IMG/VR virus record: IMGVR_UViG_2974694605_000001
Span: 20,294-84,293 of that record
DNA from: a virus
Length of the DNA stretch: 64,000 bases
Direction: 5' to 3' (one strand)
In this document: in pieces, positions 1 to 64,000 of the stretch
Layout of the letters: each line of letters starts with the position of its first letter
How positions within the stretch are numbered: the first letter of the stretch is position 1
The notes under the pieces: model-generated
Databases searched by the model: none
Seen by the model: the letters and a program-made list of their open reading frames with translations, nothing else
Told to the model about the DNA's origin: nothing
Position numbers and translations under genes: made by a program

Positions 1-1
1 A

Positions 2-1270
2 AGTAACGACTTAAAAGGTGTTGAACGTGCTCGAACATTGAATCCTGATTTAGATATTATTATCTTAGACCACCATGAGTTCGACTCTAAAGAGATTATG
101 GATGAAATGGATGAGGAGGTCATCTTGTGTAACCCTCATCATCGCCTAGACGAATCAGTCAATAAAGATTTATCAGGTGCTGGTATGGCTTATAAAGTAG
201 CCAAAGGAATTGATGAAGTATTAGATGATGATGGATTCTCTAATCAATTTCGTGATTTAGTCGCAATCGGTTTAGTAGGAGATATGATGAGTGTTCTTAA
301 TTTTGAGAACCGTTACCTTATCTCACAAGGGTTGCAGAATGTCAACAACATTGGTTTATCACGAATCCTTAAAGGTGCTAAAATTAATACATACCGATAC
401 AATACAAAAGATATTGGATATAGTATTGCACCATTGATTAATTCATCTGCTCGTATGGGAGAGATTGAACTTGCTTTTCAAATTTTGATGGTAGATAATG
501 ATACTGATGCAAAGAAACTTCGCCTCAAAATGGATAAGTTAAATAAGAAACGTCAAGAAACTCAAAAAGCAGTTATGCAAAAATATGAAGATACTCAAGA
601 TATGAGAGACAAGATTATCATTGTTATTGACTCAGAATCAAACAAAGGTATGAATGGCTTAGTAGCTCAGAATATCGCTCAAAAATATCACCGTCCATGT
701 TTTGTTGTAACAGAAGGCAAAGATGGAGTTTGTCGTGGTTCAGGTCGTTCATACGGCAGTTTTAATACTAACGAGTTCTTGAGTGAATTGGACTTCGTTG
801 AAGCACAAGGACATGGACAAGCTCATGGATTGAATTTCCCTCTTGACCGATTAGATGATTTAAAAGAGTATATAGAAGAAAACATGCCAGACAATCTTGA
901 AACAGAACGGACGTTCTACTACGACATTGAATTGGAAAATATTGAAGAAGTATTCATGGATTTAACTGACTTAATCAACATCAACTACATTACAGGTAAT
1001 AACTTTCCAGAGGTTGTAGTACGCATGGATAATGTTATGATTGAAGAACGTGCAGTTATTGGAAAAACAAAAGAAACAGTTAAATTTAAAACAAGTGGAG
1101 ATTTAGTTTTTATTAAGTTTAAAGTTGATGAAGATTGGAATAAAGATATTGATACGTTTGATACTGTAAGTGTTGTAGGAAATGGTACAATTAATGAGTT
1201 TTATAACTTCTCAACAAAAGAAATGACACGAACACCACAAATTATAATTATGGATATTGTAAAGGATTAA
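2..1270 (+). CDS. recJ: RecJ-like ssDNA exonuclease (DHH/DHHA1), 5'-truncated by window edge
   Basis: DHH motif (LDHHE), DLSGAG, RGSGRS, GHGQAHG; frame is open back to position 2. Confidence 0.9.
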   Translation, partial: SNDLKGVERARTLNPDLDIIILDHHEFDSKEIMDEMDEEVILCNPHHRLDESVNKDLSGAGMAYKVAKGIDEVLDDDGFSNQFRDLVAIGLVGDMMSVLNFENRYLISQGLQNVNNIGLSRILKGAKINTYRYNTKDIGYSIAPLINSSARMGEIELAFQILMVDNDTDAKKLRLKMDKLNKKRQETQKAVMQKYEDTQDMRDKIIIVIDSESNKGMNGLVAQNIAQKYHRPCFVVTEGKDGVCRGSGRSYGSFNTNEFLSELDFVEAQGHGQAHGLNFPLDRLDDLKEYIEENMPDNLETERTFYYDIELENIEEVFMDLTDLININYITGNNFPEVVVRMDNVMIEERAVIGKTKETVKFKTSGDLVFIKFKVDEDWNKDIDTFDTVSVVGNGTINEFYNFSTKEMTRTPQIIIMDIVKD

Positions 1271-1273
1271 AAA

Positions 1274-1813
1274 ATGAAAAAAATAACTAAAAAAATTATT
1301 GTGACAATTATTATTATTGCAGGAATCTTTGGTTCAGCAACTTTTGGAGCTTATGCAGCTAATGCATGGGCAGGACATCAAAATATGGTTGCTGTGCAAC
1401 AGAACATCTCCATCTTGAAACAACGCTTGCTAGACCGAAATGAAAAACTTAAAGAAGCAGATAATAACTCACATCAATATGAAAACCGATTGAATCAATT
1501 GAACAACCAAATTAATCAGTTGAAAAACCAAATTAATCAAGCTTATTCTGTAAACCAACAACTTCAAGGTCAACTTAAAAATCAAACTACTAATTATCAA
1601 AATCAACTGAACGCACTCAATCAACAAAAAGAAGAAGTCGCTAGACAATTAAATCAAGTAAATCAAGATAAAGCGAAGATGGCACAACAAATTAATGATT
1701 TGAGCTCAAAACTAATTGTAGCTCAACAAAAGACTGACGAGTTATCTCAGGCTGTAACTGATGCACAACAAACTAAAGACTTATCAGACGAAGCTGTCAA
1801 TGCTACGAAGTGA
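1274..1813 (+). CDS. secreted or membrane-anchored Q/N-rich coiled-coil protein
   Basis: basic N-terminus + hydrophobic stretch + AYA-A signal-peptidase-like site, followed by heptad-rich Q/N/L region. Confidence 0.75.
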   Translation: MKKITKKIIVTIIIIAGIFGSATFGAYAANAWAGHQNMVAVQQNISILKQRLLDRNEKLKEADNNSHQYENRLNQLNNQINQLKNQINQAYSVNQQLQGQLKNQTTNYQNQLNALNQQKEEVARQLNQVNQDKAKMAQQINDLSSKLIVAQQKTDELSQAVTDAQQTKDLSDEAVNATK

Positions 1814-1869
1814 GAAATCAGATGAGGAATAAAATGAAAAATGAACACGAAGAACGTCAAATTATTTTC

Positions 1870-1897
1870 AAAAGAGTAATTTATTTACTCTTTTTTT
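1870..1897 (+). terminator. intrinsic terminator
   Basis: AAAGAGTAA/TTACTCTTT stem followed by T run. Confidence 0.7.
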
Positions 1898-1906
1898 ATT
1901 TTATCC

Positions 1907-1935
1907 TTGACAAAAGTATTTTAATTTGATATAAT
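1907..1935 (+). promoter_or_regulatory. sigma70-type promoter
   Basis: TTGACA-17-TATAAT with TG extension. Confidence 0.85.
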
Positions 1936-1964
1936 TATAAATATAGAAAGTGGAGGAACTAAAC

Positions 1965-2267
1965 ATGGCAAACATTACTATCGAAACACGAAACGAATCA
2001 TTCGAAGAAATTCTTGCAACAATTGGAGAGCGACAACGTGTAGTTGTTGACTACTTGGAAGCATTTGACGAACCTTTATCGGCAAGTGAAATTGCATATG
2101 GTTTATATATTAATGGACTTGTTCCAACACCTGAACGTAATTCAGTACATCCTCGCTTAACAGAATTGACAAAACTTGGAATTGTCCATGTAGTTGGTAA
2201 AAGAAAAGACCAAGTGACAAATCGAAAAGTTGCGGTCTATGAATTAGTGGAGGAAGCTCGACAATGA
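1965..2267 (+). CDS. winged-helix DNA-binding protein
   Basis: GGAGG RBS before ATG 1965; LSASEIA...RNSVHPRLTEL...GIV pattern typical of wHTH. Confidence 0.7.
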   Translation: MANITIETRNESFEEILATIGERQRVVVDYLEAFDEPLSASEIAYGLYINGLVPTPERNSVHPRLTELTKLGIVHVVGKRKDQVTNRKVAVYELVEEARQ

Positions 2268-2509
2268 AAAAACTTAATGCAAATCAAACAATTCCAACAA
2301 ACATTGTGAAATACTTAAACGGAGTCAATCATAATGAGTATGAAAGTGTAGTTGATGCATTCATTGAATCATACGATGACTGGACATTACCTGATGAACT
2401 TAATGATTTCTGCAAAGATATCAAGAACTTTCACTTATGTGTAATCTACTTGCTAGATAGCGAAAGGTCATTACATATGTTTGAGAATGGAGAACAATAT
2501 GTATCCTAA
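2264..2509 (+). CDS. hypothetical protein
   Basis: ORF track, ATGA overlap with upstream gene. Confidence 0.65.
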   Translation: MKKLNANQTIPTNIVKYLNGVNHNEYESVVDAFIESYDDWTLPDELNDFCKDIKNFHLCVIYLLDSERSLHMFENGEQYVS

Positions 2510-2681
2510 ATTTATTGTAGTGGAAGTATATCAACATGAAATCAAAAAGTCTTACTGGAAACTAAAAATTCTTGAAGGCAAAAGTAAATTGTGGGAAGAT
2601 TTCACATACTTTAGATATAATAACTGGATGGATGCCAATTATTATTTACAAACATCAAAAGAAATTAGAGGTTTAAAATGA
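2499..2681 (+). CDS. hypothetical protein
   Basis: GGAG RBS before ATG 2499. Confidence 0.55.
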   Translation: MYPKFIVVEVYQHEIKKSYWKLKILEGKSKLWEDFTYFRYNNWMDANYYLQTSKEIRGLK

Positions 2682-2821
2682 AAACAAGCCACGAGATTTT
2701 AGCAACATTAGTGTTCTTCATTATATTATTTGTGATGAAGATGATTGCAGGATTTGAATATGCAGTACTTTTTGGTTTAGCGGTTGCCATTGCTAAAGTA
2801 ATTAAGCATGGAGATAAATAG
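2678..2821 (+). CDS. small membrane protein (47 aa)
   Basis: read by eye: MKTSHEILATLVFFIILFVMKMIAGFEYAVLFGLAVAIAKVIKHGDK; ATGA coupling. Confidence 0.55.
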   Translation: MKTSHEILATLVFFIILFVMKMIAGFEYAVLFGLAVAIAKVIKHGDK

Positions 2822-3065
2822 TAAGGAGAGATATATGTTAACAGATGTACTATGTCCTAAATGCTCAAAATTCATTGGACATAAAATTGATTATGCAGAA
2901 TATGAGGGATGTAACGATGTAGTCGAATTGGAAGCACGTGATTTTGTATGTGAGTGTCCTTATTGTGATACTAAGTTTATATTTAATCTTTACGTAAAAT
3001 ATTCAGCAACAAATGCACGAATTGATGAAAAACGCGTAGAAGAAGCGGAAAATGGAGATTATTAA
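2808..3065 (+). CDS. small Zn-ribbon protein
   Basis: CPKC...CPYC. Confidence 0.65.
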   Translation: MEINSKERYMLTDVLCPKCSKFIGHKIDYAEYEGCNDVVELEARDFVCECPYCDTKFIFNLYVKYSATNARIDEKRVEEAENGDY

Positions 3066-3442
3066 TGAATAACTACAACGAACCAATTAAATATGAAGTT
3101 GGTAAAGAGATTTACTTAGTACCTAGCGATACTCGTAATAAGCCTTATTCTGCTAGAATTACAAAGGTTGGTCGAAAATATGCTTATGCTGGAACAATTT
3201 ATAAAGGTTGGGATAAGTTTGGACGAGATTTTAAAATTGAAATTAAAAAAAATAGAACATCTGTAGAATATGGTAGCACAGATGATGTATATGAGAGTGA
3301 AGCTATTTACGAACAATATCTCAAAAATAAAGCATTGCAATACCATATTTCCAAACAATTAAATTCTAAAATATTTGATTCTAATACATTGGAAGTTATT
3401 GCAGAAGTGATTGGTTTGGAAAGTCAGGTGGAAATTAAATGA
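3065..3442 (+). CDS. hypothetical protein
   Basis: TAATG coupling; ITKVGRKY motif common in phage small proteins. Confidence 0.7.
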   Translation: MNNYNEPIKYEVGKEIYLVPSDTRNKPYSARITKVGRKYAYAGTIYKGWDKFGRDFKIEIKKNRTSVEYGSTDDVYESEAIYEQYLKNKALQYHISKQLNSKIFDSNTLEVIAEVIGLESQVEIK

Positions 3443-3747
3443 GACAAATAACTCAAATTGTAATCATGAATCCATACTTTGAAAAAACCTATACAACCAT
3501 CATTCCTCTTTGGTTTTTACGGAGGGTGGAACAGCAATCAATGCGTGAAATTGGTTGTGTAGAAGTAATGGCAATAGATGAATTATCTCCACAAGATGCG
3601 TTTCTACTACGCTATAGCTCAGATAAATGTAGCGCTGTAGAACTCCATGAACTGGAAATTACAGAAGATGAGTATCAAAAATATTTCCAAAGAGGATTTG
3701 ATAAACGTCAATATGGAACTGATGATACTTATTACTACGATTATTAA
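3439..3747 (+). CDS. hypothetical protein
   Basis: ORF track, ATGA coupling. Confidence 0.65.
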   Translation: MRQITQIVIMNPYFEKTYTTIIPLWFLRRVEQQSMREIGCVEVMAIDELSPQDAFLLRYSSDKCSAVELHELEITEDEYQKYFQRGFDKRQYGTDDTYYYDY

Positions 3748-3756
3748 GGAAAAAAT

Positions 3757-3987
3757 ATGATTAAATGTAAAATTACACCTTACGCTACTAAAGGGTATTA
3801 CTCTCCCTATTCAGGAAATTGGTATGGTGGAATCGGATATGATGTTAAAGTAAAAACAGGCAATAAGTTTACAATAAACTTTAAGCCTTATAAAATAGTC
3901 AATTATTTTTCAAGTTATTCAGAAGCACTACAGTACTTGGATAAAAAATTAGAAGGATATACAGATGGGAAAGTTTTTAAAATTTAA
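3757..3987 (+). CDS. hypothetical protein
   Basis: AAGGA RBS. Confidence 0.6.
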   Translation: MIKCKITPYATKGYYSPYSGNWYGGIGYDVKVKTGNKFTINFKPYKIVNYFSSYSEALQYLDKKLEGYTDGKVFKI

Positions 3988-4285
3988 ACAGTTCTGGTGT
4001 GGTCACTTTGCTCTTGGTCATCGTGGAAGTGTAGATGGCTTCGAACTGAATGTCACATGGCTTTCACACAATAAAAAGGTTGAAGTTGAAATCACAAATA
4101 AGTGTGTAAAATGTGGTGCAGAAACTTTAGTGTATCTTGGATTTTTAACCCCCTCAGAATACGTCAGATTCAATTCTAAGCATCTTTTTGACAAATTTGT
4201 CCAAACATATGCTGATGAGCGTGTGTATGACCATATGGTCATCTCAGAGGGCATTAAAAAGGATAAGCGAGTAAGAAAGATATAA
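3965..4285 (+). CDS. hypothetical Zn-binding protein
   Basis: FWCGH...CVKCG. Confidence 0.6.
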   Translation: MGKFLKFKQFWCGHFALGHRGSVDGFELNVTWLSHNKKVEVEITNKCVKCGAETLVYLGFLTPSEYVRFNSKHLFDKFVQTYADERVYDHMVISEGIKKDKRVRKI

Positions 4286-4322
4286 AATAAGAATTTTATA
4301 TATGGTTAAGAATAGTTAATAT

Positions 4323-4351
4323 TTGACAAAGTAAAATTAATTTGATATAAT
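4323..4351 (+). promoter_or_regulatory. sigma70-type promoter
   Basis: TTGACA-17-TATAAT. Confidence 0.85.
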
Positions 4352-4375
4352 AGTGTTGTGAAAGAGGTAATAACA

Positions 4376-4645
4376 ATGTATAACGCAACCTTTAGAGAAA
4401 GACCACTAAGAACAAATGCACCAACGCAACCGACTAAGGGAGAAATGAAGATGAAAGTATATGTTTTAACAGCCGATACGTATAATGGACCTTGGGGTTC
4501 AGAAATAGAATTTTTCGGAGTATTCTCAACAAAAGAGAAAGCTCAGAAGCGAGCTAGTGAAATGAAATTAGATTGTCCTGATATTTCTGTTGTGAATGTT
4601 GATGAAAATGATGTACAAGGCTACTTAGGAGGGTATTACGAATGA
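4376..4645 (+). CDS. hypothetical protein (alternative start 4451)
   Basis: GAGG RBS at 4376; second RBS before MKVYVL...FGVFSTKEKA. Confidence 0.6.
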   Translation: MYNATFRERPLRTNAPTQPTKGEMKMKVYVLTADTYNGPWGSEIEFFGVFSTKEKAQKRASEMKLDCPDISVVNVDENDVQGYLGGYYE

Positions 4646-4875
4646 AAATTTTGAAACGTAAACCAAAGAAATTAATTCAAGCAAGGTTTATTTATGATAC
4701 GAGCCGTATCGGAGTTAATAATAACTATTCTGATTGGCAAACCGTTACTGAAAAAGAATTTCAAAGTGCTATAAATACACTTGATGGTTGGTCTAGTAAT
4801 CAGTTCATCGCTCTAGGAAACTTGGTTAGAAATCGTTACGATATTAACGGATTTGAAAAAAGGGAGATTGAATGA
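4642..4875 (+). CDS. hypothetical protein
   Basis: ATGA coupling. Confidence 0.6.
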   Translation: MKILKRKPKKLIQARFIYDTSRIGVNNNYSDWQTVTEKEFQSAINTLDGWSSNQFIALGNLVRNRYDINGFEKREIE

Positions 4876-5054
4876 AACTTTTGTGTAAGCTGTTCGGGCA
4901 TAAGTGGTCTGAACGAAGATATATCGAAGGACCATTTCTTAATGGGTGCAAAGTATTACCATATAAACGATGCTTGAGATGCAATGAGTTAACATGGGAT
5001 TTCAACCGCTCAGACCTTGACGAGTCAGAGAACGTGCGAGGGGAGAAGAAATAA
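4872..5054 (+). CDS. DUF1660-like small Zn-binding phage protein
   Basis: MKLLCKLFGHKW...RCLRC. Confidence 0.7.
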   Translation: MKLLCKLFGHKWSERRYIEGPFLNGCKVLPYKRCLRCNELTWDFNRSDLDESENVRGEKK

Positions 5055-5207
5055 ATGAATGAACCATTAAAAAATCGTATTTTAAGAAAATTAAAGCAGT
5101 TATTCTGTTTTAATCATGATTGGCATGTTTGGGTAAATAAAAAAAATAGAACTTGTCGAAAATGTGATAAAACAGAAAAAGATTTTAACCGCTTAGACCC
5201 TCATTAG
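5055..5207 (+). CDS. DUF1660-like small protein (50 aa)
   Basis: read by eye: LFCFNHDW...TCRKC...DFNRLD; GGGAG RBS. Confidence 0.6.
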   Translation: MNEPLKNRILRKLKQLFCFNHDWHVWVNKKNRTCRKCDKTEKDFNRLDPH

Positions 5208-5239
5208 TCTGAAAGTGTGTTTAAGAAAGGAATACGGAA

Positions 5240-5575
5240 ATGAATAAATTAATTGAAAAATATATTTTAACAATTATTGCACTTGTTCTCGATATTTTGT
5301 CTATGGTAATCACAATTTTAACGCTTAATTTAAGTTGGAATCATTTTATCGTGCCAGCTTTTCATGCTCCAAAACTAGGATTCATATTAACATTTGCAAT
5401 TGTGGTGATGTGGGAGTTATTTGCCTTTAGGGTAGAGAATACAGGAATTACAACTCTCTTATCTAAAACTACAAATACACCCAACGAACAGATTGCAGTT
5501 GAGTATGCGGTAACCAATGTAATGGTTTCATTGATAATTGGATTAACTCTTTTAGTATTAAGCTTATTTATTTAA
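5240..5575 (+). CDS. membrane protein (about 3 TM segments)
   Basis: AAGGA RBS; hydrophobic segments. Confidence 0.7.
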   Translation: MNKLIEKYILTIIALVLDILSMVITILTLNLSWNHFIVPAFHAPKLGFILTFAIVVMWELFAFRVENTGITTLLSKTTNTPNEQIAVEYAVTNVMVSLIIGLTLLVLSLFI

Positions 5576-5596
5576 ACTATCTAATGATAGTTTTTT
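5574..5596 (+). terminator. intrinsic terminator
   Basis: AAACTATC/GATAGTTT + T run. Confidence 0.65.
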
Positions 5597-5598
5597 AT

Positions 5599-5627
5599 TT
5601 GACTTTTGAGTTATATTATGATATAAT
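5599..5627 (+). promoter_or_regulatory. sigma70-type promoter
   Basis: TTGACT-17-TATAAT. Confidence 0.8.
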
Positions 5628-5656
5628 ATATATTATAGAACATAAGGAGAATTTAA

Positions 5657-5914
5657 ATGGATAAGAAACTTGAGACAATCAATGAACGCATTCAACAATT
5701 AGCAGAACTGTATGAATGTCAAATGGATGTAGTTCTATCTAAAAATGACAAGGAAGAGTTATTTCAAATTTACTTAGAATATCAAAAAGAGAGTGCAAAA
5801 ACAAAGAGTTCAAGAATGATATATTTGGCACGAAGCTCTGGGAACACTAATCTTCTAAGACATTTTGGTATTTTTGAAATGTTTGAATACATGGAGGCAA
5901 AAAATGGAAAGTAA
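5657..5914 (+). CDS. hypothetical protein
   Basis: AAGGAG RBS. Confidence 0.7.
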   Translation: MDKKLETINERIQQLAELYECQMDVVLSKNDKEELFQIYLEYQKESAKTKSSRMIYLARSSGNTNLLRHFGIFEMFEYMEAKNGK

Positions 5915-6140
5915 AGAAATATTTACCAAAGCACAACTATCAATCTATCGAAACTTGCTTATTATATGGATGAATAATTCAAATCTAAGATTTAATCAAC
6001 TTATATCTAATCTTCAAGTAGATTTTAATAATCAGCAGTTTAGAAAATACTCACGTAGTGATGGAACACCAGATTTATTCTATTTGAGTGATGAAGAGTT
6101 CGCAGAATTTTTAGAAGATTTAATAGAGGAGAATAGTTAA
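5904..6140 (+). CDS. hypothetical protein
   Basis: GGAGG RBS before ATG 5904. Confidence 0.65.
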   Translation: MESKEIFTKAQLSIYRNLLIIWMNNSNLRFNQLISNLQVDFNNQQFRKYSRSDGTPDLFYLSDEEFAEFLEDLIEENS

Positions 6141-6433
6141 TGGAATATGGAAAAACATTTGTACACAATGGATTAAAATACCAGCGCTCAGAGGACACGG
6201 TTCTCTTTACACTTAGAAATAAAAACAACCAATACATTGGAATTGATTTAGGTCGTAATGGTAATGAATTTGTTATTGGAAAGACCGTTTTAACAACAAG
6301 TGACGAAGCATTTATCTTTATGATGGATAAAGAGATTTTTGAAGAAAAGGGAATCTCTAACACAATTGCTATGCTACGTAAAGAGGCTAGTAATAAAATG
6401 AACTATGCAGGATTTAAGCCAGTCATGGTGTAA
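6140..6433 (+). CDS. hypothetical protein
   Basis: TAATG coupling, GAGGAG RBS. Confidence 0.7.
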   Translation: MEYGKTFVHNGLKYQRSEDTVLFTLRNKNNQYIGIDLGRNGNEFVIGKTVLTTSDEAFIFMMDKEIFEEKGISNTIAMLRKEASNKMNYAGFKPVMV

Positions 6434-6443
6434 GGAGATTAAT

Positions 6444-6740
6444 ATGGTGCGATATTTAGTACAATGGAGAAGTGGAGAAACACTTACCAATCATGGATTC
6501 TTTCGGACAAGCGAACAAGCATTTGAATCAATCCAAGACTGGTGGGAATTGAACAGTTTCAAACCTAACTATGTTCGTGTTCTTGGTGGAGATGATACAG
6601 TCAAAACAATTGACTATGGCAGTCATACATCATTTTATTATATTATTCCAGTAACAGAAGATACCTTTGGTGATTTATTAACTAATGGTGTGGAAGCATA
6701 TGGGATGAATGTAAACTGGAATAAATATAAAAGTAACTAA
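6444..6740 (+). CDS. hypothetical protein
   Basis: AAGGAG RBS before ATG 6444. Confidence 0.7.
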   Translation: MVRYLVQWRSGETLTNHGFFRTSEQAFESIQDWWELNSFKPNYVRVLGGDDTVKTIDYGSHTSFYYIIPVTEDTFGDLLTNGVEAYGMNVNWNKYKSN

Positions 6741-6747
6741 ACTGTAA

Positions 6748-6776
6748 TTGACTTTATTATTTAAATATGGTATAAT
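6748..6776 (+). promoter_or_regulatory. sigma70-type promoter
   Basis: TTGACT-17-TATAAT. Confidence 0.8.
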
Positions 6777-6805
6777 TATTATATCAAGTTAAGGAGAACT
6801 AAAAC

Positions 6806-7026
6806 ATGGAAATTAAAAAAAGACTGGTGGATTTGCTGATATGTATGGGTGGCTGATTGAAGGTGCAAACATATCTATTGCGGTTGATGAATTAACTAAT
6901 ACACAGAGTGTAGTTTGTTATCCAGACCATCAAGTTGAATCCCATCGAGAAGCAGAGAGTTTGATAGTTTATCTCACAGAAGATGAACTTGAACTCTTGA
7001 AAAAGATTTTCAGAATTGAGGAATAA
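6806..7026 (+). pseudogene. hypothetical gene split by apparent frameshift in A7 run
   Basis: strong RBS/ATG at 6806 gives only 16 codons; a -1 shift at A7 (6815-6821) joins ORF 6841..7026. Confidence 0.45.
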
Positions 7027-7028
7027 AC

Positions 7029-7247
7029 ATGAAACCAGATTCAACAGAAGAGATAACTTTTGCACGTGAACTATTGGTTAACCTTTGGCAGTTTAGAGGA
7101 ATCCAAGCCTCTGAAAGTGGAAGAAGTAAAATGATACCAATCATCGGAGATTTTATCTTTAGAGATGAAAAAGACCTAAAAGAACCAATTGATTTTTTAA
7201 TTAAAGAACTACAAACAGCTAAAGAACAGTTAGAAAATATTAATTGA
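7029..7247 (+). CDS. hypothetical protein
   Basis: GAGG RBS. Confidence 0.65.
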   Translation: MKPDSTEEITFARELLVNLWQFRGIQASESGRSKMIPIIGDFIFRDEKDLKEPIDFLIKELQTAKEQLENIN

Positions 7248-7456
7248 CAAGGAAAAGTCAATAACACCCAATCACTATATACATGAGTGCGTGGTCAGCA
7301 GAGTAGCTGGTATCGAAGAATAACCAAATTCCGTTCAATGATTGGTCACTTGGGTGAAAAATGATGTAGCCCCAAAGAAAACAGCTTATGTATATAGATT
7401 TATATGTCGTTAGTCATGGTTGACTGATTCAGTAGCTTGATAGATGATTTTTAATG

Positions 7457-7539
7457 TATGATGAGACAATTTTGTAAAGGATTCTGAATTATTAATCGGA
7501 GAGTGAAAAATTTTGCAGGTTCGATTCCTGTCGGTGTAG
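7457..7539 (+). ncRNA. degenerate tRNA-like element
   Basis: clear T-arm GCAGG-TTCGATT-CCTGT; weak wobble-rich acceptor; 8-nt anticodon-like loop; no canonical D-arm. Confidence 0.35.
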
Positions 7540-7555
7540 TTAAGGAGGTTCTCAT

Positions 7556-7819
7556 ATGAAAAAACATATTGTAGTAATCGATGAATTTCATGAAGATAAC
7601 ACAGAGAAACTAAAAAACATAAATAATGTAAAAGAATCTATTGAGCTTCTTTCCGATTCTTTTGTTGAAGCTGGAGAAAAAATGAGAGAATTGGCAAATT
7701 CTTTACGTGGTGAATCTGTTGATGTTTATGACCCATTAACAGATAAACGTAAGAAAGAACAATCTTTTAAAAACGGTGTAAGTAATCTGAAACATATCAA
7801 AAAACGTGGAGGAAAGTAA
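7556..7819 (+). CDS. hypothetical protein
   Basis: AAGGAGG RBS. Confidence 0.7.
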   Translation: MKKHIVVIDEFHEDNTEKLKNINNVKESIELLSDSFVEAGEKMRELANSLRGESVDVYDPLTDKRKKEQSFKNGVSNLKHIKKRGGK

Positions 7820-7820
7820 T

Positions 7821-8246
7821 ATGTTACAAGAACCGAAACCGAAACCGAAAAGAAATAGACCTCTTGTGGATAGATATATCTCAGCTTGGTTTGAAGATAA
7901 CAAAGCAGAATTAGATAAAAATATTCGAAGAGTGATTAATACAAATTACAATCAGAAAATTATTGAAGACAATCCTTTCTTGAAATTCTTTACAACATCA
8001 TCAGAGAAGCCAATTGAAACATTGATTAAAATGCAAGATGGATATGATATTCAAGAAAAATATTATATGTATGACGAGCAATATTACAAATTAATTGACG
8101 TCTGCTATTGTTCTAGCTGTGCAAATCGTAATTACTTTGAACCAACATTCGTTACTCTAGGAGTAGGTGTAGGCGATGAAAATGATAGAGTTTATGTTAC
8201 ATCAGCAAAAGAAATGAGTGAGTTTAAAGAAATACTTAAAGTATAA
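7821..8246 (+). CDS. hypothetical protein
   Basis: GGAGG RBS before ATG 7821. Confidence 0.65.
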   Translation: MLQEPKPKPKRNRPLVDRYISAWFEDNKAELDKNIRRVINTNYNQKIIEDNPFLKFFTTSSEKPIETLIKMQDGYDIQEKYYMYDEQYYKLIDVCYCSSCANRNYFEPTFVTLGVGVGDENDRVYVTSAKEMSEFKEILKV

Positions 8247-8277
8247 AAACGAATTATTAAAAATAATGACTTTATTC

Positions 8278-8306
8278 TTGACAAGTGTTCAAGAATATGA
8301 TATAAT
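8278..8306 (+). promoter_or_regulatory. sigma70-type promoter with inverted repeat over -35
   Basis: TTGACA-17-TATAAT; TTCTTGA-N7-TCAAGAA. Confidence 0.85.
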
Positions 8307-8361
8307 ATATACATAGAGTTAAGGTACTAACCAATACGAACTCACTAAAGGAGAAAACATA

Positions 8362-9438
8362 ATGACAATTATCAACGTAAGTAAAAAATTCCAAATCTTT
8401 CCAGATGACCTTAAAACATTTGAAAAACTTCCTAAGGGAACATATACGGTTCGATTTAATAAAATGGAAGGCTTCTCACTTATTAAGCGTGAGAATCTAA
8501 CTGTTGATGAAAAAATGTATGGTAATCATAAAGAAAAAGCTGAAAAAGCTCTTAAAACATTTGGTCTCTTTAATCGTTCTATGGGAATTATTTTGTCAGG
8601 AGACAAAGGTATTGGTAAAACAATGTTTACACGTTACCTTGCAAATCAATTTGTTGAAGCTAAAGAACTTCCTGTTATTCTAATTGACCAAGCATACTTT
8701 GGTATTGCAGACTTCCTTTCATCTATCAAACAGGAAGCAATGATTTTATTTGATGAGTTCGAGAAGGTCTTTGATGAACGAAATGATAATGCTGAGAGTC
8801 AAGATTCATTGCTTAGTTTATTTGATGGTCTATCAAGTACAAAACATATGTATGTAATTACCGTGAATGACCTACATAGGTTGAGTAGCTTTATGCAAAA
8901 TCGTACAGGACGTTTCCACTATCATTTCCGATTCAAATATCCACGTGGACAAGAGGTTCGTGATTATATCCATGACCATGCTTCTAATGTGAGTGAAGAT
9001 ATTGTTGAAAAAATTGTTGATTTTAGCACTAAAGTTAAAGTTACTTTTGATACTTTACGTTCAATTGCATTTGAAGTTTCCAATGGTAACAGCTTTAGTG
9101 AGACAATTGAAGACTTGAACATTAGTCAAGGTGAAGCAACTAAATATGCTGTTACACTTCGATTAGAGGATGGTCAATTGATTAAACTTCATAATCAGCG
9201 TGAGATTGATTTGTTTGAAGATATTGCAAATATTGATGGAGACGTTGATGGAGAATGGTCTAAGATTCGATTTGAAACTAAAAATGCTCATCAGAATGCA
9301 ACAGGAGATGGGTATGTTGTTAAAGAGTTTGAAACATCTACTCGATGGAATGATGATAAAGATGAATATGTATCATTAGCAATTGAAGAAGCAATCCTCA
9401 CAATCAACAACGATACAAACATTAAATATTTAGTTTAA
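8362..9438 (+). CDS. AAA+ ATPase
   Basis: Walker A GDKGIGKT, Walker B ILFDEFEK, sensor-1 ITVN, arginine finger NRTGRF. Confidence 0.9.
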   Translation: MTIINVSKKFQIFPDDLKTFEKLPKGTYTVRFNKMEGFSLIKRENLTVDEKMYGNHKEKAEKALKTFGLFNRSMGIILSGDKGIGKTMFTRYLANQFVEAKELPVILIDQAYFGIADFLSSIKQEAMILFDEFEKVFDERNDNAESQDSLLSLFDGLSSTKHMYVITVNDLHRLSSFMQNRTGRFHYHFRFKYPRGQEVRDYIHDHASNVSEDIVEKIVDFSTKVKVTFDTLRSIAFEVSNGNSFSETIEDLNISQGEATKYAVTLRLEDGQLIKLHNQREIDLFEDIANIDGDVDGEWSKIRFETKNAHQNATGDGYVVKEFETSTRWNDDKDEYVSLAIEEAILTINNDTNIKYLV

Positions 9439-9466
9439 AAAATATTAGACACGAAAGTGTCTATAA

Positions 9467-9539
9467 GGTTCTATAGCTTAGATGGTAAAGTCCTCTGCCC
9501 ATAACAGAGTTAACGCAGGTTCAAGCCCTGCTAGAACCA
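9467..9539 (+). tRNA. tRNA with CAT anticodon (Met or lysidine-Ile), no encoded CCA
   Basis: GGTTCTA/TAGAACC acceptor, D-loop with GG, CTCTG-CCCATAA-CAGAG anticodon arm, GCAGG-TTCAAGC-CCTGC T-arm. Confidence 0.88.
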
Positions 9540-9587
9540 TTCCCAAAAGGGAAAATAGAAAGATAGACAGAAAGAGAGGTACTAACC

Positions 9588-9818
9588 ATGATTTTAAAAT
9601 ATGGAGTACATAACGGTAAAGGAGAAACAGTTGTTTATATCAAAGACAACATTACAAGTGTAGAGGAGATTGAAGGAAGTCATTCACCAATCTTCCACCA
9701 TTATAGTGGAGATAAAACTCATACATACTTTGGAGATATCCTTGATAATAAAGAAATTATCTTTATGTATTTGATGAATGATGATTTCAAAACAATTAAA
9801 ATTTATAAGAAGGCTTAA
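9588..9818 (+). CDS. hypothetical protein
   Basis: GAGG RBS. Confidence 0.65.
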   Translation: MILKYGVHNGKGETVVYIKDNITSVEEIEGSHSPIFHHYSGDKTHTYFGDILDNKEIIFMYLMNDDFKTIKIYKKA

Positions 9819-9820
9819 AC

Positions 9821-10210
9821 ATGAAACGTATAAAAACACAGACCGTATTATTTGATGTAGACGAAGTGAAAGCATTGACAGGTTTTACTTTAAAAAATTC
9901 ATGGGGAAATTATATTCTTGAACATGAAAAATATGGAGTTATCCATGATGTCATTGAAGATGAAGATGAAAATGGAGAATATTTTACAGAAAATCAGTTA
10001 TTTAAGTATTATATGGCTGAGTTAGAAGATACCTTAAGACATTATATTCATCAAAACTTTAGTCGTGATTATTTCCATATAGTACAAAATGGTCAATTTG
10101 AGTACGATACTCGTGGATATACTATTCAATTCCACTCTGATAATAAAGTTTCAGTATATTTTATCCTCGAAGAAGATGACTGTTGGGAGATAACTGACAG
10201 TGGGAAATAA
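9821..10210 (+). CDS. hypothetical protein
   Basis: ORF track, follows upstream stop by 2 nt. Confidence 0.7.
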   Translation: MKRIKTQTVLFDVDEVKALTGFTLKNSWGNYILEHEKYGVIHDVIEDEDENGEYFTENQLFKYYMAELEDTLRHYIHQNFSRDYFHIVQNGQFEYDTRGYTIQFHSDNKVSVYFILEEDDCWEITDSGK

Positions 10211-10252
10211 AGATGCTTTAAGATGACTATGTATAATATGTAAGGAGAAAAT

Positions 10253-10447
10253 ATGGATACAACAACTGCATTAAAAATAACAGTAACAGCTGTTATTGGG
10301 TATCTCTTTGAGTATGGATGGTATAAGAGTGTCGAGTGGATTTCTGAATGGAATTATACATGTGGAATGATATGGTTATTAGTGACATTTGCTATACAAT
10401 TATTTTTAGTTCTTAAATTTACTGATGATTTTCTTGATTTTTTTTGA
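10253..10447 (+). CDS. small membrane protein
   Basis: AAGGAG RBS; two hydrophobic segments. Confidence 0.65.
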   Translation: MDTTTALKITVTAVIGYLFEYGWYKSVEWISEWNYTCGMIWLLVTFAIQLFLVLKFTDDFLDFF

Positions 10448-10456
10448 AGTTTATAC

Positions 10457-10485
10457 TTGACAAATAATAAATAATATGGTATAAT
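10457..10485 (+). promoter_or_regulatory. sigma70-type promoter
   Basis: TTGACA-17-TATAAT. Confidence 0.85.
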
Positions 10486-10510
10486 ATATATATAACGTAA
10501 GGAGAGAAAC

Positions 10511-10936
10511 ATGATAAAAAACATCGAATATCAAACAATGGTAGAAGAAATCATTCTAGGTCGCATTGTTGTTATCGTTCCAGATAACATGCAAGATTAT
10601 TCTAGATTAAATAAAAAGTTAATTAATGATGGAGTTCATTATGCAAATCTATGGCTTGACTTACATATGCCAAAAGACAGAATTAACATAATTAAATTAA
10701 GCACATGTAATGGTCGTGAAAAACTTAAGCTTAAACCATTAACATTCTTAGTTGTTACAGACCCTTATACTATGGAAGCTCTTGAAGTATATGGAAATAA
10801 GAGTGATATTCTATATGTAGGTATGGATGGGAAAGGTAATTTATTAGATGTAACAGATAATTTAGAGTATATTTACGACAAATTCTTTCAACCATTTCAA
10901 TACCTTGACGAAGTTCGAGGAGATTTGGAAGATTAA
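10511..10936 (+). CDS. hypothetical protein
   Basis: AAGGAG RBS. Confidence 0.7.
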   Translation: MIKNIEYQTMVEEIILGRIVVIVPDNMQDYSRLNKKLINDGVHYANLWLDLHMPKDRINIIKLSTCNGREKLKLKPLTFLVVTDPYTMEALEVYGNKSDILYVGMDGKGNLLDVTDNLEYIYDKFFQPFQYLDEVRGDLED

Positions 10937-10967
10937 TTTATATGAAAAATATGGAGAGGACTTGGAA

Positions 10968-11213
10968 ATGAATTTAAAAATTAAAGTTACAGTATCTTAT
11001 TCAAGATATGACATGGATGATTTTAATGACGGTAGCAAAATAGACTTTGTCGTTGATATACCAATGAAACGTATCAAGGATAAAAATAAGTTAATAGAAG
11101 ATATATCTTGTTTTTGTAGTGAAACAGCAAGAAATTTGCTTATTGCAAACGATATTGAGTTCAGAGAATATATGATTCGGACTGAATATTTAGAGAAATT
11201 AATGCCAGTATAA
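10968..11213 (+). CDS. hypothetical protein
   Basis: GGAGAGG RBS before ATG 10968. Confidence 0.6.
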   Translation: MNLKIKVTVSYSRYDMDDFNDGSKIDFVVDIPMKRIKDKNKLIEDISCFCSETARNLLIANDIEFREYMIRTEYLEKLMPV

Positions 11214-11241
11214 AATAATTTAAAAAATTTCAACTTTATGC

Positions 11242-11270
11242 TTGACATTATATCTGAAATATGATATAAT
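11242..11270 (+). promoter_or_regulatory. sigma70-type promoter of tRNA-Arg/tmRNA unit
   Basis: TTGACA-17-TATAAT. Confidence 0.85.
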
Positions 11271-11290
11271 ATTAATATAGAGTTGATAAC

Positions 11291-11364
11291 GTTCGGTTAG
11301 CTCAATTGGATAGAGTATTCGCCTTCTAAGCGAAAGGTTATGAGTTCAAGCCTCATACTGAACA
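11291..11364 (+). tRNA. tRNA-Arg(TCT), no encoded CCA
   Basis: GTTCGGT/ACTGAAC acceptor; TTCGC-CTTCTAA-GCGAA anticodon arm; T-arm ATGAG-TTCAAGC-CTCAT. Confidence 0.92.
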
Positions 11365-11492
11365 TTGTAATTAAATTACATGATTTCTTTATTAGATTAA
11401 ATAAAGTGGTGGATGTACAGATGAATCTGTAACGTACACATGGGTTGGAGGTACGGTAAGTAGTGTAGCTTATCGCTCAACCATTTTATTAA

Positions 11493-11839
11493 GGGGTCAT
11501 AAATGGTATCGACAGGCTATGGCAACTTTAAATCACATTCCGACAAGGATAGTCGTTAAAACCAAAAATAAATATAATTGCAAACACTCAATTAGCCGTA
11601 GCCTAAGCTACACAAAGTTTAAGTAATTAAACAGCTAGAAACTGATTCGTCTGGTAGGTTTCTAGTACAAACAGACGTGTGATGGATTCTGATAAGTCAC
11701 AGATAACAATCAGAACAGCGTTAGTGGATAGTTGTTTATTCAAGAAACTAACAATGTCTATTAAATGAATAAACTATGAATGTAAGAAAGTTTTAAAGTA
11801 TGTATAGTTTGGACACGAGTTCGACTCTCGTTGACTCCA
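11493..11839 (+). ncRNA. ssrA: tmRNA (transfer-messenger RNA); tag (A)ANTQLAVA at 11580-11606
   Basis: 5' GGGGTCA...ATCGACAGG; 3' T-arm ACGAG-TTCGACT-CTCGT then TGACTCC-A; G3.U70 Ala determinant; resume context ATAATT|GCA; 347 nt. Confidence 0.92.
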
Positions 11840-11881
11840 TCATGTTTTTAAAACATATTTAAAAAACATATTACTTTATAC

Positions 11882-11910
11882 TTGACAAACATTAAAAAAT
11901 ATGTTATAAT
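11882..11910 (+). promoter_or_regulatory. sigma70-type promoter of ncRNA island
   Basis: TTGACA-17-TATAAT. Confidence 0.85.
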
Positions 11911-11982
11911 AGTATATGTAATTGGTTGGTGTCGGTATTTCTTATAAGTTTTAATGACACGTTTTATAAACCAACCAATCTC

Positions 11983-12070
11983 AGAGAGTTAGCTTAGTGG
12001 TAAAGACGATGACGGTGTACACCGTAAAAACGGAAAGTCATAGACAGGGGTTCGATTCCTCTACTCGCTG
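11983..12070 (+). ncRNA. tRNA-like RNA with 23-nt anticodon loop
   Basis: acceptor AGAGAGT/ACTCGCT, D-loop AGTGGTA, ATGAC/GTCAT stem with 23-nt loop, T-arm AGGGG-TTCGATT-CCTCT. Confidence 0.7.
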
Positions 12071-12266
12071 TAGATAAGATAGTAACACGAGTCTTATCGT
12101 CCCTCGCGGATGACATCTGGCGAGCTATCAAAATTTAGAGGTGCTTAGGAAAATAATAAAGATAGTCCTAATTGTTAAATGAGTAAAGCTATCCAAGTTG
12201 ACAGTAACTAACAGCCTTTTATTTATTATATGTCAGTGAACCTTTAACGTAGCTGGCATATAATAA

Positions 12267-12338
12267 CAGGATATAGTGTTAATGGTAGCATGCGTGTTTT
12301 GGGAACATGTAGTGCTGGTTCGAGTCCAGCTATCCTGA
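12267..12338 (+). tRNA. tRNA-Pro(TGG), no encoded CCA
   Basis: CAGGATA/TATCCTG acceptor; CGTGT-TTTGGGA-ACATG; GCTGG-TTCGAGT-CCAGC. Confidence 0.92.
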
Positions 12339-12544
12339 TGAGTGGTGTATAGTCCATAGACGAAGTGCTAAGCTATTGCGCAATACTTGGCACAACTATA
12401 CAAACATAAGAGTATGATAAATACCTGACGGGTGTAGCTACTATTTATTATAACTTCTTATGTCAGTTGCCAGAAACCTAGTGTATTAAATAGTCACGGG
12501 GTAAAGGATAGGAACAAAGACCTATTGAATAAGTGACAGCTGGT

Positions 12545-12603
12545 TAGAGTAATAGGTTGCAACAGGTCACGACTGTGGAGGGTTCGAGTCCCTTCTGCTC
12601 TGT
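12545..12603 (+). ncRNA. mini tRNA-like element (acceptor + T-arm only)
   Basis: TAGAGTA/TGCTCTG stem stacked on GGAGGG-TTCGAGT-CCCTTC; only about 24 nt interior. Confidence 0.5.
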
Positions 12604-12615
12604 TGAGGGAGCATA

Positions 12616-12657
12616 AACCTGGCGAAAAGTTATGTGGAGGAATGAACCTGGCGAAAA
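12616..12657 (+). repeat. 13-nt direct repeat AACCTGGCGAAAA x2 presented in two hairpin loops
   Basis: copies at 12616-12628 and 12645-12657, closed by GCATAA/TTATGT and ATGAA/TTCAT. Confidence 0.8.
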
Positions 12658-12662
12658 ATTCA

Positions 12663-12720
12663 TCCGATATTATGGTTAAATAAAGGACGCTTTATGTTGG
12701 TTCAATTCCAACTATCGGAT
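12663..12720 (+). ncRNA. mini tRNA-like element lacking D-stem and anticodon loop
   Basis: TCCGATA/TATCGGA acceptor, unpaired TTATGGTTAA linker, ATAAAG-GACG-CTTTAT, GTTGG-TTCAATT-CCAAC. Confidence 0.65.
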
Positions 12721-12781
12721 ATAGGTGTTGCTTATTCACCATATAATAAGCTAGAAAAGTAAGTATAGTAGGTAAATAAAA

Positions 12782-13297
12782 ATGACAAACCCAATTCTAA
12801 TCAAAGAATTAAGTTCTCAACTTAAAGAATATAGAGATGTCTTAACAGACATTATCAAGTTATCTGCACGTTCTGATGACCAAGCAAATTCAGCTAAAAA
12901 TATATTATTTCAAATATTTTATCAGACTGAATGGATGATTCAAATGTATGCTGGAAATTATGAAGAAAAACCGCATGGAGATTCAGAAGATTTAAGTTTT
13001 AAAGAAGGAAAAGTTTCTCAAAATATTGTAAAATATATTATGGATAACTTCAAAGGTATTCCACTTACAGAAGAAGGTTTGAGTAAGTTGACTAATAAAG
13101 AAAAAGAATTTTTAAAACCTTTCGAAGACCTGTTGTCTATCACCCACAGAATGATAAGGGCTGTTGTAGATTATTCAGATAGTCATTCTGAAAGTAAAAC
13201 TATAGACAGAACAGATGCACAACCTCTTAGTATTTTATATTTCATTGATTCACTGAAAGAAAGAACTATTTATGCATCACTAAAAGAAGTCTACTAA
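12782..13297 (+). CDS. hypothetical helical protein inside the ncRNA island
   Basis: 171-codon ORF with phage-like codon usage, AGG RBS. Confidence 0.65.
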   Translation: MTNPILIKELSSQLKEYRDVLTDIIKLSARSDDQANSAKNILFQIFYQTEWMIQMYAGNYEEKPHGDSEDLSFKEGKVSQNIVKYIMDNFKGIPLTEEGLSKLTNKEKEFLKPFEDLLSITHRMIRAVVDYSDSHSESKTIDRTDAQPLSILYFIDSLKERTIYASLKEVY

Positions 13298-13309
13298 TTT
13301 AGGTGACTC

Positions 13310-13790
13310 ACTACAGGTAGATTAGGCGTATGATATTATCCTTTGGTTTAAATCCATAAAGACAGGGCATAAAGCTCGACTGTGTGCCTATTGCATGCAA
13401 TAGATGACGGTTATATCTCGATACAATTGAAAGGAACTTTGAGTAGTTCGCCTTTATGGAAATGGGTTGTTAGTGTATACCGCACAAAGAAAACTATCTG
13501 TATCCGTTACTCTTGACGATATAAGAAGCTTAAAATCATGTTTGGTCTTTGCATATCCTTCCTAAAGACTAAGGTGTACCGATTGACGGTACTTAAATGT
13601 TATAGAGTTAACAGCCAATGGTTAACGAGTGGTAACAGTAGTTATTAAATGTTCAGCTGATGTAGTGAACAGCCAAACATATATTGGTCTTGATAGATAA
13701 TGTGAAGGTTATATTAGCTAGTCTATGATATAACTCAAAAAACTACTCGTACGGTACTCGATTTGTAGTTTGCCAATACACAGTTTGGTT
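13310..13790 (+). ncRNA. candidate large multi-domain structured RNA (about 480 nt)
   Basis: no ORF; three long-range closing stems (13312-20/13494-502, 13538-45/13673-80, 13682-87/13773-78), each enclosing several hairpins. Confidence 0.65.
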
Positions 13791-13867
13791 TCCCACTTCG
13801 TTTAAATATTGGAATAAGACTGCCTATTCGAGAACAGGCAACCTCGGTTCGATTCCGAGGGTGGGAA
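13791..13867 (+). ncRNA. tRNA-like RNA with 10-nt anticodon loop
   Basis: TCCCACT/GGTGGGA acceptor; TGCCT-ATTCGAGAAC-AGGCA; CTCGG-TTCGATT-CCGAG. Confidence 0.65.
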
Positions 13868-13895
13868 TTTAATTTGAAATATTATTACTTATCTC

Positions 13896-13924
13896 TTGAC
13901 AAACTCATTTGATTATGGTATAAT
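13896..13924 (+). promoter_or_regulatory. sigma70-type promoter
   Basis: TTGACA-17-TATAAT. Confidence 0.85.
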
Positions 13925-13962
13925 AATATATGTAAGTTAAAAAAACGTAAGGAGAACATAAT

Positions 13963-14070
13963 ATGGGGTGCTTAATTCCAATTGTATTAATTTTATTATT
14001 TCTAGCAAATCCAGTTTTGGGTTTAGTTGCAACAGCTATTGTATTAGCAATAGTAAGTCTTAAAAAATAA
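13963..14070 (+). CDS. 35-aa hydrophobic membrane peptide
   Basis: AAGGAG RBS; MGCLIPIVLILLFLANPVLGLVATAIVLAIVSLKK. Confidence 0.7.
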   Translation: MGCLIPIVLILLFLANPVLGLVATAIVLAIVSLKK

Positions 14071-14083
14071 GGAGAAAACACAA

Positions 14084-14740
14084 ATGACACAAAGCAAAAC
14101 ACTCACAGTGCAAGAAGCACTTAATGAACTTAAAGTTCTTGATAAACGTATTGAACGTAAACTTGGAGATACTAAATATGTAGGTGTTGTCCAAGAAGGC
14201 AAACTTGTTTATCCTGCATCATCAAAAGGTGATAAAGATAAATTCATTTCAGATGCAAAATCTAGTATTGATTCATTGCTTGATTTGATTGCTTATCGTC
14301 ATGCTTTGAAAGCTGGTGTATTACGTTCTAATGCGTTAACAGAAGTTGCAATTGGAGACAAAACAATGACAGTTGCGGAAGCAATTGATTATAAAACTTC
14401 AATCCAAAGTGAAAAAGATTTGGTTCAAACTCTTGTTAATGATTTGACTCAAGCAACAACTAAGGCAACACGTATTAATGAGGATATTGATAAGACTCTT
14501 GAAAAGAAACAAAATAGCTTGTTAAGCTCAGACAAAGACGATAAAAATCCTGATATTATTAAATTCTTGAAAGAACAAGCTGAGAGCGAAAAAGCAACAG
14601 TTCTTGAATTAGAAGTTGGTAAATCTCTTGTAAGTGATTACACCAAAGCTAAACTTGATTCAATTGAACAATTTGAACAAACAGTTGATTTCAAATTAAC
14701 TGCATCAAATGTTTCAACAGAAATTACCGTTGAGTGGTAA
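14084..14740 (+). CDS. coiled-coil protein with internal duplication (DIP1984/DUF6847-like by recall)
   Basis: AAGGAG RBS; twin motifs TLTVQEA/TMTVAEA and SNALTEVAI/SNVSTEITV. Confidence 0.8.
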   Translation: MTQSKTLTVQEALNELKVLDKRIERKLGDTKYVGVVQEGKLVYPASSKGDKDKFISDAKSSIDSLLDLIAYRHALKAGVLRSNALTEVAIGDKTMTVAEAIDYKTSIQSEKDLVQTLVNDLTQATTKATRINEDIDKTLEKKQNSLLSSDKDDKNPDIIKFLKEQAESEKATVLELEVGKSLVSDYTKAKLDSIEQFEQTVDFKLTASNVSTEITVEW

Positions 14741-14755
14741 TAATTAAGTTATAAT

Positions 14756-15131
14756 CATGTTATGACGAACAACTTAAAGTATAGATTTCCAGATAGTTCT
14801 GTTTTTCAGAGGTTCTTATAACTGGAAATAAATAATAAATATGACGAACCTCTTATACTATAATATAATATAAAAATATGATGAATCTCAAAAAGAGAGG
14901 TTATGTATTCAAGACGGTAAGGATGAGTCCTTATTCGTAGGAATAGATAAAAACTACTTCATAGATTATAGTTCAAAGCTCATGCTTTATAGCTTAGAGT
15001 TTATATCTTATATTGGACAATGAATCCAGTTATAGATTAAGTTTAAAGGATTAAGTTTTCTTAAAAATCCTAGAGTTACGTTTTGTGACTTTCTATATCA
15101 GTTTGGTTGTACGCTAGGCTGTCATAACATG
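14756..15131 (+). ncRNA. candidate structured RNA (about 375 nt) closed by an 11-bp terminal stem
   Basis: CATGTTATGAC (14756-66) / GTCATAACATG (15121-31); several internal hairpins; no ORF. Confidence 0.7.
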
Positions 15132-15135
15132 GTAA

Positions 15136-15168
15136 AATAAGAACAGCTTCGGTGGTTCTTATTTTTTT
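15136..15168 (+). terminator. intrinsic terminator
   Basis: AATAAGAAC...TTCG...GTTCTTATT + T run. Confidence 0.8.
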
Positions 15169-15179
15169 ATACTTTTCTC

Positions 15180-15208
15180 TTGACAAAACAAAATGGTTAT
15201 GGTATAAT
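15180..15208 (+). promoter_or_regulatory. sigma70-type promoter of topoisomerase operon
   Basis: TTGACA-17-TATAAT. Confidence 0.85.
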
Positions 15209-15242
15209 ATATTATAACCGATTGAAAGGAATGGTGTTAACA

Positions 15243-17198
15243 TTGACAGAAAAAATTAGAAAGCTGAGTAATCGTGACCAAGCTCGTGAGAAGATTGCTG
15301 TATGGTACGGTTCAGCCGACAACTACCAACATGGACTAAAAGAACTCCTAGCCAATGCAACAGATGAAATTATTAATAATTTTGAAGAGGGGACTATTAC
15401 GGTCAAGCTGAGTGAAGATGGTTCAACAGTAACTGTTACAGATACTGGTCGAGGTATTCCAATCTCAGGAGAAACTGATGGAATCCCCAACTACGAGTTA
15501 CTGTTTTTAACTCTCTTTGCAGGAACTAAGTATGGAGATAGTGGAGTAACAAATGGAACTTATACTGGTTCAAATGGTGTAGGTACTACAGTTCTTAACT
15601 ATACGTCAGTTCTTTTTGAAGTAACATCAGTTATTAAGGGAATTAAATACCATATTAAATTCACTAATGGTGGTGAAGTCACAGAGGATTTAACAGAAGA
15701 AAAAACAGATGGTATTGATGGAACAACCGTGACATTCTCACTTGACCCGACAGTTTATACAAAAACAATCTTTAAAGATGAAGATGTTCGTGAGATTGCA
15801 CACCGTTATGCTGTTAGTTCAAATAAGATTACAGTTGACTATATTCATGGAGAAACTGAATTAAAATACCATTATACAGACTTGAAAGAATATTATTCAG
15901 AACTTACAGGTGCTGTCAACACAAGTGGGATTGTCTTTGGTGATTTAGTTGAGTATCAAGATACAATTACAAGTAATCAACATGATGTTTTCACGTCTCA
16001 TGAAGAATTAACTTCTCTTTCGATTGCATTATCAACATCAACAACACCGACACAAGAATCTTACTTGAACTTAAACTACTTACCTAATGGTGGTAAGATT
16101 AACGAAGGAATTATTAATGGTATTAAACTTTACGTTAATAAATACTGTCGTGCAAATAATCTGTTTCCTAAGAAAGTCAATTCTTTTTCAGATTCAGACA
16201 TTACGGAATCATTTAGTTTTGTAGCTGTTATGTTCTCAAACAATGTTGAGTTTGCAAATCAAACTAAGTTCTCTACAAACAAAGAACTCTATAAAGAAGT
16301 TGCCAAGAGACGTGTTACACAAATCTTAGAAGTTACAGAAATTGAAGACCCTAAAAACTTTAAAGATATTATCAATCACTTATTGCTTGTGCAAAAAGAG
16401 AATACAGTCAACGCTAAACACAAAGAGAAACTTAAAAAGAAATTAACTGAAAAAGTTGACTCAATGTCTAATCGTATTGAGAAGTTAGTTGATTCACGTA
16501 TTCACGGTGAAGAAGCAGAATTGTATCTTGCAGAAGGTGACTCGGCTCATGGTTCAGTAGTTCAGGCTCGTGATAGTAAGTTCCAAGCAAGTATGCCTAT
16601 GGGTGGTAAATTCCTCAACGTTGAAAAAGCAATGAACATTGAAGATATTGTTAATAATGAAACGGTCATGAATGTAATCAAAGCTCTAGGATGTGGAATT
16701 GATTTAGGTAAGAAACAGAAAGACTTGCCTAAGTTTGATATTGAGAAGTTACGTTATGGAAAAATTATCTGTGCATCAGATGAAGACCCAGACGGTGCTC
16801 AAATTCAATGCTTGATTATCACTCTGTTTTATAAATTGATGCCAGAAATCATTCACACAGGAAGATTATATTTGGCTCAAACACCTTTGTTTCAAATCAA
16901 ACTCAAAGATGATTCAGTTCTTTATACTTATACAGATGAGGGACGTGATAAAATCCTTAAAGAACAAGGAAGTAAAGTGGTTCAATACTCACGAGCGAAA
17001 GGGCTCGGAGAATTAAATGCAAACATTATGGCTGAGACAGCAATGAACCCTGAAACTCGTCATTTAACACGTGTTACAATTGAAGATGCTAAACATGCAG
17101 AACAAGCTATCGTTGACTGGATGGGTACAAACGTAGATAATCGTAAAGTATTCATTTCACGAAACCTTAATAAATTTACTAAAGAAGGGTTAGAATAA
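15243..17198 (+). CDS. gyrB: type IIA topoisomerase subunit B (GyrB/ParE family)
   Basis: GHKL motifs ELLANATDE, DTGRGIP, GSNGVG; TOPRIM EGDSA and DEDPDG; start TTG 15243 or ATG 15231. Confidence 0.93.
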   Translation: MTEKIRKLSNRDQAREKIAVWYGSADNYQHGLKELLANATDEIINNFEEGTITVKLSEDGSTVTVTDTGRGIPISGETDGIPNYELLFLTLFAGTKYGDSGVTNGTYTGSNGVGTTVLNYTSVLFEVTSVIKGIKYHIKFTNGGEVTEDLTEEKTDGIDGTTVTFSLDPTVYTKTIFKDEDVREIAHRYAVSSNKITVDYIHGETELKYHYTDLKEYYSELTGAVNTSGIVFGDLVEYQDTITSNQHDVFTSHEELTSLSIALSTSTTPTQESYLNLNYLPNGGKINEGIINGIKLYVNKYCRANNLFPKKVNSFSDSDITESFSFVAVMFSNNVEFANQTKFSTNKELYKEVAKRRVTQILEVTEIEDPKNFKDIINHLLLVQKENTVNAKHKEKLKKKLTEKVDSMSNRIEKLVDSRIHGEEAELYLAEGDSAHGSVVQARDSKFQASMPMGGKFLNVEKAMNIEDIVNNETVMNVIKALGCGIDLGKKQKDLPKFDIEKLRYGKIICASDEDPDGAQIQCLIITLFYKLMPEIIHTGRLYLAQTPLFQIKLKDDSVLYTYTDEGRDKILKEQGSKVVQYSRAKGLGELNANIMAETAMNPETRHLTRVTIEDAKHAEQAIVDWMGTNVDNRKVFISRNLNKFTKEGLE

Positions 17199-17199
17199 A

Positions 17200-19314
17200 A
17201 TGGAAATTGTAGAAAAGGAATTACAACATATTGTGACTGACAATATGGGTCAATATTCAACATATGTACTACTTTCACGTGCTATTCCTGATTTTAGAGA
17301 CGGATTAAAGCCATCTTATCGAAGAATTTTATGGGCTATGCAAGAAATGAAAGCTACAAGATTTACAAAATCATTTAACGTAGCTGGTGCAGTCATGCTT
17401 TATCACCCTCACGGTTCAACATATCCAACTATGGTTGGTATGGCTCAGAAAGATAGCCAACTAAATCCTATGGTTATAGGGCAAGGGAACTTCGGTCAGC
17501 ACGCAAGTGAATTAGCCTATGGTGCTGAACGTTATACTGAAGTTAAATTAGCTCCGATTGGAGTTGATATGATGGTTGATGTTAAAAAGGGTGGTGTTGA
17601 CCTCATTGATAACTATGATGGTACACGTAAAATTCCAGAAGTTTTTCCAGTTAAATATCCAACTATCTTAGCTTATGCTCAATCAGGAATTGGTGTAGGA
17701 TTTAGTTCAAGTATTCCTTCATTTAACACAACTGAATTGTGTGAAGCTATCATTAAACGAATCGAAAATAATGAACAGACATTGCTTATTCCAGACTTTG
17801 GTACTGGTGCTTATATTATCAATGACCCTGATGTTATTAAGTCAATTAATGAGAATGGTAGTGGTTCAATCAATCAACGTGCTAAAGTTGAGTTTGATAA
17901 AGATAGTCGTGAGATTATTGTTAAAGAAATTCCTTATGGAACAACAAAAGAGAAAATTATCGAACGTATTATTAAATTAAATAAAGAAGATAAACTCAAA
18001 GAAGTTGCTAAAGTAGAAGATACAAGTGGATTAAAAGGTCTTGAAATTGTTATCACAGCTAAACGTGGTGTTGACCTCGAACAATTACTTGAAAAACTTT
18101 ATCAAATAACACCAATGCAAGCAAGTTATTCTACTAACTTAATGGTTATTAATCGTCAAGGATTACCAGAAAAGATGGGTGTATGGTCACTTATTGCTAA
18201 GTGGTTGGACTGGCGAACAGATACATATCAACGTATGATTATGAAAGATATCCAAACCAAACAAGTACAGCTTGAAATTTTGTACGGACTGAAAAATATC
18301 AAAGATGATTTGGAACATGTAATCAAGATTATTCGTAATTCTACAGATGATAATGTAATTCAAAATCTATCTGATGAGTTCAGTTTAACTAAGCTTCAAG
18401 CAGAACGTGTTTCAGGGTTGAAACTTAAAAATCTTACCACTACTTTTATTAAGAAACAATTGAGTAATATTAAGAGTCTCGAAAAAGAAATTGAACAACT
18501 TGAATGGACAATTGAAAAACCTCAACGTATCCATAAACTTATAGTCCAAGATATGAAAGATGTTATTGCTCAATTTGGAACACCTCGTAAATCACAACTT
18601 ATTGATAAATCTGTAGTAGCTAAGAAAGCAAAACTTTCTCCTGCAAATACAGTAGAAGAATATAATGTAAAAGTTATTGTAACTAAAGATGGTTATGTTA
18701 AAAAGATTCCTTTGACTTCTCTTCGTGGCAATGCAGAGATTCAATTTAAAGAAGGAGATATCCCCACATCGGAAACTGATACTGACAATGGGGAAGAACT
18801 TCTTATCTTCACAAATAAACAAAATGTTTATAAGAAACAACTTGATGATTTGAATGACACTAAACCGAAAGATTTAGGTAACTACATTCCATCTCTAATT
18901 GATTTAGAAGAAGGGGAAGAAATTAAAGGCATTATAACGCTTTCTAAGGACACCAAATACGTTCTTTTGGGATTTGAAGACGGAAAGGTCGCTAAAGTTA
19001 ACGTAGAGGCTTATAGGACGTCCACAAAGCGTTCTAAACTTAAGAATAGTGTAGTTGGTAAAATGATAGTTTTACTGACTACATTAACTGACGATGTAGA
19101 CATTATGTCTATCTCTGAAAGTGGTAAAGCTATCGTTACTAACACATCTATGATTTCTGCTAAAAATTCTAAAGCAACACAAGGTATTACCAACCAAAAA
19201 TTGAAAGCAGGAGAATCAATTAAGAAATTGCTTGTTCTTAAAGAAGGTGAAGAGGACAATCGAGAGTATTATCGTGTACAATCAGCAGGTGCTGGTAAGA
19301 AATTTAAAGGATAA
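17200..19314 (+). CDS. gyrA: type IIA topoisomerase subunit A (GyrA/ParC family)
   Basis: RAIPDFRDGLKP, YHPHG, AERYTE catalytic Tyr; short C-terminal pinwheel, no GyrA-box seen. Confidence 0.93.
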   Translation: MEIVEKELQHIVTDNMGQYSTYVLLSRAIPDFRDGLKPSYRRILWAMQEMKATRFTKSFNVAGAVMLYHPHGSTYPTMVGMAQKDSQLNPMVIGQGNFGQHASELAYGAERYTEVKLAPIGVDMMVDVKKGGVDLIDNYDGTRKIPEVFPVKYPTILAYAQSGIGVGFSSSIPSFNTTELCEAIIKRIENNEQTLLIPDFGTGAYIINDPDVIKSINENGSGSINQRAKVEFDKDSREIIVKEIPYGTTKEKIIERIIKLNKEDKLKEVAKVEDTSGLKGLEIVITAKRGVDLEQLLEKLYQITPMQASYSTNLMVINRQGLPEKMGVWSLIAKWLDWRTDTYQRMIMKDIQTKQVQLEILYGLKNIKDDLEHVIKIIRNSTDDNVIQNLSDEFSLTKLQAERVSGLKLKNLTTTFIKKQLSNIKSLEKEIEQLEWTIEKPQRIHKLIVQDMKDVIAQFGTPRKSQLIDKSVVAKKAKLSPANTVEEYNVKVIVTKDGYVKKIPLTSLRGNAEIQFKEGDIPTSETDTDNGEELLIFTNKQNVYKKQLDDLNDTKPKDLGNYIPSLIDLEEGEEIKGIITLSKDTKYVLLGFEDGKVAKVNVEAYRTSTKRSKLKNSVVGKMIVLLTTLTDDVDIMSISESGKAIVTNTSMISAKNSKATQGITNQKLKAGESIKKLLVLKEGEEDNREYYRVQSAGAGKKFKG

Positions 19315-19317
19315 AAA

Positions 19318-19614
19318 ATGGAAAAAAGAATATTTAGTATTATCAGAGGGGTTCTGATGACAGTCATCACAATCAGTTTGCTATTGGGTTATATCTGGTT
19401 TGTCTTTGATTTAAACATGCTTGCATGGGGAACTCTCCTTGTAGGTGTTATGTTTCAGGGTACTGCGGTTATGTTTGTAGTCGGTCTATGGTTAGTAATG
19501 TTAAGTTGTATCTTCTTCTTTGTTTTAGGTATGGCATTAATATTCTGGATATCAGTTTTGTTTGATAAAATTGAAAAATATATTTTTGAAGAAAGGGAAA
19601 TACGAAATGATTAA
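19318..19614 (+). CDS. membrane protein
   Basis: multiple hydrophobic segments. Confidence 0.65.
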   Translation: MEKRIFSIIRGVLMTVITISLLLGYIWFVFDLNMLAWGTLLVGVMFQGTAVMFVVGLWLVMLSCIFFFVLGMALIFWISVLFDKIEKYIFEEREIRND

Positions 19615-19963
19615 AGTTTACCAATGTCGAGCACAAATTAATACACCCTACCTGACATCAAATTCACGTTCAGGGTTCTTTAAAAAAGGAGAAGACTTTC
19701 TCATGTATCGTAGCTCAAAAGGTACGTGGGTTGTAAGCTCTCCAAAGAACTCAACAATGCACACAAATGCTATTCCAATCGAACATGCTTTGGATACTAA
19801 ACATTCATGGCTCTTAAACCTTAATATCACGAGTATTGTGGATATTTTTGAAGCACCAAACAAGACACATCTACGCCACTCATTCGCTCTATTCAAATAC
19901 CCTAGCTTTGCAAATTTTGTAAATATAGAGAATTTTGAACTCAATCTCAAAGGAGAACAATAA
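19607..19963 (+). CDS. hypothetical protein
   Basis: AAGGG RBS before ATG 19607. Confidence 0.65.
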   Translation: MIKVYQCRAQINTPYLTSNSRSGFFKKGEDFLMYRSSKGTWVVSSPKNSTMHTNAIPIEHALDTKHSWLLNLNITSIVDIFEAPNKTHLRHSFALFKYPSFANFVNIENFELNLKGEQ

Positions 19964-20481
19964 TGGAAAAAGTTAAAATTTATTTCGCAAGCCCACTTTT
20001 CTCAGATATGGAACGTTGGTTTAATACTGATATTGTTGACAGTTTACGATACGCTCTTCCTGAAAATGTAGAGATTTATCTACCACAGGAAAATGAAGCA
20101 ATTAATGATAAGTCAGGATATGCAAACTCTGTAATGATTGCAGAAGCTGATACAAACGAACTGTTGAGTTCTGACTTTATTGTAGCTGTCCTAGACGGTG
20201 CAACAATTGATGTTGGTGTGGCTAGTGAAATTGGAGTTGCCTATGCTAAAGGCATTCCAGTTATTGGTCTGTATTCAGATTCACGTCAAGGTGCTTTTGG
20301 AAACACAAACAAAATCAACGCTCTTGAAGAGGTGGGGGAATCACAATTCTCTTATATTAATCTCTATACTGTAGGGTTAGTTAAATCTAACGGTGCTCTA
20401 TTTAAAGATGTTGGAGACTGGTTCGACTACATTGTTGACGAAGCTAAAAAATTATCAGAAGAAAAGGAAACAAATGACTAA
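19963..20481 (+). CDS. nucleoside 2'-deoxyribosyltransferase family protein
   Basis: KIYFASPLFS, PQEN, DVGVASEIGVAYA. Confidence 0.88.
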   Translation: MEKVKIYFASPLFSDMERWFNTDIVDSLRYALPENVEIYLPQENEAINDKSGYANSVMIAEADTNELLSSDFIVAVLDGATIDVGVASEIGVAYAKGIPVIGLYSDSRQGAFGNTNKINALEEVGESQFSYINLYTVGLVKSNGALFKDVGDWFDYIVDEAKKLSEEKETND

Positions 20482-21133
20482 ACTAATTAACAAACCAGCA
20501 TTTCAATATGCTTATATCTCACTTATCGTACTTGCTCAATTGATAGTACTCTTCACAGTTAAGACACCTATTATTCAATGGGTATCGGGTCTTTCAGGTG
20601 CATTATATGTATCAACTTTAACATTCAGTAAGAAATATACTTTCTTAGTTGCTCTTGTGTTTAACACGACAATGTTGTTTATTGGTATTCAACATGGTAT
20701 CTTATCAGAAAGTATTCAACAACCACTATTTATGGCAATGGGTATCATTGGATTCATTCACATGAACTTCAAAGGACGATACAAATTTATTAATAATACC
20801 CTTCAACGAATTAAAAATATTGAAGTTTGGAAAATTCTCTTACTTAGTGTGGTCGTTATGGTAGTTTGGACTTTTATTTCTAAAGGTCTTGGTTCTCCTA
20901 TCTGGTGGAAAGATGGAATCCTTGGTGGTGTAGCTATCTCAGCACAGCTATTCTCTATTGCAGGAAACAAATACAGTTGGTTCTACTGGATGACACTCAA
21001 TGCTCTTACGACTTGGACATGGTTCACTTTAGCGACACCTAATGTTACTATGGGTGTTCTATATCTAATCTTTCTTGTGAACTCAATCTTTGGTTACATT
21101 TTCTGGAATGTATCTAATAAAGAAAGCCTTTAA
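20474..21133 (+). CDS. pnuC: PnuC-family nucleoside/vitamin transporter
   Basis: about 7 TM segments; SGLSGALYV; DG...SAQL...SWFYWMTLN signature. Confidence 0.8.
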   Translation: MTKLINKPAFQYAYISLIVLAQLIVLFTVKTPIIQWVSGLSGALYVSTLTFSKKYTFLVALVFNTTMLFIGIQHGILSESIQQPLFMAMGIIGFIHMNFKGRYKFINNTLQRIKNIEVWKILLLSVVVMVVWTFISKGLGSPIWWKDGILGGVAISAQLFSIAGNKYSWFYWMTLNALTTWTWFTLATPNVTMGVLYLIFLVNSIFGYIFWNVSNKESL

Positions 21134-21146
21134 TAGGCTTTTTATT
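21123..21146 (+). terminator. intrinsic terminator
   Basis: AAAGCCT/AGGCTTT + T run. Confidence 0.7.
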
Positions 21147-21153
21147 GTGTCAC

Positions 21154-21182
21154 TTGACAAACCATGAAAAATATGGTATAAT
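21154..21182 (+). promoter_or_regulatory. sigma70-type promoter of nrdDG
   Basis: TTGACA-17-TATAAT. Confidence 0.85.
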
Positions 21183-21211
21183 ATAACTTGTATAGAAATT
21201 GGAGGAAATAG

Positions 21212-24200
21212 ATGGAAAATTTATTTGTTGTTAAGAAAAGAACAGATGAGAAACAAGAAAGGGTGACGGAAGAATGGAACTTCGATAAGGTAATTTCTGC
21301 CTGTCAAAAGTCAGCCCAACACATAGACAAACCTCTAACTAAAGAACAAATCGCTGAGATTAAATCCTTAGTAGAACTTGCCATTGTCAAACGTAGAGAT
21401 GGTATTTTAGCTGATACAAGTGTGCAACATGAAGATAAACTTCATTACATTAATGTTCGTGAAATTCATGATATTGTTTTGTCGGCTCTAAAACAAGTTG
21501 ATGTTGATATCTATGATTCATATCATGAATATCGAAATTATAAAATATCACAAGATAAGCATTATCGTGAACTATACAAAGATTTAGATAGTCTTAAAAA
21601 TGGAATTTACAATGAGAATGCAAACAAAGATAGCTCTATTAATTCAACTAAGCGTTCTCTTCTTGCTGAAATGACTCAGAAGAAAATTGTAACTGACTTT
21701 ATTCTTCAAAAGAACTGGGCTAAGGCTCATGAAGAAGGATGGATTTATATTCATGACTTAGGAGATTTGTACTGGAGAAGTTTCAATTGTGACAATGTTG
21801 ATTTCGCAAATATCATTAAGACTAAAAAACAAAAGGATGGAGAGTATGCTTTTACTTTAAATGGTATTAAATATCCCGAACCTAAATCAATTAGTTCAGC
21901 TTTTAATTTAGTGGCGGATTTACTCCTCCAAGTCTCTAGCCAGCAGCACGGTGGACTGAGTGTTCAGAACTTTGACCATTTCCTAGCACCTTATGCAGAA
22001 TTAACTTATGATAAAGCATTCAAAAGATATATGGAAAAGGGAATTGCATATAATACAGCACATGAAATGGCAGAAGAAGATACTCTTTATGCAATCAAAC
22101 AAGGTGTTCAAGGGTTTGAACTTGAAATAAGTACTGTCTCTAATGCATTGGGACAAATTCCATTTACATCAATTGGTTTTGGACTGGATACCTCTAAATG
22201 GGGTCGTGAAATTACTCGTGCTTTCTTGCTCGAACGTTCCGAACCAGATTGTGTACTTGTCTTTCCTAAATTAATCTTTGCTAGTGCTAAAGAAGTTAAC
22301 TTGAATCCTGATTCACCTAACTATGATTTATTCCAATTGGCTATTAAATGTAGTTCAACTAAATTATATCCTGATTACGTTTCAATGGATAAGGGGATTC
22401 TTGCACCTGCATACAGTCGTCATAAAGATGACTTAGACCAAATTTTATCAGTACCAATGGGTTAGTGAAAATGTAGCCCATTTAAAACCTTGTGAACCTC
22501 TCTTAGAGGGTGTGGATTAATATAATCTGCTAACAGTTAGGTCTTATTGATGTTTGTAGCAATCTTTAAGATGAGACTGTGCCAAGCCAAAACTCTGTTT
22601 TGGAAGGTGCAACGACTATCCGTGATGAGTGTAGCGGAGCTTAGAAATAAGATATGTTTTCAGAACATATAGACCATGAGATAAGAACATGGTCGGAGCG
22701 CAAGGCAACTTTATGTTGATGATATAGTCTGTCCCATTGGCGACAATGGATTTTAGAGAAAATCATAACTCTAAACAAAGTATGTGCAGAAGCTACAATA
22801 ATGTTGAATTTATCAATCCCTTAGAGGATTCAGAAGACTTCCAAAAAGAAGTTTATAAAGGACGTGGAAATGTTGGTGTAGTAACAATTAATTTCCCTAA
22901 AATCGCCATAGAATCAGGTGGTGATTGGAATAAATTCTATGAATTACTACATAAATATACTAACATGACGATGGATATCTTAGATTGGAGATATAATTAT
23001 GCTGGAGAAGCTAGAGCAGAAAGCAATCCTCTCATGTGGATGGAAGGTGGAGCATGGAGACGACTCAACCATAATGAAAAAATCTCTAAAACAATCTTTA
23101 ATTTCACTGCCTCTGTTGGTATTATTGGGTTCAATGAAGCTTTGAACTACATGTATTTGAATAATGGATATGAAGTTGATAATTTACCAAATTATAAGAA
23201 TGGCGGAAAACGTCAACAAGACCAAATCAAATTCATGGAAGTCCTTAACTCAATTAAAGAATTTAGAAATATCCATGATGCTGTTCGCATTGATGAAGAT
23301 GGTATTCAAACTCGTGTTTGGGATGAAGAAGGAAACTTTGTTCACCCAGACCCTGACAAGAAATATCTTGAAGTTTATGAAGGTTTAGACACGACACGCA
23401 AAACAACTATTATCCCTCGTATGTATTCTATCTATGGAACACCTGCTGAATCTCTTGTTTATAAAATGATGAAACAATTACAAGAACAGTATGGATTCAT
23501 CAATGGTGTTACAGCTCAAGAAGATGGAAAAGGACGTAATTATATTACTAACTCATTCCATCAGCCAGTGTGGATAGAATCAAATGTATTTGATAAGATT
23601 GATTTTGAAGCACCTTTCCATTGGGATAAGATGGCAAGTGGTGGACATATTAGTCAAAATGAATTTGCATATGGTACACCAGTAACAGTTCTTGAACAGA
23701 CTGTTAAATACGCTATGGAAAAAGGAATGTACTATGGAATCAATATTGCGTCAAGTCATTGTTTTGATTGCGGATGGAATGGAGAAACAGCAGATTTCTG
23801 TGTTGAGTGCAACTCAGAGAATGTGGTAACAATTCAACGTGTTTGTTTTACAGGAGAAAATCTTGTATTTACCGACAAAGGATACGTAAAAATCAAAGAT
23901 ATTAAAGAAGGTGACAAGGTTTGGACAATGAATAAGAGATTTAAACCTGTCGTTCAAGTTGGTAAAAAAGAAGTAGAAAAAACAATTAATCTTAAAATTT
24001 CAGGAACAGAAGATGTTGTATCAACCTTAGACCATCCTTTCTTTGCTAAAAAAGATAAAAATTCAGAAACAGAATTAATCGAAGCACAAAACCTAACAAA
24101 AGACTCTTATATTGCAGTACCAATTAATCAAGAATCTATTGTTCCGAAAGTAGAGGGTCTACCTGTTGAGGATAAAGATTTCTGGTGGTTAGTTGGTCGT

Positions 24201-25031
24201 TATTTGGGTGACGGTTGGGTTAAACAACACAGTGAAAACTCTATTAGAAGTTATATTTGTGTTGGAAAAGATGATTCTAATGGTATTGAAAAAATTCAAT
24301 ATGTAATAGATAAATTTAACCTTGGTTATACAGATAAGAGAGAGGCTCGGACTACATATACGTGGTCTACGTTTGATAAAACATTTAATAATTTTATGAA
24401 ACAAATGGGTCATAGAGCTGAAAATAAACAGATTCCTGTAGAATGGCTCAATCTACCTATTGATTTGGCGAGAGAACTTCTTTATGGATATCTTTCTGCT
24501 GACGGGTGCGTTCATAATAATAAACAAATTTGTAACTCTGTTTCTCGTAAATTGTTATATGGAATTGGACAACTTGTATTAAAAGTTGAAAATAAAGGAT
24601 ATACTATTTACAAAAATAGAGATGCTGGAACTATGGAGATAGAGGGTAGAACAGTAAACACTAAAACGAGATATGACCTAAAATTCTCTTTAGGCAAACC
24701 AACTATGAGTTTTGTTCAAAATGGTTATGCATTCTTTAGAGTTAGAGGTTCTGAAATTGTAGAAAAAAATGATACAGTTTACTCTTTGACAGTTTTAGAT
24801 GATGCAAGTTATACGATTCAAAATCTACTTGTTAAGAATTGTGGATATCTGTCTATTACATCACGTAATGGACATAGTGTTGTCAATTCTGGGAAAACAG
24901 AAGAATTACTAGAACGTGTTAATCACGTTGGAAATTCTAAAAAAGAATATACTAAAAACTTTGAGAAAAAACATGACATACAAAGAGATGTTGTATCGAA
25001 AGAGTTCTCAATGTTTGAATCAGGAGAATAA
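21212..25031 (+). CDS. nrdD: anaerobic class III RNR, join(21212..22462,22785..25031), contains an intein
   Basis: N-terminal ATP-cone, IYIHDLG, PMG|CRS restored by splicing, YGTPAES, CxxC/CxxC Zn site, RV|CGYL glycyl-radical loop. Confidence 0.93.
22463..22784 (+). mobile_element. group I intron (IA-type, ORF-less, 322 nt) in nrdD
   Basis: P1 ATGGGT/GCCCAT with U.G; P7 strands AACGACTATC (22611) and GATATAGTCT (22721); ends in G; splicing restores MGCRS. Confidence 0.92.
23844..24839 (+). mobile_element. intein with LAGLIDADG endonuclease (332 aa) in NrdD
   Basis: starts CFTGENLV, block B TLDHPF, GRYLGDG and GYLSADG motifs, ends LLVKN followed by extein Cys. Confidence 0.93.
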
Positions 25032-25627
25032 TGGCTTATATACATCAAATAAATGCTATGGATTTTGAGAATAGTTTCCAAGAGGGGGGATTTAGACACG
25101 ATATGCAGTCTAAGCTCCCTGTGGGAGCTGTTGTTTCAGTCTTTGTGAATTATTGTTCATTCCATTGTTTGGGATGTTGGAATAGTGATACGTGGGATAG
25201 GAAAGACGACCTTTACATTCCAGATGAGGAAGTTGCAGAACAAATCATTGAAGGTTTAGACCAGTTTGACTTAAATCCACCGATAGGGCTGAGTCTCTTG
25301 GGTGGCGATTCTCTCTTACCACAGAATGCAGAATCAACAGCTAATATAATTAGACTTGTGCTAGAAAAGAAACCAAATATTGTTATTGGTTTATGGACTG
25401 GATACAAGTTTGAATATCTCTTAAAGAAGATGGATGAGAACCAAAAATATATCTTAGAGCATATTGATGTTCTGATAGATGGTCAGTTCATGAAAGGAAA
25501 GAAAATTGCTAATAAACGTTATGGTTCATGGAATCAAAGAGTTATCAATGTTCCTAAATCATTAGAGGTAGGTCGGACGGTAATCACAGAATATTATAAA
25601 AAAGAAATGGAAGATTTTCCAATATAA
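25031..25627 (+). CDS. nrdG: anaerobic RNR activase (radical SAM)
   Basis: CSFHCLGC, SLLGGD, IDVLIDG, GSWNQRVI. Confidence 0.92.
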   Translation: MAYIHQINAMDFENSFQEGGFRHDMQSKLPVGAVVSVFVNYCSFHCLGCWNSDTWDRKDDLYIPDEEVAEQIIEGLDQFDLNPPIGLSLLGGDSLLPQNAESTANIIRLVLEKKPNIVIGLWTGYKFEYLLKKMDENQKYILEHIDVLIDGQFMKGKKIANKRYGSWNQRVINVPKSLEVGRTVITEYYKKEMEDFPI

Positions 25628-25630
25628 ACA

Positions 25631-25673
25631 CAAAAAGCTATCTCTTGACTAGGATAGCTTTTTGTGGTATAAT
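25631..25673 (+). promoter_or_regulatory. overlapping terminator hairpin and promoter
   Basis: 12-bp stem CAAAAAGCTATC/GATAGCTTTTTG with TTGACT in the loop; TATAAT at 25668. Confidence 0.8.
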
Positions 25674-25703
25674 GGTATTAGCATAAATTGAAAAGAGTGA
25701 ATA

Positions 25704-26804
25704 ATGAGAAAGCTAAAAAATGAAGAAGTCGATAAAATAATTAAGGAACTGACCGATGATGAATATATTAGACTTGGTGAATATACAGGAACTCGTACTA
25801 AGATGTTAGTTAAACATAATACTTGTAAGAATGAGTATGAGGTAACTTGGGGTAATTTTAAAAAAGGAAAAAGATGTCCCAAATGTAATGGTGGAGTAGG
25901 ATTTAATAATAAAGAAATTGATAAAAGAATGTATGAATTAGTGAGCAGTGAGTATATTCGATTAGGAGAATACATTAATAGTGGAACAAAAATGTTAATT
26001 AGACACGCTCTCTGTGGAACAGAATATGGAGTGGTGTGGGATAGCTTCAAACAAGGAAAAAGATGTCCTAAATGTTTCAACAACAGTAAACTAAATAACT
26101 ATAAGGTTGATACAAAGATATTTCAATTAGTTGGTGACGAATATATCAGATTAGAAGATTATGTAAATAGTGAAACAAAAATGTTAGTCAGACATGAAAC
26201 ATGTAATCATCAATACAAAGTGTCTTGGAACGACTTTAGAAGAGATAGGCGATGTCCCAAATGTTTTGGTAATAAATTATATGGTAATGAAGAAATTGAT
26301 ATAAAAATTAAGAAATTATCTGGAAATGAATATACGAGATTAGGAGAGTATACTGGCTCTCACACTAAAATGTTAGTCAAACATAATCTTTGTGGAAATG
26401 AATATGAAGTAGCGTGGAATGATTTTTCTCATGGGTATAGATGTCCAAAATGCAAAGAGTCAAAAGGAGAAAGAAAAATATCAACGTTATTAAATTCACT
26501 CAATGTGAAACATATTTCTCAAAAACGATTCTCTGAATGTAAGTATAGACAGACTCTACCGTTTGACTTCTATGCTTATAATGAAAACTCAAAATTACTT
26601 ATTGAGTTTGATGGGATACAACATTTTAAATCAATTGATTTTTTTGGTGGAGCGGAAGCTCTTAGAGATACTCAACTCAGAGATAAAATCAAAAATGATT
26701 TCGCTCTTTCAAAGAATATTCCTTTATTAAGAATACCCTATACAGAACAAGACAATATTGAATCAATACTGACTAATAAACTTAAAGAATTAGATTTTAT
26801 TTAA
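25704..26804 (+). CDS. free-standing putative homing endonuclease: 4 Zn-ribbon repeats + PD-(D/E)XK-like nuclease
   Basis: four ~61-aa H-x2-C...CPKC repeats; C-terminal LPFDFY...LIEFDGIQHF. Confidence 0.8.
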   Translation: MRKLKNEEVDKIIKELTDDEYIRLGEYTGTRTKMLVKHNTCKNEYEVTWGNFKKGKRCPKCNGGVGFNNKEIDKRMYELVSSEYIRLGEYINSGTKMLIRHALCGTEYGVVWDSFKQGKRCPKCFNNSKLNNYKVDTKIFQLVGDEYIRLEDYVNSETKMLVRHETCNHQYKVSWNDFRRDRRCPKCFGNKLYGNEEIDIKIKKLSGNEYTRLGEYTGSHTKMLVKHNLCGNEYEVAWNDFSHGYRCPKCKESKGERKISTLLNSLNVKHISQKRFSECKYRQTLPFDFYAYNENSKLLIEFDGIQHFKSIDFFGGAEALRDTQLRDKIKNDFALSKNIPLLRIPYTEQDNIESILTNKLKELDFI

Positions 26805-26807
26805 TTC

Positions 26808-26836
26808 TTGACAAATTCAAATAAATATGTTATAAT
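26808..26836 (+). promoter_or_regulatory. sigma70-type promoter
   Basis: TTGACA-17-TATAAT. Confidence 0.85.
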
Positions 26837-26857
26837 ATTATATAGAAGGAGAATAAT

Positions 26858-27073
26858 ATGAATTTATTAGAACACTATATTGAGGAAATTGTTTTTGAAA
26901 AACCTTTCAAGGTTGACTGGACGCAACAACATAAAGATAAATTTATTAAAATTGAAATGATTGTAAATGTTTGTGGTAGGGTATTTAGCACACATAAAAT
27001 TTTTACAGTCGACAGATGGAAAGAAGTTTGGGAACAAGGCTTCTATATTGCCAATTACAAAGGAGGTGTGTAA
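26858..27073 (+). CDS. hypothetical protein
   Basis: AAGGAG RBS. Confidence 0.7.
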   Translation: MNLLEHYIEEIVFEKPFKVDWTQQHKDKFIKIEMIVNVCGRVFSTHKIFTVDRWKEVWEQGFYIANYKGGV

Positions 27074-27324
27074 TGACACTAGGTTCAGTAGATTTCAAAA
27101 TAAAAGATTTAGTCAAATCAGAATCAGATAACTTTGTTTTAGTTCAGCACGACAATCTATATCAAGTATTTGAAAAAGATAATGACAATCCATTCATCAT
27201 CTACGATGATAAAACAAAACAATTAAATTACCTAAACAAAAATGTTTATTCTGTTGACAATCAACATAAAGCTCGTGCTATATACGAGAAATTACAGATT
27301 ATCCAAAATAACAGAACGTTTTAG
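27073..27324 (+). CDS. hypothetical protein
   Basis: AGGAGG RBS before ATG 27073. Confidence 0.65.
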   Translation: MTLGSVDFKIKDLVKSESDNFVLVQHDNLYQVFEKDNDNPFIIYDDKTKQLNYLNKNVYSVDNQHKARAIYEKLQIIQNNRTF

Positions 27325-27360
27325 TTGACAAAATAAGACTATTATGGTATAATAGTCTTA
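27325..27360 (+). promoter_or_regulatory. promoter of nrdHIE with 10-bp inverted repeat over -10
   Basis: TTGACA-17-TATAAT; TAAGACTATT-N7-AATAGTCTTA. Confidence 0.85.
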
Positions 27361-27387
27361 TTGCTTTATATAGAAGGAGATATAAAA

Positions 27388-27627
27388 ATGGTTAAAGTAT
27401 ACAGTAAATACAATTGTAAAAATTGTAAACAAGTCAAACGCTTACTCAAATTCTCAGGAATTGATTATGTTGAGGTTAATGTTGAAGACGATGAGGAAGC
27501 TTTCAAATATGTTAAAGAAGCACTAGGGTTCTCTAATCTTCCAGTTATCGTAGCTGAGGATGTAGAACCATTTGAGTTCAATTCTATCAAAGTGAATGAA
27601 TTTGTTAAGAGTCATGCACATGGATAA
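27388..27627 (+). CDS. nrdH: NrdH-redoxin
   Basis: YSKYNCKNC...LPVIV; upstream of nrdI/nrdE. Confidence 0.88.
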   Translation: MVKVYSKYNCKNCKQVKRLLKFSGIDYVEVNVEDDEEAFKYVKEALGFSNLPVIVAEDVEPFEFNSIKVNEFVKSHAHG

Positions 27628-27991
27628 TATTTTAATTGCTTATAAATCATTAGGTGGCAACTGTGATAGAGTAATTAAAAAACTGGGTATCGAAGGATTT
27701 AAGATTGATGGAGATAACATCTACGACTTTAATGAGGATAGTAAATTTTATCTCTTGATTCCCACTTATGAGGAAGAGTGGATTGGAGATGCGTGGGATT
27801 TTATGGATGATTATCATGATAACTGCCTAGGTATCATAGGGTCAGGAAACTTTAACTTTGGAGATGACATGTTTATATTCACAGCGAACGACATGAGTAA
27901 AAAATATGATATTCCTGTAATCTATTCCATCGAGAATTTTGGAAACAAGAAAGACATCAATAACATTAAAGAGTTATTGCAAATAAATTAA
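27620..27991 (+). CDS. nrdI: NrdI flavodoxin
   Basis: YKSLGGNC, PTYE, GIIGSGNFNFG. Confidence 0.88.
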   Translation: MDNILIAYKSLGGNCDRVIKKLGIEGFKIDGDNIYDFNEDSKFYLLIPTYEEEWIGDAWDFMDDYHDNCLGIIGSGNFNFGDDMFIFTANDMSKKYDIPVIYSIENFGNKKDINNIKELLQIN

Positions 27992-28004
27992 TAGGAGGTT
28001 TCAC

Positions 28005-31000
28005 TTGACAGTCACAAAGATTGAAACAAAAAAATCAGTAACACCAGAGTATTTTACGCTCAACAACCAACTAAATATTATTAAAGATGGTAAAATTCAG
28101 TTGAACGCAGACAGAGAAGCTGTCCATAGTTATTTCATTGATTATGTAAATCCACACACAGTCTATTTTGGGGATTTAGAAGAAAAAATCAATTATTTAA
28201 TTAAAAATAAATACATTCAACCAGAGTTATTGGAGATGTATAATTTTAAATTCATTAAAAAATTATTCAAATATCTCTATGATTATAAGTTTAGATTTAA
28301 AACTTTCATGGGTGCATATAAATTCTACTCTCAATATGCAATGAAAACAACTGACAACAAATCAATTCTCGAACGGTATGAAGATAGGCTTGCATTTAAT
28401 GCACTATTCATGGGTGGTGGAGATAAAAAACTTGCTATGAATTTAGCAGAAGAACTAATCACTCAACGTTATGTTCCTGCTACACCAACTCTTTTAAATA
28501 TGGGTAAAGTACGTGCAGGAGAAATGGTTTCATGTTTCTTAATTAACGTTGATGATAATATGAACTCTATTGGACGGTCTGTAAACTCAGTACTTCAATT
28601 ATCTAAAGCTGGTGGTGGTGTTGGTCTGGGATTGACTGATATTCGTCCAGCAGGAGACCCAATCAAAGGTATCGAAGGTATGGCTGACGGTGTAGTGCCT
28701 ATTATGAAAATGTATGAAGATGCCTTATCTTATGCTAATCAATTGGGGGCAAGGCAGGGTGCCGGTGTGACATATTTGAATATCTTCCACAAAGATATCA
28801 TTAAATTCTTGTCCACCAAAAAAGAAAATGCTGACGAAAAAGTTCGTGTTAAAACACTCTCTCTTGGAGTTGTAGTTCCTGATAAATTCTATGAACTCAT
28901 TGCTAAAGGAGAGACAATGTATCTCTTTAGTCCATATGACATCAAAAAAGAATATGGTATTAATATGTCAGACATGGATATCACAGAAATGTATGATGAA
29001 TTAGTTGAAAATAAAAATATCAAGAAAGATAAAATCTTTGCTCGTGACCTTGAAGAAGAAATGTCTAAACTTATTCAAGAGTCAGGATATCCATATATTA
29101 TTAACATTGATACAGCGAACGCTGAAAACTCAGTTCATGGTCGTATTAAAATGAGTAATTTGTGTTAATAGTTAGCACCTTTACAAAGAAATTTGTATCG
29201 AAAATCCAGTGAAACAGGGGAACTCTCATGTAGACAATCCTGTGCTAAATAAAATATAATTAAATTGGTATAAAAATGAAAGGGGGATAGAAATGAAAGA
29301 AAAATTTGGATTTGTATATATAACAACGTGTAATGTAAATGGTAAAAATTATATTGGCAAATGTCAATATAATAGAAAAAACGATTGGAAAAAATATCTA
29401 GGTTCTGGCATCGAATTAAAAGAAGATATTAAAAAGTATGGAAAAGAAAACTTCACACGTAAAATTCTAGAAGAATCAGACAATGATAGTGATTTACAGA
29501 ATCTAGAAGAATACTATATCAAAAAATATAATGCAGTAGAATCAAAAGAATTTTATAATTTAAAACCAAGCTCAATCGGTGGTGATACATTTAATTATAC
29601 AAAGAACCAAGAAGAGACGAGACGAAAGAAGTCTGAAAACGCTCTTGGGAAAAATAATGGAATGTATAATAGAGAGAAAACTAATGTTTTTTTGAATAGC
29701 ATATCAGATTCTAATTCTAAAGGTGTTATTATTGATGGTATATATTTTAAAAATGTAAGGTGTGTTTTAGAATATTTTAAGATAGACTATAATGAATTTA
29801 GAAGAGTTTCGTTTAAAAATTCACATGAAATAGTCTTTCCAAATAAATCAACATTAAAAAGAAATTCCACTTTTGGTGCTAAAATTTCTGTGAATGGTAT
29901 AGTTTATAGAAATAAAAAAGAAGCATGTAAAGAGTTGCATATGAATAATCAAACAATAAATAAATTTCTAAATGATACCAATAATTTAGAATATCAATAT
30001 CTTTAATTATATTTTTAAATGCCGAACGACTAGAGAAATCAGATAAATCAAGAGATTGATTTTGAATAAGAGAGTATCGTAAGCCACAAATGTGGTTGAA
30101 GCGCTGGAAATCTAAATCTCTCAATAAAGAGAGACATGATTATGATATAGTCTGTTCTGTATGGCGACATGCAGATGTTTACTAAGCTTGTATGTAAACT
30201 GCTAGAGATTAATGACCTCTAGTGAACACAAAGTCTGAAATTTTGCAAGTTCAAACACCATCTGAAATCAATGCAGACCAAACATTTGCACATCTAGGTA
30301 CTGACATTTCATGTAACTTAGGTTCAACTAACGTTGTAAATCTAATGGCATCACCTGACTTTGGTAAATCAGTAAACACTATGATTCGTGCATTGACTTA
30401 TGTTACTTCAACATCTTCTATTGATGAAGTTCCAACTATCAAGAATGCAAATGATAAGTATCATTCTGTGGGACTCGGTGCAATGAGTTTGAATGCTTAT
30501 CTTGCTAAAAATCAAATGTTCTATGGTTCACCAGAATCTATTGAATTTACTGGTATTTATTTCCAACTTTTGCGTTTCTATGCTTTAAAAGCATCATCTG
30601 AAATCGCAAAAGAAAAGAAACAAAAATTCTATGAATTTGAAAAATCAGAATATGCAAATGGTATATTCTTTGAACGATACATGCCACGTGTTAAATTTGA
30701 AGAAGACCTCTCTGATAAAGTAAAAGAATTATTTGAAGGTGTTCATATTCCAACAAAAGAAGAATGGAATGGGCTACAACAATCTATTGAAACAAATGGT
30801 TTGTATCATAGCTATCTTCTCGCTGTAGCTCCTACTGGAAGTATTTCTTATGTAAATGAAGCTACAGCATCTATTCACCCAATTGTACAAAAGATTGAGA
30901 AACGCTCAGAAGGTAAACGTGGTGATGTGTTCTATCCAGCACCTTATCTTGCAGAAGGTCTTCCCTACTACGAATCAGCTTATAACATTGACCAACGTAG

Positions 31001-31262
31001 AGTTATTGACATCTATGCCGAAGCTCAAAAGCACGTTGACCAATCTCTATCTATGACTTTGTTCATGAATGCAGACCACGGAAAAGATTTGTATGAGTGG
31101 AAAATAGGAAGCAAAGGAGAAGATTCATTCACTACTCGTGACATTAATATTCTTCGAAATTATGCTTGGTCAAAAAAAATAAAATCAATTTACTATGTTC
31201 GTACTTACCGCTCAGACGGTGAAGTAAGTTCAGTAAATGAATGCGAATCATGCTCAATTTAG
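28005..31262 (+). CDS. nrdE: class Ib RNR large subunit, join(28005..29165,30234..31262)
   Basis: PATPT, SCFL, GGGVG, GARQGAG, MSNLC|SEILQ, AVAPTGSIS, YYVRT, C-terminal CESC; 729 aa after splicing. Confidence 0.95.
29166..30233 (+). mobile_element. group I intron in nrdE carrying a GIY-YIG endonuclease
   Basis: follows TGT, ends in G; P7 AACGACTAG (30025) / GATATAGTCTG (30144); splicing restores NLCSEI. Confidence 0.92.
29293..30006 (+). CDS. intron-encoded GIY-YIG homing endonuclease
   Basis: GFVYITTCNVNGKNYIGK, YLGSG, E...I, FYNL; C-terminal NUMOD-like repeats. Confidence 0.88.
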   Translation: MKEKFGFVYITTCNVNGKNYIGKCQYNRKNDWKKYLGSGIELKEDIKKYGKENFTRKILEESDNDSDLQNLEEYYIKKYNAVESKEFYNLKPSSIGGDTFNYTKNQEETRRKKSENALGKNNGMYNREKTNVFLNSISDSNSKGVIIDGIYFKNVRCVLEYFKIDYNEFRRVSFKNSHEIVFPNKSTLKRNSTFGAKISVNGIVYRNKKEACKELHMNNQTINKFLNDTNNLEYQYL

Positions 31263-31274
31263 AAAGAGGTTTAT

Positions 31275-31685
31275 ATGCCTAATAAATTAAATGTAGAAGA
31301 TAAAAGTTTTGAAGATAAATGGTTTATCTTTGATACATATCATGAAATCAGCAAGTGTGTTTATTACAATAAAGAATTAAACAATCTAATGACATTCTAC
31401 TCGGAAACAGAAGAAACACCCGTTGACGTCATTAACTGGGTAGATAATAAAGATAGATTGTTAGAAACTTTAGATATTCTTGAAACAAATAAAAATACGG
31501 TTGTTAGTTTCTTTAGAGTAGAAGGAACTACGTCCGATATCACAATTCTTGAAACAACAAAAGATGTGATTGATACGCTCAAAAGAAAAACAATGAGTGG
31601 CATCAACAAACACATTAATGATGTGATTTACAAAAAAGATAAAAAACTTTTGTATAAGAAATTTGCAATAGTTAAAGATTTGTAA
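31275..31685 (+). CDS. hypothetical protein
   Basis: GAGG RBS. Confidence 0.65.
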   Translation: MPNKLNVEDKSFEDKWFIFDTYHEISKCVYYNKELNNLMTFYSETEETPVDVINWVDNKDRLLETLDILETNKNTVVSFFRVEGTTSDITILETTKDVIDTLKRKTMSGINKHINDVIYKKDKKLLYKKFAIVKDL

Positions 31686-31694
31686 TATAAATTT

Positions 31695-31736
31695 AAAAAA
31701 CTATCTCTTGATTGGGGTAGTTTTTTGTGTTATAAT
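31695..31736 (+). promoter_or_regulatory. overlapping terminator hairpin and promoter
   Basis: stem AAAAAACTATCTC/GGGGTAGTTTTTT whose loop is exactly TTGATT; TATAAT at 31731. Confidence 0.75.
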
Positions 31737-31766
31737 TATATTAATATGAAATGAAAGAGATAAGTT

Positions 31767-32888
31767 ATGGGTAGAAAAAGATTAACAACGGAAGAAGTAA
31801 AGGGAAGAATCGAAGACTTAACAGGTAATGAATACTTGCTACTTGGAAATTATGCTAATGCAAAAACTAAAATGCTAGTTAAACACATTCTCTGCCAAAA
31901 CGAATACAAGGTAACGTGGAAAGATTTTCAACAGGGCACTAGATGTCCTAAATGTTCTAGTAAAGAAAAATTAAATAATGAAGAAATTGATAAGAGAATG
32001 CATGAATTAATAGGAGGCGAATATGTTCGAATTGGCGAATATATTAATAGTGGAACTAAAATGTTAGTAAAACACAATCTCTGTGAAAATACATATGAAG
32101 TAAGATGGAATAGTTTCCAACAAGGTGCAAGATGTCCTAAATGTTTTGGATTAGAAAAATTAAATAATGAAGAAATTGACAAAGTAATGTTTGAATTAGC
32201 AGGAAACGAATATATTCGAATAAGTAGATACCTGAATGCCAAAACTAAAATTTCAATCAAACATAATGTTTGCGGATATACATATGATGTTAAATGGAAT
32301 GATTTTCATCAAGGTAGCAGATGTTCAAAATGTAGAGATTTTAGATTGAGAGAATTATTTATTTTGGATAATCAAGAAATTGATAAAAGAATGAAAGAAT
32401 TAGTAGGCAATGAGTATGTTCGATTAGGAGAATATAAGGGCACAAAAACTAAAATGTTAATCAAACATAATGTCTGCCAAAATGAATATGAGGTTAAATG
32501 GAATAGTTTTCATCAAGGTAGTAGATGTCCAAAATGTAACGAATCAAAAGGAGAGAAAACAATCTCAGACATCTTAAACTCTTTAGGTATTAAATACACT
32601 TCACAAAAAAGATTCCCTGAATGTAAATATAAAAATCCGTTACCATTTGACTTCCACATTCATAATAAAAAATCTAAACTTTTAATTGAGTTTGATGGAA
32701 AACAACACTTTGAATCAATAGAATATTTTGGAGGAGATAATGTTTTAAGAGATACTCAACTCAGAGATAAAATAAAAAATGACTTCGCTAAAGAAAAGAA
32801 TATTCCTTTACTTAGAATACCTTACACAGATTTTGAAAACATCGAACAAATTTTAACAGATAAACTAAAAGAATTAGATTTTATTTAA
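31767..32888 (+). CDS. free-standing putative homing endonuclease, paralog of 25704..26804
   Basis: four H-x2-C...CxKC repeats; LPFDFH...LIEFDGKQHF. Confidence 0.8.
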   Translation: MGRKRLTTEEVKGRIEDLTGNEYLLLGNYANAKTKMLVKHILCQNEYKVTWKDFQQGTRCPKCSSKEKLNNEEIDKRMHELIGGEYVRIGEYINSGTKMLVKHNLCENTYEVRWNSFQQGARCPKCFGLEKLNNEEIDKVMFELAGNEYIRISRYLNAKTKISIKHNVCGYTYDVKWNDFHQGSRCSKCRDFRLRELFILDNQEIDKRMKELVGNEYVRLGEYKGTKTKMLIKHNVCQNEYEVKWNSFHQGSRCPKCNESKGEKTISDILNSLGIKYTSQKRFPECKYKNPLPFDFHIHNKKSKLLIEFDGKQHFESIEYFGGDNVLRDTQLRDKIKNDFAKEKNIPLLRIPYTDFENIEQILTDKLKELDFI

Positions 32889-32891
32889 TTC

Positions 32892-32920
32892 TTGACTATT
32901 TTAAATAAATATGGTATAAT
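32892..32920 (+). promoter_or_regulatory. sigma70-type promoter
   Basis: TTGACT-17-TATAAT. Confidence 0.8.
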
Positions 32921-32951
32921 ATATAATATAAACATAAGGAGATAAATTTAT

Positions 32952-33699
32952 ATGTATAATGATGAATTTTGGGATTTCTCAGTACCCTACGAACAAGAAT
33001 ATGTTGAGTTTTTCAATAACTTAAAAAATTCTGTCAAAGAAGGTATCAAACAGGAACTTGAAGGTTTAAAAGATGAAAATAGTAGGTTACAAAAGATTGT
33101 TGATGGAATCCAAGAAAAGGAAGCAAATATTAATCATAGAGAACGAGATTTGCAAACTGCCATTGAAGTTTCAGCTCAATCTGCTAAAAGCCTAGCTTTA
33201 AAAGAGTTGCTTGAACCACTCGAAGATATCTACTGGGATATTACATATAAACATGAATTAATGCCTCAATGTGATAAGTGTGACAGATATCGTAGACGAG
33301 AATATATTACACCTATGGGTCGAGTGGCTTATGAAAGCTGTTCTTGCGATATTGGAAAGAATGTTTATTTTCCTCAAGAAATGACTCTATACAAAATATA
33401 CAAAAAAAGATAAACAACTAAACGGATATTACACTATGAATACAAGAGGTGGAAGTGAAGAACTTGCTTATTATGGTGGAAGTGATGATGGAAGTTTTGA
33501 AACTAAAACTCCTAATAATTTTTTAATGTCTAAAGAAGAAGACTTTAAAAACTATTCTCGTTTCAATTCTGTATTTGCTACAAAAGAACTTTGTGAAAAA
33601 TATTGTGAAAAACTTCAAAAAGAAGAAGATATTAAACTTCAAAAAAGATTAGAAGATACACTTGAAGACTTAAGTTCACAAGCACCCGTGGAAATTTAA
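32952..33699 (+). pseudogene. hypothetical coiled-coil/Zn protein split by apparent +1 frameshift
   Basis: ORFs 32952..33413 and 33436..33699 fuse if the A7 run at 33402-33408 loses one A (YKK-DKQLNGYYT-MNTRGG). Confidence 0.55.
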
Positions 33700-33728
33700 A
33701 TAAAAATATTATTAGAAGAGGTTATAAA

Positions 33729-33836
33729 TTGAATTGTTACTTATGTGGTAAAGAAATTCCAGAAGAAGAAATTCTCGAAGGAGAGAAATATCAAATTTGT
33801 TACGAGTGTGAACTCAGAGAGGAATATGGAATCTAA
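33729..33836 (+). CDS. 35-aa Zn-finger peptide
   Basis: GAGG RBS, TTG start; CYLC...CYEC. Confidence 0.45.
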   Translation: MNCYLCGKEIPEEEILEGEKYQICYECELREEYGI

Positions 33837-33906
33837 TGGAATTAAATGAGTTCTTAGATATTCTTAAAGATATTGGTCAGAAGTTAAAAGAGAGTGAGGA
33901 AGAATA

Positions 33907-34053
33907 ATGCGAATAACTATGTGTGAGTTCTGCAATAAACTTACACTCAATAAACTAGATTACATCGAAACGAATCCATATCTTCATATTTCTGAATTTT
34001 GTTATGTGTGTGAAGAGTGTGGAAAAATTAAACATAGAGGAATAGAAATATGA
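33907..34053 (+). CDS. 48-aa Zn-finger peptide
   Basis: GAGG RBS; CEFC...CEEC. Confidence 0.45.
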   Translation: MRITMCEFCNKLTLNKLDYIETNPYLHISEFCYVCEECGKIKHRGIEI

Positions 34054-34271
34054 AATTTAAAGCAAAACCAAAAAAAGAGTTAACAAAAGAAACGGTTGAT
34101 GAAGATTTATGGTATTTTTTTAAAGAACACGTTGACGATGAAGGATACATCTATGGGTGGTATGTTGATGGGTATATTGTAGGTGGGATGGTTGAAGCAA
34201 ATGATGAATACTGTTCACTTCAATATTGGGCGCCAGTTATTAAAGACACATTAGTGTTAGTAGAGGAATAA
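34050..34271 (+). CDS. YopX-like small phage protein
   Basis: MKFKAKP...IYGWYVDGYIVG. Confidence 0.6.
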   Translation: MKFKAKPKKELTKETVDEDLWYFFKEHVDDEGYIYGWYVDGYIVGGMVEANDEYCSLQYWAPVIKDTLVLVEE

Positions 34272-34272
34272 T

Positions 34273-34668
34273 ATGTTTGAACTGATTGGACTTCCAACAG
34301 AATGGATTTACTCTTCATCAATGTGTTTTATGCCAGATGGAGTGACACTTGAACAGCGTGAACATTATCATTATTATGATGATACAGAACTCCTTGCGGA
34401 AGATGAAGAAGAAATTGTTATGCGTGGAATTTGTGGAAAAGGACTAGCATTAAATTGGAGTATGGCAACTCTTGATAGAAACATTGCACATTTAGATTAT
34501 CCTGTTCTATTCTGTAAGGATTGCATTGAAGTTATGAATCACAGAAAAGAAAGTACTCTTGCTGAGTTATCGTACTTAAACATTTATGCAGAAAATCCAA
34601 ATGAATATATTCTTCAAGCTCTCGAAGATGAAATGGAGTTCTATCAACCAACGAAAGATTATAAATAG
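34273..34668 (+). CDS. hypothetical protein
   Basis: GAGG RBS. Confidence 0.65.
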   Translation: MFELIGLPTEWIYSSSMCFMPDGVTLEQREHYHYYDDTELLAEDEEEIVMRGICGKGLALNWSMATLDRNIAHLDYPVLFCKDCIEVMNHRKESTLAELSYLNIYAENPNEYILQALEDEMEFYQPTKDYK

Positions 34669-34678
34669 GAGAAGATAA

Positions 34679-35035
34679 ATGGAACTAGAAAACGTAACAC
34701 TCAAACAATTACAAAACAAAGAGGTTGTTCCTTTACGTGAGCAGGCTTTGGAATATTTTAGAGATTTAGAAAAATCCAAAAGGAAATTACGTCAAGACGG
34801 ACAAACTTACTATGATGTTCTAACAACACCTGAATACTTTACCGCAGAAGTTGCTATAGTATTTTCTAATGATGAAGAGGTTGGTTTAGCACGTAAACAA
34901 ATCTATTCACAATTAATGTACTTTGCAGATAATGATATTGTATTCGCTAGTCAATTATTTTATAAATTGACATATGGTAAGATTAATTTTGTTAGTTTTG
35001 ATAAAGAATTTACTTTAGAAGATGAGGAAAAATAA
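34679..35035 (+). CDS. hypothetical protein
   Basis: AGGAG RBS. Confidence 0.7.
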   Translation: MELENVTLKQLQNKEVVPLREQALEYFRDLEKSKRKLRQDGQTYYDVLTTPEYFTAEVAIVFSNDEEVGLARKQIYSQLMYFADNDIVFASQLFYKLTYGKINFVSFDKEFTLEDEEK

Positions 35036-35056
35036 TTAAAGATTATATTTGAAAAT

Positions 35057-35092
35057 AATCCTCTTGACAAACAAGGGGATTTGTGTTATAAT
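35057..35092 (+). promoter_or_regulatory. promoter of nrdF with hairpin overlapping -35
   Basis: TTGACA (35064)-17-TATAAT; AATCCTCTTG/CAAGGGGATT. Confidence 0.8.
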
Positions 35093-35114
35093 ATAATAAT
35101 GAAGGAGGACTATA

Positions 35115-37535
35115 ATGTCAAAAGTAAAATTAGTAAAAGCTGTGAATTGGAATCGGCTGGAAGATAACATTGACCGTGCAACTTGGGATAAATTGATTTC
35201 GCAGTTCTGGGTCAGCTCACGTGTACCCGTTTCAAATGACATGGGAGATTGGGGTAAATTGTCTGCCCCAGAGAAAGATTTGTTCAATAAAGTTTTTGGA
35301 GGGTTGACACTACTTGATACTTTGCAGGGTGAAGTCGGTAACAATGAGATTGCAAAAGATTCTCGTACTCAACATGAACTGGCTGTGTTCAGGAACATCT
35401 CATTTATGGAAGAGATAGAAAGCATTGTTTCTTTAGCTTAAAGAAATTTAAGCTTGGTAAAACCTATCTAAACAGGGGAACTCTGACCGTGTAAGACGAA
35501 GACAATCCTGTACTAAATTTATTGAAAGGAGACAAAATTGAAAATAATTGGAAGTAGAACTTATGAAAATATTTTATATAAAAGAATCTTTACTATACAT
35601 AAAGGTATGCTAGGGCGGTGTTACAATCCTAATGATACAAGTTATTCTACGTATGGTGCTAAAGGTGTTACAGTTGATGAACATTGGCACAATCTTGATA
35701 ATTTTATCGAAGATATTGATAAAATCGATGGGTTTGATTACAATAAGTTCATTAAAGCTGAGATTCAACTTGATAAAGATTTTAAACAAATTGGTGTTAA
35801 AAATAAAGTATATTCATTAAATACATGTGTATTTTTAAGTCGTTCTGATAATTGTGGGAATAGAAATAACAATCAAGATATGATTATCATTGACCCTGAC
35901 GGTAATAAATATGAATCACGTAATCGTGAAAAGTTCTGTCGTGAACATAACTTAGACACACGTCATGCACATGCAGTTCTACAAGGTAAAAATCCACACC
36001 ACAAAGGTTGGCAATTTTTCTATAAAGAAACATTCAATCCAGCAAATGTTGTACTTAAACAAATCATACTTGGTACAAATTCAGATGGCGATGAATTTTT
36101 GTTTAATAATATATCAACATTTGCTAAGGAACAGAATCTTTCTGCCCCAAATATTTCAATGGTTTTGTCTGGTAAAAATAAAACTCACAAAGGATGGACT
36201 TTTAAAATTATCCAAAAGGGTTTTACTATTCAATAATAAATGTGCAACGACTATCGAAAGGATAGCATTTCTCACAGTATAATTCTAGGGGAGATGTGAA
36301 TAACCAAGTAGAGTAGAGTTTAAGTAAACTCGAAATGGTAGGACATATCATTTACTTAAAAGTATGATATGTAAGATATAGTCTGAACTATATAGAAATA
36401 TATAGAGTGTGAGTAACGAACACACACAACAGCATTGACATGCGGAATCTTATTCAACAATCTTCTCAACTTTCTGTACTATGAAAGAGATTGATGGAAT
36501 ATTTGAGTGGACTGCAACAAATCCTTATATTGTTAAGAAAACAGAAATCGTTCAAGATATCTACGAAAATGGAACTCCTCTACAAAAGAAAATTGCATCA
36601 GTATTCTTGGAATCCTTCCTTTTCTACTCAGGATTCTTTACACCCTTGTATTATGCTGGACTCGGAAAGATGAAAAATACAGCCGAGATTATAAAATTAA
36701 TTTTGAGGGATGAGTCGGTTTTGTAAGTGAGCTGACTTAGGTATTTTGCCTTAGCGAAACCACAATCCTAAACAGGGAAACTCTCTCGCAGACAATCCTG
36801 TGTTAAATTATTGTAAAAACCTTATGATAAACTCTTTATCTTTTTTAAGATGATGAAGATTGGGAGTTTATCAAAAAGGAAGAAGTACAATATAAAGACT
36901 CAACGACTATCGAAAGGCAGTTAATAGCTCTAGGGGCTATTAATGAAACCAAGTAGAGTACAGCCAAGTGGTAAGCAATGTATGTGAAAATGGCATGCAG
37001 ATAAGTCTTTTAAATGGAAATGGAGTATGTGGGGTGTTGACTAACAACAACACTAAGATATAGTCTCAGCGTCCATAGTGATATGGAGAAGTTCATCAGA
37101 GAACTGCATAGAATTTACGACTCTATGTGAAGGTACTATCACGGATATTACATCGGCTACAAGTTTCAAATTGGATATAATGAATTAACAGAAGCTGAAC
37201 AAGAAGAGTTAGAAGAATGGACATTTGATTTACTTGATAAGCTATATCAAAATGAATTAAAATATACTGAACTTCTTTATGATGAAGTAGGTTATACTGA
37301 GGACGTGAAACAATTCCTCAAATACAACGCAGACAAAGCTCTTATGAATCTTGGATTCGACACCTTGTTTGAAGTTGGACGTGAAGATATCAATCCACTT
37401 GTAATGAATGGTATCTCAACTGAAACAGCTAACCATGATTTCTTCTCAGCGGTAGGTAATGGATATCTCCTTGGAGAAGTCGAAGCTATGAAAGACGATG
37501 ACTACGCTTTGATTAAAGAAAAACTCAATAAATAA
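35115..37535 (+). CDS. nrdF: class Ib RNR small subunit, join(35115..35416,36438..36719,37139..37535)
   Basis: splicing restores FMEEIHAESYSTIF and LRDESVHGYYIG; ESFLFYSGF; HDFFS; 326 aa. Confidence 0.92.
35417..36437 (+). mobile_element. group I intron 1 in nrdF with HNH-type endonuclease ORF
   Basis: P1 GAAGAGAT/GTTTCTTT with U.G; P7 AACGACTATC (36246) / GATATAGTCTG (36375); ends in G. Confidence 0.9.
35538..36236 (+). CDS. intron-encoded HNH-like homing endonuclease with C-terminal repeats
   Basis: GMLGRC..Y..YGAKGVTV..W..F; LDKD..YSLNTCVF..N; two HKGW-F repeats; GGAG RBS, TTG start. Confidence 0.8.
   Translation: MKIIGSRTYENILYKRIFTIHKGMLGRCYNPNDTSYSTYGAKGVTVDEHWHNLDNFIEDIDKIDGFDYNKFIKAEIQLDKDFKQIGVKNKVYSLNTCVFLSRSDNCGNRNNNQDMIIIDPDGNKYESRNREKFCREHNLDTRHAHAVLQGKNPHHKGWQFFYKETFNPANVVLKQIILGTNSDGDEFLFNNISTFAKEQNLSAPNISMVLSGKNKTHKGWTFKIIQKGFTIQ
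36720..37138 (+). mobile_element. group I intron 2 in nrdF (ORF-less, 419 nt), predicted to end in A
   Basis: P1 GAGTCGGT/GCTGACTT; P10 GTGA/TCAC; P7 AACGACTATC (36902) / GATATAGTCT (37057). Confidence 0.85.
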
Positions 37536-37541
37536 AAATTC

Positions 37542-37577
37542 AGAGGACTTGACAAGTCCTCTTTTTTATGGTATAAT
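37542..37577 (+). promoter_or_regulatory. overlapping terminator and promoter
   Basis: palindrome AGAGGACTTG-A-CAAGTCCTCT + T run with TTGACA (37549) near its centre; TATAAT at 37572. Confidence 0.8.
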
Positions 37578-37612
37578 ATTACTATCAAACATTTAAGGAG
37601 AATAAACATAAT

Positions 37613-38182
37613 ATGGGTTTACCAAACAATCAAAACTATACCCCTACAGTACACTATTTAGAAAGGATGTCAGAACGATTTAATATTAAAACAAACTTAG
37701 AGTCTATGAACTTTTTCAAACAACAAGTTGATACTTTAGAATATGTCGGAAAAAATACAACTAAATCTGGTGTATGTGAAGTTTGGGCGAATGATAAGGC
37801 AACTTTCATTCTTGATGTGAAAAACAAGAGGATTGTGACAGTTTATCAAACTGGAAGCACTGAAATTCAGGCTGATGATACCCCTGTAGAAAAATCCGAA
37901 CAATCTTTCGAAAATCCACTATCATTGTTCGGAAATGAACAGATTAATAACATAATCTTTGATGAATTGTTCGGAAATGTCGAACAAACTTTTGAAAAAA
38001 TCTCAAATTTCACAAGTAAAATCACGATTTTACATGAGAAGATGAAAAAGACAAGTCGTAAAGATTATAAGGCTAAGCAGATGGATGAAGCTCATGAAAT
38101 CATGTATGAACTTGCACGTCAAATTAAAGCATGTAGTCAAAAAGAAAACGAAATTAACAAATTTAAAGAAAGACTTGGGTAA
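37613..38182 (+). CDS. hypothetical protein
   Basis: AAGGAG RBS; N-terminal TVHYLERMSERF. Confidence 0.7.
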   Translation: MGLPNNQNYTPTVHYLERMSERFNIKTNLESMNFFKQQVDTLEYVGKNTTKSGVCEVWANDKATFILDVKNKRIVTVYQTGSTEIQADDTPVEKSEQSFENPLSLFGNEQINNIIFDELFGNVEQTFEKISNFTSKITILHEKMKKTSRKDYKAKQMDEAHEIMYELARQIKACSQKENEINKFKERLG

Positions 38183-38187
38183 CTATT

Positions 38188-38457
38188 ATGGAAGATAAAA
38201 TTTCAACACTAGCAGAAGTTAATAAACTTATTGACGAATATAATGAATTTTCCGATAGATTTAATGAAGATTTTGACGAATATAATGAATTTTATGATAA
38301 CCTTAATGAAGATTGGGAAACGGCATTCTTTATGATGTTAAAAATTCATGAATCAGACAGCAAAAGAACAGGAAAGATTCTTGATGTTCTCTTTGATAAC
38401 CTCGATGATTTGCCTAAACCAGTCATTGAGGTAATGCAAAAATATTCAAATCTCTAA
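38188..38457 (+). CDS. acidic hypothetical protein
   Basis: ORF track. Confidence 0.6.
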   Translation: MEDKISTLAEVNKLIDEYNEFSDRFNEDFDEYNEFYDNLNEDWETAFFMMLKIHESDSKRTGKILDVLFDNLDDLPKPVIEVMQKYSNL

Positions 38458-38482
38458 CGTAATAATTTGAAAGGAAAATAAA

Positions 38483-38758
38483 ATGGAAGCAATTGATGTT
38501 GAATTTACTATAGGTGTTGATGAAGACTGGGATGAAAAATTCCGATTGTTAACAATGAATTGTTATTACGATTTTGACATTTCTCAAAAGTTAGAAATGC
38601 TTGATGTTATTCGTAAAGGACTTATTGAAGAAGAAATCCGCAAAGTAACAAACATTATTAATACTCTGCATCATTCAACACATAACTCTGATGAATTAAC
38701 AAAACTCATTGAGGTGCAAACAAAATTATTAGAAGGATTAAAAAATAATGGAAATTAA
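38483..38758 (+). CDS. hypothetical protein
   Basis: AAGGA RBS. Confidence 0.65.
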   Translation: MEAIDVEFTIGVDEDWDEKFRLLTMNCYYDFDISQKLEMLDVIRKGLIEEEIRKVTNIINTLHHSTHNSDELTKLIEVQTKLLEGLKNNGN

Positions 38759-39662
38759 AGATGTAGTAATTATTGGTGGTGGAGTCGCAGGTACAACTGT
38801 GGCTTTATATCTTGCTCGTGCAGGATTCGAACCTGTCTTATTAACAGACGGTGAAATTGGTGGGAATCTTAATTCTATTGATACCATTCAAAATTACGTT
38901 GGAATTTATAACGCAAAAGGTAGTGATATTGCAGACGCAATTCTCACTCAACTTTATCAAGCTGGAATCATCAATAATGTCAAAGAATATACTAGAGTAA
39001 CTAATGTTTCTAAAGATAAGAATGGTCTTTATCTGATTACATATGAAAACCTTTTAGGTACTGAGGACATTGTTGCTTCTAAAAACCTTGTCATTGCAAC
39101 AGGTCAGCATAATCTTAAACTTCCCATTGATGTAGAACAACACAACTGTGTTTTATGTGATGGTTTTATGTTTAAAGATGAACCAGTAGTTGTAATTGGT
39201 GGTGGAAATTCCGCTTTAACAGAAGCAATCGAATTAGCTAAAACATCAAGTAAAGTTTATCTCGTTACTCGTAGACCTGAGTTCCGTGCAGAACAACATT
39301 TACAAAATGAAATCAAAAAACATGATAACATTGTTCATTCAGTAGGAAATCTTAAATCTGTGGTTGGGGATTCATATATCTTTGATACTCACACACTCAT
39401 TGCAAAAGGACTTTTTGTTTATATTGGTTCAAAACCTAACACACAGTTTATGGAAGACGAATTAATTCTAACAGATAGCGGACATATTGATACAATAGGA
39501 TATAATGCTTTGGTTGGTGTTAAGGGTAGTCGTCATATGGATATTGACCGTAATTTATATGTTGTTGGAGATGTTAATGGCACGGTTGAAGCAAAACAAT
39601 TTGGCATTGCTATTGGTCAAGCCACAGAAGTCGCAGTTCGGCTTATTAAAAAATTGTCATAA
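38748..39662 (+). CDS. trxB: thioredoxin reductase (low-molecular-weight, FAD/NADPH)
   Basis: IIGGGVAG, LVIATG, CVLCDG redox motif, IGGGNSA, TRRPEFRAE, YVVGD. Confidence 0.9.
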   Translation: MEIKDVVIIGGGVAGTTVALYLARAGFEPVLLTDGEIGGNLNSIDTIQNYVGIYNAKGSDIADAILTQLYQAGIINNVKEYTRVTNVSKDKNGLYLITYENLLGTEDIVASKNLVIATGQHNLKLPIDVEQHNCVLCDGFMFKDEPVVVIGGGNSALTEAIELAKTSSKVYLVTRRPEFRAEQHLQNEIKKHDNIVHSVGNLKSVVGDSYIFDTHTLIAKGLFVYIGSKPNTQFMEDELILTDSGHIDTIGYNALVGVKGSRHMDIDRNLYVVGDVNGTVEAKQFGIAIGQATEVAVRLIKKLS

Positions 39663-39676
39663 TTATGACTTTATTC

Positions 39677-39705
39677 TTGACATATATTACTAATTATGAT
39701 ATAAT
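39677..39705 (+). promoter_or_regulatory. sigma70-type promoter
   Basis: TTGACA-17-TATAAT. Confidence 0.85.
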
Positions 39706-39742
39706 ATTATGAGTAATATATGTTTAGAAAGGAGAACATTAA

Positions 39743-40423
39743 ATGAGTGTAAAAGGCGAACTGATATTTGATAATTTAGAAAATATGGACAATATCCTTA
39801 TTTTTGTTGGTGCAAGTGGAAGTGGTAAGTCAACTCTTGTAGAACATATCAGAAAAAATTTAGGCATTCCCCAACTTGTCACTACTACAACACGAAACAA
39901 GAGACGTAATGAAAAAGAAGGAAAAGATTATCACTTTATTAATCCCGAAGAGTTTAACCTCCTAGCTGATAATAAGTCTTTTTTGGAAACTACAAGTTAT
40001 TCTGGGAACCTATATGGTTTAACTAAAGAAGAAATTGATAAAAATTCTAATAATGTATCAACTGTTATCACAGATATCAATGGTGCTCGTACATTGGCAA
40101 ATCTGTATCCAGACCGTGTTATGGTCTTTTGGATGAAAAGTACACCCCTTAATCTTGTTAAGAGATTGAGAAAACGTGGTGAAAACTGGTTCACGATTAT
40201 AACGAGACTGTTTAATGCTTATCGTTGTGATGAATTTACCGTTCCATCATCAAAGTTTGTCGATGTAACATTTACAGTTATTCATTCAGAAGATGATATC
40301 GTCAATAATTTCGGAATAGTTTATTATAAGCTATTGACAGATGAGTTCAAAAAGAACACAGATTATCTACAAAAACTAGAAAAAGCAAAGGAACTAAATA
40401 ATGGCAGAAAGACGTTACTATAA
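39743..40423 (+). CDS. gmk: guanylate kinase-like nucleotide kinase
   Basis: GASGSGKS, TTTTRNKR..EKEGKDYHFI, YSGNLYG. Confidence 0.85.
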   Translation: MSVKGELIFDNLENMDNILIFVGASGSGKSTLVEHIRKNLGIPQLVTTTTRNKRRNEKEGKDYHFINPEEFNLLADNKSFLETTSYSGNLYGLTKEEIDKNSNNVSTVITDINGARTLANLYPDRVMVFWMKSTPLNLVKRLRKRGENWFTIITRLFNAYRCDEFTVPSSKFVDVTFTVIHSEDDIVNNFGIVYYKLLTDEFKKNTDYLQKLEKAKELNNGRKTLL

Positions 40424-41144
40424 AACAGGAGAACAGGTGTGGTCAAATAAAGACGGTGTAGTTGCTATCGTTAAAAGTGTCGATACTGTAAATAAGGAAA
40501 TGACAGTTTATCTCCTTGATGAAAAAGATAAGGCAACTACAGTTACACGCAACCTTTGGGAATTTGATAAACTTCGTGGATTCAATAAATATGAAGCTGG
40601 AACAATTGGTTTTGCTAAATTCCGCCCAACAGCTAAAATCCCAACTAAGAATCATTTTGAAGATGCAGGATTTGATGTTTACTTAGATATTCCTAAAGAA
40701 CACAAATGGAAAGATTTATCAGGTCAAGAACATGACTCATGGAATAATGGAGTCCTTTCACTTCATATCTTCAAAGGTAAACCAACTCTACTACCAACTG
40801 GTGTTGGTGTAAAAGTTTCAGAAGACTACTATACTGATTGGGCTAACGAACGTGGCTCAACTGGCTTACAAGGTATGGCTACACTTTCAGGTGTTGTTGA
40901 TTCAGGGTATCGTGGTGAAGTATTCCTTGATATTGCTCCAACTTATAAAGATATTGTTATTACAAATGCCTATCAAGATGTCAAGGAAACTGATAATGAA
41001 ATCTTCTTCCCAATTACAAAAGCTGTTGCTCAAATGATTGTGCGTGATAATTTACATTTACGTGAATATGAATTATCTATTGATGATTTTAAAGATGAGG
41101 TAACTAATCGTGGAGATTCTAAATTAGGTGCTTCTGGAAAATAA
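40401..41144 (+). CDS. dut: trimeric dUTPase with N-terminal extension
   Basis: AGFDV, RGSTG, GVVDSGYRGE, AQMI, RGDSKLGASG. Confidence 0.9.
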   Translation: MAERRYYKTGEQVWSNKDGVVAIVKSVDTVNKEMTVYLLDEKDKATTVTRNLWEFDKLRGFNKYEAGTIGFAKFRPTAKIPTKNHFEDAGFDVYLDIPKEHKWKDLSGQEHDSWNNGVLSLHIFKGKPTLLPTGVGVKVSEDYYTDWANERGSTGLQGMATLSGVVDSGYRGEVFLDIAPTYKDIVITNAYQDVKETDNEIFFPITKAVAQMIVRDNLHLREYELSIDDFKDEVTNRGDSKLGASGK

Positions 41145-41153
41145 TAATATGTT

Positions 41154-41175
41154 AACTAGCTTCGGCTGGTTTTTT
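41154..41175 (+). terminator. intrinsic terminator
   Basis: AACTAGC-TTCG-GCTGGTT + T run. Confidence 0.8.
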
Positions 41176-41182
41176 GTTTCTC

Positions 41183-41211
41183 TTGACAAATAAGAAAAAT
41201 TATGATATAAT
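41183..41211 (+). promoter_or_regulatory. sigma70-type promoter
   Basis: TTGACA-17-TATAAT. Confidence 0.85.
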
Positions 41212-41238
41212 ATTATTATAACAAAAAAGGAGAAAATA

Positions 41239-42000
41239 ATGAATTTAAAGCAATACTTAAAATTAACTGGCTTTGACAATCCTGAGCCAACAGGTGTTAA
41301 CATTGCAATTATTGATAGTGGATTTAATACACGAAATAAAAATGTGAAATACAGATTTAATGCTTTTGACAAATCAGATAACGTAAAAGATGAACGTGGA
41401 CATGGTACTGCCATTCTTGATGTTATCAGTACGGTTTCACCAAACTCAAACTTCTACTTATTTAAAGCTTTAGATAAAGATGGAAAAGGAACAATGTTAT
41501 CAATTTATGAATCATTGATTCGTGTACGTGATATTGAAGAAATTGATATTGTCTGTATGAGTTTTAGTAGTTTTCAAAAACTTAGTATTACGACAGATAA
41601 AGCAATTAAAGAGTGCCTTGAAAATAAAAAGATTCTTGTGTCAGCATTAGGTAATGATGAACGAAAACAAGATACTTATCCAAGTGCTGTGGAAGGTGTA
41701 TATAAAGTAGGTGCACTTTCTGAAAGTCTAATCTCACGTTATCACTTATCAAACTATTCTCCAACAACTCACTTCGTGGCATTAGGTGAAAATATTCTTG
41801 CCAATGAAGAACTACGTGAGGGTACAAGCTTTGCGACTGCTATTGTTGTTGGACAAATTGCGGAGATTATGGCTCATTATAAAATCAAAAAAGAAGAAGT
41901 TAATTATGAATTATTTGAAGATTCATTCTTATCTAGTTCATCACGGACTATAGACATGGCTAGGGGTCATCTTCTTAAAGGAGGTAATGATGAGTTTTAG
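41239..42000 (+). CDS. subtilase (S8) serine protease, no signal peptide
   Basis: triad AIIDSG / RGHGT / GTSFAT; oxyanion SALGND. Confidence 0.85.
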   Translation: MNLKQYLKLTGFDNPEPTGVNIAIIDSGFNTRNKNVKYRFNAFDKSDNVKDERGHGTAILDVISTVSPNSNFYLFKALDKDGKGTMLSIYESLIRVRDIEEIDIVCMSFSSFQKLSITTDKAIKECLENKKILVSALGNDERKQDTYPSAVEGVYKVGALSESLISRYHLSNYSPTTHFVALGENILANEELREGTSFATAIVVGQIAEIMAHYKIKKEEVNYELFEDSFLSSSSRTIDMARGHLLKGGNDEF

Positions 42001-42511
42001 TGATGAATTTGAATTTAATTACCTAAAAACAATGTATGCTAGTGGATACAGCCTTGAAAACATTGATAAATATCTATTAGATTCAGGGTATACTGCACAA
42101 GACTTCATCAACGAATTAATCTTACGTGAAGTAACAGTTAGTGAAACTAAAAAAACTGGTAAACGATTATCAGAAGACTTGAAGAAGTTAATTGCACAAC
42201 GTGATGGCAATGGAATCGCTCGAACAGAAATACTCAAAGAACTTAATCTCAATTTTGTAACTGTTCGTAGAGCTTGTGAGAAATATGGTTCTGCAAATAA
42301 ACACAATGGACGAGTGTCATATCGTGACATTTATGAAGTTGTTCCTTTTGCCATCAAACATGTGACAGATGGAATCACCTGTCCTATATGTAGAGGACGG
42401 GCTAATAGTACAGAGGGTTCTCCTAATGTTTTCTTCTGTGTTAAATGCTTAGAGGAATATACTATTCGTCATAACAAATTGTATCGCACACGTTGGGAAA
42501 ATGTAGACTAA
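41987..42511 (+). CDS. HTH-like + Zn-ribbon protein
   Basis: GIARTEILKELNLNFVTVRRACEKYG; CPIC...CVKC. Confidence 0.7.
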   Translation: MMSFSDEFEFNYLKTMYASGYSLENIDKYLLDSGYTAQDFINELILREVTVSETKKTGKRLSEDLKKLIAQRDGNGIARTEILKELNLNFVTVRRACEKYGSANKHNGRVSYRDIYEVVPFAIKHVTDGITCPICRGRANSTEGSPNVFFCVKCLEEYTIRHNKLYRTRWENVD

Positions 42512-42553
42512 AAAAAAATCAAAAAAATAAAAAAGAACACAAGGAGAAATAAA

Positions 42554-43183
42554 ATGACATACCAATTGAAAGTAATTTACCCTAAACAAGAATCTATTGA
42601 ATCGAATAAATTCACTGAACGTAGCCATAACGAGTTAATTGATGATGTATCTGCTGAGGATGCAATTAAGACTTATAAAGATTTGCTAGTACAAGGATAC
42701 TCTATCGCAACATCATTTACTCCACCAGAAATTGTAGAAGATGAAAATTTTGATGCATTTGTTGTGGCTAAAAATCTTGAATTGGCAGGGTTACCATATA
42801 CAGCAACTATCAAACTTAAGAGTAAAACAGATTACGAGGGTGCTAAAGAGATTACTAGAGTTATTGAACAACAAGGGTTTGATTATTCAGTAACAGCCAA
42901 ATTGAATATTAATGAAAATTCACCTGTAGACTTTGAAAAGGAAAGTACTTGGTTTGATTCTGAATACGCTTCATACTCTGTATTACCTAAAGCTAAAAGC
43001 TACGACATTATGGATTTAAAATCTCTATATGAAACACTATCAGATATGAATCTGAAAGTATCAATCGGTCTTAAGATGCGCACTAAAAAAGATAATGATG
43101 AGGTTTTTGAACAACAACTCGATTCTTATCCAGATGACACACTTATTATTTTAAAACTAAAGGATGCTGATATTTATGAGTAA
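42554..43183 (+). CDS. hypothetical acidic protein
   Basis: AAGGAG RBS. Confidence 0.75.
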   Translation: MTYQLKVIYPKQESIESNKFTERSHNELIDDVSAEDAIKTYKDLLVQGYSIATSFTPPEIVEDENFDAFVVAKNLELAGLPYTATIKLKSKTDYEGAKEITRVIEQQGFDYSVTAKLNINENSPVDFEKESTWFDSEYASYSVLPKAKSYDIMDLKSLYETLSDMNLKVSIGLKMRTKKDNDEVFEQQLDSYPDDTLIILKLKDADIYE

Positions 43184-43511
43184 TAAAGTATATACTGATG
43201 CCATATTATTAAAGTATGAACAAGGTGAATATGAAGGCTATGAACTAGTAGTTTTTAATGTTTTAGATAAAAATTTAACACTACTAGAGATTACTGATGT
43301 TGCAAAGTTATTCTTAAAAGAGTATGTGCATAATGAAGACTACCTATCTTATACTGGAATGACGATATTTGCTGAACATTGGAAAAATGGAAAAATGGTA
43401 AAGAGTATTAAAATAGGTAACGTTCACGATGATGACGATAGAGATGGTTTACCAGTTTTGAAATGTGATTGGGAAATTGGTGAAACTGAATACTTTTATC
43501 CGTATGGTTGA
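43176..43511 (+). CDS. hypothetical protein
   Basis: AAGGA RBS before ATG 43176. Confidence 0.65.
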   Translation: MSNKVYTDAILLKYEQGEYEGYELVVFNVLDKNLTLLEITDVAKLFLKEYVHNEDYLSYTGMTIFAEHWKNGKMVKSIKIGNVHDDDDRDGLPVLKCDWEIGETEYFYPYG

Positions 43512-43516
43512 TAAAT

Positions 43517-43566
43517 AAAAATGGTTGGGGCTTAGCCTTGACTATTTTTTTGTTTTATGGTATAAT
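43517..43566 (+). promoter_or_regulatory. terminator hairpin overlapping promoter of dnaE
   Basis: ATGGTTGGGG/CCTTGACTAT + T run; TTGACT (43538)-17-TATAAT. Confidence 0.75.
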
Positions 43567-43606
43567 ATATATGTGATAAAATATTTAAAAATATAGGAGG
43601 AATTGA

Positions 43607-46600
43607 ATGACAGACTTAAACACATTAACATATCAAAACATTCACTCACACAGTTTTTATTCAAATATTTCAACGCATGACTCAGTTATCTCTCGGACAG
43701 ATGTTGCAGAACGTGCTGTTGAGCTAGGGCATACAACTTTATCATGTATTGAACATGGTTATATGGGGAACGTATTTGAAACTTATAGAATTGCCAAACA
43801 ATTTAATCTTAAACTAATCTTTGGTACAGAGTTCTATTATGTTAAAGACCGCTTTGAGAAAGACCGTACTAACTCTCATTTGCTAGTTGTAGCTAAGAAT
43901 GAGAATGGAAAAGAAGCTATTACAGGACTTATTTCAGAATCATATCAAACTGGATTCTATGGACGTAATCGTATTGACGAAGAATTATTGTTCTCTCTTC
44001 CAAAAGACGATGTTATTGTAACAACTGCGTGTATTGCGAGTCCTATCAATCTTTATGAAGGATATGCTGAATACTTTATTCCAAAAGCTAAAGCTTACTT
44101 TGGTGACAATTTCTTTTTGGAAGTTCAACCACATTGGAATAAAAAACAAGCTGACTTCAACAAGAAGTTGGTTGAATACCGAAAAGAATATAATGTTCCT
44201 TTTATCTTAGGTGTTGATACTCATTATATCAAAGAAGAAGATTATAAGATGCGTGATATTTATCTTAAATCTCGTAAGATTATCTACGATAAAGAAGAAG
44301 GATTCTTTATGGACTATCCTGAAACAAAAATAATCATAGAACGATTCAACAAGCAAGCTGTTCTAAGTGATGAACAAATCACAGAAGCTTTTAATAATAG
44401 TCACATTGTTGATAAGTTTGATTCTATTGAGATTACTGATGATATTAAAATGCCATCAGTTTACCCTGACAAAACAGAAAAAGAAAAGGTTGAGATTCTT
44501 AAAAAGCATATTAATAAAGCTTGGATTGAAGACCGCAAACATATTCCCAGAGAACGTCATAAAGAGTATATCGAAGCTATTAAGTCTGAAATGTCTATTG
44601 TAGAGAACACTCACATGGTAGATTACTTCTTAATGAATGAAAAAATTATCACCTTGGGAAAAGAGAAATATGGTGGAGTCTTGACTATGACGGGCCGCGG
44701 CTCATCACCTTCTTTCTATTTAAATAAACTACTTGATTTTACAGCAGTAGACCGTGTCAATTCGCCATTAAAATTATATCCTACTCGCTTTATGTCTGAA
44801 TCACGTATACTAGAGGCAAAAAGTTTACCAGATGTGGATTTTAATACGGCTAATCCAGAACCTTTTATGAGAGCTCAGAAAGAAATTTTAGGTGAAGATA
44901 ACGCTTATCAAATGATTGCCTATGGAACAATGCAAGAAAAAGATGCTTTCAAAACATATTGTCGTGGGTTAGATATTCCAAAAAATGAATATTGGACAAT
45001 TGCGGAAGACCTTGAACGTTGGGTTAAAACTGATAAATGGAGAGATATCATTAAAACTAGCCAACAATTCATTGGTGTTGTCACTTCATTTTCACCTCAC
45101 CCATGTTCATCATTACTTTTGTCAGACCCTATCTCTCGCAAGATTGGTGTCATTAAGACAAAAGAAGGTGTAGATGTTGCTTTAATTGGTTCGTATGATT
45201 CAGATGTTTATAAATATCTTAAAAACGACTTATTAGTTGTTACTGTTTGGGACATTATCGCTAAAGTATGTAAAGAATTAGATATTGACATTCCTGATGT
45301 GCGTACTCTTACAAAACTAGTAGAGAATAATGATAAAGTATGGGATTTGTATAAAGATGGAATGGTTGCAACTCTTAATCAAGCTGGAACACCTTCTGGC
45401 AAGCCACAAGTTATGCAATATAAACCTCAAAGTGTTCGTGAATTAAGTATGTGGGTTGCAGGTATTCGCCCTTCATTCGCAAGTATGAAATCCTATTTCT
45501 TAAATAGACAACCTTTTAGCTATAATATTCCAGCCTTTGATGAACTTCTTAAAGACAGTGATAACTTCGTGCTCTTCCAAGAGTCAATTATGGCAACCTT
45601 ACAATTTGCTGGATACGAAGAAGATGTTACCTACGGACTTCTCAAAGCTATTGCCAAGAAGAAAAAAGGTATTATTGAACCTATCCACGACAAATTTATT
45701 GAGGGATTCGTAGCTAAAACTGGTTCAGAAGAACAGGCTTTAAAAGTTTGGACTATCATTGAGAATGCCGTGAATTACGGATTTAATTCTAGCCATGCCT
45801 ACTCTGTTGCGTTAGACTCTTTATATGGTGCATGGCTCAAAGCTACTTACCCTCTTGTTTATTTTGCTGTAGTACTTAATGTATATAAAAATTCAAAAGA
45901 TAAACAGGCTGAGTTAATCAATGAATTAGAATATTTTGATATTTCATTAAAAGGACTACAATTTGGTAAATCAAAATCTGATTATTCTTATGAAACAGAG
46001 ACAAATACAATCTATAAGGGAATCTCTACCGTTGCGTATCTTAATCAACAAGTCTCAGATAACCTCTACAATCTTGCAAACGAGAAACATTATGAAAAAG
46101 ATGATATTGTTCAACTCTTTCTCGATATTTTAGAGGGTGCTCTTGCAGACAACCGACAAATGAATATCTTGATTAAACTTGGATTCTTTAAAGAGTTTGG
46201 TGAAGAATCAATACTTCTTGAACTTTACAATACTATGACTGGATATCAAGCTAAAAAGCCTAACCCTATCTTTACAGATAACAAAAAGCTTGATGTTAAA
46301 TATTCACGTACACACAAGGAGAAAACTAAACTTGTGCGTATTGAAAATATTAAAGAATATTATGGTTTGATACTGAATAATGCTCATTTACTTCCTACAA
46401 CTAATTTATTCGATAGACTTACGAATGAAGTTGAATACATGGGATATGCTGAAACTCTTGACCAAAGTCTTGGGAAAAATGTCTACGTTGTTATGGATAT
46501 TAATACTAAGTATACGCCCGTTTATACTCTATATAATATGTATGATGGACATATCTCTATTGCTAAGATTGATAAGAAAAAAGCTTATCGTGATACAAAA

Positions 46601-46768
46601 TCAACTAAAGATGGAGAATTAATCATTAAACTAGGAGACCAAATTGAGATTATGGAATTTGCTCAAAGACCTAAGATGGCTTTAGTTGACGGTAAATGGG
46701 AATCAAATTATGACCAAATGCAAGATTACATTGAACACGTTAGACTGATTGAACGTTATGAACATTAA
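43607..46768 (+). CDS. dnaE: DNA polymerase III alpha subunit (C-family)
   Basis: PHP domain HSHSFYS...EHG, GRGSS, PDVDF, HPCS, KNDLL, YGFNSSHA. Confidence 0.95.
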   Translation: MTDLNTLTYQNIHSHSFYSNISTHDSVISRTDVAERAVELGHTTLSCIEHGYMGNVFETYRIAKQFNLKLIFGTEFYYVKDRFEKDRTNSHLLVVAKNENGKEAITGLISESYQTGFYGRNRIDEELLFSLPKDDVIVTTACIASPINLYEGYAEYFIPKAKAYFGDNFFLEVQPHWNKKQADFNKKLVEYRKEYNVPFILGVDTHYIKEEDYKMRDIYLKSRKIIYDKEEGFFMDYPETKIIIERFNKQAVLSDEQITEAFNNSHIVDKFDSIEITDDIKMPSVYPDKTEKEKVEILKKHINKAWIEDRKHIPRERHKEYIEAIKSEMSIVENTHMVDYFLMNEKIITLGKEKYGGVLTMTGRGSSPSFYLNKLLDFTAVDRVNSPLKLYPTRFMSESRILEAKSLPDVDFNTANPEPFMRAQKEILGEDNAYQMIAYGTMQEKDAFKTYCRGLDIPKNEYWTIAEDLERWVKTDKWRDIIKTSQQFIGVVTSFSPHPCSSLLLSDPISRKIGVIKTKEGVDVALIGSYDSDVYKYLKNDLLVVTVWDIIAKVCKELDIDIPDVRTLTKLVENNDKVWDLYKDGMVATLNQAGTPSGKPQVMQYKPQSVRELSMWVAGIRPSFASMKSYFLNRQPFSYNIPAFDELLKDSDNFVLFQESIMATLQFAGYEEDVTYGLLKAIAKKKKGIIEPIHDKFIEGFVAKTGSEEQALKVWTIIENAVNYGFNSSHAYSVALDSLYGAWLKATYPLVYFAVVLNVYKNSKDKQAELINELEYFDISLKGLQFGKSKSDYSYETETNTIYKGISTVAYLNQQVSDNLYNLANEKHYEKDDIVQLFLDILEGALADNRQMNILIKLGFFKEFGEESILLELYNTMTGYQAKKPNPIFTDNKKLDVKYSRTHKEKTKLVRIENIKEYYGLILNNAHLLPTTNLFDRLTNEVEYMGYAETLDQSLGKNVYVVMDINTKYTPVYTLYNMYDGHISIAKIDKKKAYRDTKSTKDGELIIKLGDQIEIMEFAQRPKMALVDGKWESNYDQMQDYIEHVRLIERYEH

Positions 46769-46778
46769 ATAGAATTGT

Positions 46779-46820
46779 AATACACCTGTAATTGACTTTA
46801 TGGGTGTGTTTTGGTATAAT
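46779..46820 (+). promoter_or_regulatory. terminator hairpin with -35 in loop + promoter
   Basis: AATACACCTGTAA-TTGACT-TTATGGGTGTGTT; TATAAT at 46815. Confidence 0.75.
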
Positions 46821-46852
46821 TAATATATAGAAAACGTAAGGAGAAAAAAATA

Positions 46853-47035
46853 ATGGAATTAAAAGAACTTGAACCAGCTATCATTGGGTTTACTGGTGGA
46901 CTGGGTGACCACGAATATGTACTTGAACGTGGGGAAGTCACAAGCGTAGGGTATTTTGCAAAAAATGAAAATCTCTATACAGAAACACAAGTTAAAAAAC
47001 TACTTGCAAGTAAAGGGGAACATAATGAAATTTGA
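46853..47035 (+). CDS. hypothetical protein
   Basis: AAGGAG RBS. Confidence 0.65.
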   Translation: MELKELEPAIIGFTGGLGDHEYVLERGEVTSVGYFAKNENLYTETQVKKLLASKGEHNEI

Positions 47036-47300
47036 TATTAAAACAGCAGTAATTACAGGTGGAACATTGTTAACATTGGGAATGTTGCAAGGTTCAAGTG
47101 TTGAGAATCCAAACAAGAACTTCACAAACGTTAACCGAGTAAAATTATTCCAGAATCATTACACTATGGGTGGCGGAAGAGATGAGGGGTATGCGGACTA
47201 CACAAAGATGAATGACTTCATTAAAAAACATCCCGAAGGTTTCTTGACAGAATCAGCTAGTAAATTTGGAGTTAATTACACATATACCTATCATGAATAA
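47025..47300 (+). CDS. small membrane-anchored or secreted protein
   Basis: AGGGG RBS before ATG 47025; N-terminal hydrophobic stretch. Confidence 0.6.
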   Translation: MKFDIKTAVITGGTLLTLGMLQGSSVENPNKNFTNVNRVKLFQNHYTMGGGRDEGYADYTKMNDFIKKHPEGFLTESASKFGVNYTYTYHE

Positions 47301-47311
47301 GGAGAATAAAA

Positions 47312-47662
47312 ATGAATAAAGCAATAGAATCACAGTTAAAAAGAATCGAACCCATCTCGAAATTAAAAATATTCACTGGTGATACAAAAGTCTATGATAC
47401 AATCCCAAAATATAATGACCAGATTAAAGAGGTGGATGTTTACACTCAGGAACAAATGATTGAGTTTGCAAAATTTGTTTCTGGGTATACAGCGGAGTAT
47501 GTTTCTTATGAAATGGAGGAAGCTTGTTGGGAAATGGAAGGTCCTATGCTAGGAATATCTTATAGTGCTGAAGATGCAATTGAAGAGTTATTCGAGGATA
47601 ATGATGATGAAAAAGAATCTGTAGATAGTGTCCCAAAACTTACTCTCGAAGATTTTTTGTAA
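47312..47662 (+). CDS. acidic hypothetical protein
   Basis: AAGGAG RBS. Confidence 0.7.
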   Translation: MNKAIESQLKRIEPISKLKIFTGDTKVYDTIPKYNDQIKEVDVYTQEQMIEFAKFVSGYTAEYVSYEMEEACWEMEGPMLGISYSAEDAIEELFEDNDDEKESVDSVPKLTLEDFL

Positions 47663-47706
47663 AATCTGTTGGCATCATGATTAATTAAATAAAACACACT
47701 TATCTC

Positions 47707-47735
47707 TTGACAATCATCTGTCGTTATGATATAAT
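47707..47735 (+). promoter_or_regulatory. sigma70-type promoter
   Basis: TTGACA-17-TATAAT. Confidence 0.85.
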
Positions 47736-47798
47736 ATATATATAGGTTAAAGCAATAGCCTAAACAATAAAACTTAATTCCAAAAGGAGAAAAACACT

Positions 47799-48044
47799 AT
47801 GTCTAAAACAAAATTCTACGCACTCTACAATGGTACTCGCAAAGAAAAACATTCAGGAACTGAACGTGTCTTCGATAAGAAATCTGGAAAACGTGTTCAA
47901 AAACAAGTTGAACGTGAAGTCTCTGTTGGAACTTCTTACGTGTTTGATTTGTTGTCTGAAACACGTATCGGTGCTCGTCAAGAGGCATTGGCAATTGCTC
48001 GTGAAGAAGGACTTAAATTTGCAGGTTTGCATTTGTATAAATAA
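47799..48044 (+). CDS. basic hypothetical protein
   Basis: AAGGAG RBS, own promoter. Confidence 0.7.
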   Translation: MSKTKFYALYNGTRKEKHSGTERVFDKKSGKRVQKQVEREVSVGTSYVFDLLSETRIGARQEALAIAREEGLKFAGLHLYK

Positions 48045-48045
48045 T

Positions 48046-48078
48046 AAAAAAGAGAGAAATCAATTCTCTCTTTTTTTT
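48046..48078. terminator. bidirectional terminator at convergence of early and late arms
   Basis: AAAAAAGAGAGAA-ATCAA-TTCTCTCTTTTTTT. Confidence 0.85.
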
Positions 48079-48740
48079 ACTGTATTTTCAAGGTCTTTAA
48101 ACATTTTATCAATATCAAATTCTTTAGGAGTTTTTGCTTCTTTAACGATTGTCTTTTTGGCAGTCGTTTTCTTTTTAGCCCCAGTTGACTTCTTCTTAGT
48201 GCCCTTCTTAGGCTTTTTAAGAGCTTCAATCTCTTTCTTGGTATAAGCTTTAGGCTTAGTCCATTTGAGTCCATTCTTGACGAGATAAGCATACGCAACA
48301 GCCATTGCATCAGACTCATCATCAGAATTGAATGTTATGTTCAAATGTTTGCTTAAGATATCTTCAACTTCTTCTTTACTTGCGTTTCCTTTATATAATG
48401 TTTCACGTATTGTTTTTGCTGGGTAATAGATGTTTTCAACCTCAGAGAATACTAGATTGAAGATTCCATGAACACGGAATACTACTTGAGTAGATGCATT
48501 AAATCTTGTGAATCCTCTTTCGATTACAGCTACACTAGGTGGATATTCCCTTGTAAGTCTAGTTAGTTCTTCATAGATAAATCTCAACTTCTTTGGATTT
48601 CTTGTTTCCTCTGGAAGATTCTTATAATCTTTGATATTGTCTGTTCTGATACTCCCAACATATACTATTTCTTTTGTATCTTCGTCGATAATAACTATAC
48701 CAGAGTTCTTCAACGAGGGGTCTAGTCCATATATATACAT
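48060..48740 (-). CDS. ruvC: RuvC-like Holliday junction resolvase with Lys-rich tail
   Basis: GLDPSLKNSG, AVIERGF, DDESDAMAVA. Confidence 0.85.
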   Translation of the reverse strand: MYIYGLDPSLKNSGIVIIDEDTKEIVYVGSIRTDNIKDYKNLPEETRNPKKLRFIYEELTRLTREYPPSVAVIERGFTRFNASTQVVFRVHGIFNLVFSEVENIYYPAKTIRETLYKGNASKEEVEDILSKHLNITFNSDDESDAMAVAYAYLVKNGLKWTKPKAYTKKEIEALKKPKKGTKKKSTGAKKKTTAKKTIVKEAKTPKEFDIDKMFKDLENTVKKREN

Positions 48741-48793
48741 AAATAACTCCTTAACTCAAAAAATGGTGAGTATTTCACCCACCACATTAAACC

Positions 48794-49201
48794 TTATTCT
48801 TTAATTTTATCTGCAACTTCTGACGCTACAGCATTTTCTTCAATAGATGGATTTTTTAATGTTACTGTCTCTGTCATACCTTGCTTAAAGTTAGCGACAG
48901 ATGCTTCAATTAACATATTTAATTCAGCGTCTGTGATTTTGATTCCTTTTTCAGATAGAATTTCAAGAGCCTTATTTTTAGCTTCATTATATTTAGTTTT
49001 ATTATCAGCTTCATTAAATACTTGTTGAACATATTTTACAGCGAGGTCTACAATTGTTTTGTTTGCATCCAACTTAGCTTTGATTGCATATTTATCTGCA
49101 ACTCGTTGCACTTGTATTCCTGCAATTTTTGCAAGATATCCAATAATAGCTACCAAGAGAGCTAAGAGTATGGGTGTGATTGCTTGTACTAATTCATTCA
49201 T
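48794..49201 (-). CDS. holin (LL-H family-like)
   Basis: N-terminal TM segment; AVKYVQQ...K...A...L...GIKIT..E...LIEASV. Confidence 0.8.
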   Translation of the reverse strand: MNELVQAITPILLALLVAIIGYLAKIAGIQVQRVADKYAIKAKLDANKTIVDLAVKYVQQVFNEADNKTKYNEAKNKALEILSEKGIKITDAELNMLIEASVANFKQGMTETVTLKNPSIEENAVASEVADKIKE

Positions 49202-49216
49202 TATTTATTTTCTCCT

Positions 49217-49375
49217 TTATTTTAAAATGATTTTGCCATTTTCGTCACGATTTTTATCGAGTTCTTTTATTCTAGCCTCTACTTGTTTTTTCAAGAAAGC
49301 TGGAACACGTTCTCTTGTTATTTTACCTTCTAAGATATTCAAAGCATATAGGGTTGTAATTCCTTCGTAAGCCAT
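49217..49375 (-). CDS. small XkdX/CD1375-like protein (52 aa)
   Basis: read by eye: MAYEGITTLYALNILEGKITRERVPAFLKKQVE; GGAG RBS. Confidence 0.65.
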   Translation of the reverse strand: MAYEGITTLYALNILEGKITRERVPAFLKKQVEARIKELDKNRDENGKIILK

Positions 49376-49378
49376 AAA

Positions 49379-49669
49379 TTATACTCCTTTCGGACTGATT
49401 AAGTCCATTAAATCAAATACAGATTGTTCATTCATTGTCACACGACCCTCAAGTTCATTAATATCTGCTTTTTGTTTTTCAATAATACTATCTTTGTCTT
49501 CTTCCCAGAGACCTCGTTCATAGCTATAACGTGGGAATAAAATATTTTCGCTAGGCGGTGTACGGACAAGACCCTCTCCTAGAGGAAGATGGTCGTCTAC
49601 TTGATATGTCTTGTAGAATTTTCCATCTACTTTTTCATTTAATGGTTGATAAATTGTAATTGTTGCCAT
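49379..49669 (-). CDS. tail-fibre-associated small protein (chaperone-like)
   Basis: position after RBP; TPP..F.PRY..W + C-terminal coiled coil. Confidence 0.65.
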   Translation of the reverse strand: MATITIYQPLNEKVDGKFYKTYQVDDHLPLGEGLVRTPPSENILFPRYSYERGLWEEDKDSIIEKQKADINELEGRVTMNEQSVFDLMDLISPKGV

Positions 49670-49685
49670 TGTTCCCTCTTTTCTT

Positions 49686-51518
49686 TTATGCTATTCTTCT
49701 CCATCTGTATACAGAGATTGATGGTTGCCAGTTATTGTGATTTGTGTTGTCTCCCCTTGTTTTCGCAACTGCACCAGTTTCAGTATTAGGGATAGAGTTA
49801 GAAGTATTAGAAATTTCTGATAAATCTCCTACTCTCCAATATTCATTGCTACCAAACTTAAGACCATATTTAATACCACTGTGGATTTGTGGACCTCCAT
49901 TTAATATCATTTTTAGCTGATGGCTATGTGATGTTAAGGGATTAACTGAACCCACCGACCTATTTCCGCTGTTGATTGAACCGTCTCCTTCATTAACACC
50001 AACTGTCACACGACCATTACCGAATCGTTCCCAGCGACCTCCCATGATATTAGCAGGGTTTTCACTGTTGGTACTCTCAAAAATACATCCTACTGGATAG
50101 AATATGTCAATTAGCTTTTTGCCATTGATTGACATGTCACCAGAGACTTGGAAATTTTCTTTACCCTCTTCAAATACTTTTCCTACTGATGCACCAGTTG
50201 TACCCCAAGACATAGGTACTTGTGCTACAGGAATGACCGTAGTTGATACAGTTGACATAAATTCATCATACATTGTAATTCTAATATTATATACTTTATC
50301 TATGTTTATAGCATCTTTAACTATTTTTCCTGACCAACTCTCTTGAGTAGCACTGCTATTTTGCTCTAGTAAAATCCAACTTTTATTCATCGGCTGATAT
50401 TCTATTTTATACCCCATAACATTATTAACTCCAATTGCTTTTGAAGTTCCTGACCATGTGATATCCACAATCTCTTGAGCATCTTTTCTTCTTAGAGCTG
50501 ATATCGTAGTTGTTGGGTTTCTATAGGGTGCTAGATTGATAGTCTTAGATGATGTAGCTTTATATCCACGGCTATCAGTTACAGTGACTACAATATTTAA
50601 GTTTCCAGATTCTGCAACAAACCCTGAAACTATAGAACTTCCTGTATATGTTGCATTACCAACTTTAGTTTCAATCTTTGAAATAGTGCTGTACATTTTA
50701 GAACTAGCATTTGTAGCAACTTTTAATTTTGACTTAGATTGAACATAGACAGCGCCCACTGCCGTGGTTACTGCTGAGTTCCCCTCTGATATTGTAAACC
50801 CATGAATAACTGGTTGAAATCTACTATCATTAACCGTATTTATTGTCAACCTTGCACTAGAAGAACCTATTTTTGTTCCACCACTATAGGTGTCACAGAC
50901 TATCGTTCCCCAGCCAGAAGTTCCATTCGGAATGTATCTTGATAAATCTATGCTTGGGGTAAAATCATAATCAACATAATTAATTTTGCTTGCAAAAGTA
51001 TTATTGCTACTTGAAAACTTAAATGTTAATGTATGAGTAAAACTTCCACTAGCTCTATTGATATGTATTTTTGTTTTTTCTCCAAATTTAATTGTTGCTG
51101 GGGAAACAGATACTGAACTTGTACGTGGGATAGTATTTAATGTACCAAACCCCTCCCATACTGTAACCCCATAATAAACTCCTGCAAAAGTAACATTAAC
51201 ATTATAACTACATGTTACTTTAAAATCTTTTGTTCCATCTGCATTATGACCTACGACCCAGTTAGCGGCAAAGAGAAGTTTCTTTTGATTAGCAGCTAAG
51301 TCAGACGTTGCTGTGAAATCTTTTCTCTCTCCATTTAGTGTTACATATCCGTGGTTGACCGCAGGAGCAGACATAGCTCCATATTGGTCTACAGATTGTA
51401 AAAATACTTTACATGTAACTGTACTGTTATTACTTGGAATACTTTGAAATGCTATATTCCATTCATAAATTAGTCGATGTCTTGCAAAGGCATGTGTACC
51501 TGAGCCACTTGAAGCCAT
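49686..51518 (-). CDS. receptor-binding/tail fibre protein (DUF859-like N-terminus)
   Basis: RASGSFTHTL motif; C-terminal DIFYPVG..STN..NP...GGRWERF...QPSISVYRWRR. Confidence 0.8.
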   Translation of the reverse strand: MASSGSGTHAFARHRLIYEWNIAFQSIPSNNSTVTCKVFLQSVDQYGAMSAPAVNHGYVTLNGERKDFTATSDLAANQKKLLFAANWVVGHNADGTKDFKVTCSYNVNVTFAGVYYGVTVWEGFGTLNTIPRTSSVSVSPATIKFGEKTKIHINRASGSFTHTLTFKFSSSNNTFASKINYVDYDFTPSIDLSRYIPNGTSGWGTIVCDTYSGGTKIGSSSARLTINTVNDSRFQPVIHGFTISEGNSAVTTAVGAVYVQSKSKLKVATNASSKMYSTISKIETKVGNATYTGSSIVSGFVAESGNLNIVVTVTDSRGYKATSSKTINLAPYRNPTTTISALRRKDAQEIVDITWSGTSKAIGVNNVMGYKIEYQPMNKSWILLEQNSSATQESWSGKIVKDAINIDKVYNIRITMYDEFMSTVSTTVIPVAQVPMSWGTTGASVGKVFEEGKENFQVSGDMSINGKKLIDIFYPVGCIFESTNSENPANIMGGRWERFGNGRVTVGVNEGDGSINSGNRSVGSVNPLTSHSHQLKMILNGGPQIHSGIKYGLKFGSNEYWRVGDLSEISNTSNSIPNTETGAVAKTRGDNTNHNNWQPSISVYRWRRIA

Positions 51519-54052
51519 TAAGTAATTCCTCCTACATATCTTATGATTGTTACTGGCGATTCATCTGAGAATTTAGTAATTAAATGATTACCAATTGTTG
51601 CTGACTCAAGGAAGACCCCTTTTTGGATATTAAGAACTTCCCCTGTAATAAATGCTACGTCAACGTTGTTGTCCCAGAATACAATTTTATCACTTGTTAC
51701 TTGAATTGCCATTTGTGATTGTACGTTGGAAATGAACATTCCTTCTTCACTAAATGTAAATGATTCGTCAATGAAATTCCATTTTACCTTCATTTCATCA
51801 TAAAATCCTTCGACAATAGTTGTTCTATTATCTACATTATTTATATCTTCTTTGTTTTGAGTTGAAACATCTTGAAGATTGTTAATTGTAGTTTGATAAT
51901 CGTGTTCTAACCAAGAAGTGTAATCTTCATTAGAGACTGCATTTTGAGCCTGAACTAAAGCATCATTAGCTGTGTCAGCAACAGATGCTAAATCATCAAG
52001 TCCTGCTTTATTTGATAGTCCACTATCAGAACTAGCTTGAACATATCTTGGATTTAATTGCCACCGATAATCTGATGGGTTTTGAGAGTCTTTCTCTCCA
52101 ACACCAACATACATAGGTATTGCATCTTGCCATTGGTCTTGTGCTTCGCTCTCACTTGGCATCCAAGGAGTAACAGTTGAACCTAGTTCAAGTTTGAGTG
52201 GAGATATAATGAATGTATCAGTCACCTCCAAAGGCATCATGGCACCAGATGAATAGGCGTAATGTACCACAGACTTGAGGATATCACCTGTCCTATTGGA
52301 AGCTACTGTAGGCTGTGGAATAATAGTAGTAAATGTCAGCTTAGTCCATTTACCATCATTTTTAACTTCTATATCGCTACCACCAACATATTTCCAACCA
52401 GTGGAAACTCCCTCGTTAGGCTCTGTATCAGCTCCATATCTAAACCCCATTTGAGGTATAAATTTTACAGGTCTATTCCCTGTATTTTTTATCCAAAATG
52501 AATTAGTTATAGTATCACCAATCTTTAACTTACTTACATCAGTTACAACTCTCATCCCAGATTGAGCGGTTCTTGTCGATGGAGTGTATTTTCTACCCCA
52601 AGAAAATCCAGCTAAATCATTTATCGCTACTTTCTCTGATTTGTCTGTTCCACCACCATTTGAGATGCCTGTTGGCAAATCATCATAGTTTAATTGAGTG
52701 TTATTTGACAAATTCAAATTAGGATAAACAGTACTAAATCTGTCTGTCCCATCGGAACTCCAAGAGTAAGCAGTATATGCATTTGAGTTCTGCCCTTTAA
52801 AGATTGCCCATTGATATTTACTGTAATCTAAACTTGATTCGACATTGCTATCTGAATACGTTCCGATATAATTAGGATAATCACTAGTTTTTATTTCCGA
52901 TGAACTTGGCATATATGGAGTAGCGGTTGAACCTTCTTCAACTTTAGGTTTTTTAAGGTTAATTTCTGTTCCATTGTTACTTCTTATAAAAAATTGAACA
53001 TTTCTATCTGGAATAACATTTGATGATGTTACTGTAATTGTATATATCTTCCATTCACTAGTTAGATTAATTTGTAAAGACCAAGGCGTGTTGGGAGCAG
53101 TCCAATTTTGGTATGCATAAATAGTATGTTGTCCAGTACCTTTTAGCAAAACACTAAATGTATATTTTGTATTTGGTTTAACTGCGACTTTCGTCATATT
53201 AGGTGATGCTGTGTCAGGAATTAAGAAGAATCTAAACCAATCGTAATTATCTCTGGGTGCTTTAGCAGTTAAATAATAAAAATCTCCATCTTGTGTTTTT
53301 TTAGTTGTTGGGTCTATTCTAATAGAACCTCTTAATTTACTTGCCTCATCCTCTGTGCCGATAAACGTTTTAGTATTATCTCCTAAATTCAAATTTGGAT
53401 AAACAGTCGTGAAATCATCTTTACCATCAGCACTCCATGAATAAGCTGTATGTAAATATGGTGTCTTACCATCATTACCTCTAGCTCCAGTAGCACCGTT
53501 GACCACTATCCCTCCGTTTGATAGCGTACACCCAATTTCTGGAGTTGAGCCATCTTTTTGGATGGCTTCTTCATATCCTTGCCGTGGTTGCAGTGGCCAA
53601 GTCCCATCAGAGCGTTTAGACATACCAATAAATACATGACCAGCTCGATAGTTCCCCCATGTTCCGAGTTCTGGAGACCCACCCATGTTATCAAGTACGT
53701 TTCTAGTATCTTGGTCAATTCTGTCTGCATCTGAGGCTGCGATAACGACAATACTATCTGTAAGGCTAGCCAAGTAGTCGGCAAAAGTCATGCTAACGCC
53801 ATTATAAGTAAATGACATGGAGGTGTAAGTGTCGCAACTGACGAACTCTTTAAGTTTATGTGTTGTAACATCAAGCACCCAGACATTATGTCCTCTGTTA
53901 CCTACTGTTTGCTTAAAAGCATTAGGGCCAGTCAGCTTAATTTCCGCTCTAGAACCAGCCGAGAATGTATAGGACTTAACGAAAATCGTTGGTGCATCGG
54001 CCCCATCATTAACGTTACTTAATGTGAGGCTATTGCTTGCTACTATCGTCAT
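51518..54052 (-). CDS. accessory tail adhesin with two CBM-like modules
   Basis: repeated HTAYSWSxDG..F..VYPNLNL boundaries; C-terminal coiled-coil stalk. Confidence 0.8.
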   Translation of the reverse strand: MTIVASNSLTLSNVNDGADAPTIFVKSYTFSAGSRAEIKLTGPNAFKQTVGNRGHNVWVLDVTTHKLKEFVSCDTYTSMSFTYNGVSMTFADYLASLTDSIVVIAASDADRIDQDTRNVLDNMGGSPELGTWGNYRAGHVFIGMSKRSDGTWPLQPRQGYEEAIQKDGSTPEIGCTLSNGGIVVNGATGARGNDGKTPYLHTAYSWSADGKDDFTTVYPNLNLGDNTKTFIGTEDEASKLRGSIRIDPTTKKTQDGDFYYLTAKAPRDNYDWFRFFLIPDTASPNMTKVAVKPNTKYTFSVLLKGTGQHTIYAYQNWTAPNTPWSLQINLTSEWKIYTITVTSSNVIPDRNVQFFIRSNNGTEINLKKPKVEEGSTATPYMPSSSEIKTSDYPNYIGTYSDSNVESSLDYSKYQWAIFKGQNSNAYTAYSWSSDGTDRFSTVYPNLNLSNNTQLNYDDLPTGISNGGGTDKSEKVAINDLAGFSWGRKYTPSTRTAQSGMRVVTDVSKLKIGDTITNSFWIKNTGNRPVKFIPQMGFRYGADTEPNEGVSTGWKYVGGSDIEVKNDGKWTKLTFTTIIPQPTVASNRTGDILKSVVHYAYSSGAMMPLEVTDTFIISPLKLELGSTVTPWMPSESEAQDQWQDAIPMYVGVGEKDSQNPSDYRWQLNPRYVQASSDSGLSNKAGLDDLASVADTANDALVQAQNAVSNEDYTSWLEHDYQTTINNLQDVSTQNKEDINNVDNRTTIVEGFYDEMKVKWNFIDESFTFSEEGMFISNVQSQMAIQVTSDKIVFWDNNVDVAFITGEVLNIQKGVFLESATIGNHLITKFSDESPVTIIRYVGGIT

Positions 54053-54203
54053 CAGTCACCTCCGCCCAAATTTCAACAATTGGAGTGGAGATACCATAAG
54101 TCCGCCAGATTTGTTCAATCACATCGCTTGCGCTTGTCGCTTCAAAGCTAACTTGTGTGATTTCTCCCCCAAGTTCAATATTGGCATAAAATGTACTTTT
54201 CAT
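54030..54203 (-). CDS. 57-aa hypothetical protein
   Basis: TAATG coupling; MKSTFYANIELGGEITQVSFEAT... Confidence 0.5.
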   Translation of the reverse strand: MKSTFYANIELGGEITQVSFEATSASDVIEQIWRTYGISTPIVEIWAEVTDDDSSKQ

Positions 54204-55324
54204 TATTGATTCACCTCACATGTATATTGAGCTTTGACATTGATGTCAGATGCTACAACACTAATTGTTTTACCAGTTTTATATTGGTTGCCTACACCAC
54301 CAAAATTAGCATTTAATACACCATTTTGGTCACGTTGAGACCATTTATAAGTATAGTCTCTGCCAGCTGTATCAATTTCAGCACCAGATTGAAATACTCG
54401 ACAAGTGAGCGTTGTTGTACCAGAACCATTTTTAAAAATACTACCTGCTGTACTATTAATCGTACAAGTTAATGGGTCTGTATAATCAAGAAGAGTAACG
54501 ATACCACTAGCTACAGTTCCTGCTGTACCGCCTGCTTGGTCAATGATTACTGCTTTGAAAGTTTGAGCATTTGTAACAGCCGTTGGTAGAACTGTTAGTA
54601 TCCCTTGAGAAGTTGTATTTGTACCAGCAGTTACATTCGGTGTTTGACCAGTTGTAGATGAAGTACATAAGTGCCAACCTAATCCAAGGTTTGAGTTATA
54701 GCCAGCTGAACCAGTTGAGTTTACAGAACTATCTGCATAACCAAAGAAAATCTCTTTGTTCCCATTTGATAAAGTTCCACCTTTATATAAATCAGCATTA
54801 ACTGTTAAACTTGCAGGCTTAGAATTATAGAACGCTCCACCATTTCCAGTATAAACATTCGCAAGAACAGCTGATTTAGCAAGTTGTACAACAGTTAAAT
54901 CTAAAACAGCTGAGAATGGAACGTTCAAACCTGTATTTGGGTCAATCCATAATCCAGACGCAGTGAATCGTGATGCTGAGTTAGCAATTGGGACGTTGAC
55001 TTTTGTTGTCAACACACTATTTGCACTTCCACTCACATGTTGCGTATCAGTACTACTAGTTGAAGTGATAGTATTTGTTGTTGTTCCATCGGTACGTGTC
55101 CAAGTAATATTCCCTGAAATCCCACTAACAACAGAAGCTGTACTTCCTGCTTTAGTAAGGTTGAGTGTTAAAACTTGTGGAGTAGTCGTATAACTTGGTG
55201 ACCATGTTTGAGCTGTCGCATCATAAGTTTGAGTGGTCACCCCACTCGCTGTGATGAAAGCATTGAGTTGCATACCATCTGATAAATCGGTGATTGTAAT
55301 TTGTCCGCTTGAGACAATTGACAT
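54203..55324 (-). CDS. Ig-like repeat tail protein
   Basis: T/S/G-rich beta protein; C-terminal IFKNG..TTLTCRVFQSG.EID..YTYKW..AQYTCEV. Confidence 0.75.
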   Translation of the reverse strand: MSIVSSGQITITDLSDGMQLNAFITASGVTTQTYDATAQTWSPSYTTTPQVLTLNLTKAGSTASVVSGISGNITWTRTDGTTTNTITSTSSTDTQHVSGSANSVLTTKVNVPIANSASRFTASGLWIDPNTGLNVPFSAVLDLTVVQLAKSAVLANVYTGNGGAFYNSKPASLTVNADLYKGGTLSNGNKEIFFGYADSSVNSTGSAGYNSNLGLGWHLCTSSTTGQTPNVTAGTNTTSQGILTVLPTAVTNAQTFKAVIIDQAGGTAGTVASGIVTLLDYTDPLTCTINSTAGSIFKNGSGTTTLTCRVFQSGAEIDTAGRDYTYKWSQRDQNGVLNANFGGVGNQYKTGKTISVVASDINVKAQYTCEVNQ

Positions 55325-55339
55325 ATTTTCTTCCTCCTG

Positions 55340-58300
55340 TTAATTAAGTGGTTCGGCAGTGCAGTTGAATGTAGCCTTTTTCCAAATATCACTACTTGTG
55401 ATTGTAATTGATTTCTGACTTGTTTGATGAGCAAGATTCCAAGCAGTATCTGGTGTTCCATCAGAGTTAACTTTAGACCACACATACGCATATTTAGTAC
55501 CATCTTTATCAATCTCTTTATTGTCTTGATAAAGTCTTGCTGTAAAAGTCGTATTGATGATATTGTTTTTAAATTGAGAACCATTAGAAGATTCAATTAT
55601 TAGATTTATAGGGCTTATACCATCATTCCCTCGTATTAAAGTCCAAGTATAGTTCTCTGGGTTAGTACTATCTGATATTTTATCATCTGAATATGTTCCT
55701 ATATAACTTGGATAATCACTAGTTTTTACTTCGCTAAATGATGGCATATATGGAGTAGCTACAGAACCTTCTTCCCACTTATGACCAGCATTCCAAAAGG
55801 TGTCTGTAGTATTTTGTGTAGTTATTTCATATCTAACGTGTACTATATCTCCTGCTTTTAAAGTTAATGAGAAAGTGTCAATTGACCAATTTGAGGTTAT
55901 AGCTAAAACATTACGATTAGTATCTTTATTATTGACATTAACCCAACGAACAACATCATTATTAGTACTTGATGATTTTATATAAGCTGAGAAAGTATAA
56001 ATTCCATCTGTAGATACAGTACATGGTTTAAAAATTCCACTCCATTGACCAGTACGTTTTTTAACTGTTAAGCCTTTATATGTTCCGTTATTTTGCCAAG
56101 CCCAAGAATTTATCCAATCTCCACTAAAGTCTTTAGTACCGTCTAGCAAATTTAAGTTCGTATAAACATTAGTGAATCTATCAGTTCCATCAGAACTCCA
56201 AGCATATGCTGTATGGGTATATGCTTTATTTCTATCAATAATAACTGGCAAGATTTGTTCGTCAATTAAATTGAGTGTGCTACCTGCTAGATAAAATTGT
56301 AATTTTACATGTGTTATATCATTATCGAATGGTTTATATGTTGCTATAGATTCATCAGAAGATGAAGTGTATTTAAGAAAATAATTCAACCCACCATCTT
56401 TTGATTCATAAATTTTATATCTACCAAGATATGCTGTTGTACTTCCACCTACTAACTCTTGATTCCCCATTACAGTGATTGGTGTATTGACCCATTCGTT
56501 ATAAGGTGTCTTTCGCAAATAGTCAGAAGTCATCATCCAACGATTTATGTTTCCTGATGTATCTTTATATTTCTTTATTCTAAACTCTTTTTTCAGAGTT
56601 TCTTTTCCTTGGGTTGCGATTATAGCTATTGTCTCAAAGTCTGTTTTTATTGATAAGACTTTTACTGTATTTTTTGAAACTGTATAAACTACATTGTTAT
56701 TTCTCTCTACAGAGAAAGTCCAATTGCTTGTATCTAAAACACCGTCTCTATACACATTCATTTCTGTCGAAGCATAGTCATAATTTCCTGATGAACCGTT
56801 AGGGTCTGTGAAAATTGTAATGAAGTCGTTTGATAAAGTTGGAACTATAGCTCCCTTTATAGAAGATATGTCGTCATCTGTAACAAGATTAGAATCAGCT
56901 CCAATTGTAATTTTCTTATTAAGTTTTATTTCACCTGTATTAAGGTTAATGATGATTCCATCATCTTTTCCTTTAATAACACCCGCATTCATTACTAAGT
57001 CAGCGTTGAACTCTGTTTTACTATTAATCTCTAATAGCTTACCATCAATCTTAACTCCTTCCTCAGAAAGATTTAATGCAGTAACAACATTATCGTTTTT
57101 GACATAATTCAAAGAAATCCCAGTTTCAAGAGTTTTTATTTCAGACCTAGTATAATCAAATGATATAATTGATTCTAATGCCTGTTTCTTTTTATCATAA
57201 TTGATAAACTTCTCTTTAAATACCTTTGAGTCAATTGTTGTTGTTTTTGTTATATTAGCATCATCTAAGATAGAATAACCATCTGATTGTTGTGTTTGAT
57301 TTAAATATTTATTCAAATCTTCATATGCTGTAACATACTCATTATACTCGTCAGGATAAGGATTTTCTTTAGTAGGTTTCCCTCTTCCTTTCATGAATGA
57401 GTAAATCATAGAACTGTGTATATCTGTGATTTTAGTCCATTGATTCTTTAATTGTTTCTTTTCATACTCATTGATTAAATTATCATTTGCAATCTCATCA
57501 TAAGTAAGTAATAATTTATTCCATGATTCGATAACGTTCTTAGGGTTTCCCTCATGACCACTCATGATTTTAATTGAATCCATATTAACTGTCAGACCAG
57601 TATTGTCAATTACAAAGCTACCTGAATCGTTTGTAATAATAAGATTATTACCTGCTAAAATTTTACCGATAAGTGTTTCAGCAATAACTCCATTAGGTGT
57701 AATTGATGTATTCCATGTCTTACCATTATCTTTAGAAAGAGCTACGACACCTGATTGAATAATAATTACTTCATTTGGGAAATCTGGGTTACGAACCATC
57801 ATACCTCGATTATCAAGAGTAATTGATTCATTTGCCCCAGCAGTAATGCGATTATTGACCGCTTTAATTTCTTTATCTCTCCAAGCTGTAACTTCATCTT
57901 TAACTTCTACAATATTGTTCCATTTGTATTTGTTATTTTCTAAGATTGAAGACGACGACTCTGCTTGATAAATAATTGTTGCTAATCTATCAAGAGCATC
58001 AATGTCGTCCATATTGTCAGATATTTCAAGTTGGAAATCGCCAGAAACTAAATCACCGCTATAACCAATAATAATTGATGTATATTCTTCTTCTAATTTA
58101 TTAGATTTAATCTTGACTTCTTCACCAATTTCTAATCTTCCATGATACTTCTTGGATTCAATAGAATTAATGAACGATGCTAAATCTGTCTTAAATGAGC
58201 GTGTTGGTTTTTGATATTTCTCAAATTCTTCTACAGTTGCTTTATATAATTCTTTTGCATCAATATATCTGTCATCTGAGAAGTCTTTCTCATAAACAAA

Positions 58301-59536
58301 TAATTTTAACTCTTCAACTAAATCTGCTCTAAAAGAATTTGTTGAGATAATTTCTTGATAATCAACTATTGTCTTATTCCAGACTTCGATAGTTTTATTT
58401 ATAGAATCAATTTCTGAACTTTTGTCATCGACTTGTTTTTGTTTTGCAATGATTTCAAACTCTCTTTGAGCAGTCAAAGATTTATTGTTTGTTGACTTTG
58501 CAGTATCTAACAGAGCTTGTAGGGTAATCATTTCTCCGTCAAGGTCAGCTTTTTCAGACATTTTTTTTGTTAAATCAACATATCCTTGATTGATTAATTT
58601 TTGTAGATTATCAATTTTTGGATTATAGACTTTTTGTAATTCCATTAAATCCAATAAAGCATGAGCTAAATCATCAGACATATAGTCTGAATGGTGTAAC
58701 ACATTTTTATGTTCATCACGCTTAAAGGGTTGTATGAAATATGAAAAATCTTCAATATATCTCATGCCAGTTGGATTTGCAGATGAAATATCTAAATCTT
58801 CATTCCCCTTTGCATACATTCTTGTGACTATTTCTTCTGATGTCGATGAAATATCTATAGAATTTGCATAGTTTTCACGCTTAAGAACAACACCACGAAA
58901 AACTCTTAATTCATCAATTGTTAAAAGATTTAATGTTCGTGTTTCTCCATCAAAATCGGTTATTGCTCCATAAGCTTCAATACCACTTTGAATAGCTTCA
59001 TATCTTGTTTGCTTATCTTGTTCTGAAAATGTTCTATATGTATTTTTTAATTTATTTGAAACGTGTCCTAGTTTCCAAGGTGACTGTTCGAGAGCTTTAC
59101 GAAAATATTCTTCTGCTCCAACACCTGTTCCATCTATTGTAACGTTTGTTGTTCTAAGCTCACTCTCTAAACTATCACAGGATATTTTAGTTGTAATTCC
59201 ATCGCTTGAATCATTCTTTTCAATGGTTATGATTCTAAACCAATTTACTCTACCTCCATACCACGTTAATTTAATAAGTTTCTCTTCTTTGATGCTATCT
59301 AAGTCAGGATTTTTGATGTATTCAATCTCATCAGATATACCTTTACTTTTAGATTCTACCAAATAAGGTATTTCAAATTCAAAATGTGGGAGTGAGTTTA
59401 GTTTAACATCTGATATATTAGCTGTATTAATATTCAAGATGTTCTGTGTTATGACTTTACTAGGAAGAGCAAGTTGAACCTTAAATGGTTTCTTACTTCT
59501 AGTTAGGTCTAGGTCTAAGCCTAAATCTTTTAACAT
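55340..59536 (-). CDS. tail-associated lysin / tail tip protein (Tal) with CBM and Ig-like C-terminus
   Basis: follows Dit; endopeptidase-tail-type IVTRMYAKG, GEEVKI motifs; CBM module with conserved boundaries. Confidence 0.85.
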   Translation of the reverse strand: MLKDLGLDLDLTRSKKPFKVQLALPSKVITQNILNINTANISDVKLNSLPHFEFEIPYLVESKSKGISDEIEYIKNPDLDSIKEEKLIKLTWYGGRVNWFRIITIEKNDSSDGITTKISCDSLESELRTTNVTIDGTGVGAEEYFRKALEQSPWKLGHVSNKLKNTYRTFSEQDKQTRYEAIQSGIEAYGAITDFDGETRTLNLLTIDELRVFRGVVLKRENYANSIDISSTSEEIVTRMYAKGNEDLDISSANPTGMRYIEDFSYFIQPFKRDEHKNVLHHSDYMSDDLAHALLDLMELQKVYNPKIDNLQKLINQGYVDLTKKMSEKADLDGEMITLQALLDTAKSTNNKSLTAQREFEIIAKQKQVDDKSSEIDSINKTIEVWNKTIVDYQEIISTNSFRADLVEELKLFVYEKDFSDDRYIDAKELYKATVEEFEKYQKPTRSFKTDLASFINSIESKKYHGRLEIGEEVKIKSNKLEEEYTSIIIGYSGDLVSGDFQLEISDNMDDIDALDRLATIIYQAESSSSILENNKYKWNNIVEVKDEVTAWRDKEIKAVNNRITAGANESITLDNRGMMVRNPDFPNEVIIIQSGVVALSKDNGKTWNTSITPNGVIAETLIGKILAGNNLIITNDSGSFVIDNTGLTVNMDSIKIMSGHEGNPKNVIESWNKLLLTYDEIANDNLINEYEKKQLKNQWTKITDIHSSMIYSFMKGRGKPTKENPYPDEYNEYVTAYEDLNKYLNQTQQSDGYSILDDANITKTTTIDSKVFKEKFINYDKKKQALESIISFDYTRSEIKTLETGISLNYVKNDNVVTALNLSEEGVKIDGKLLEINSKTEFNADLVMNAGVIKGKDDGIIINLNTGEIKLNKKITIGADSNLVTDDDISSIKGAIVPTLSNDFITIFTDPNGSSGNYDYASTEMNVYRDGVLDTSNWTFSVERNNNVVYTVSKNTVKVLSIKTDFETIAIIATQGKETLKKEFRIKKYKDTSGNINRWMMTSDYLRKTPYNEWVNTPITVMGNQELVGGSTTAYLGRYKIYESKDGGLNYFLKYTSSSDESIATYKPFDNDITHVKLQFYLAGSTLNLIDEQILPVIIDRNKAYTHTAYAWSSDGTDRFTNVYTNLNLLDGTKDFSGDWINSWAWQNNGTYKGLTVKKRTGQWSGIFKPCTVSTDGIYTFSAYIKSSSTNNDVVRWVNVNNKDTNRNVLAITSNWSIDTFSLTLKAGDIVHVRYEITTQNTTDTFWNAGHKWEEGSVATPYMPSFSEVKTSDYPSYIGTYSDDKISDSTNPENYTWTLIRGNDGISPINLIIESSNGSQFKNNIINTTFTARLYQDNKEIDKDGTKYAYVWSKVNSDGTPDTAWNLAHQTSQKSITITSSDIWKKATFNCTAEPLN

Positions 59537-59571
59537 AGCATTTACTCCTCTATATATTTCCTATATACTAT

Positions 59572-59600
59572 ATTATACCACAATTCCCTAAAAAGCGCAA
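59572..59600 (-). promoter_or_regulatory. sigma70-type promoter upstream of Tal
   Basis: TTGCGC-17-TATAAT with TG extension on - strand. Confidence 0.6.
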
Positions 59601-59618
59601 GTGCAAAGTTATATATAT

Positions 59619-59649
59619 AAAAAAAATAAGATGCCTAAGCATCTTATTT
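59619..59649 (-). terminator. terminator after dit
   Basis: AATAAGATGC-CTAA-GCATCTTATT with T run on - strand. Confidence 0.75.
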
Positions 59650-60408
59650 AATATAGTATGGTTGATAGGTAATAATAACCTTAAGGTTTTGACTTGCTGA
59701 GGCACTAACTGTATTTACCTTTTTCAAAAGACTTAATTTAGATAAATCTCCTACATAGTCTGAATAGTGATATACTCCATTTAAACTACTAGAAATTTCT
59801 TCTTCGTAGGGATTTATTGTGACAATTTCATTTGCTTTCAAATTACTTATTTGTAGTGTGTATCCATTTACCGTTATTGAATATGTTCCATCTTTTAATG
59901 GATATAAATCAATATTCATCTCTGGATTTATTTTACCATCCAACGTAATACTAATTGAATCCTTGCTTGCCCCTTTTTCAAAAGACAAAACATTTCCATA
60001 CACATATGGGGAGTTCGTTATCATAGAAACAACTATATAACCTCTTCCAGTCCCTGTATGTACTATCCTAGATTCTCCGTTTGGCATTGCATAGACAAAT
60101 TTATTCAATCCTTCAAATTGCAATTTACTGTAGTACTCTTTACCATAGAGCCAATCAATTACTTTGTTGATTAATTCATCTGTGAAATCTTTCTCGAAAG
60201 CCAAATTCAATTCAAATGACAAATCTTCATAAGTCACACCATTGAATAGTGATTTTCTCACATCTTTCACCGTCTCTGAATTGACAGTTCGATTTGCAAC
60301 AAATGCTTCGTCAAACATTCCATTATCCATAGAAACGCTTATAATTCCAAATTCTTTAGTATTCTTTCCGTTGTATGTAAAACTAATCTTATCTTTGATA
60401 GTGTTCAT
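59644..60408 (-). CDS. distal tail protein (Dit)
   Basis: position TMP-Dit-Tal; FTYNGKN..EFG; SPYVYG. Confidence 0.8.
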   Translation of the reverse strand: MNTIKDKISFTYNGKNTKEFGIISVSMDNGMFDEAFVANRTVNSETVKDVRKSLFNGVTYEDLSFELNLAFEKDFTDELINKVIDWLYGKEYYSKLQFEGLNKFVYAMPNGESRIVHTGTGRGYIVVSMITNSPYVYGNVLSFEKGASKDSISITLDGKINPEMNIDLYPLKDGTYSITVNGYTLQISNLKANEIVTINPYEEEISSSLNGVYHYSDYVGDLSKLSLLKKVNTVSASASQNLKVIITYQPYYIK

Positions 60409-60460
60409 TTTACCAACTTTCTATAAAAAATAATTGAAGGGTGGGTTACACCCTATCCAA

Positions 60461-63400
60461 TTATCTACGTGATTTCAATCTATCCATAACTTCGTCTGCA
60501 AATCTAACAGCACCTTCTTTGTCACCACGATAGTTTTCAAAGTTGAATTGCATATCGCCTACAACTAAGCTATTACCAGACTTAGAGGCTTGTATTGATT
60601 TTATAAAGTCATTGAGTTGATTTTTAGTTTTGTCTACAATTGATACTGTTTTTAGAATATCACTTGTTTGATTTTTATTTAAGACCATTTCTTTTTTGTG
60701 AAGCATTGCAACTTTACCCTCATTACCAAGCCAATCACCAGTATAACCCCCTGTATCAAAAGGAATCAATAGCTTTTTACCGATTGGTACTGTATAAGGA
60801 TTTGAAATACCATTGGCTTTTTGAATCTTAGTCCATTGGTAATAATTTCCATAATACTTCTTGGCTAAATCCCAAAGTGTATCTCCATTAACAACCGTGT
60901 GTGTTGCTTTTACTCCATTTCGTTTTGCTGGATTTGCGTGAGCTACAGGTTTTCGTTCAGGAGGGAGGTAAGGATTTATATCTCTATGCCCTATAACAGA
61001 ACTTGTTGCACCAGTAGTATATCTAGGGGTGTTGATATTATTTCCTCTTTGTTGACTTGCATTCAGGTCGTTTAAGTTTTTATTTATACTATTAAGTTCT
61101 GTTAATTGGTCTTTTATGCCCAACCAGATATTTGATACATCAGTTAGGTTATCCCCCACAATTGATTTAATATCATCAGGACTTAGATTTTCTGTCCCCA
61201 TGATTCCCTTTCCGTCTCCACTCATCAATTTAGATAGTTCATCTTGCATATCATTCATCATTTTTGTTAAGACTGTGGTATCACCTTTATTCCATTTATC
61301 CGTTGCATTTTTCCATGATGCATCATCATTGATTAACTTATTATAATAATCTTGAATTTGCTTAGATTTATCATTTATTTCACTAACGTTATTATCATAA
61401 TTTGTGTTTTCATTATCTTTATTTTTATTTACTTGGTCGAGCTGTTCTTGTTTTTGTTTATCAAGTTGTTCTTTCCAGAGTGTGTCTTGTCTCTCTAATT
61501 GAGCATCTGTGATATCTTTATTCAAGTCCGTCAGTTGCTTTTGCAAGTCTGCTAAAGCTTTCTTTCCTTCTAATGAATTATCTCTTGAAGCTAATGATAT
61601 TTTTTGCATAAAATCTGCACGTTTAGCGTTAAAGTCTTCCATCTTCTTAGCATATGTTTCTTCGGCTTTTTCCGAATCACGTTCTTTAACTTTTGCATCG
61701 TAGACTTCATTTATTTTTGAAATCTCATCATCATATGATTTTATTTTTGCGTCATGTGTTGTTTTTAAGTTCTCAAGTTCTTTTTCAGTAGATTGCTTGC
61801 TTAATGTTTGCATTTGTTTATAATAGTTTTTGAGAGAAGATACTTCGTCTTGTGCAACTTTTTCACGAGCATCGGCAACTGCTTTTTGTTCTTTTAATGT
61901 ATCAAGAACAGAACTATTATAATTCTTTTGAGCATCTTCAAGCATTTTTTGCATCTCAATAGCTTGTTTAGATGACGCACCGTATTTCTTACTTGCATTA
62001 TTGTATTCAGCTTGATATTTCGCAACTTGATTCTTATACGTAAGTTCAAGTTTTTGTTGTTGCTTTATCATATCATATTGAATCTTAAGCTGTTGACCTA
62101 CATCATTAGGGTTAGTATATTGAAGTTTCTCATTCTTGAAGCTTAATGCATCTTTAGCTTTTTGAATAGAACCAATTGTCTTATCCCAATTGTTTCCAAT
62201 GTCAGCAATATAATCAAGATAAATATCAATGTTGCTTTGTCTAACTTCGTTATTAAGATTTTCGATTTGTGTTTCAAGTTTCCACAAGTTTCCTGAGTTT
62301 GTGTCATACTCTTGTTGTAATTCATTATAACGTTTACGTTGAGATTCTGTATGTTTATTTGTTTTTCTCAAACCTTCGAGTTCTTTAGCAATTGCATTTT
62401 GACGTCTAATCATTGCTTGATACTGAGCTTGTTGTTGACTCAATAAGCTTTTATTTAAGCTTTGAATACCAAGTAATTGGTTACGATAAGCAACTGTGTT
62501 CTCAATTAAGCGTTTCAAAACTGCTTCTGATTTATCAATCTTAGTTTGAGTTTGGTCAATTTTGAGACCTGCTGTATCTCTATGATAGAGAGCATCCAGT
62601 GAATTACCAGCACTTTCTCCGAACACAGGAACAAATTCTTGCATTGTCTGAATAGCTGGGGTGATACTAGGAACATAAGTACCTGCTCCACCCTCGCCTG
62701 AACTACTAGAACCAGATTCGCCTTCACTTCCTGCAAATCCTCCTCCTAGTGCACCCATTCCATTAGTTCCCTTTATTCCAAAGAGACTACCTAGACCGAG
62801 TTTTTGAGCTGTTTGTAACCACAAATCAATACCACGGTCTCTGCGTTCTGGGATAAGTGGGATGATTGCTTCTTCACCTTCTTCACCATGCCATGCAAGT
62901 TCAGGTGTATCAACGAATCCACCATTATAGTATCCATGTCCACTATAAGCGTTAACTAATGAACCATATTTACCAAGTGCATATCTGATTGAAGCAAGAA
63001 TGTTATCAAGAGGAGAGTAGATATTATTATATCCTGGCATTTTATTTGCTTGGAAAGTTGGGTCAATAACCTGCATAAGACCTTTAGATGGTGTTCCGTT
63101 AACAGCATTAACATCCCAACCGTTAATTGCCATTGGATTACCACCAGACTCAGTTTGCATTTGATACATTAATGCTTGTAAGTTTTGTGGTGTGAATTGA
63201 CCAGTCATCATCAAAGCTTTTGAAGCTACACCAGTCCACTGTTGAACACCTGCACCAGCGACACCGCCTCCACCACCACCAAATGCACCTGCTAAAGCAG
63301 AGAAATCACCTGAAACGTAAGCTTTGATTTTATCTAGTGTATCAAACACTCCACCACCAAAGTCTTTAAATACTTCTTTACCAAGTTCTTTAAGGTTTCC

Positions 63401-64000
63401 ACCTGTCAAACCATTACTCAAACCTGCAATTACATACCCACCTAATTCCTCGAATACACGAGATGGTGAGTGAATACCCAATGCTGATTTGAATCTTGAT
63501 ACCATATCATCAGCAAGTCTTTGGAGAGGACTTGAAGCTGAACTCATGTTGTCACTAATACCCTTACCAATCTGAGCGGGTATTTTGCTTGCAATTCCAT
63601 ATAATCCAGCAGTTCCAGTACGCAAAGCATGTTGCATAGAAGTTGACATATTATTTACTGCACTCACTGAACTAGCACCCATTTGTTGTATTTCACGAAC
63701 GACATTTTGTCTAGTCCATTCACCACGAGAAACAATATTTTGTGTTCCACTATTCCAACTACTAACCATTGAAGATGTAGTTTGACTAATTATAGATGGT
63801 AATGTTTGTCTTACGGTATTCCAAATTCCAGTCAAAGATTGCACTACCGCAACCGATGTATTTTGATAGTTAATAAGTGAACTAGCATCGAAAACCATTT
63901 GTGCATTTGCTTGAGCTATCGCAGTCGCAACCATTCCACCAAAGCTAGAAAGTATTCCAGCAACTTCGTTCATTTTTGTTTGAACTTGATTTTTTAAGTT
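60461..64000 (-). CDS. tape measure protein, C-terminal part (starts outside window) with SLT transglycosylase and LysM domains
   Basis: ALGIHSPSRVF; MQTESGGNP.AIN.WDVNA..GTPSKGLMQVIDPTF; HTVVNGDTLWDLAKKYYG LysM; frame open to window end. Confidence 0.9.
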   Translation of the reverse strand, partial: NLKNQVQTKMNEVAGILSSFGGMVATAIAQANAQMVFDASSLINYQNTSVAVVQSLTGIWNTVRQTLPSIISQTTSSMVSSWNSGTQNIVSRGEWTRQNVVREIQQMGASSVSAVNNMSTSMQHALRTGTAGLYGIASKIPAQIGKGISDNMSSASSPLQRLADDMVSRFKSALGIHSPSRVFEELGGYVIAGLSNGLTGGNLKELGKEVFKDFGGGVFDTLDKIKAYVSGDFSALAGAFGGGGGGVAGAGVQQWTGVASKALMMTGQFTPQNLQALMYQMQTESGGNPMAINGWDVNAVNGTPSKGLMQVIDPTFQANKMPGYNNIYSPLDNILASIRYALGKYGSLVNAYSGHGYYNGGFVDTPELAWHGEEGEEAIIPLIPERRDRGIDLWLQTAQKLGLGSLFGIKGTNGMGALGGGFAGSEGESGSSSSGEGGAGTYVPSITPAIQTMQEFVPVFGESAGNSLDALYHRDTAGLKIDQTQTKIDKSEAVLKRLIENTVAYRNQLLGIQSLNKSLLSQQQAQYQAMIRRQNAIAKELEGLRKTNKHTESQRKRYNELQQEYDTNSGNLWKLETQIENLNNEVRQSNIDIYLDYIADIGNNWDKTIGSIQKAKDALSFKNEKLQYTNPNDVGQQLKIQYDMIKQQQKLELTYKNQVAKYQAEYNNASKKYGASSKQAIEMQKMLEDAQKNYNSSVLDTLKEQKAVADAREKVAQDEVSSLKNYYKQMQTLSKQSTEKELENLKTTHDAKIKSYDDEISKINEVYDAKVKERDSEKAEETYAKKMEDFNAKRADFMQKISLASRDNSLEGKKALADLQKQLTDLNKDITDAQLERQDTLWKEQLDKQKQEQLDQVNKNKDNENTNYDNNVSEINDKSKQIQDYYNKLINDDASWKNATDKWNKGDTTVLTKMMNDMQDELSKLMSGDGKGIMGTENLSPDDIKSIVGDNLTDVSNIWLGIKDQLTELNSINKNLNDLNASQQRGNNINTPRYTTGATSSVIGHRDINPYLPPERKPVAHANPAKRNGVKATHTVVNGDTLWDLAKKYYGNYYQWTKIQKANGISNPYTVPIGKKLLIPFDTGGYTGDWLGNEGKVAMLHKKEMVLNKNQTSDILKTVSIVDKTKNQLNDFIKSIQASKSGNSLVVGDMQFNFENYRGDKEGAVRFADEVMDRLKSRR

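Follow-up and report, generated by a model that had tools for sequence, protein, structure and literature searches.

The stretch at positions 13310-13790 of the window (the 64,000 nucleotides of viral DNA analysed here) appears, from comparison with related phages, to be a patchwork of short non-coding hairpin modules and not the single large RNA proposed in the first-pass annotation, in which some 480 nt folded into three multibranch domains. On balance, a transcript of the tRNA island probably has it as a structured spacer or as its 3' UTR, shuffled by recombination and probably trimmed at the tRNA-like element that follows it.

The region is 98% identical to Lactococcus phage WRP3 (BLAST against about 50,000 phage records), and by this measure the window belongs to a WRP3-like phage of the 949 group, genus Audreyjarvisvirus; the whole genome record of this phage is 133 kb. 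Every gene, tRNA and tmRNA in the region lies on the + strand. The RNA island contains tRNA-Met, tRNA-Arg, a tmRNA, an odd tRNA and tRNA-Pro; three canonical tRNAs, one low-scoring odd tRNA and one tmRNA are located within 4.5 kb upstream of the stretch, and the tRNA-like element adjoins it. The earlier placement of the stretch in a phage tRNA island, the type of location known for ROOL and GOLLD RNAs, is thus borne out. Positions 13298-13962 form a 665-nt gap within the tRNA/tmRNA island, in which the only ORFs are of 32-44 aa; the part of the gap before the tRNA-like element measures 492 nt. PHROG and Pfam searches with these small ORFs gave no match, and 1-nt indels in relatives (949, 56301) break their frames, so that the candidates at 13382-13516 and 13538-13648 were rejected as genes. 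The stretch is non-coding, as had been assumed when it was put forward as an RNA.

In every 949-group relative, a 171-aa ORF comes before the slot that holds tRNAs or modules. Perfect extended promoters are present at 11242, 11882, 13896 and 15180. With strong promoters at 11882-11910 and 13896 on either side, and no terminator predicted between them, 13298-13868 is likely the tail of the unit that contains the 171-aa ORF. The TTGACG at 13514 was considered as a sigma-70 promoter and discarded; a -10 box is absent at the right spacing and the sequence downstream differs among phages. RNA sequencing runs hold only 5-12% of the stretch's words and do not bear on expression. In phage 949, a 1.3-kb insertion with a putative transposase (ORF91; L003:3403-4686) separates the equivalents of window positions 13891 and 13893, immediately before the 13896 promoter; neither the window nor any other relative examined has it.

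Table 1. Features in and around the stretch, including the helices from which the large RNA had been built (window coordinates).
Feature	Position	Strand	Description
Module C, third U-type unit	12138-12216	+	5' of tRNA-Pro, outside the stretch; homologous to the Skunavirus unit after U1
171-aa ORF, function unknown	12782-13297	+	phrog_6282, E 1e-79; without Pfam match
A1	13321-13424	+	local hairpins GGGC/GCTC 13365-13377 and palindrome; fold z +0.07
Sub-module a	13425-13463	+	hairpin GAACU/AGUUC 13434-13449; comes and goes independently of its neighbours (25 copies)
Sub-module b	13464-13534	+	most conserved part of A2; hairpin YCUU/AAGR, loop GACGAUAU, 13510-13528
Sub-module c, optional	13535-13571	+	hairpin GGUCUUU/AAAGACU 13544-13570; carries ATGTTTGG
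U1, 45 nt	13572-13616	+	GGU, hairpin 1 (13576-13592), UUAAAUG, hairpin 2 (13599-13612), AGCC end of AACAGCC
A3, second U-type unit, in tandem	about 13617-13678 (unit 13629-13676)	+	hairpins 13631-13646 and 13650-13671, UUAAAUG, AACAGCC
B1, 113-nt spacer	13677-13789	+	three predicted hairpins, includes domain 3; fold z -1.15
tRNA-like element	13790-13868	+	7-bp acceptor, 6-bp T-arm, loop UUCGAUU, 5-bp anticodon stem, 10-nt loop; z -2.4
Strong promoter bounding the unit on its 3' side	13896-13924	+	TTGACA, 17 nt, TG-TATAAT, 12/12
Helix closing domain 1	13312 / 13494		TACAGGTAG / CTATCTGTA; one G.U pair
Helix closing domain 2	13538 / 13673		ATGTTTGG / CCAAACAT
Helix	13576 / 13587		GTACCG / CGGTAC
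Helix	13607 / 13621		GTTAAC / GTTAAC
Helix	13650 / 13666		TGTTCA / TGAACA
Helix of domain 3	13682 / 13773		TATTGG / CCAATA
Palindrome	13388-13403

The modules were delimited by BLAST against the same set of about 50,000 phage records and by pairwise maps, and their distributions differ widely. A1 occurs in only six records, namely WRP3, 949 and Skunavirus 56301, each filed twice. A2 (13425-13618) is matched by 377 records, nearly all from Skunavirus, 29 of them covering at least 80% of it; the part matched in most is U1. A3 and B1 together are found in 20 records, and A3 is held by WRP3, the AM phages, LW81, P1048 and 56301. B1 followed by the tRNA-like element (13678-13891) is present in all 949-group phages, B1 being confined to this group at 95-99% identity. 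Where modules are missing, other elements take their place: 949 and phiL47 contain a tRNA-like gene instead of A2 and A3 before B1, 949 has four tRNA genes in place of A3, and LW81, AM and P1048 carry two tRNA-Trp plus tRNA-Met or tRNA-Ile in place of A1. The junctions fall at 13314/21, 13424, 13618 and 13678, the last two each right after AACAGCC(AA). All parts occur together only in the window and WRP3, the rest of the relatives being mosaic, which is at odds with a conserved unit of about 480 nt.

A2 is itself composite. It consists of sub-modules a, b, c and U1, with an extra d in bIBB29-type phages, and these are present or absent as whole hairpins (25 distinct copies). In the hairpin of a, R3.4 and Phi5.12 have G for A, and the pair survives there as G.U. 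Sub-module b contains a 23-nt core that is identical in all aligned copies, from two unrelated phage genera, within a 31-nt stretch variable at only three positions; in collection scans, a 22-nt core of b was met in only three metagenome contigs and one genome contig. One pair of its 4-bp hairpin covaries, with UCUU/AAGA in 14 copies, CCUU/AAGG in seven and the mismatched CCUU/AAGA in two. Sub-module c is wholly deleted in 56301, CHPC958 and CHPC52, and its substitutions are confined to the loop. A1, A3 and B1 are 92-99% identical among their holders, and covariation is seen only in U1, the one pair of b and module C.

Relative to Skunavirus tails (e.g. L004:2321-2844), the order of shared blocks is permuted as well. 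Skunavirus 56301 contains the equivalents of 13321-13679, 12140-12226 and 12218-12604 in succession; the window starts with the 12140-12604 block and has the 171-aa ORF between the two blocks. A tRNA-Trp has apparently been lost from the window, with AACAGCC (12216) as one exact edge of the deletion and the spacer found after tRNA-Trp in Skunaviruses as the other. A bIBB29-type Skunavirus module set was also found on RZZU01000045.1 (L027), a 12-kb contig binned as a 'Clostridia bacterium' MAG; this is probably a mis-binned lactococcal phage contig.

The clearest structural signal comes from U1. A scan of IMG/VR located about 90 loci, from which 50 distinct copies were aligned; 99.1% of the cells are paired. 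Three pairs are changed on both sides, two of them between UA, UG and CG and one between GC and AU, and the covariation score was reached by none of 500 shuffles. Alifold found the same structure independently, with a z-score of -2.6 on the + strand and +0.3 on the - strand. This covariation, together with an alifold signal on the + strand only, makes U1 an RNA structure of the + strand. Of the structured RNA in the first-pass annotation, this part stands: its GTACCG/CGGTAC hairpin covaries (UA/UG/CG) in the 50 distinct copies; the three-domain architecture around it is not supported. U1 is a well-conserved RNA motif, absent from Rfam, carried by hundreds of lactococcal phages.

U1 scores 78 bits and shows every element of what we call a U-type unit, i.e., GGU, hairpin 1, UUAAAUG, hairpin 2 and AACAGCC, on the + strand and 5' of a tRNA or tRNA-like gene. 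The U1 covariance model ranks A3 second, at 16.3 bits (E 0.012-0.025), whether the window or the whole 133-kb genome is searched, and the A3 position also scores with this model in WRP3, LW81 and 56301; we therefore regard U1 and A3 as tandem units of one type. The fold predicted for A3 is a three-way junction. In module C, hairpin 1 occupies the same place with at least seven unrelated stem sequences, and the closing helix GCAGAGGG/CCCUUUGC, which runs into the tRNA-Trp leader, is partly confirmed. Two other identities for these units were considered. Aligning U1 as a diverged form of the phiL47/949 tRNA-like gene of the same slot had to be forced, and the similarity is unconvincing. They might mimic a type III antitoxin (AAAU within UUAAAUG; AbiQ/ToxN), but the units differ in length and no match was found among plasmid records.

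In Skunaviruses, only a few nucleotides separate U1 from the stop codon of M4, the last middle gene, before it; U1 is followed by C, tRNA-Trp and tRNA-Pro or their remnants; the tract ends at cos. After the middle genes, every Skunavirus region examined has such a tract of 0.6-1.3 kb with no annotated gene. Phage p2 (NC_042024, 26.5-27.2 kb; L028:1195-1850) has about 1 kb of unannotated sequence after ORF49, containing U1 and module C, and its tail holds a good tRNA-Trp (55.9 bits) and three tRNA-like elements (39.9 bits, 29.3 bits and a bare T-arm), none of them annotated. Skunavirus genome papers mention only tRNA-Pro and tRNA-Trp in the tract (PMC8050962) or no tRNA (PMC6105707); papers on the 949 group mention tRNAs only, and the literature consulted places the replication origin only at the genome's rightward end.

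The stretch ends, as first described, flush against a tRNA-like element, the cloverleaf-like fold of which begins at 13790. ARAGORN makes no call on 13790-13868 and the Rfam tRNA model (RF00005) gives no match there at E<=10, which makes 'tRNA-like' the right word; the anticodon loop has 10 nt where a tRNA has 7. The acceptor stem and T-arm, with a canonical T-loop, form in both the MFE and the centroid fold, as in an element suited to processing. With phage tRNA-Trp it has only generic tRNA features in common, and it was rejected as a decayed tRNA-Trp. Similar look-alikes occur before B1 in phiL47 (L036:1936-2002), where normal arms surround a 4-nt anticodon loop (RF00005, 42.5 bits), and in 949 (L003:3125-3191; 53 bits). 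The 949-group island contains a series of such non-decoding tRNA look-alikes, including the 23-nt-loop, 10-nt-loop and mini-tRNA elements of the window.

In the reading we favour, 13298-13868 would be the non-coding tail of a transcript from the promoter at 11882 and part of a tRNA precursor, made up of a chain of modules (A1, a, b, c, U1, A3, B1), each folding on its own. Recombination at short shared motifs, notably AACAGCC, has shuffled the modules among the 949-group phages and with the unrelated Skunavirus phages. The U1/A3 motif comprises a short closing stem, hairpin 1, UUAAAUG, hairpin 2 and AACAGCC; in Skunaviruses it makes up the structured leader that separates tRNA-Trp from the last middle gene. 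What RNase P and RNase Z recognise is an acceptor stem with a T-arm stacked on it, and because of this general property of the enzymes we infer that they cut at 13790-13868. Cleavage would release either the 3' tail of the mRNA of the 171-aa ORF or, as a free RNA, at most some 490 nt, in which the hairpin chain may stabilise the RNA, block exonucleases or guide processing.

Two known systems offer parallels. In the tRNA cluster of phage T4, the stable species 1 and 2 RNAs, with no known function, are cut from the precursor by tRNA-processing enzymes; as non-tRNA RNAs co-transcribed with phage tRNAs they are the nearest functional parallel, the processing and stability of the lactococcal modules being presumed. 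The eukaryotic MALAT1-mascRNA type has a tRNA-like handle for processing of the 3' end, and likewise a tRNA-like fold adjoining a long non-coding RNA on its 3' side would let RNase P set the 3' end here, with a cut at 13790 predicted from the acceptor/T-arm geometry. Some observations run against the spacer reading: covariation is confined to U1, one pair of b and module C, the module folds are no more stable than those of shuffled sequences, and over the long stretch the minus strand scores better against shuffles than the plus.

It is possible, though we consider it unlikely, that the stretch is a relic of a decaying and rearranging tRNA array with no function of its own, with U1 kept only as part of the tRNA-Trp leader. 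Modules prove dispensable in one phage or another, decayed tRNA-Trp and tRNA-Pro lie beside the modules in many Skunaviruses, and the window and WRP3 lack tRNAs that LW81, AM, P1048, phiL47 and 949 have at this place; folding no better than shuffles would also suit a relic. However, U1 is maintained, with compensatory changes, where tRNA-Trp has decayed (340, bIBB29, 56301), the core of b is invariant in the aligned copies from both genera, and indels remove whole hairpins instead of random pieces.

More doubtful is an element acting at the DNA level, in which the hairpins and the AACAGCC and TTAAATG words would be protein-binding or recombination sites, such as an origin or targets of nucleases or recombinases. 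The coincidence of recombination junctions with AACAGCC, palindromes such as that in A1, the minus strand folding as well as or better than the plus relative to shuffles, and HNH genes and a transposase near the locus in relatives would all suit such sites. The changes in U1, however, pass through G.U, which would be a C.A mismatch if the opposite strand folded or if the DNA formed a cruciform, and its alifold signal is restricted to the + strand. The sk1 replication origin, presumably mapped at orf47 and not after M4, also counts against this explanation.

Hardly likely is the original proposal of a single ornate RNA of about 480 nt, with three multibranch domains, as a new class working like ROOL or GOLLD. 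All seven helices listed for it exist, 0-1 nt off their first placement, the MFE fold yields multibranch domains and the tRNA-island setting is that of ROOL and GOLLD. Such helices are, however, no commoner than chance: perfect complementary 6-, 7-, 8- and 9-mers number 51, 16, 5 and 1 in 13310-13790, and dinucleotide shuffles give 40, 10.7, 2.9 and 0.8 (p = 0.12-0.43). Fold z-scores range from +0.07 to -1.15 for single modules, and the 583-nt fold has -1.9 on the + strand and -2.7 on the - strand. The reverse complement of 13298-13880 outscores the + strand relative to its own shuffles, while the covarying U1 is on the + strand. Column-shuffled alifold z-scores on the + strand are -1.4 for A2+A3+B1 and -1.7 for A1-A3; the minus strand of A2+A3+B1 has -2.8.

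Both closing helices, of domains 1 and 2, bridge junctions between modules, and relatives that lack one of the modules lack the helix too. Only the window, WRP3 and 949 have the first one intact; it is absent or retains two of nine pairs in LW81, AM11, P1048, 56301 and L018, and its 3' strand falls in a 6-7-nt indel. The second speaks for the large RNA in WRP3, AM11 and P1048, where all eight pairs are kept through wobble changes; LW81 loses one pair, and there is no partner in 56301 (without c), in L018 and 949 (without A3) or in the Skunavirus tails searched. A 9-bp helix, 13353-13361/13452-13460, would tie A1 to A2, but L018 breaks one of its pairs and 56301 two, none compensated. GTTAAC/GTTAAC competes for its bases with the covarying local hairpin GTTA/TAAC. 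A further long-range helix proposed by alifold, GGUUGUUA/UAACAGCC, was discarded; most phages have U1 without the partner, and L011 breaks it uncompensated. Because the closing helices fail in relatives, the GTTAAC bases are shared with a local hairpin and the alifold z-scores are weak, a conserved 480-nt architecture is not supported by the sequences compared. A warning follows for AT-rich DNA: a set of helices picked out visually is not yet a large ornate RNA.

An identity with ROOL (RF03087) or GOLLD (RF01998), named earlier as one option, finds no match among all families of Rfam 15: the stretch is unmatched at gathering score in a search of the whole window, and at E<=10 with lax filters the 900 nt of 13100-14000 match no family, these two included; nor does either appear in the relatives' loci at E<=0.1. 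Weak matches to SNORD63, NsiR4 and Xist were put down to chance. Both families are non-coding RNAs, of unknown function, that form homo-oligomeric nanocages; Lactobacillales and other hosts have them in their phages and prophages, often beside a tRNA island, and the GOLLD linker can contain tRNAs. The stretch has the same setting, but neither a covariance-model match nor a conserved large architecture: compared with ROOL, its long-range helices are not kept and only modules of 45-70 nt are widely shared, and the universally conserved 3' region of the GOLLD model has no match in it. A diverged member of either family, for which only the context of a Lactobacillales phage beside tRNAs speaks, is close to refuted by these searches and, for GOLLD, by the length of many members (>800 nt, against an ORF-free gap of 665 nt).

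Another small structured RNA with no known function, the skipping-rope RNA (RF02924), lies in the same tRNA island in LW81 and 949. It scores 76 bits in both, directly after tRNA-Asp in LW81 (L002:1255-1333) and after an odd tRNA-like gene at 672-759 in 949 (L003:762-840); at gathering score the window has no match to it. As a motif it differs from the modules of the stretch, and so does its place (after tRNA-Asp).

The U-type motif is absent from Rfam, and no description of it was found in the literature consulted; as a structured RNA inside phage tRNA islands, it is of a kind already known. We think it rather improbable that U-type units form a new class of small phage RNAs that have their own function. 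If they do, the unit may be a decoy that engages a host RNase or a defence nuclease, or may modify RNA polymerase or RNase access in cis; hundreds of lactococcal phages would keep it in tandem copies, it would have moved between phage genera that are unrelated, and the WRP3-type 490-nt assembly would be a multi-unit scaffold released by tRNA-type processing. The motif is one more example to consider in asking why structured RNAs other than tRNAs lie in phage tRNA islands. Dairy fermentations are spoiled mainly by Skunavirus and 949-group phages, and a covarying RNA motif located in the Skunavirus tail and in the 949-group tRNA island provides a concrete target for deletion and RNA mapping.

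What the first reader, a model, noticed from the sequence alone, without database searches (positions are those of the whole stretch)
13896..15170. Self-contained cassette: membrane peptide + duplicated coiled-coil protein + ~375-nt structured RNA
Seen: one promoter (13896) drives a 35-aa hydrophobic peptide, a 218-aa protein built of two similar halves (TxTVxEA...SNxxTExxI twice), and then 375 nt without an ORF. The ends of that stretch form a perfect 11-bp helix (14756-66/15121-31) enclosing at least six hairpins (e.g. ATTTCCAG/CTGGAAAT, AACCTCT/AGAGGTT, TATTC/GAATA around TAAGGA-TGAG-TCCTTA, AGGATT/AATCCT), followed by a strong terminator. This is far longer and more ordered than a normal 3' UTR in this compact genome. 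Inference: a dedicated protein-ncRNA (RNP) system, for example an RNA-scaffolded filament, an RNA-neutralised toxin or an anti-defence module anchored by the peptide. The protein resembles the uncharacterised DIP1984/DUF6847-like family by recall only. This is the best candidate for an undescribed system in the window.
Basis: partly seen in the sequence, partly recalled or inferred. Interest (0 to 1): 0.85.

Follow-up and report, generated by a model that had tools for sequence, protein, structure and literature searches.

The report
New structured RNA paired with phage protein
The ORF-free stretch is a real, pseudoknotted ~385-nt RNA of a family absent from Rfam that always follows the gene for one small coiled-coil protein, in hundreds of large phages (including T5) and in Bacillus and Clostridium chromosomes, which points to an undescribed RNA-protein module.

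Summary
A consensus promoter (13896-13924) precedes a 35-aa peptide ORF, a 218-aa ORF, and about 385 nt without an ORF. That stretch is closed by a 14-15 bp helix (14752-66/15121-35) and followed by a terminator-like hairpin.

The window is a Lactococcus 949-group phage. The RNA is not a local oddity:
- A profile of its 3' domain hits directly 3' of homologues of the 218-aa protein (PHROG 1491, mis-named "tail fiber") in 85 of 86 viral loci and 52 of 64 bacterial loci. Hits are always on the gene strand.
- All 29 testable RNAs found by an RNA-only pattern have the gene upstream.
- Phage T5 carries it unannotated after T5.085.

Shared architecture, with the support for each part:
- closing helix P1, fully covarying (G·U 95 vs A·C 4);
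- a long-range pseudoknot (P2 crossing Pa; Pa is 98.9% paired in 75 sequences);
- a 5' H-type pseudoknot;
- a variable insert that sometimes holds a tRNA or a YrlA-like tRNA mimic;
- an array of 7-nt repeats (lag-7 z=21).

No Rfam 15 family matched and no paper was found. The peptide is not conserved with the module.

Function is inferred. The likeliest reading is an RNA-protein particle linked to tRNA or RNA-repair biology. Binding was not tested.

The parts
13896..13924 (+). sigma-70-type promoter of the unit (TTGACA-17-TGgTATAAT)
   Evidence: 12/12 consensus match with TG extension. PMBT69 has an equivalent promoter directly before its homologue.
13963..14070 (+). 35-aa hydrophobic peptide ORF (phrog_9039); lineage-specific, not part of the conserved module
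   Evidence: ORF. phrog_9039 at E 1.4e-18. Present in 949-group phages and L024; absent in PMBT69 and all distant loci.
14084..14740 (+). 218-aa helical coiled-coil protein, PHROG 1491 family (annotated 'tail fiber protein' without evidence); obligate partner gene of the RNA
   Evidence: phrog_1491 at E 1.8e-68. No Pfam or NCBIfam hit. AF2 model pLDDT 87. 3430 clusters at 50% identity in the protein library. 722 phage records hold a homologue.
14752..14766 (+). P1 5' strand (closing helix)
   Evidence: Pairs with 15121-35. Fully covarying across the family.
14767..14773 (+). conserved joiner GAACAAC (family consensus GAAAACC); 14769-73 form the P2 5' strand
   Evidence: Pairs with GUUGU at 15106-10. 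In the family, native P2 duplexes average -6.15 kcal/mol against -3.51 for cross-paired controls.
14779..14785 (+). P3 5' strand (GUAUAGA), an extension of P2 in the lactococcal subgroup
   Evidence: Pairs with 15092-98. One compensatory change against PMBT69.
14785..14853 (+). 5' H-type pseudoknot: S1 14785-92/14822-29 and S2 14808-15/14846-53
   Evidence: The four strands interleave. S2 shows GC to GU to AU changes in P1048 and 949. PMBT69 keeps both stems with other sequences. A compact pseudoknot of 10 bp or more sits at the same place in 58% of family members against 7% of shuffles.
14854..14959 (+). variable insert (hairpins 14886-98 and 14902-49)
   Evidence: Replaced by different hairpins in 949 and L024 and largely absent in PMBT69. 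In other members this site holds a true tRNA (L050, L081) or a YrlA-like module (L086, L087, L100).
14960..15062 (+). array of about 11 heptad repeats (A-U/A-A-G-N-U-Y), interrupted by a small hairpin at 15012-30
   Evidence: Family-wide autocorrelation at lag 7 z=21, lag 14 z=17, lag 21 z=10.7; absent in a control region. Motif derived by EM.
15063..15118 (+). 3' domain: AAAAAUCC motif, helix Pa (15069-73/15114-18), hairpin 15075-89, P3 3' strand 15092-98, P2 3' strand 15105-10
   Evidence: Pa is 98.9% paired in 75 diverse sequences, 4 of 5 pairs have compensatory changes, and 0 of 500 shuffles reach the covariation score. The nhmmer profile of this domain finds 85/86 viral and 52/64 bacterial loci.
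15119..15135 (+). conserved CU of the GGCUG motif, then the P1 3' strand (15121-35)
15139..15168 (+). intrinsic-terminator-like hairpin with U-run, ending the unit
   Evidence: Folds. Pairing is kept through changes in relatives. Bacterial members also end in a hairpin plus U-run. Not called by the strict scanner.

Best explanation
Positions 14752-15135 encode a stable, highly structured non-coding RNA of a previously uncatalogued family. It is made from the 3' part of the transcript that starts at the 13896 promoter and also encodes the 218-aa PHROG-1491 protein.

Shown here:
- The RNA family exists.
- Its fold is selected at the RNA level on the gene strand.
- It is almost never separated from the protein gene, in phages of Gram-positive and Gram-negative hosts and in Bacillota chromosomes.

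Inferred:
- The RNA and the protein work together as a ribonucleoprotein.
- The ends (P1, P2/Pa pseudoknot, 5' pseudoknot) form a compact core that protects the RNA.
- The single-stranded array of about 10 heptad repeats is a multivalent platform for an oligomer, most simply the co-encoded protein with its two similar halves. Known analogues of one short RNA motif bound per protein subunit are HutP (UAG triplets every 7 nt) and TRAP.
- The particle acts in tRNA or RNA-damage biology. The module sits inside phage tRNA clusters. Some members embed a tRNA or a Y-RNA-like tRNA mimic. In three Clostridia loci it lies inside an RtcB (+/- Ro60-YrlA) RNA-repair operon.

The 35-aa peptide is a lineage-specific passenger.
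For: Co-occurrence:
- The 3'-domain profile hits on the + strand within 700 nt 3' of the gene in 85/86 viral loci and nowhere else in them, and in 52/64 bacterial loci.
- An RNA-only pattern scan gave 58 matches. All 29 profile-confirmed RNAs with enough upstream sequence have the gene upstream at 231-361 nt. The 23 matches without the gene have no significant profile match: none or E 1.6, plus one partial hit at E 0.0066.
- A strict end signature was found in 54/86 loci against 1/86 in each of two controls.

Structure:
- P1 has 4-6 pair types at each of 10 positions.
- With detection that treats G·U and A·C alike, non-Watson-Crick positions in P1 are G·U 95 vs A·C 4.
- Pa, counted by the tool: 98.9% paired, covariation score 0.514 vs 0.162 in shuffles, 0/500 shuffles as high.
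- P2: native -6.15 vs cross-paired -3.51 kcal/mol, sd 0.23.
- 5' pseudoknot of 10 bp or more: 58% vs 7%.
- Heptad periodicity z=21.

Transcription unit:
- Perfect promoters flank the unit and a terminator follows.
- Metatranscriptome contigs cover the gene and the RNA. One 382-nt contig spans 14747-15132, matching the RNA ends.
- In one wastewater cDNA library, contigs inside the RNA have depth 2000-6200 against 58-125 on the flanks.

Context:
- tRNAs lie within about 2 kb in 55/86 loci, and all 254 are on the gene's strand.
- Embedded tRNAs and YrlA-like modules at 27-35 bits.
- Ro60-YrlA-RtcB sits directly downstream in L029 and L030, and RtcB in L158.

Novelty:
- No Rfam 15 hit in any member at permissive thresholds.
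- No paper found.
Against: - No experiment or computation here shows that the protein binds the RNA. The complex predictor was not available.
- Charge and RNA-binding surface of the protein were not analysed. It has no recognised RNA-binding domain.
- The RNA-repair link rests on 3 of about 150 loci plus 3 sub-threshold YrlA matches. In Bacillus altitudinis and Exiguobacterium the neighbours are ordinary housekeeping genes.
- Other recurrent neighbours (YonO-like polymerase, PIN-PhoH, HU) may reflect shared phage ancestry rather than function.
- The expression evidence comes from assembled contigs of mixed strains. Their depth is a poor measure and their breaks can be assembly artefacts.
- 12 of 64 bacterial loci gave no profile hit.
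- The P1 statistics are partly circular, because members were selected for pairing. correct for this.
Confidence: 0.6

Rival explanations
1. Cis-acting 3' UTR element. The structure only stabilises or autoregulates the upstream mRNA, for example by the protein binding its own 3' UTR, and has no function as a separate RNA.
For: The RNA is always on the same transcript side, 3' of the gene, and is followed by a terminator. No conserved promoter of its own: the TATAAT at 14750-55 is absent in PMBT69.
Against: The RNA is far more elaborate than known 3' stabilisers, with two pseudoknots and a heptad array conserved from T5 to Bacillus. It tolerates and carries whole tRNAs and tRNA mimics, which would be cut out by RNase P/Z. 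The cDNA depth over the RNA interior is 30-100 times that of the gene in one library (weak evidence).
Confidence: 0.15
2. RNA-only machine. The RNA acts alone, for example as a self-assembling particle like ROOL or GOLLD, or as a ribozyme. The protein is only a co-transcribed chaperone or an unrelated neighbour.
For: Like GOLLD and ROOL, it lies next to tRNA genes in large phages and can embed tRNAs. GOLLD and ROOL form RNA-only assemblies (bioRxiv 10.1101/2024.12.08.627333, listed).
Against: The gene-RNA linkage is near-absolute in both directions across very distant hosts, including non-phage chromosomal sites where the pair moves as a unit. This is hard to explain without a joint function.
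Confidence: 0.12
3. Decoy or sponge. The heptad array titrates a host factor, such as an endoribonuclease, an anticodon nuclease or an RNA chaperone like Hfq, as a counter-defence. The structured ends only protect the decoy.
For: The repeated single-stranded A/U-rich motif. Location among phage tRNA and tmRNA genes, which are themselves linked to evasion of tRNA-targeting defences (the link is from general knowledge). Enrichment in large virulent phages.
Against: The same module sits in ordinary chromosomal sites of Bacillus and Exiguobacterium without phage genes, which argues for a cellular function. No host target has been identified.
Confidence: 0.1
4. DNA-level element: a replication origin with iterons, or a miniature transposon with terminal inverted repeats, beside the topoisomerase genes.
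For: It is AT-rich, with direct repeats and terminal inverted repeats, next to replication genes in the 949 group.
Against: In the helices G·U outnumbers A·C by 95 to 4 under symmetric detection, so pairing is selected on one RNA strand only. Orientation is always that of the gene. The neighbourhood differs completely in T5, Bacillus and Clostridium. There is a single copy per genome window.
Confidence: 0.02

Closest known systems
GOLLD and ROOL RNAs (large ornate RNAs of Lactobacillales and their phages)
   Same: Several hundred nucleotides long, with multiple pseudoknots. Encoded beside tRNA genes in phages or prophages. A variable region can hold a tRNA. Function unknown.
   Different: No match to either Rfam model, even at E up to 10. 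Smaller, at about 250-430 nt. It has a heptad-repeat array and an obligate adjacent protein gene, which GOLLD and ROOL are not known to have. It is also found in Gram-negative phages such as T5.
Bacterial Y RNAs (YrlA/YrlB) with Ro60 (Rsr) in rsr-yrlA-rtcB operons
   Same: A long stem formed by the 5' and 3' ends encloses modular inserts. Three members carry a YrlA-like tRNA mimic. In Clostridium loci the module sits directly upstream of Ro60-YrlA-RtcB. Both are RNA plus a dedicated protein.
   Different: The partner protein is not a TROVE/Ro60 ring. Ro60 is nearby in only 2 of about 150 loci. The window's RNA has no tRNA-like module and gives no YrlA hit. No Ro-binding helix was seen. The RNA is much larger.
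OLE RNA with OapA/OapB/OapC
   Same: A large structured bacterial RNA in Bacillota whose protein partners are encoded next to it and form an RNP.
   Different: No sequence or structure similarity (no Rfam hit). The partner is a soluble coiled-coil protein rather than a membrane protein. Phage-borne.
HutP and TRAP RNA-binding oligomers
   Same: Their RNA targets are short triplets repeated at a fixed period: UAG every 7 nt for HutP, GAG/UAG every 5 nt for TRAP. This resembles the (A/U)AG-containing heptads here.
   Different: This is an analogy of RNA pattern only. The protein fold is unrelated, binding is untested, and those systems are 5' attenuators, not stable 3' RNAs.
DIP1984 / 'septicolysin' / DUF6847 proteins
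   Same: Best structural neighbours of the 218-aa protein: PDB 3kdq at E 0.011, probability 0.97; an AFDB septicolysin cluster at E 6e-3; Atlas DUF6847 at 0.86. All are uncharacterised helical proteins.
   Different: No sequence-model match. TM-scores are low (0.31-0.41). The protein here is longer, with a two-fold repeat. Whether those families have an associated RNA was not examined.

Membership tests
Any Rfam 15 RNA family (incl. GOLLD, ROOL, YrlA, tmRNA, OLE, raiA, HEARO) | Score at or above the family's covariance-model gathering threshold | tested here: not met
   No hit in 14741-15170 even at E up to 10. None in the equivalent gaps of 30 related phage and bacterial loci.
Y RNA (YrlA-type) | tRNA-like module (T-arm, D-arm, capped acceptor stem) | tested here: not met
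   The window RNA has no YrlA or tRNA hit. Only L100, L086 and L087 have sub-threshold YrlA matches of 35, 33 and 27 bits against a gathering score of 69.
Y RNA (YrlA-type) | Encoded next to a Ro60/TROVE gene and bound by Ro60 | tested here: not met
   A Ro60 homologue is found only in L029 and L030 among about 150 loci, and none beside the window's RNA. Binding cannot be tested with these tools.
PHROG 1491 protein family | Full-length match to the PHROG profile | tested here: met
   E 1.8e-68, residues 4-218 on profile positions 2-211 of 211.
Phage tail fibre (the PHROG/RefSeq label) | Virion structural role, or fibre-like fold and location in the tail module | tested here: not met
   The gene lies among tRNA, early and replication genes. 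Homologues occur in non-prophage chromosomal sites. The model is a short helical bundle without fibre domains. No proteomic evidence was found.
DIP1984 family (NCBIfam) / Septicolysin / DUF6847 (Pfam) | Match to the family's sequence model | tested here: not met
   No Pfam or NCBIfam hit at E up to 1. Only weak fold and feature similarity.
Type III toxin-antitoxin (ToxIN/AbiQ-like) | Tandem RNA repeats of about 34-36 nt next to an endoribonuclease toxin gene | tested here: not met
   The repeat period is 7 nt, not 34-36. The protein has no nuclease family match. The RNA lies 3' of the gene inside a closed structure.
Proposed new family (PHROG-1491-associated RNA) | P1 flanked by C-GAAAAC and GGCU-G; Pa helix after AAAUCC; located 3' of a PHROG-1491 gene | tested here: met
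   Window: P1 14752-66/15121-35, GAACAAC joiner, AAAAAUCC at 15063-70, Pa 15069-73/15114-18, GGCUG. Row 1 of alignment A3.

The most novel reading that the evidence does not exclude
This is a new class of ribonucleoprotein shared by large virulent phages (T5-like, Vibrio, Bacillus, Lactococcus 949-like and others) and Bacillota chromosomes. An oligomer of a DIP1984-like coiled-coil protein assembles on a heptad-repeat RNA held by a double-pseudoknot core. The particle acts as a Y-RNA-like platform in tRNA or RNA damage surveillance and repair. In phages it would protect translation against host tRNA- or RNA-cleaving defences.
Probability: 0.3. Interest if true: 0.92.

Novelty: categorically new. 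Interest (0 to 1): 0.86.

Why it matters
Large structured RNAs of unknown function are rare, and each new class (OLE, GOLLD, ROOL, raiA) has opened a line of research. This one differs in three useful ways.

- **It has an obligate, small protein partner.** That gives an immediate biochemical handle.
- **It is present in tractable organisms.** These include the classical model phage T5 (after gene T5.085, unannotated) and Bacillus pumilus-group strains.
- **It is widespread.** The partner family has about 3400 clusters at 50% identity and occurs in 722 sequenced phage records.

Its position inside phage tRNA clusters, its embedded tRNAs and Y-RNA-like modules, and its occasional place in RtcB/Ro60 operons bear on an open question: why large phages carry translation-related RNA genes, and how they withstand tRNA-targeting immunity. 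It also corrects a propagated mis-annotation ("tail fiber protein").

Tried and rejected
- **Rfam.** Searches at gathering and permissive thresholds on the window and 30 related loci found nothing in the RNA.
- **Exact 16-mer scan of viral contigs.** It found only 949-group phages plus one chance coding hit, L015.
- **Unconstrained pseudoknot search.** It did not separate real from shuffled sequences in this A/U-rich RNA. Only the position-constrained test did.
- **Inner 3' hairpin.** It is poorly aligned by MAFFT and only 50% paired in the tool count, so its register is unresolved.
- **Internal duplication of the protein.** Not significant by BLAST.
- **PDB sequence search.** Nothing meaningful.
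- **Literature searches.** Searches for DIP1984/septicolysin, PHROG 1491, T5 ncRNAs, GOLLD/ROOL-like new RNAs and 949-group papers found no description.
- **Earlier notes of this scan.** Nothing on this RNA.
- **Origin-of-replication, MITE and type III antitoxin readings.** Considered and rejected (see rivals and membership tests).
- **Recurrent neighbours.** YonO-like polymerase, PIN-PhoH and HU were found. They were judged likely to reflect one phage lineage rather than the module's function.
Full report
**What is in the window**

The window belongs to a Lactococcus 949-group phage (Audreyjarvisvirus). Positions 13700-15400 are 92-97% identical to phages LW81, P1048, WRP3, AM1-12, phiL47 and 949, and 68% identical to PMBT69.

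- A perfect extended promoter lies at 13896-13924.
- A 35-aa hydrophobic ORF (13963-14070) and a 218-aa ORF (14084-14740) follow.
- There is no + strand ORF of 25 aa or more up to the next perfect promoter at 15180. That promoter drives a GyrB-like topoisomerase.
- The ORF-free stretch folds far better than shuffles (z = -4.69).
- It is closed by the reported helix, which extends to 14752-66/15121-35.
- It is followed by a hairpin plus U-run at 15139-68.
- Upstream lie tRNAs and a tmRNA.

**The RNA is conserved far beyond this phage**

PMBT69 lacks the peptide ORF but keeps the protein gene and the downstream RNA. Its closing helix has three compensatory double changes relative to the window.

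The 218-aa protein matches PHROG 1491 (E 1.8e-68). RefSeq propagates that family's label "tail fiber protein". Homologues at 27-38% identity occur in 722 phage records. These include T5-like Salmonella and Escherichia phages, and Vibrio, Pseudomonas, Klebsiella and Bacillus phages.

In the T5-like phage GreteKellenberger a 443-nt gap follows the homologue. The gap has the same end architecture:
- a long closing helix;
- GACGAA immediately after the 5' arm;
- CUAGGCUG immediately before the 3' arm.

T5 itself carries this RNA, unannotated, after T5.085.

**Co-occurrence of gene and RNA**

I collected 86 viral loci.
- A strict signature (arm of 9 bp or more, C-GAA ... GC.G, complementary arm) lies just 3' of the gene in 54 of 86 loci. 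It appears in 1 of 86 in each of two controls.
- The 32 misses are small motif variants, such as U·G or U-A closing pairs, or CGGAAA and CCGACA joiners.
- An nhmmer profile of the 3' domain finds the RNA in 85 of 86 loci, always on the gene strand within 700 nt and nowhere else in the loci.
- The same profile finds it in 52 of 64 bacterial loci: the Bacillus pumilus group, B. paralicheniformis, Brevibacillus, Exiguobacterium, Domibacillus, Clostridium, Lachnospiraceae and others.
- In B. altitudinis and Exiguobacterium the neighbours are housekeeping genes, so the pair is not confined to prophages.

I also ran the reverse test, an RNA-only pattern scan of viral contigs, which gave 58 matches.
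- Twenty-nine are profile-confirmed RNAs with enough upstream sequence, and all 29 have the gene upstream at the expected distance.
- Twenty-three lack the gene. They have no significant profile match (none or E 1.6, plus one partial hit at E 0.0066) and are chance hits.
- Of the six at contig ends, only L217 has the RNA (profile E 5e-15), and it has too little upstream sequence to judge.

**Structure and covariation**

*P1.* Anchored on the conserved flanks, each of ten positions shows 4-6 canonical pair types. That set was selected for pairing, so I repeated detection with a score that treats G·U and A·C alike. A 10-bp P1 was found in 72 of 75 diverse sequences. Non-Watson-Crick positions were G·U 95, A·C 4, other 6. 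This asymmetry shows selection on the RNA of the gene strand and excludes a DNA palindrome.

*Pa.* The tool's count on a 75-sequence alignment gave 98.9% paired cells, compensatory changes in four of five pairs, and 0 of 500 shuffles reaching the covariation score.

*P2.* The joiner after P1 (GAAAACC; GAACAAC in the window) pairs with a segment just 5' of the Pa 3' strand. Native duplexes average -6.15 kcal/mol against -3.51 (sd 0.23) for cross-paired partners. The P2 3' strand lies inside Pa while its 5' strand lies outside. P2 and Pa therefore cross and form a long-range pseudoknot that ties the two ends together.

*5' pseudoknot.* A compact H-type pseudoknot of 10 bp or more is present at a fixed position in 58% of members against 7% of shuffles. 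An unconstrained pseudoknot search was uninformative.

*Variable insert.* It follows the 5' pseudoknot.
- In the window it consists of two lineage-specific hairpins.
- In L050 and L081 it is a true tRNA.
- In L100, L086 and L087 it is a YrlA-like tRNA mimic, at 35, 33 and 27 bits, all below the Rfam threshold.

*Heptad array.* About 130 nt before the conserved AAAUCC motif show strong 7-nt periodicity: lag 7 z=21, lag 14 z=17, lag 21 z=10.7. A control region shows none. The consensus is roughly K-U-Y-A/C-A-A-R, read in the window as A-U/A-A-G-N-U-Y.

**The protein**

The AlphaFold model is confident (pLDDT 87). It shows a helical bundle with small beta elements in a two-fold beta-alpha...alpha-beta arrangement.
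- The best PDB neighbour is 3kdq, the DIP1984-family protein of C. diphtheriae (E 0.011).
- AFDB and Atlas add weak "septicolysin" and DUF6847 leads.
- No Pfam or NCBIfam model matches.
- The family is large and uniform in length: 3430 clusters at 50% identity, nearly all 203-228 aa among the 150 listed.
- Nothing supports a tail-fibre role.

**Expression**

Only assembled contigs of public runs were available.
- Wastewater metatranscriptomes hold the gene and the RNA.
- One 382-nt contig spans 14747-15132, coinciding with the P1 ends.
- In one cDNA library, contigs inside the RNA have k-mer depth 2000-6200 against 58-125 on the flanks.

This is suggestive of a stable, abundant RNA but is not proof. 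Strain mixtures break contigs, and contig depth is a poor measure of expression.

**Context and function**

- tRNA genes lie within about 2 kb in 55 of 86 loci. All 254 are co-oriented with the gene.
- In Clostridium saccharoperbutylacetonicum and a related contig the order is: WYL-like regulator, a 206-aa protein, the module, Ro60, YrlA, RtcB.
- In another Clostridia MAG, RtcB directly follows the RNA.
- Other recurrent neighbours are a YonO-like RdRP-fold polymerase, PIN-PhoH and HU. These probably mark one phage lineage.

From this I infer, but have not shown, a ribonucleoprotein whose heptad array binds an oligomer of the co-encoded protein, and a role connected with tRNA or RNA damage. 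Rivals are a cis-acting 3' UTR, an RNA-only machine, and a decoy for a host factor. A DNA element is excluded by the G·U/A·C asymmetry.

**Novelty**

No Rfam 15 family matches any member. No paper describing it was found. The T5 GenBank record leaves the site unannotated, although it annotates another stable RNA, rnaX, nearby. Earlier notes of this scan do not mention it on other DNA.

I therefore rate it as a new RNA class with a dedicated protein partner. The general kind, a large ornate RNA beside phage tRNAs or an RNA with an adjacent protein partner, has precedents in GOLLD, ROOL, OLE and Y RNAs.

Noticed in passing
window 13791-13870: tRNA-like element with a 7-bp acceptor stem and a canonical T-arm (GGTTCGATTCC) but an odd anticodon region. 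Neither ARAGORN nor Rfam at gathering threshold calls it. It sits just before the cassette promoter.
   Followed up: no
window 11493-11842: Phage-encoded tmRNA (Rfam 109.6 bits; ARAGORN tag ANTQLAVA). Related loci L024 and L031 also have a tmRNA upstream of the module.
   Followed up: partly
window 11983-12070: An 88-nt Rfam tRNA hit (36.6 bits) that ARAGORN does not report. It may be a tRNA with an insertion or an enlarged loop.
   Followed up: no
L002 1713-2831 (phage 949, NC_015263 47780-48898): Phage 949 has a transposase gene inserted between the tRNA-like element and the cassette promoter. Its relatives lack it.
   Followed up: no
L176 2849-3567 (T5, AY543070 40848-41566, minus strand): T5 annotates 'rnaX', a 719-nt stable RNA of unknown function next to tRNA-Arg, about 1.6 kb from the new RNA. 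It is a separate unexplained phage RNA.
   Followed up: no
L012 5876-6002; L013 4688-4737: RAGATH-33 RNA (121.8 bits, above threshold) and DUF3800-XI RNA (44.3 bits) lie among the tRNAs downstream of the module in two large viral contigs.
   Followed up: no
L029 3622-5633 and L030 3617-5624: Clostridium locus in which the module is followed by Ro60 (TROVE+vWA), a YrlA-like RNA (36-41 bits) and RtcB, and preceded by a WYL/WCX-type regulator. L158 has WYL-like, module, RtcB.
   Followed up: partly
L129 679-3393, L127 51-2546 and 21 other loci: An 830-905-aa protein with a eukaryotic-type RdRP fold match (PF05183, E 3.4e-8), like the YonO single-subunit RNA polymerase, lies upstream of the module on the same strand in 23 loci. 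PIN-PhoH and HU-like genes recur nearby.
   Followed up: partly
L050 2698-2770; L081 2767-2840: True tRNA genes (Ser-tga, Ile-gat) are embedded inside the RNA's variable region, so the mature RNA may exist as two pieces held together by P1, P2 and Pa.
   Followed up: partly
window 14824-15047: In one wastewater cDNA library, short contigs matching the RNA interior have 30-100 times the depth of contigs on the flanking genes.
   Followed up: partly

Follow-up and report, generated by a model that had tools for sequence, protein, structure and literature searches.

The window analysed here, a stretch of viral DNA of 64,000 nucleotides (positions 20,294 to 84,293 of IMG/VR record IMGVR_UViG_2974694605_000001, a virus genome of 132,949 bp), contains a class Ib nrdF gene that is present in three ORF fragments. 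The gene is split by two group I introns of the IA2 type, one in each ExxH metal-ligand motif (Table 1). On sequence grounds the source of the window is a Lactococcus phage of the 949 group, genus Audreyjarvisvirus. A 1161-nt query around intron 2 was 99.5% identical to WRP3, 98.7% identical to the AM and LW81 phages and 95.5% identical to P1048. In the GenBank records of these phages nrdF appears as two or three unjoined fragments, with the exons annotated as separate CDSs.

The encoded NrdF matches PF00268 over its full length: profile positions 2-280 are covered by the three exons without a gap, and from these exons the size of the complete protein is estimated to be about 326 amino acids. 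Both ExxH motifs, the Asp and Glu ligands and the radical Tyr are present in the translations, in which the motifs LLDTLQ, EEIHAESY, FLESF and DESVH can be read. Exon 1 ends with the AU of the Ile codon in FMEEI/H, the first ExxH motif (slashes mark splice junctions). Intron 1 is canonical, with the 5' site after U35416 and the terminal guanosine (omega-G) at position 36437; the junction AU/A CAU rebuilds EEIH and yields ...EEI/HAESY. Exon 3 opens with U CAC GGA, which completes the Val codon begun in exon 2 and continues with His-Gly.

Table 1. Positions of the nrdF exons, introns and intron 2 elements in the window.
Feature	Position	Strand	Evidence
nrdF exon 1	35112-35416	+	Pfam Ribonuc_red_sm, profile 2-92, E=1.8e-22
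nrdF intron 1, group I	35417-36437	+	Rfam Intron_gpI, partial match 36263-36405, 27.4 bits
Intron 1 endonuclease ORF, I-HmuI/HNH-type	35526-36236	+	Pfam I-HmuI_NUMOD-like match
nrdF exon 2	36438-36719	+	Pfam Ribonuc_red_sm, profile 95-193, E=9e-30; 3' end ...GAU GAG UCG GU
P1 hairpin	36712-36738	+	Read from sequence; same P1 in Enterococcus and Brochothrix homologues
nrdF intron 2, ORF-less IA2-type group I, 419 nt	36720-37138	+	Rfam match; homology to Enterococcus and Brochothrix phage nrdF introns
P10 guide GUGA	36727-36730	+	Directly 5' of G36731; four contiguous Watson-Crick pairs with UCAC 37139-37142
P6a extension, no intact ORF	36815-36886	+	Alignment with homologues
P7 5' strand ACGACUAU	36903-36910	+	Sequence and Rfam alignment; identical in all three phage lineages
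P7 3' strand AUAGUCU	37060-37066	+	Sequence, Rfam alignment and homologue alignment
J7/9 bases AG, P9.0 strand	37068-37069	+	Pair with C37136 and U37137, directly before omega
3' domain: P9 (37072-87), P9.1 (37091-104), P9.2 (37106-128)	37072-37128	+	Covariation
Omega position, A in place of G	37138	+	Sequence, junction enumeration, homologue alignment
nrdF exon 3	37139-37535	+	Pfam Ribonuc_red_sm, profile 195-280, E=1.4e-19

Anatomy and 3' end of intron 2

The Rfam model RF00028 (Intron_gpI) matched positions 36710-37088 over its full span (1-253) with 35.9 bits and E=5.4e-7; this score lies below the gathering score of 50, which was counted against a functional intron. Several ribozyme elements can be assigned; the placement of P3 by hand was uncertain. 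In P1 the 5' exon sequence GAGUCGGU (36712-36719) pairs with the guide GCUGACUU (36731-36738), and the wobble U36719·G36731 marks the 5' splice site. The original prediction that P1 fixes this site after GAG TCG GT was borne out by this helix, by the wobble and by the same P1 in homologous introns. The G-binding pair in P7, G36905-C37065, adjoins the bulged C36904 and is canonical as predicted, being identical in all three phage lineages. The helices of the 3' domain comprise 18 pairs, with 100% of the cells paired and compensatory changes in 6 of them, and none of 500 shuffles was as good. Close to the 3' splice site P9.0 is formed by two base pairs (A37068 and G37069 with C37136 and U37137). 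The predicted P10, GTGA at 36727-30 with TCAC, is an exact match in sequence, with four Watson-Crick pairs; its first pair covaries, A36730-U37139 in the Lactococcus phages being replaced by U-A in Enterococcus.

The intron tail reads UGAAGGUACUA and is followed by the exon sequence UCACGGA. Thus, the P1 wobble, the G-binding pair, P9.0, P10 and the 3' peripheral helices of a group I intron are all found here, and the last base is A37138 instead of the terminal guanosine characteristic of group I introns (RF00028, IA2-like). With natural introns of the ND5-717 type it shares an A at omega in an otherwise intact ribozyme.

The position of this last base follows from the protein as well as from the RNA. 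Between the end of exon 2 (profile position 193) and the start of exon 3 (195) a single profile position is left over, that of the Val in the split codon, and the spliced protein must therefore read DESV/HG with no residue added or lost. We enumerated all in-frame junctions between a 5' site after U (36690-36730) and a 3' site in the region 37095-37164. DESVHG was rebuilt only by U36719/A37138 or by the equivalent pair U36720/U37139; together with the collinearity of the profile this confirms the predicted start of exon 3 at T37139. Among all in-frame combinations within about 30 nt, no pair of a U 5' site and a G 3' site rebuilt DESVHG or ExxH, and alternative splice-site pairs were rejected for this reason. 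Across the U 5' sites, 3' sites ending in G gave DESVYYHG (G37132 or G37133), lost HG (G37144), or lost the Glu or worse, so that the earlier statement that the nearest G sites fail to restore the motif also held in the enumeration. When the 80 NrdF loci of IMG/VR closest to this one were compared, 75 had an uninterrupted DExxH and none had an insertion at this point. RDESV-HGAY is the reading in two intronless alleles of the 949 group, one from phiL47 and one from an IMG/VR contig.

P9.0 covaries: where the introns of Lactococcus and Brochothrix phages have AG/CU, that of Enterococcus has AA/UU. For a wider view of this helix, 164 related intron 3' ends were gathered by the conserved P9.1 motif among the matches listed. 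In 75 of these 164 the J7/9 bases paired fully with the dinucleotide that precedes the presumed terminal G; 42 such cases were expected, and none of 1000 shuffles gave more than 60. The length of the tail was also inspected, a supportive but crude heuristic: in 118 of 216 loci among the matches listed the first G lies 9-10 nt after GAA, and the lactococcal A is at index 9.

By four independent lines read from sequence, namely protein collinearity, P10, P9.0 covariation and homologous introns that carry a G at the same alignment column, omega is A37138, as the original prediction had stated. Five Intron_gpI matches were obtained in this genome with the Rfam model. Besides intron 2, the 3' ends of nrdF intron 1 and of the nrdE intron were read, and both are G. 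An omega-A as a genome-wide peculiarity is ruled out by these ends, and because both introns terminate in G, the A is specific to nrdF intron 2 as far as the two other introns read in this phage are concerned.

Homologous introns and selection on the omega-A carriers

Introns at the same insertion point (GAG UCG GU/N CAY GG) are present in nrdF of Enterococcus phages of the genus Kochikohdavirus (Carl, vB_EfaH_149, 156 and LG1) and of Brochothrix phage A9, with 76-79% nucleotide identity to intron 2. P1, the P3-P8 core, the G pocket in P7 and P9/P9.1/P9.2 are either identical or covarying between intron 2 and these introns; in the alignment of the three lineages the core is essentially identical, and P8, P9 and P9.2 covary. 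The homologues differ from intron 2 at the 3' splice site. They possess the canonical terminal G and a P10 of 1-2 contiguous base pairs, whereas intron 2 has an A and a P10 of 4 bp. The Enterococcus intron (Carl, vB_EfaH_149) ends with ...AUAUUG/ACAUGG and the Brochothrix intron with ...AUUACUG/ACAUGG, while the lactococcal phages show ...GUACUA/UCACGG in the same alignment columns. Both outgroups have G at the aligned position; therefore G is ancestral, and the change from G to A occurred in the lactococcal lineage. In addition, the Enterococcus intron carries an endonuclease-like ORF in P6a, annotated as HNH in close relatives, in contrast to the P6a of intron 2, which is without an intact ORF. 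A compensating change from G-C to A-U in the G-binding pocket is absent, and the core of intron 2 is that of its omega-G homologues.

The A at omega is identical, base by base, in WRP3, AM1, LW81, P1048 and this genome, and six further AM phages score as high as AM1 with a 486-nt query. When the tail was searched as a pattern with N at omega and at +1, the matches listed for IMG/VR were WRP3, LW81 and P1048. The P9.1 motif matched more than 230 loci when IMG/VR and metagenomes were scanned, and at this position in nrdF the matches listed include no intron apart from those of the phages already known. All lactococcal records checked have kept the A, although a single A-to-G transition would restore a canonical intron and leave the protein untouched. 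We also thought of A-to-I editing of omega by TadA but set this aside, since the surrounding sequence, CUAUC, differs from the UACG loop motif.

The nrdF exons of five alleles from omega-A carriers are open and full-length, with no indels and no stops. Comparison of exons 2 and 3 between the window and P1048 revealed 29.5 synonymous and 8.5 nonsynonymous differences (dS 0.255, dN 0.016, dN/dS 0.06). Between the same two phages intron 2 differs at 10 of 419 positions (2.4%), which is about a tenth of the synonymous rate. Five of the ten differences are located in the P6a extension. Those at 36937, 36982 and 37050 exchange G-C or A-U for G·U, and those at 36979 and 37114 affect positions read as unpaired, their structural placement being a reading by hand; among the assignable helices none is disrupted by the ten differences. 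The low divergence of the intron could in part reflect recent recombination and not constraint.

A tract of about 55 nt in exon 3 separates intron-bearing (HGYYIGYKFQIGYNELTE) from intronless (HGAYIGYKHKLGFAELTE) alleles and must have been co-converted together with intron 2. Since then this tract has accumulated three synonymous differences and one nonsynonymous difference (37154, 37163, 37178 and 37194). From the divergence of the co-converted tract it follows that intron 2 predates the divergence of these phages and that selection acted while the intron was present. Judged from these comparisons, nrdF and the catalytic core of intron 2 still appear to be under strong purifying selection. 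The related phage phiL47 shows apparent frameshifts in nrdF, which it seems to tolerate, so that this gene may not be needed in every host.

Probable splicing of intron 2 and alternative readings

We consider it probable, at roughly 60%, that intron 2 is a still-functional IA2 intron in which the terminal guanosine has been mutated to adenosine. The purifying selection on nrdF and on the intron core suggests that the intron probably still splices. Selection, the conserved core and the persistence of the A speak for the production of correctly spliced nrdF mRNA and for an A that is at least tolerated. The original prediction had proposed unusual 3' splice-site chemistry or a slow, regulatory splicing step. 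The structural part of the prediction stands and is reinforced by the homologous omega-G introns; that the intron works with such chemistry is suggested indirectly by dN/dS, core conservation and an A retained between lineages that differ by a dS of about 0.25, and a slow, regulatory step is speculation.

Since intron 2 has the same G pocket and core as its omega-G homologues, the first step of splicing should be ordinary: an exogenous G would bind in the unchanged pocket (G36905-C37065) and attack after U36719. In the second step the 3' site would be set by the flanking P9.0 and the strengthened P10 of 4 bp and not by docking of omega-G. These two helices would hold the scissile phosphate in place, and ligation after A37138 would produce an mRNA with an intact DESVHG metal site. 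Splicing of intron 2 is probably slower than that of the omega-G homologues, or it is assisted by a factor. The A at omega may also suppress hydrolysis at the 3' site and circularisation, both of which compete with exon ligation, as has been proposed for ND5-717.

The alternative to be weighed most carefully is that exon ligation was killed by the change from G to A. In this clade of phages nrdF would then be a recent pseudogene, and dNTPs would be supplied by the host NrdEF or by a class III reductase of the phage. Laboratory mutants of omega-G are defective in ligation. Nothing in the unchanged pocket and core compensates for the A, a fact counted against a functional intron as well. The endonuclease ORF has been lost from intron 2, which is a typical stage of decay, and the frameshifts in phiL47 point in the same direction. 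On the other hand, a dN/dS of 0.06 over a dS of 0.25 among the omega-A carriers and five alleles free of indels and stops are not what this alternative predicts. The same holds for a core about ten times more conserved than synonymous sites with no assigned helix disrupted, and for an intron-linked exon tract that has diverged mostly synonymously. We therefore regard a dead intron as unlikely.

A little less likely still is splicing mainly at a cryptic G nearby, which would generate a variant or truncated NrdF and possibly a trickle of correct mRNA. Model introns with a mutated omega-G use nearby G residues, and G37132 and G37144 are in frame. However, use of G37132 would yield DESVYYHG, use of G37133 or G37143 would shift the frame and use of G37144 would remove His-Gly, and neither P10 nor P9.0 fits any of these four residues. 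Moreover, an insertion or deletion inside ExxH occurs in none of 75 related NrdF proteins, and the strong purifying selection on the residues of exon 3 is hard to square with a broken metal site.

It is also conceivable, but doubtful, that the omega-A is positively maintained and that splicing of nrdF is conditional on pH, Mg2+ or a chaperone of the phage or host. Adenine would then dock only weakly in the canonical G pocket; one possibility is that an A+ protonated at N1 pairs with the Hoogsteen edge of G36905, comparable to an A+·G mismatch. Exon ligation, and hence synthesis of the phage class Ib reductase, would in this case be tied to the state of acidifying Lactococcus cultures. If true, this would be a natural switch on dNTP supply at the level of the ribozyme that also blocks 3' hydrolysis and circularisation of the intron.

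A further possibility is that splicing does not take place and each exon is translated into its own polypeptide, the pieces then assembling as they do in the genes-in-pieces NrdA of Aeromonas phage Aeh1; the separate CDSs in the GenBank records would agree with this. This is very improbable given an in-frame UGA (37128-30) three codons before the His codon and the lack of a start codon and a ribosome-binding site in front of exon 3. In addition, the Glu and His of one ExxH motif would be located on different chains, and the conservation of a complete ribozyme would be left without a reason. Finally, a sequencing or assembly error at A37138 is practically excluded, because the same base stands in separate GenBank and IMG records of different phages (WRP3, AM1, LW81, P1048 and this genome).

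Relation to known group I introns

The closest experimental parallel to a working omega-A intron is ND5-717 of hexacoral mitochondria, in which the exons are perfectly ligated in vivo and the A has been proposed to prevent 3' hydrolysis and circularisation (PMC6545197, PMC8146996). Like intron 2, the ND5-717 introns of sea anemone and mushroom coral are natural group I introns with A as the last base; they are located in a conserved protein gene (an essential one in the case of ND5-717), have been retained for a long time and lack a homing endonuclease gene of their own. Unlike intron 2, they are mitochondrial, are described as being of fungal origin and contain giant P8 insertions with host genes. 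ND5-717 is listed among the obligatory introns that depend on host factors, whereas intron 2 is a compact IA2 intron of 419 nt whose splicing is predicted from its sequence. A further difference lies in the close relatives of intron 2 that occupy the same site and end in omega-G, and that provide a clean natural comparison.

The introns in td, nrdB and nrdD (sunY) of phage T4 and those of Staphylococcus phage Twort resemble intron 2 in being IA2-like, in interrupting genes of nucleotide metabolism and in their insertion at codons of catalytic residues. In these introns the 3' site is chosen by P9.0 and P10; all of them end in omega-G, and self-splicing has been shown. An A at omega is shared with the Tetrahymena mutants G414A and with those carrying an altered G-site (G264-C311 to A-U). 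The pocket distinguishes the two cases, since G-C is kept in intron 2 and A-U is present in the specificity-switch mutants. The Tetrahymena ribozyme reportedly accepts the A only after the pocket has been changed to A-U, and the exchange of G414 for A in a G-specific pocket is said to impair exon ligation severely. By analogy, such a ligation defect would speak against a functional intron 2 and was counted accordingly. The literature searched yielded neither an omega-A intron from any phage or bacterium nor, for phages of the 949 group, an account of nrdF introns or of an omega-A.

Group I introns are taken to need a terminal G for the second step of splicing without exception, and this assumption is built into databases and intron finders. 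In the present case the terminal G has been lost from a compact phage intron and kept by the sister introns inserted at the same codon, and the gene and the core still appear to be under purifying selection. Taken together, the sequence comparisons indicate that intron 2 is most likely a functional omega-A variant of a phage IA2 intron. It would thus be one of the few natural exceptions, and the one parallel on record comes from animal mitochondria. For annotation, the consequence is that nrdF has remained in unjoined fragments in all GenBank records of these phages. The lactococcal intron and its homologues form a natural and tractable pair, A versus G and strong versus weak P10, with which it could be asked how far P9.0 and P10 can replace docking of omega-G. 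The same pair would allow one to ask whether the omega-A brings a benefit, for example by blocking 3' hydrolysis and circularisation or by slowing expression.

P9.1 element and P6a extension of nrdF intron 2

Among the matches listed (loci L011-L240, from motif scans of IMG/VR and metagenomes), more than 230 contigs of viral or metagenomic origin carry an exact copy of the P9.1 element of intron 2 of nrdF, AGAAGUUCANNAGAGAACUG. Because of this exact conservation, the element is suggested to be a strongly constrained tertiary-contact module of the intron's subfamily. In the P6a extension the sole ORF comprises 24 codons with an ATG start (MMKIGSLSKRKKYNIKTQRLSKGS), and no clear ribosome-binding site was found for it. 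The Enterococcus homologue carries an endonuclease-like ORF at this place, which is annotated as HNH in close relatives. Since the positions match, the short ORF is probably a remnant.

Window coordinates of the features described
Feature	Position	Strand	Remark
nrdE	about 27987-31262
nrdE group I intron	29169-30231	+	splits the gene at the ...NLC|SEI... motif
24-codon ORF of nrdF intron 2	36850-36924	+	in the P6a extension
P9.1 element of nrdF intron 2	37088-37106
Flavoprotein ORF	38748-39659	+	Pfam Pyr_redox_2, E=3e-26

The nrdE gene and a misnamed flavoprotein ORF

In relatives, the counterpart of the flavoprotein ORF is annotated as 'ribonucleotide reductase large subunit' or 'alpha subunit'. 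The Pyr_redox_2 match shows instead that the ORF encodes a thioredoxin-reductase-like flavoprotein; the true nrdE is located at about 27987-31262. The group I intron of nrdE contains a 248-codon ORF and has the canonical G at its 3' end (aaaG|UCUGAA).

nrdF introns in related phages

A 949-like phage contig (IMGVR_UViG_3300033072_000448, locus L248, 1100-2500) contains an nrdF with two group I introns separated by only about 29 nt. The second ExxH motif lies on the micro-exon between them, whose entire coding content is (I)LRDESVHGA(Y); a 240-codon ORF is located inside the second intron. By our reading of the sequence, both introns end in the canonical G. Their insertion points differ from that of intron 2 in the window.

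The intronless nrdF of phage phiL47 (L002) shows single-base insertions at 2566 and about 2772-2786 compared with the intact intronless allele of an IMG/VR contig (L247). These insertions would shift the reading frame, and the GenBank annotation covers only the 3' part of the gene. Either the gene has become a pseudogene, or the insertions are sequencing errors in homopolymers. Phage P1048 (L006, 1245-1835) possesses intron 2 and lacks intron 1, with exons 1 and 2 contiguous. Both introns are present in WRP3, the AM phages, LW81 and the window phage, and neither in phiL47 and L247. A single phage genus thus shows a mosaic of nrdF intron content.
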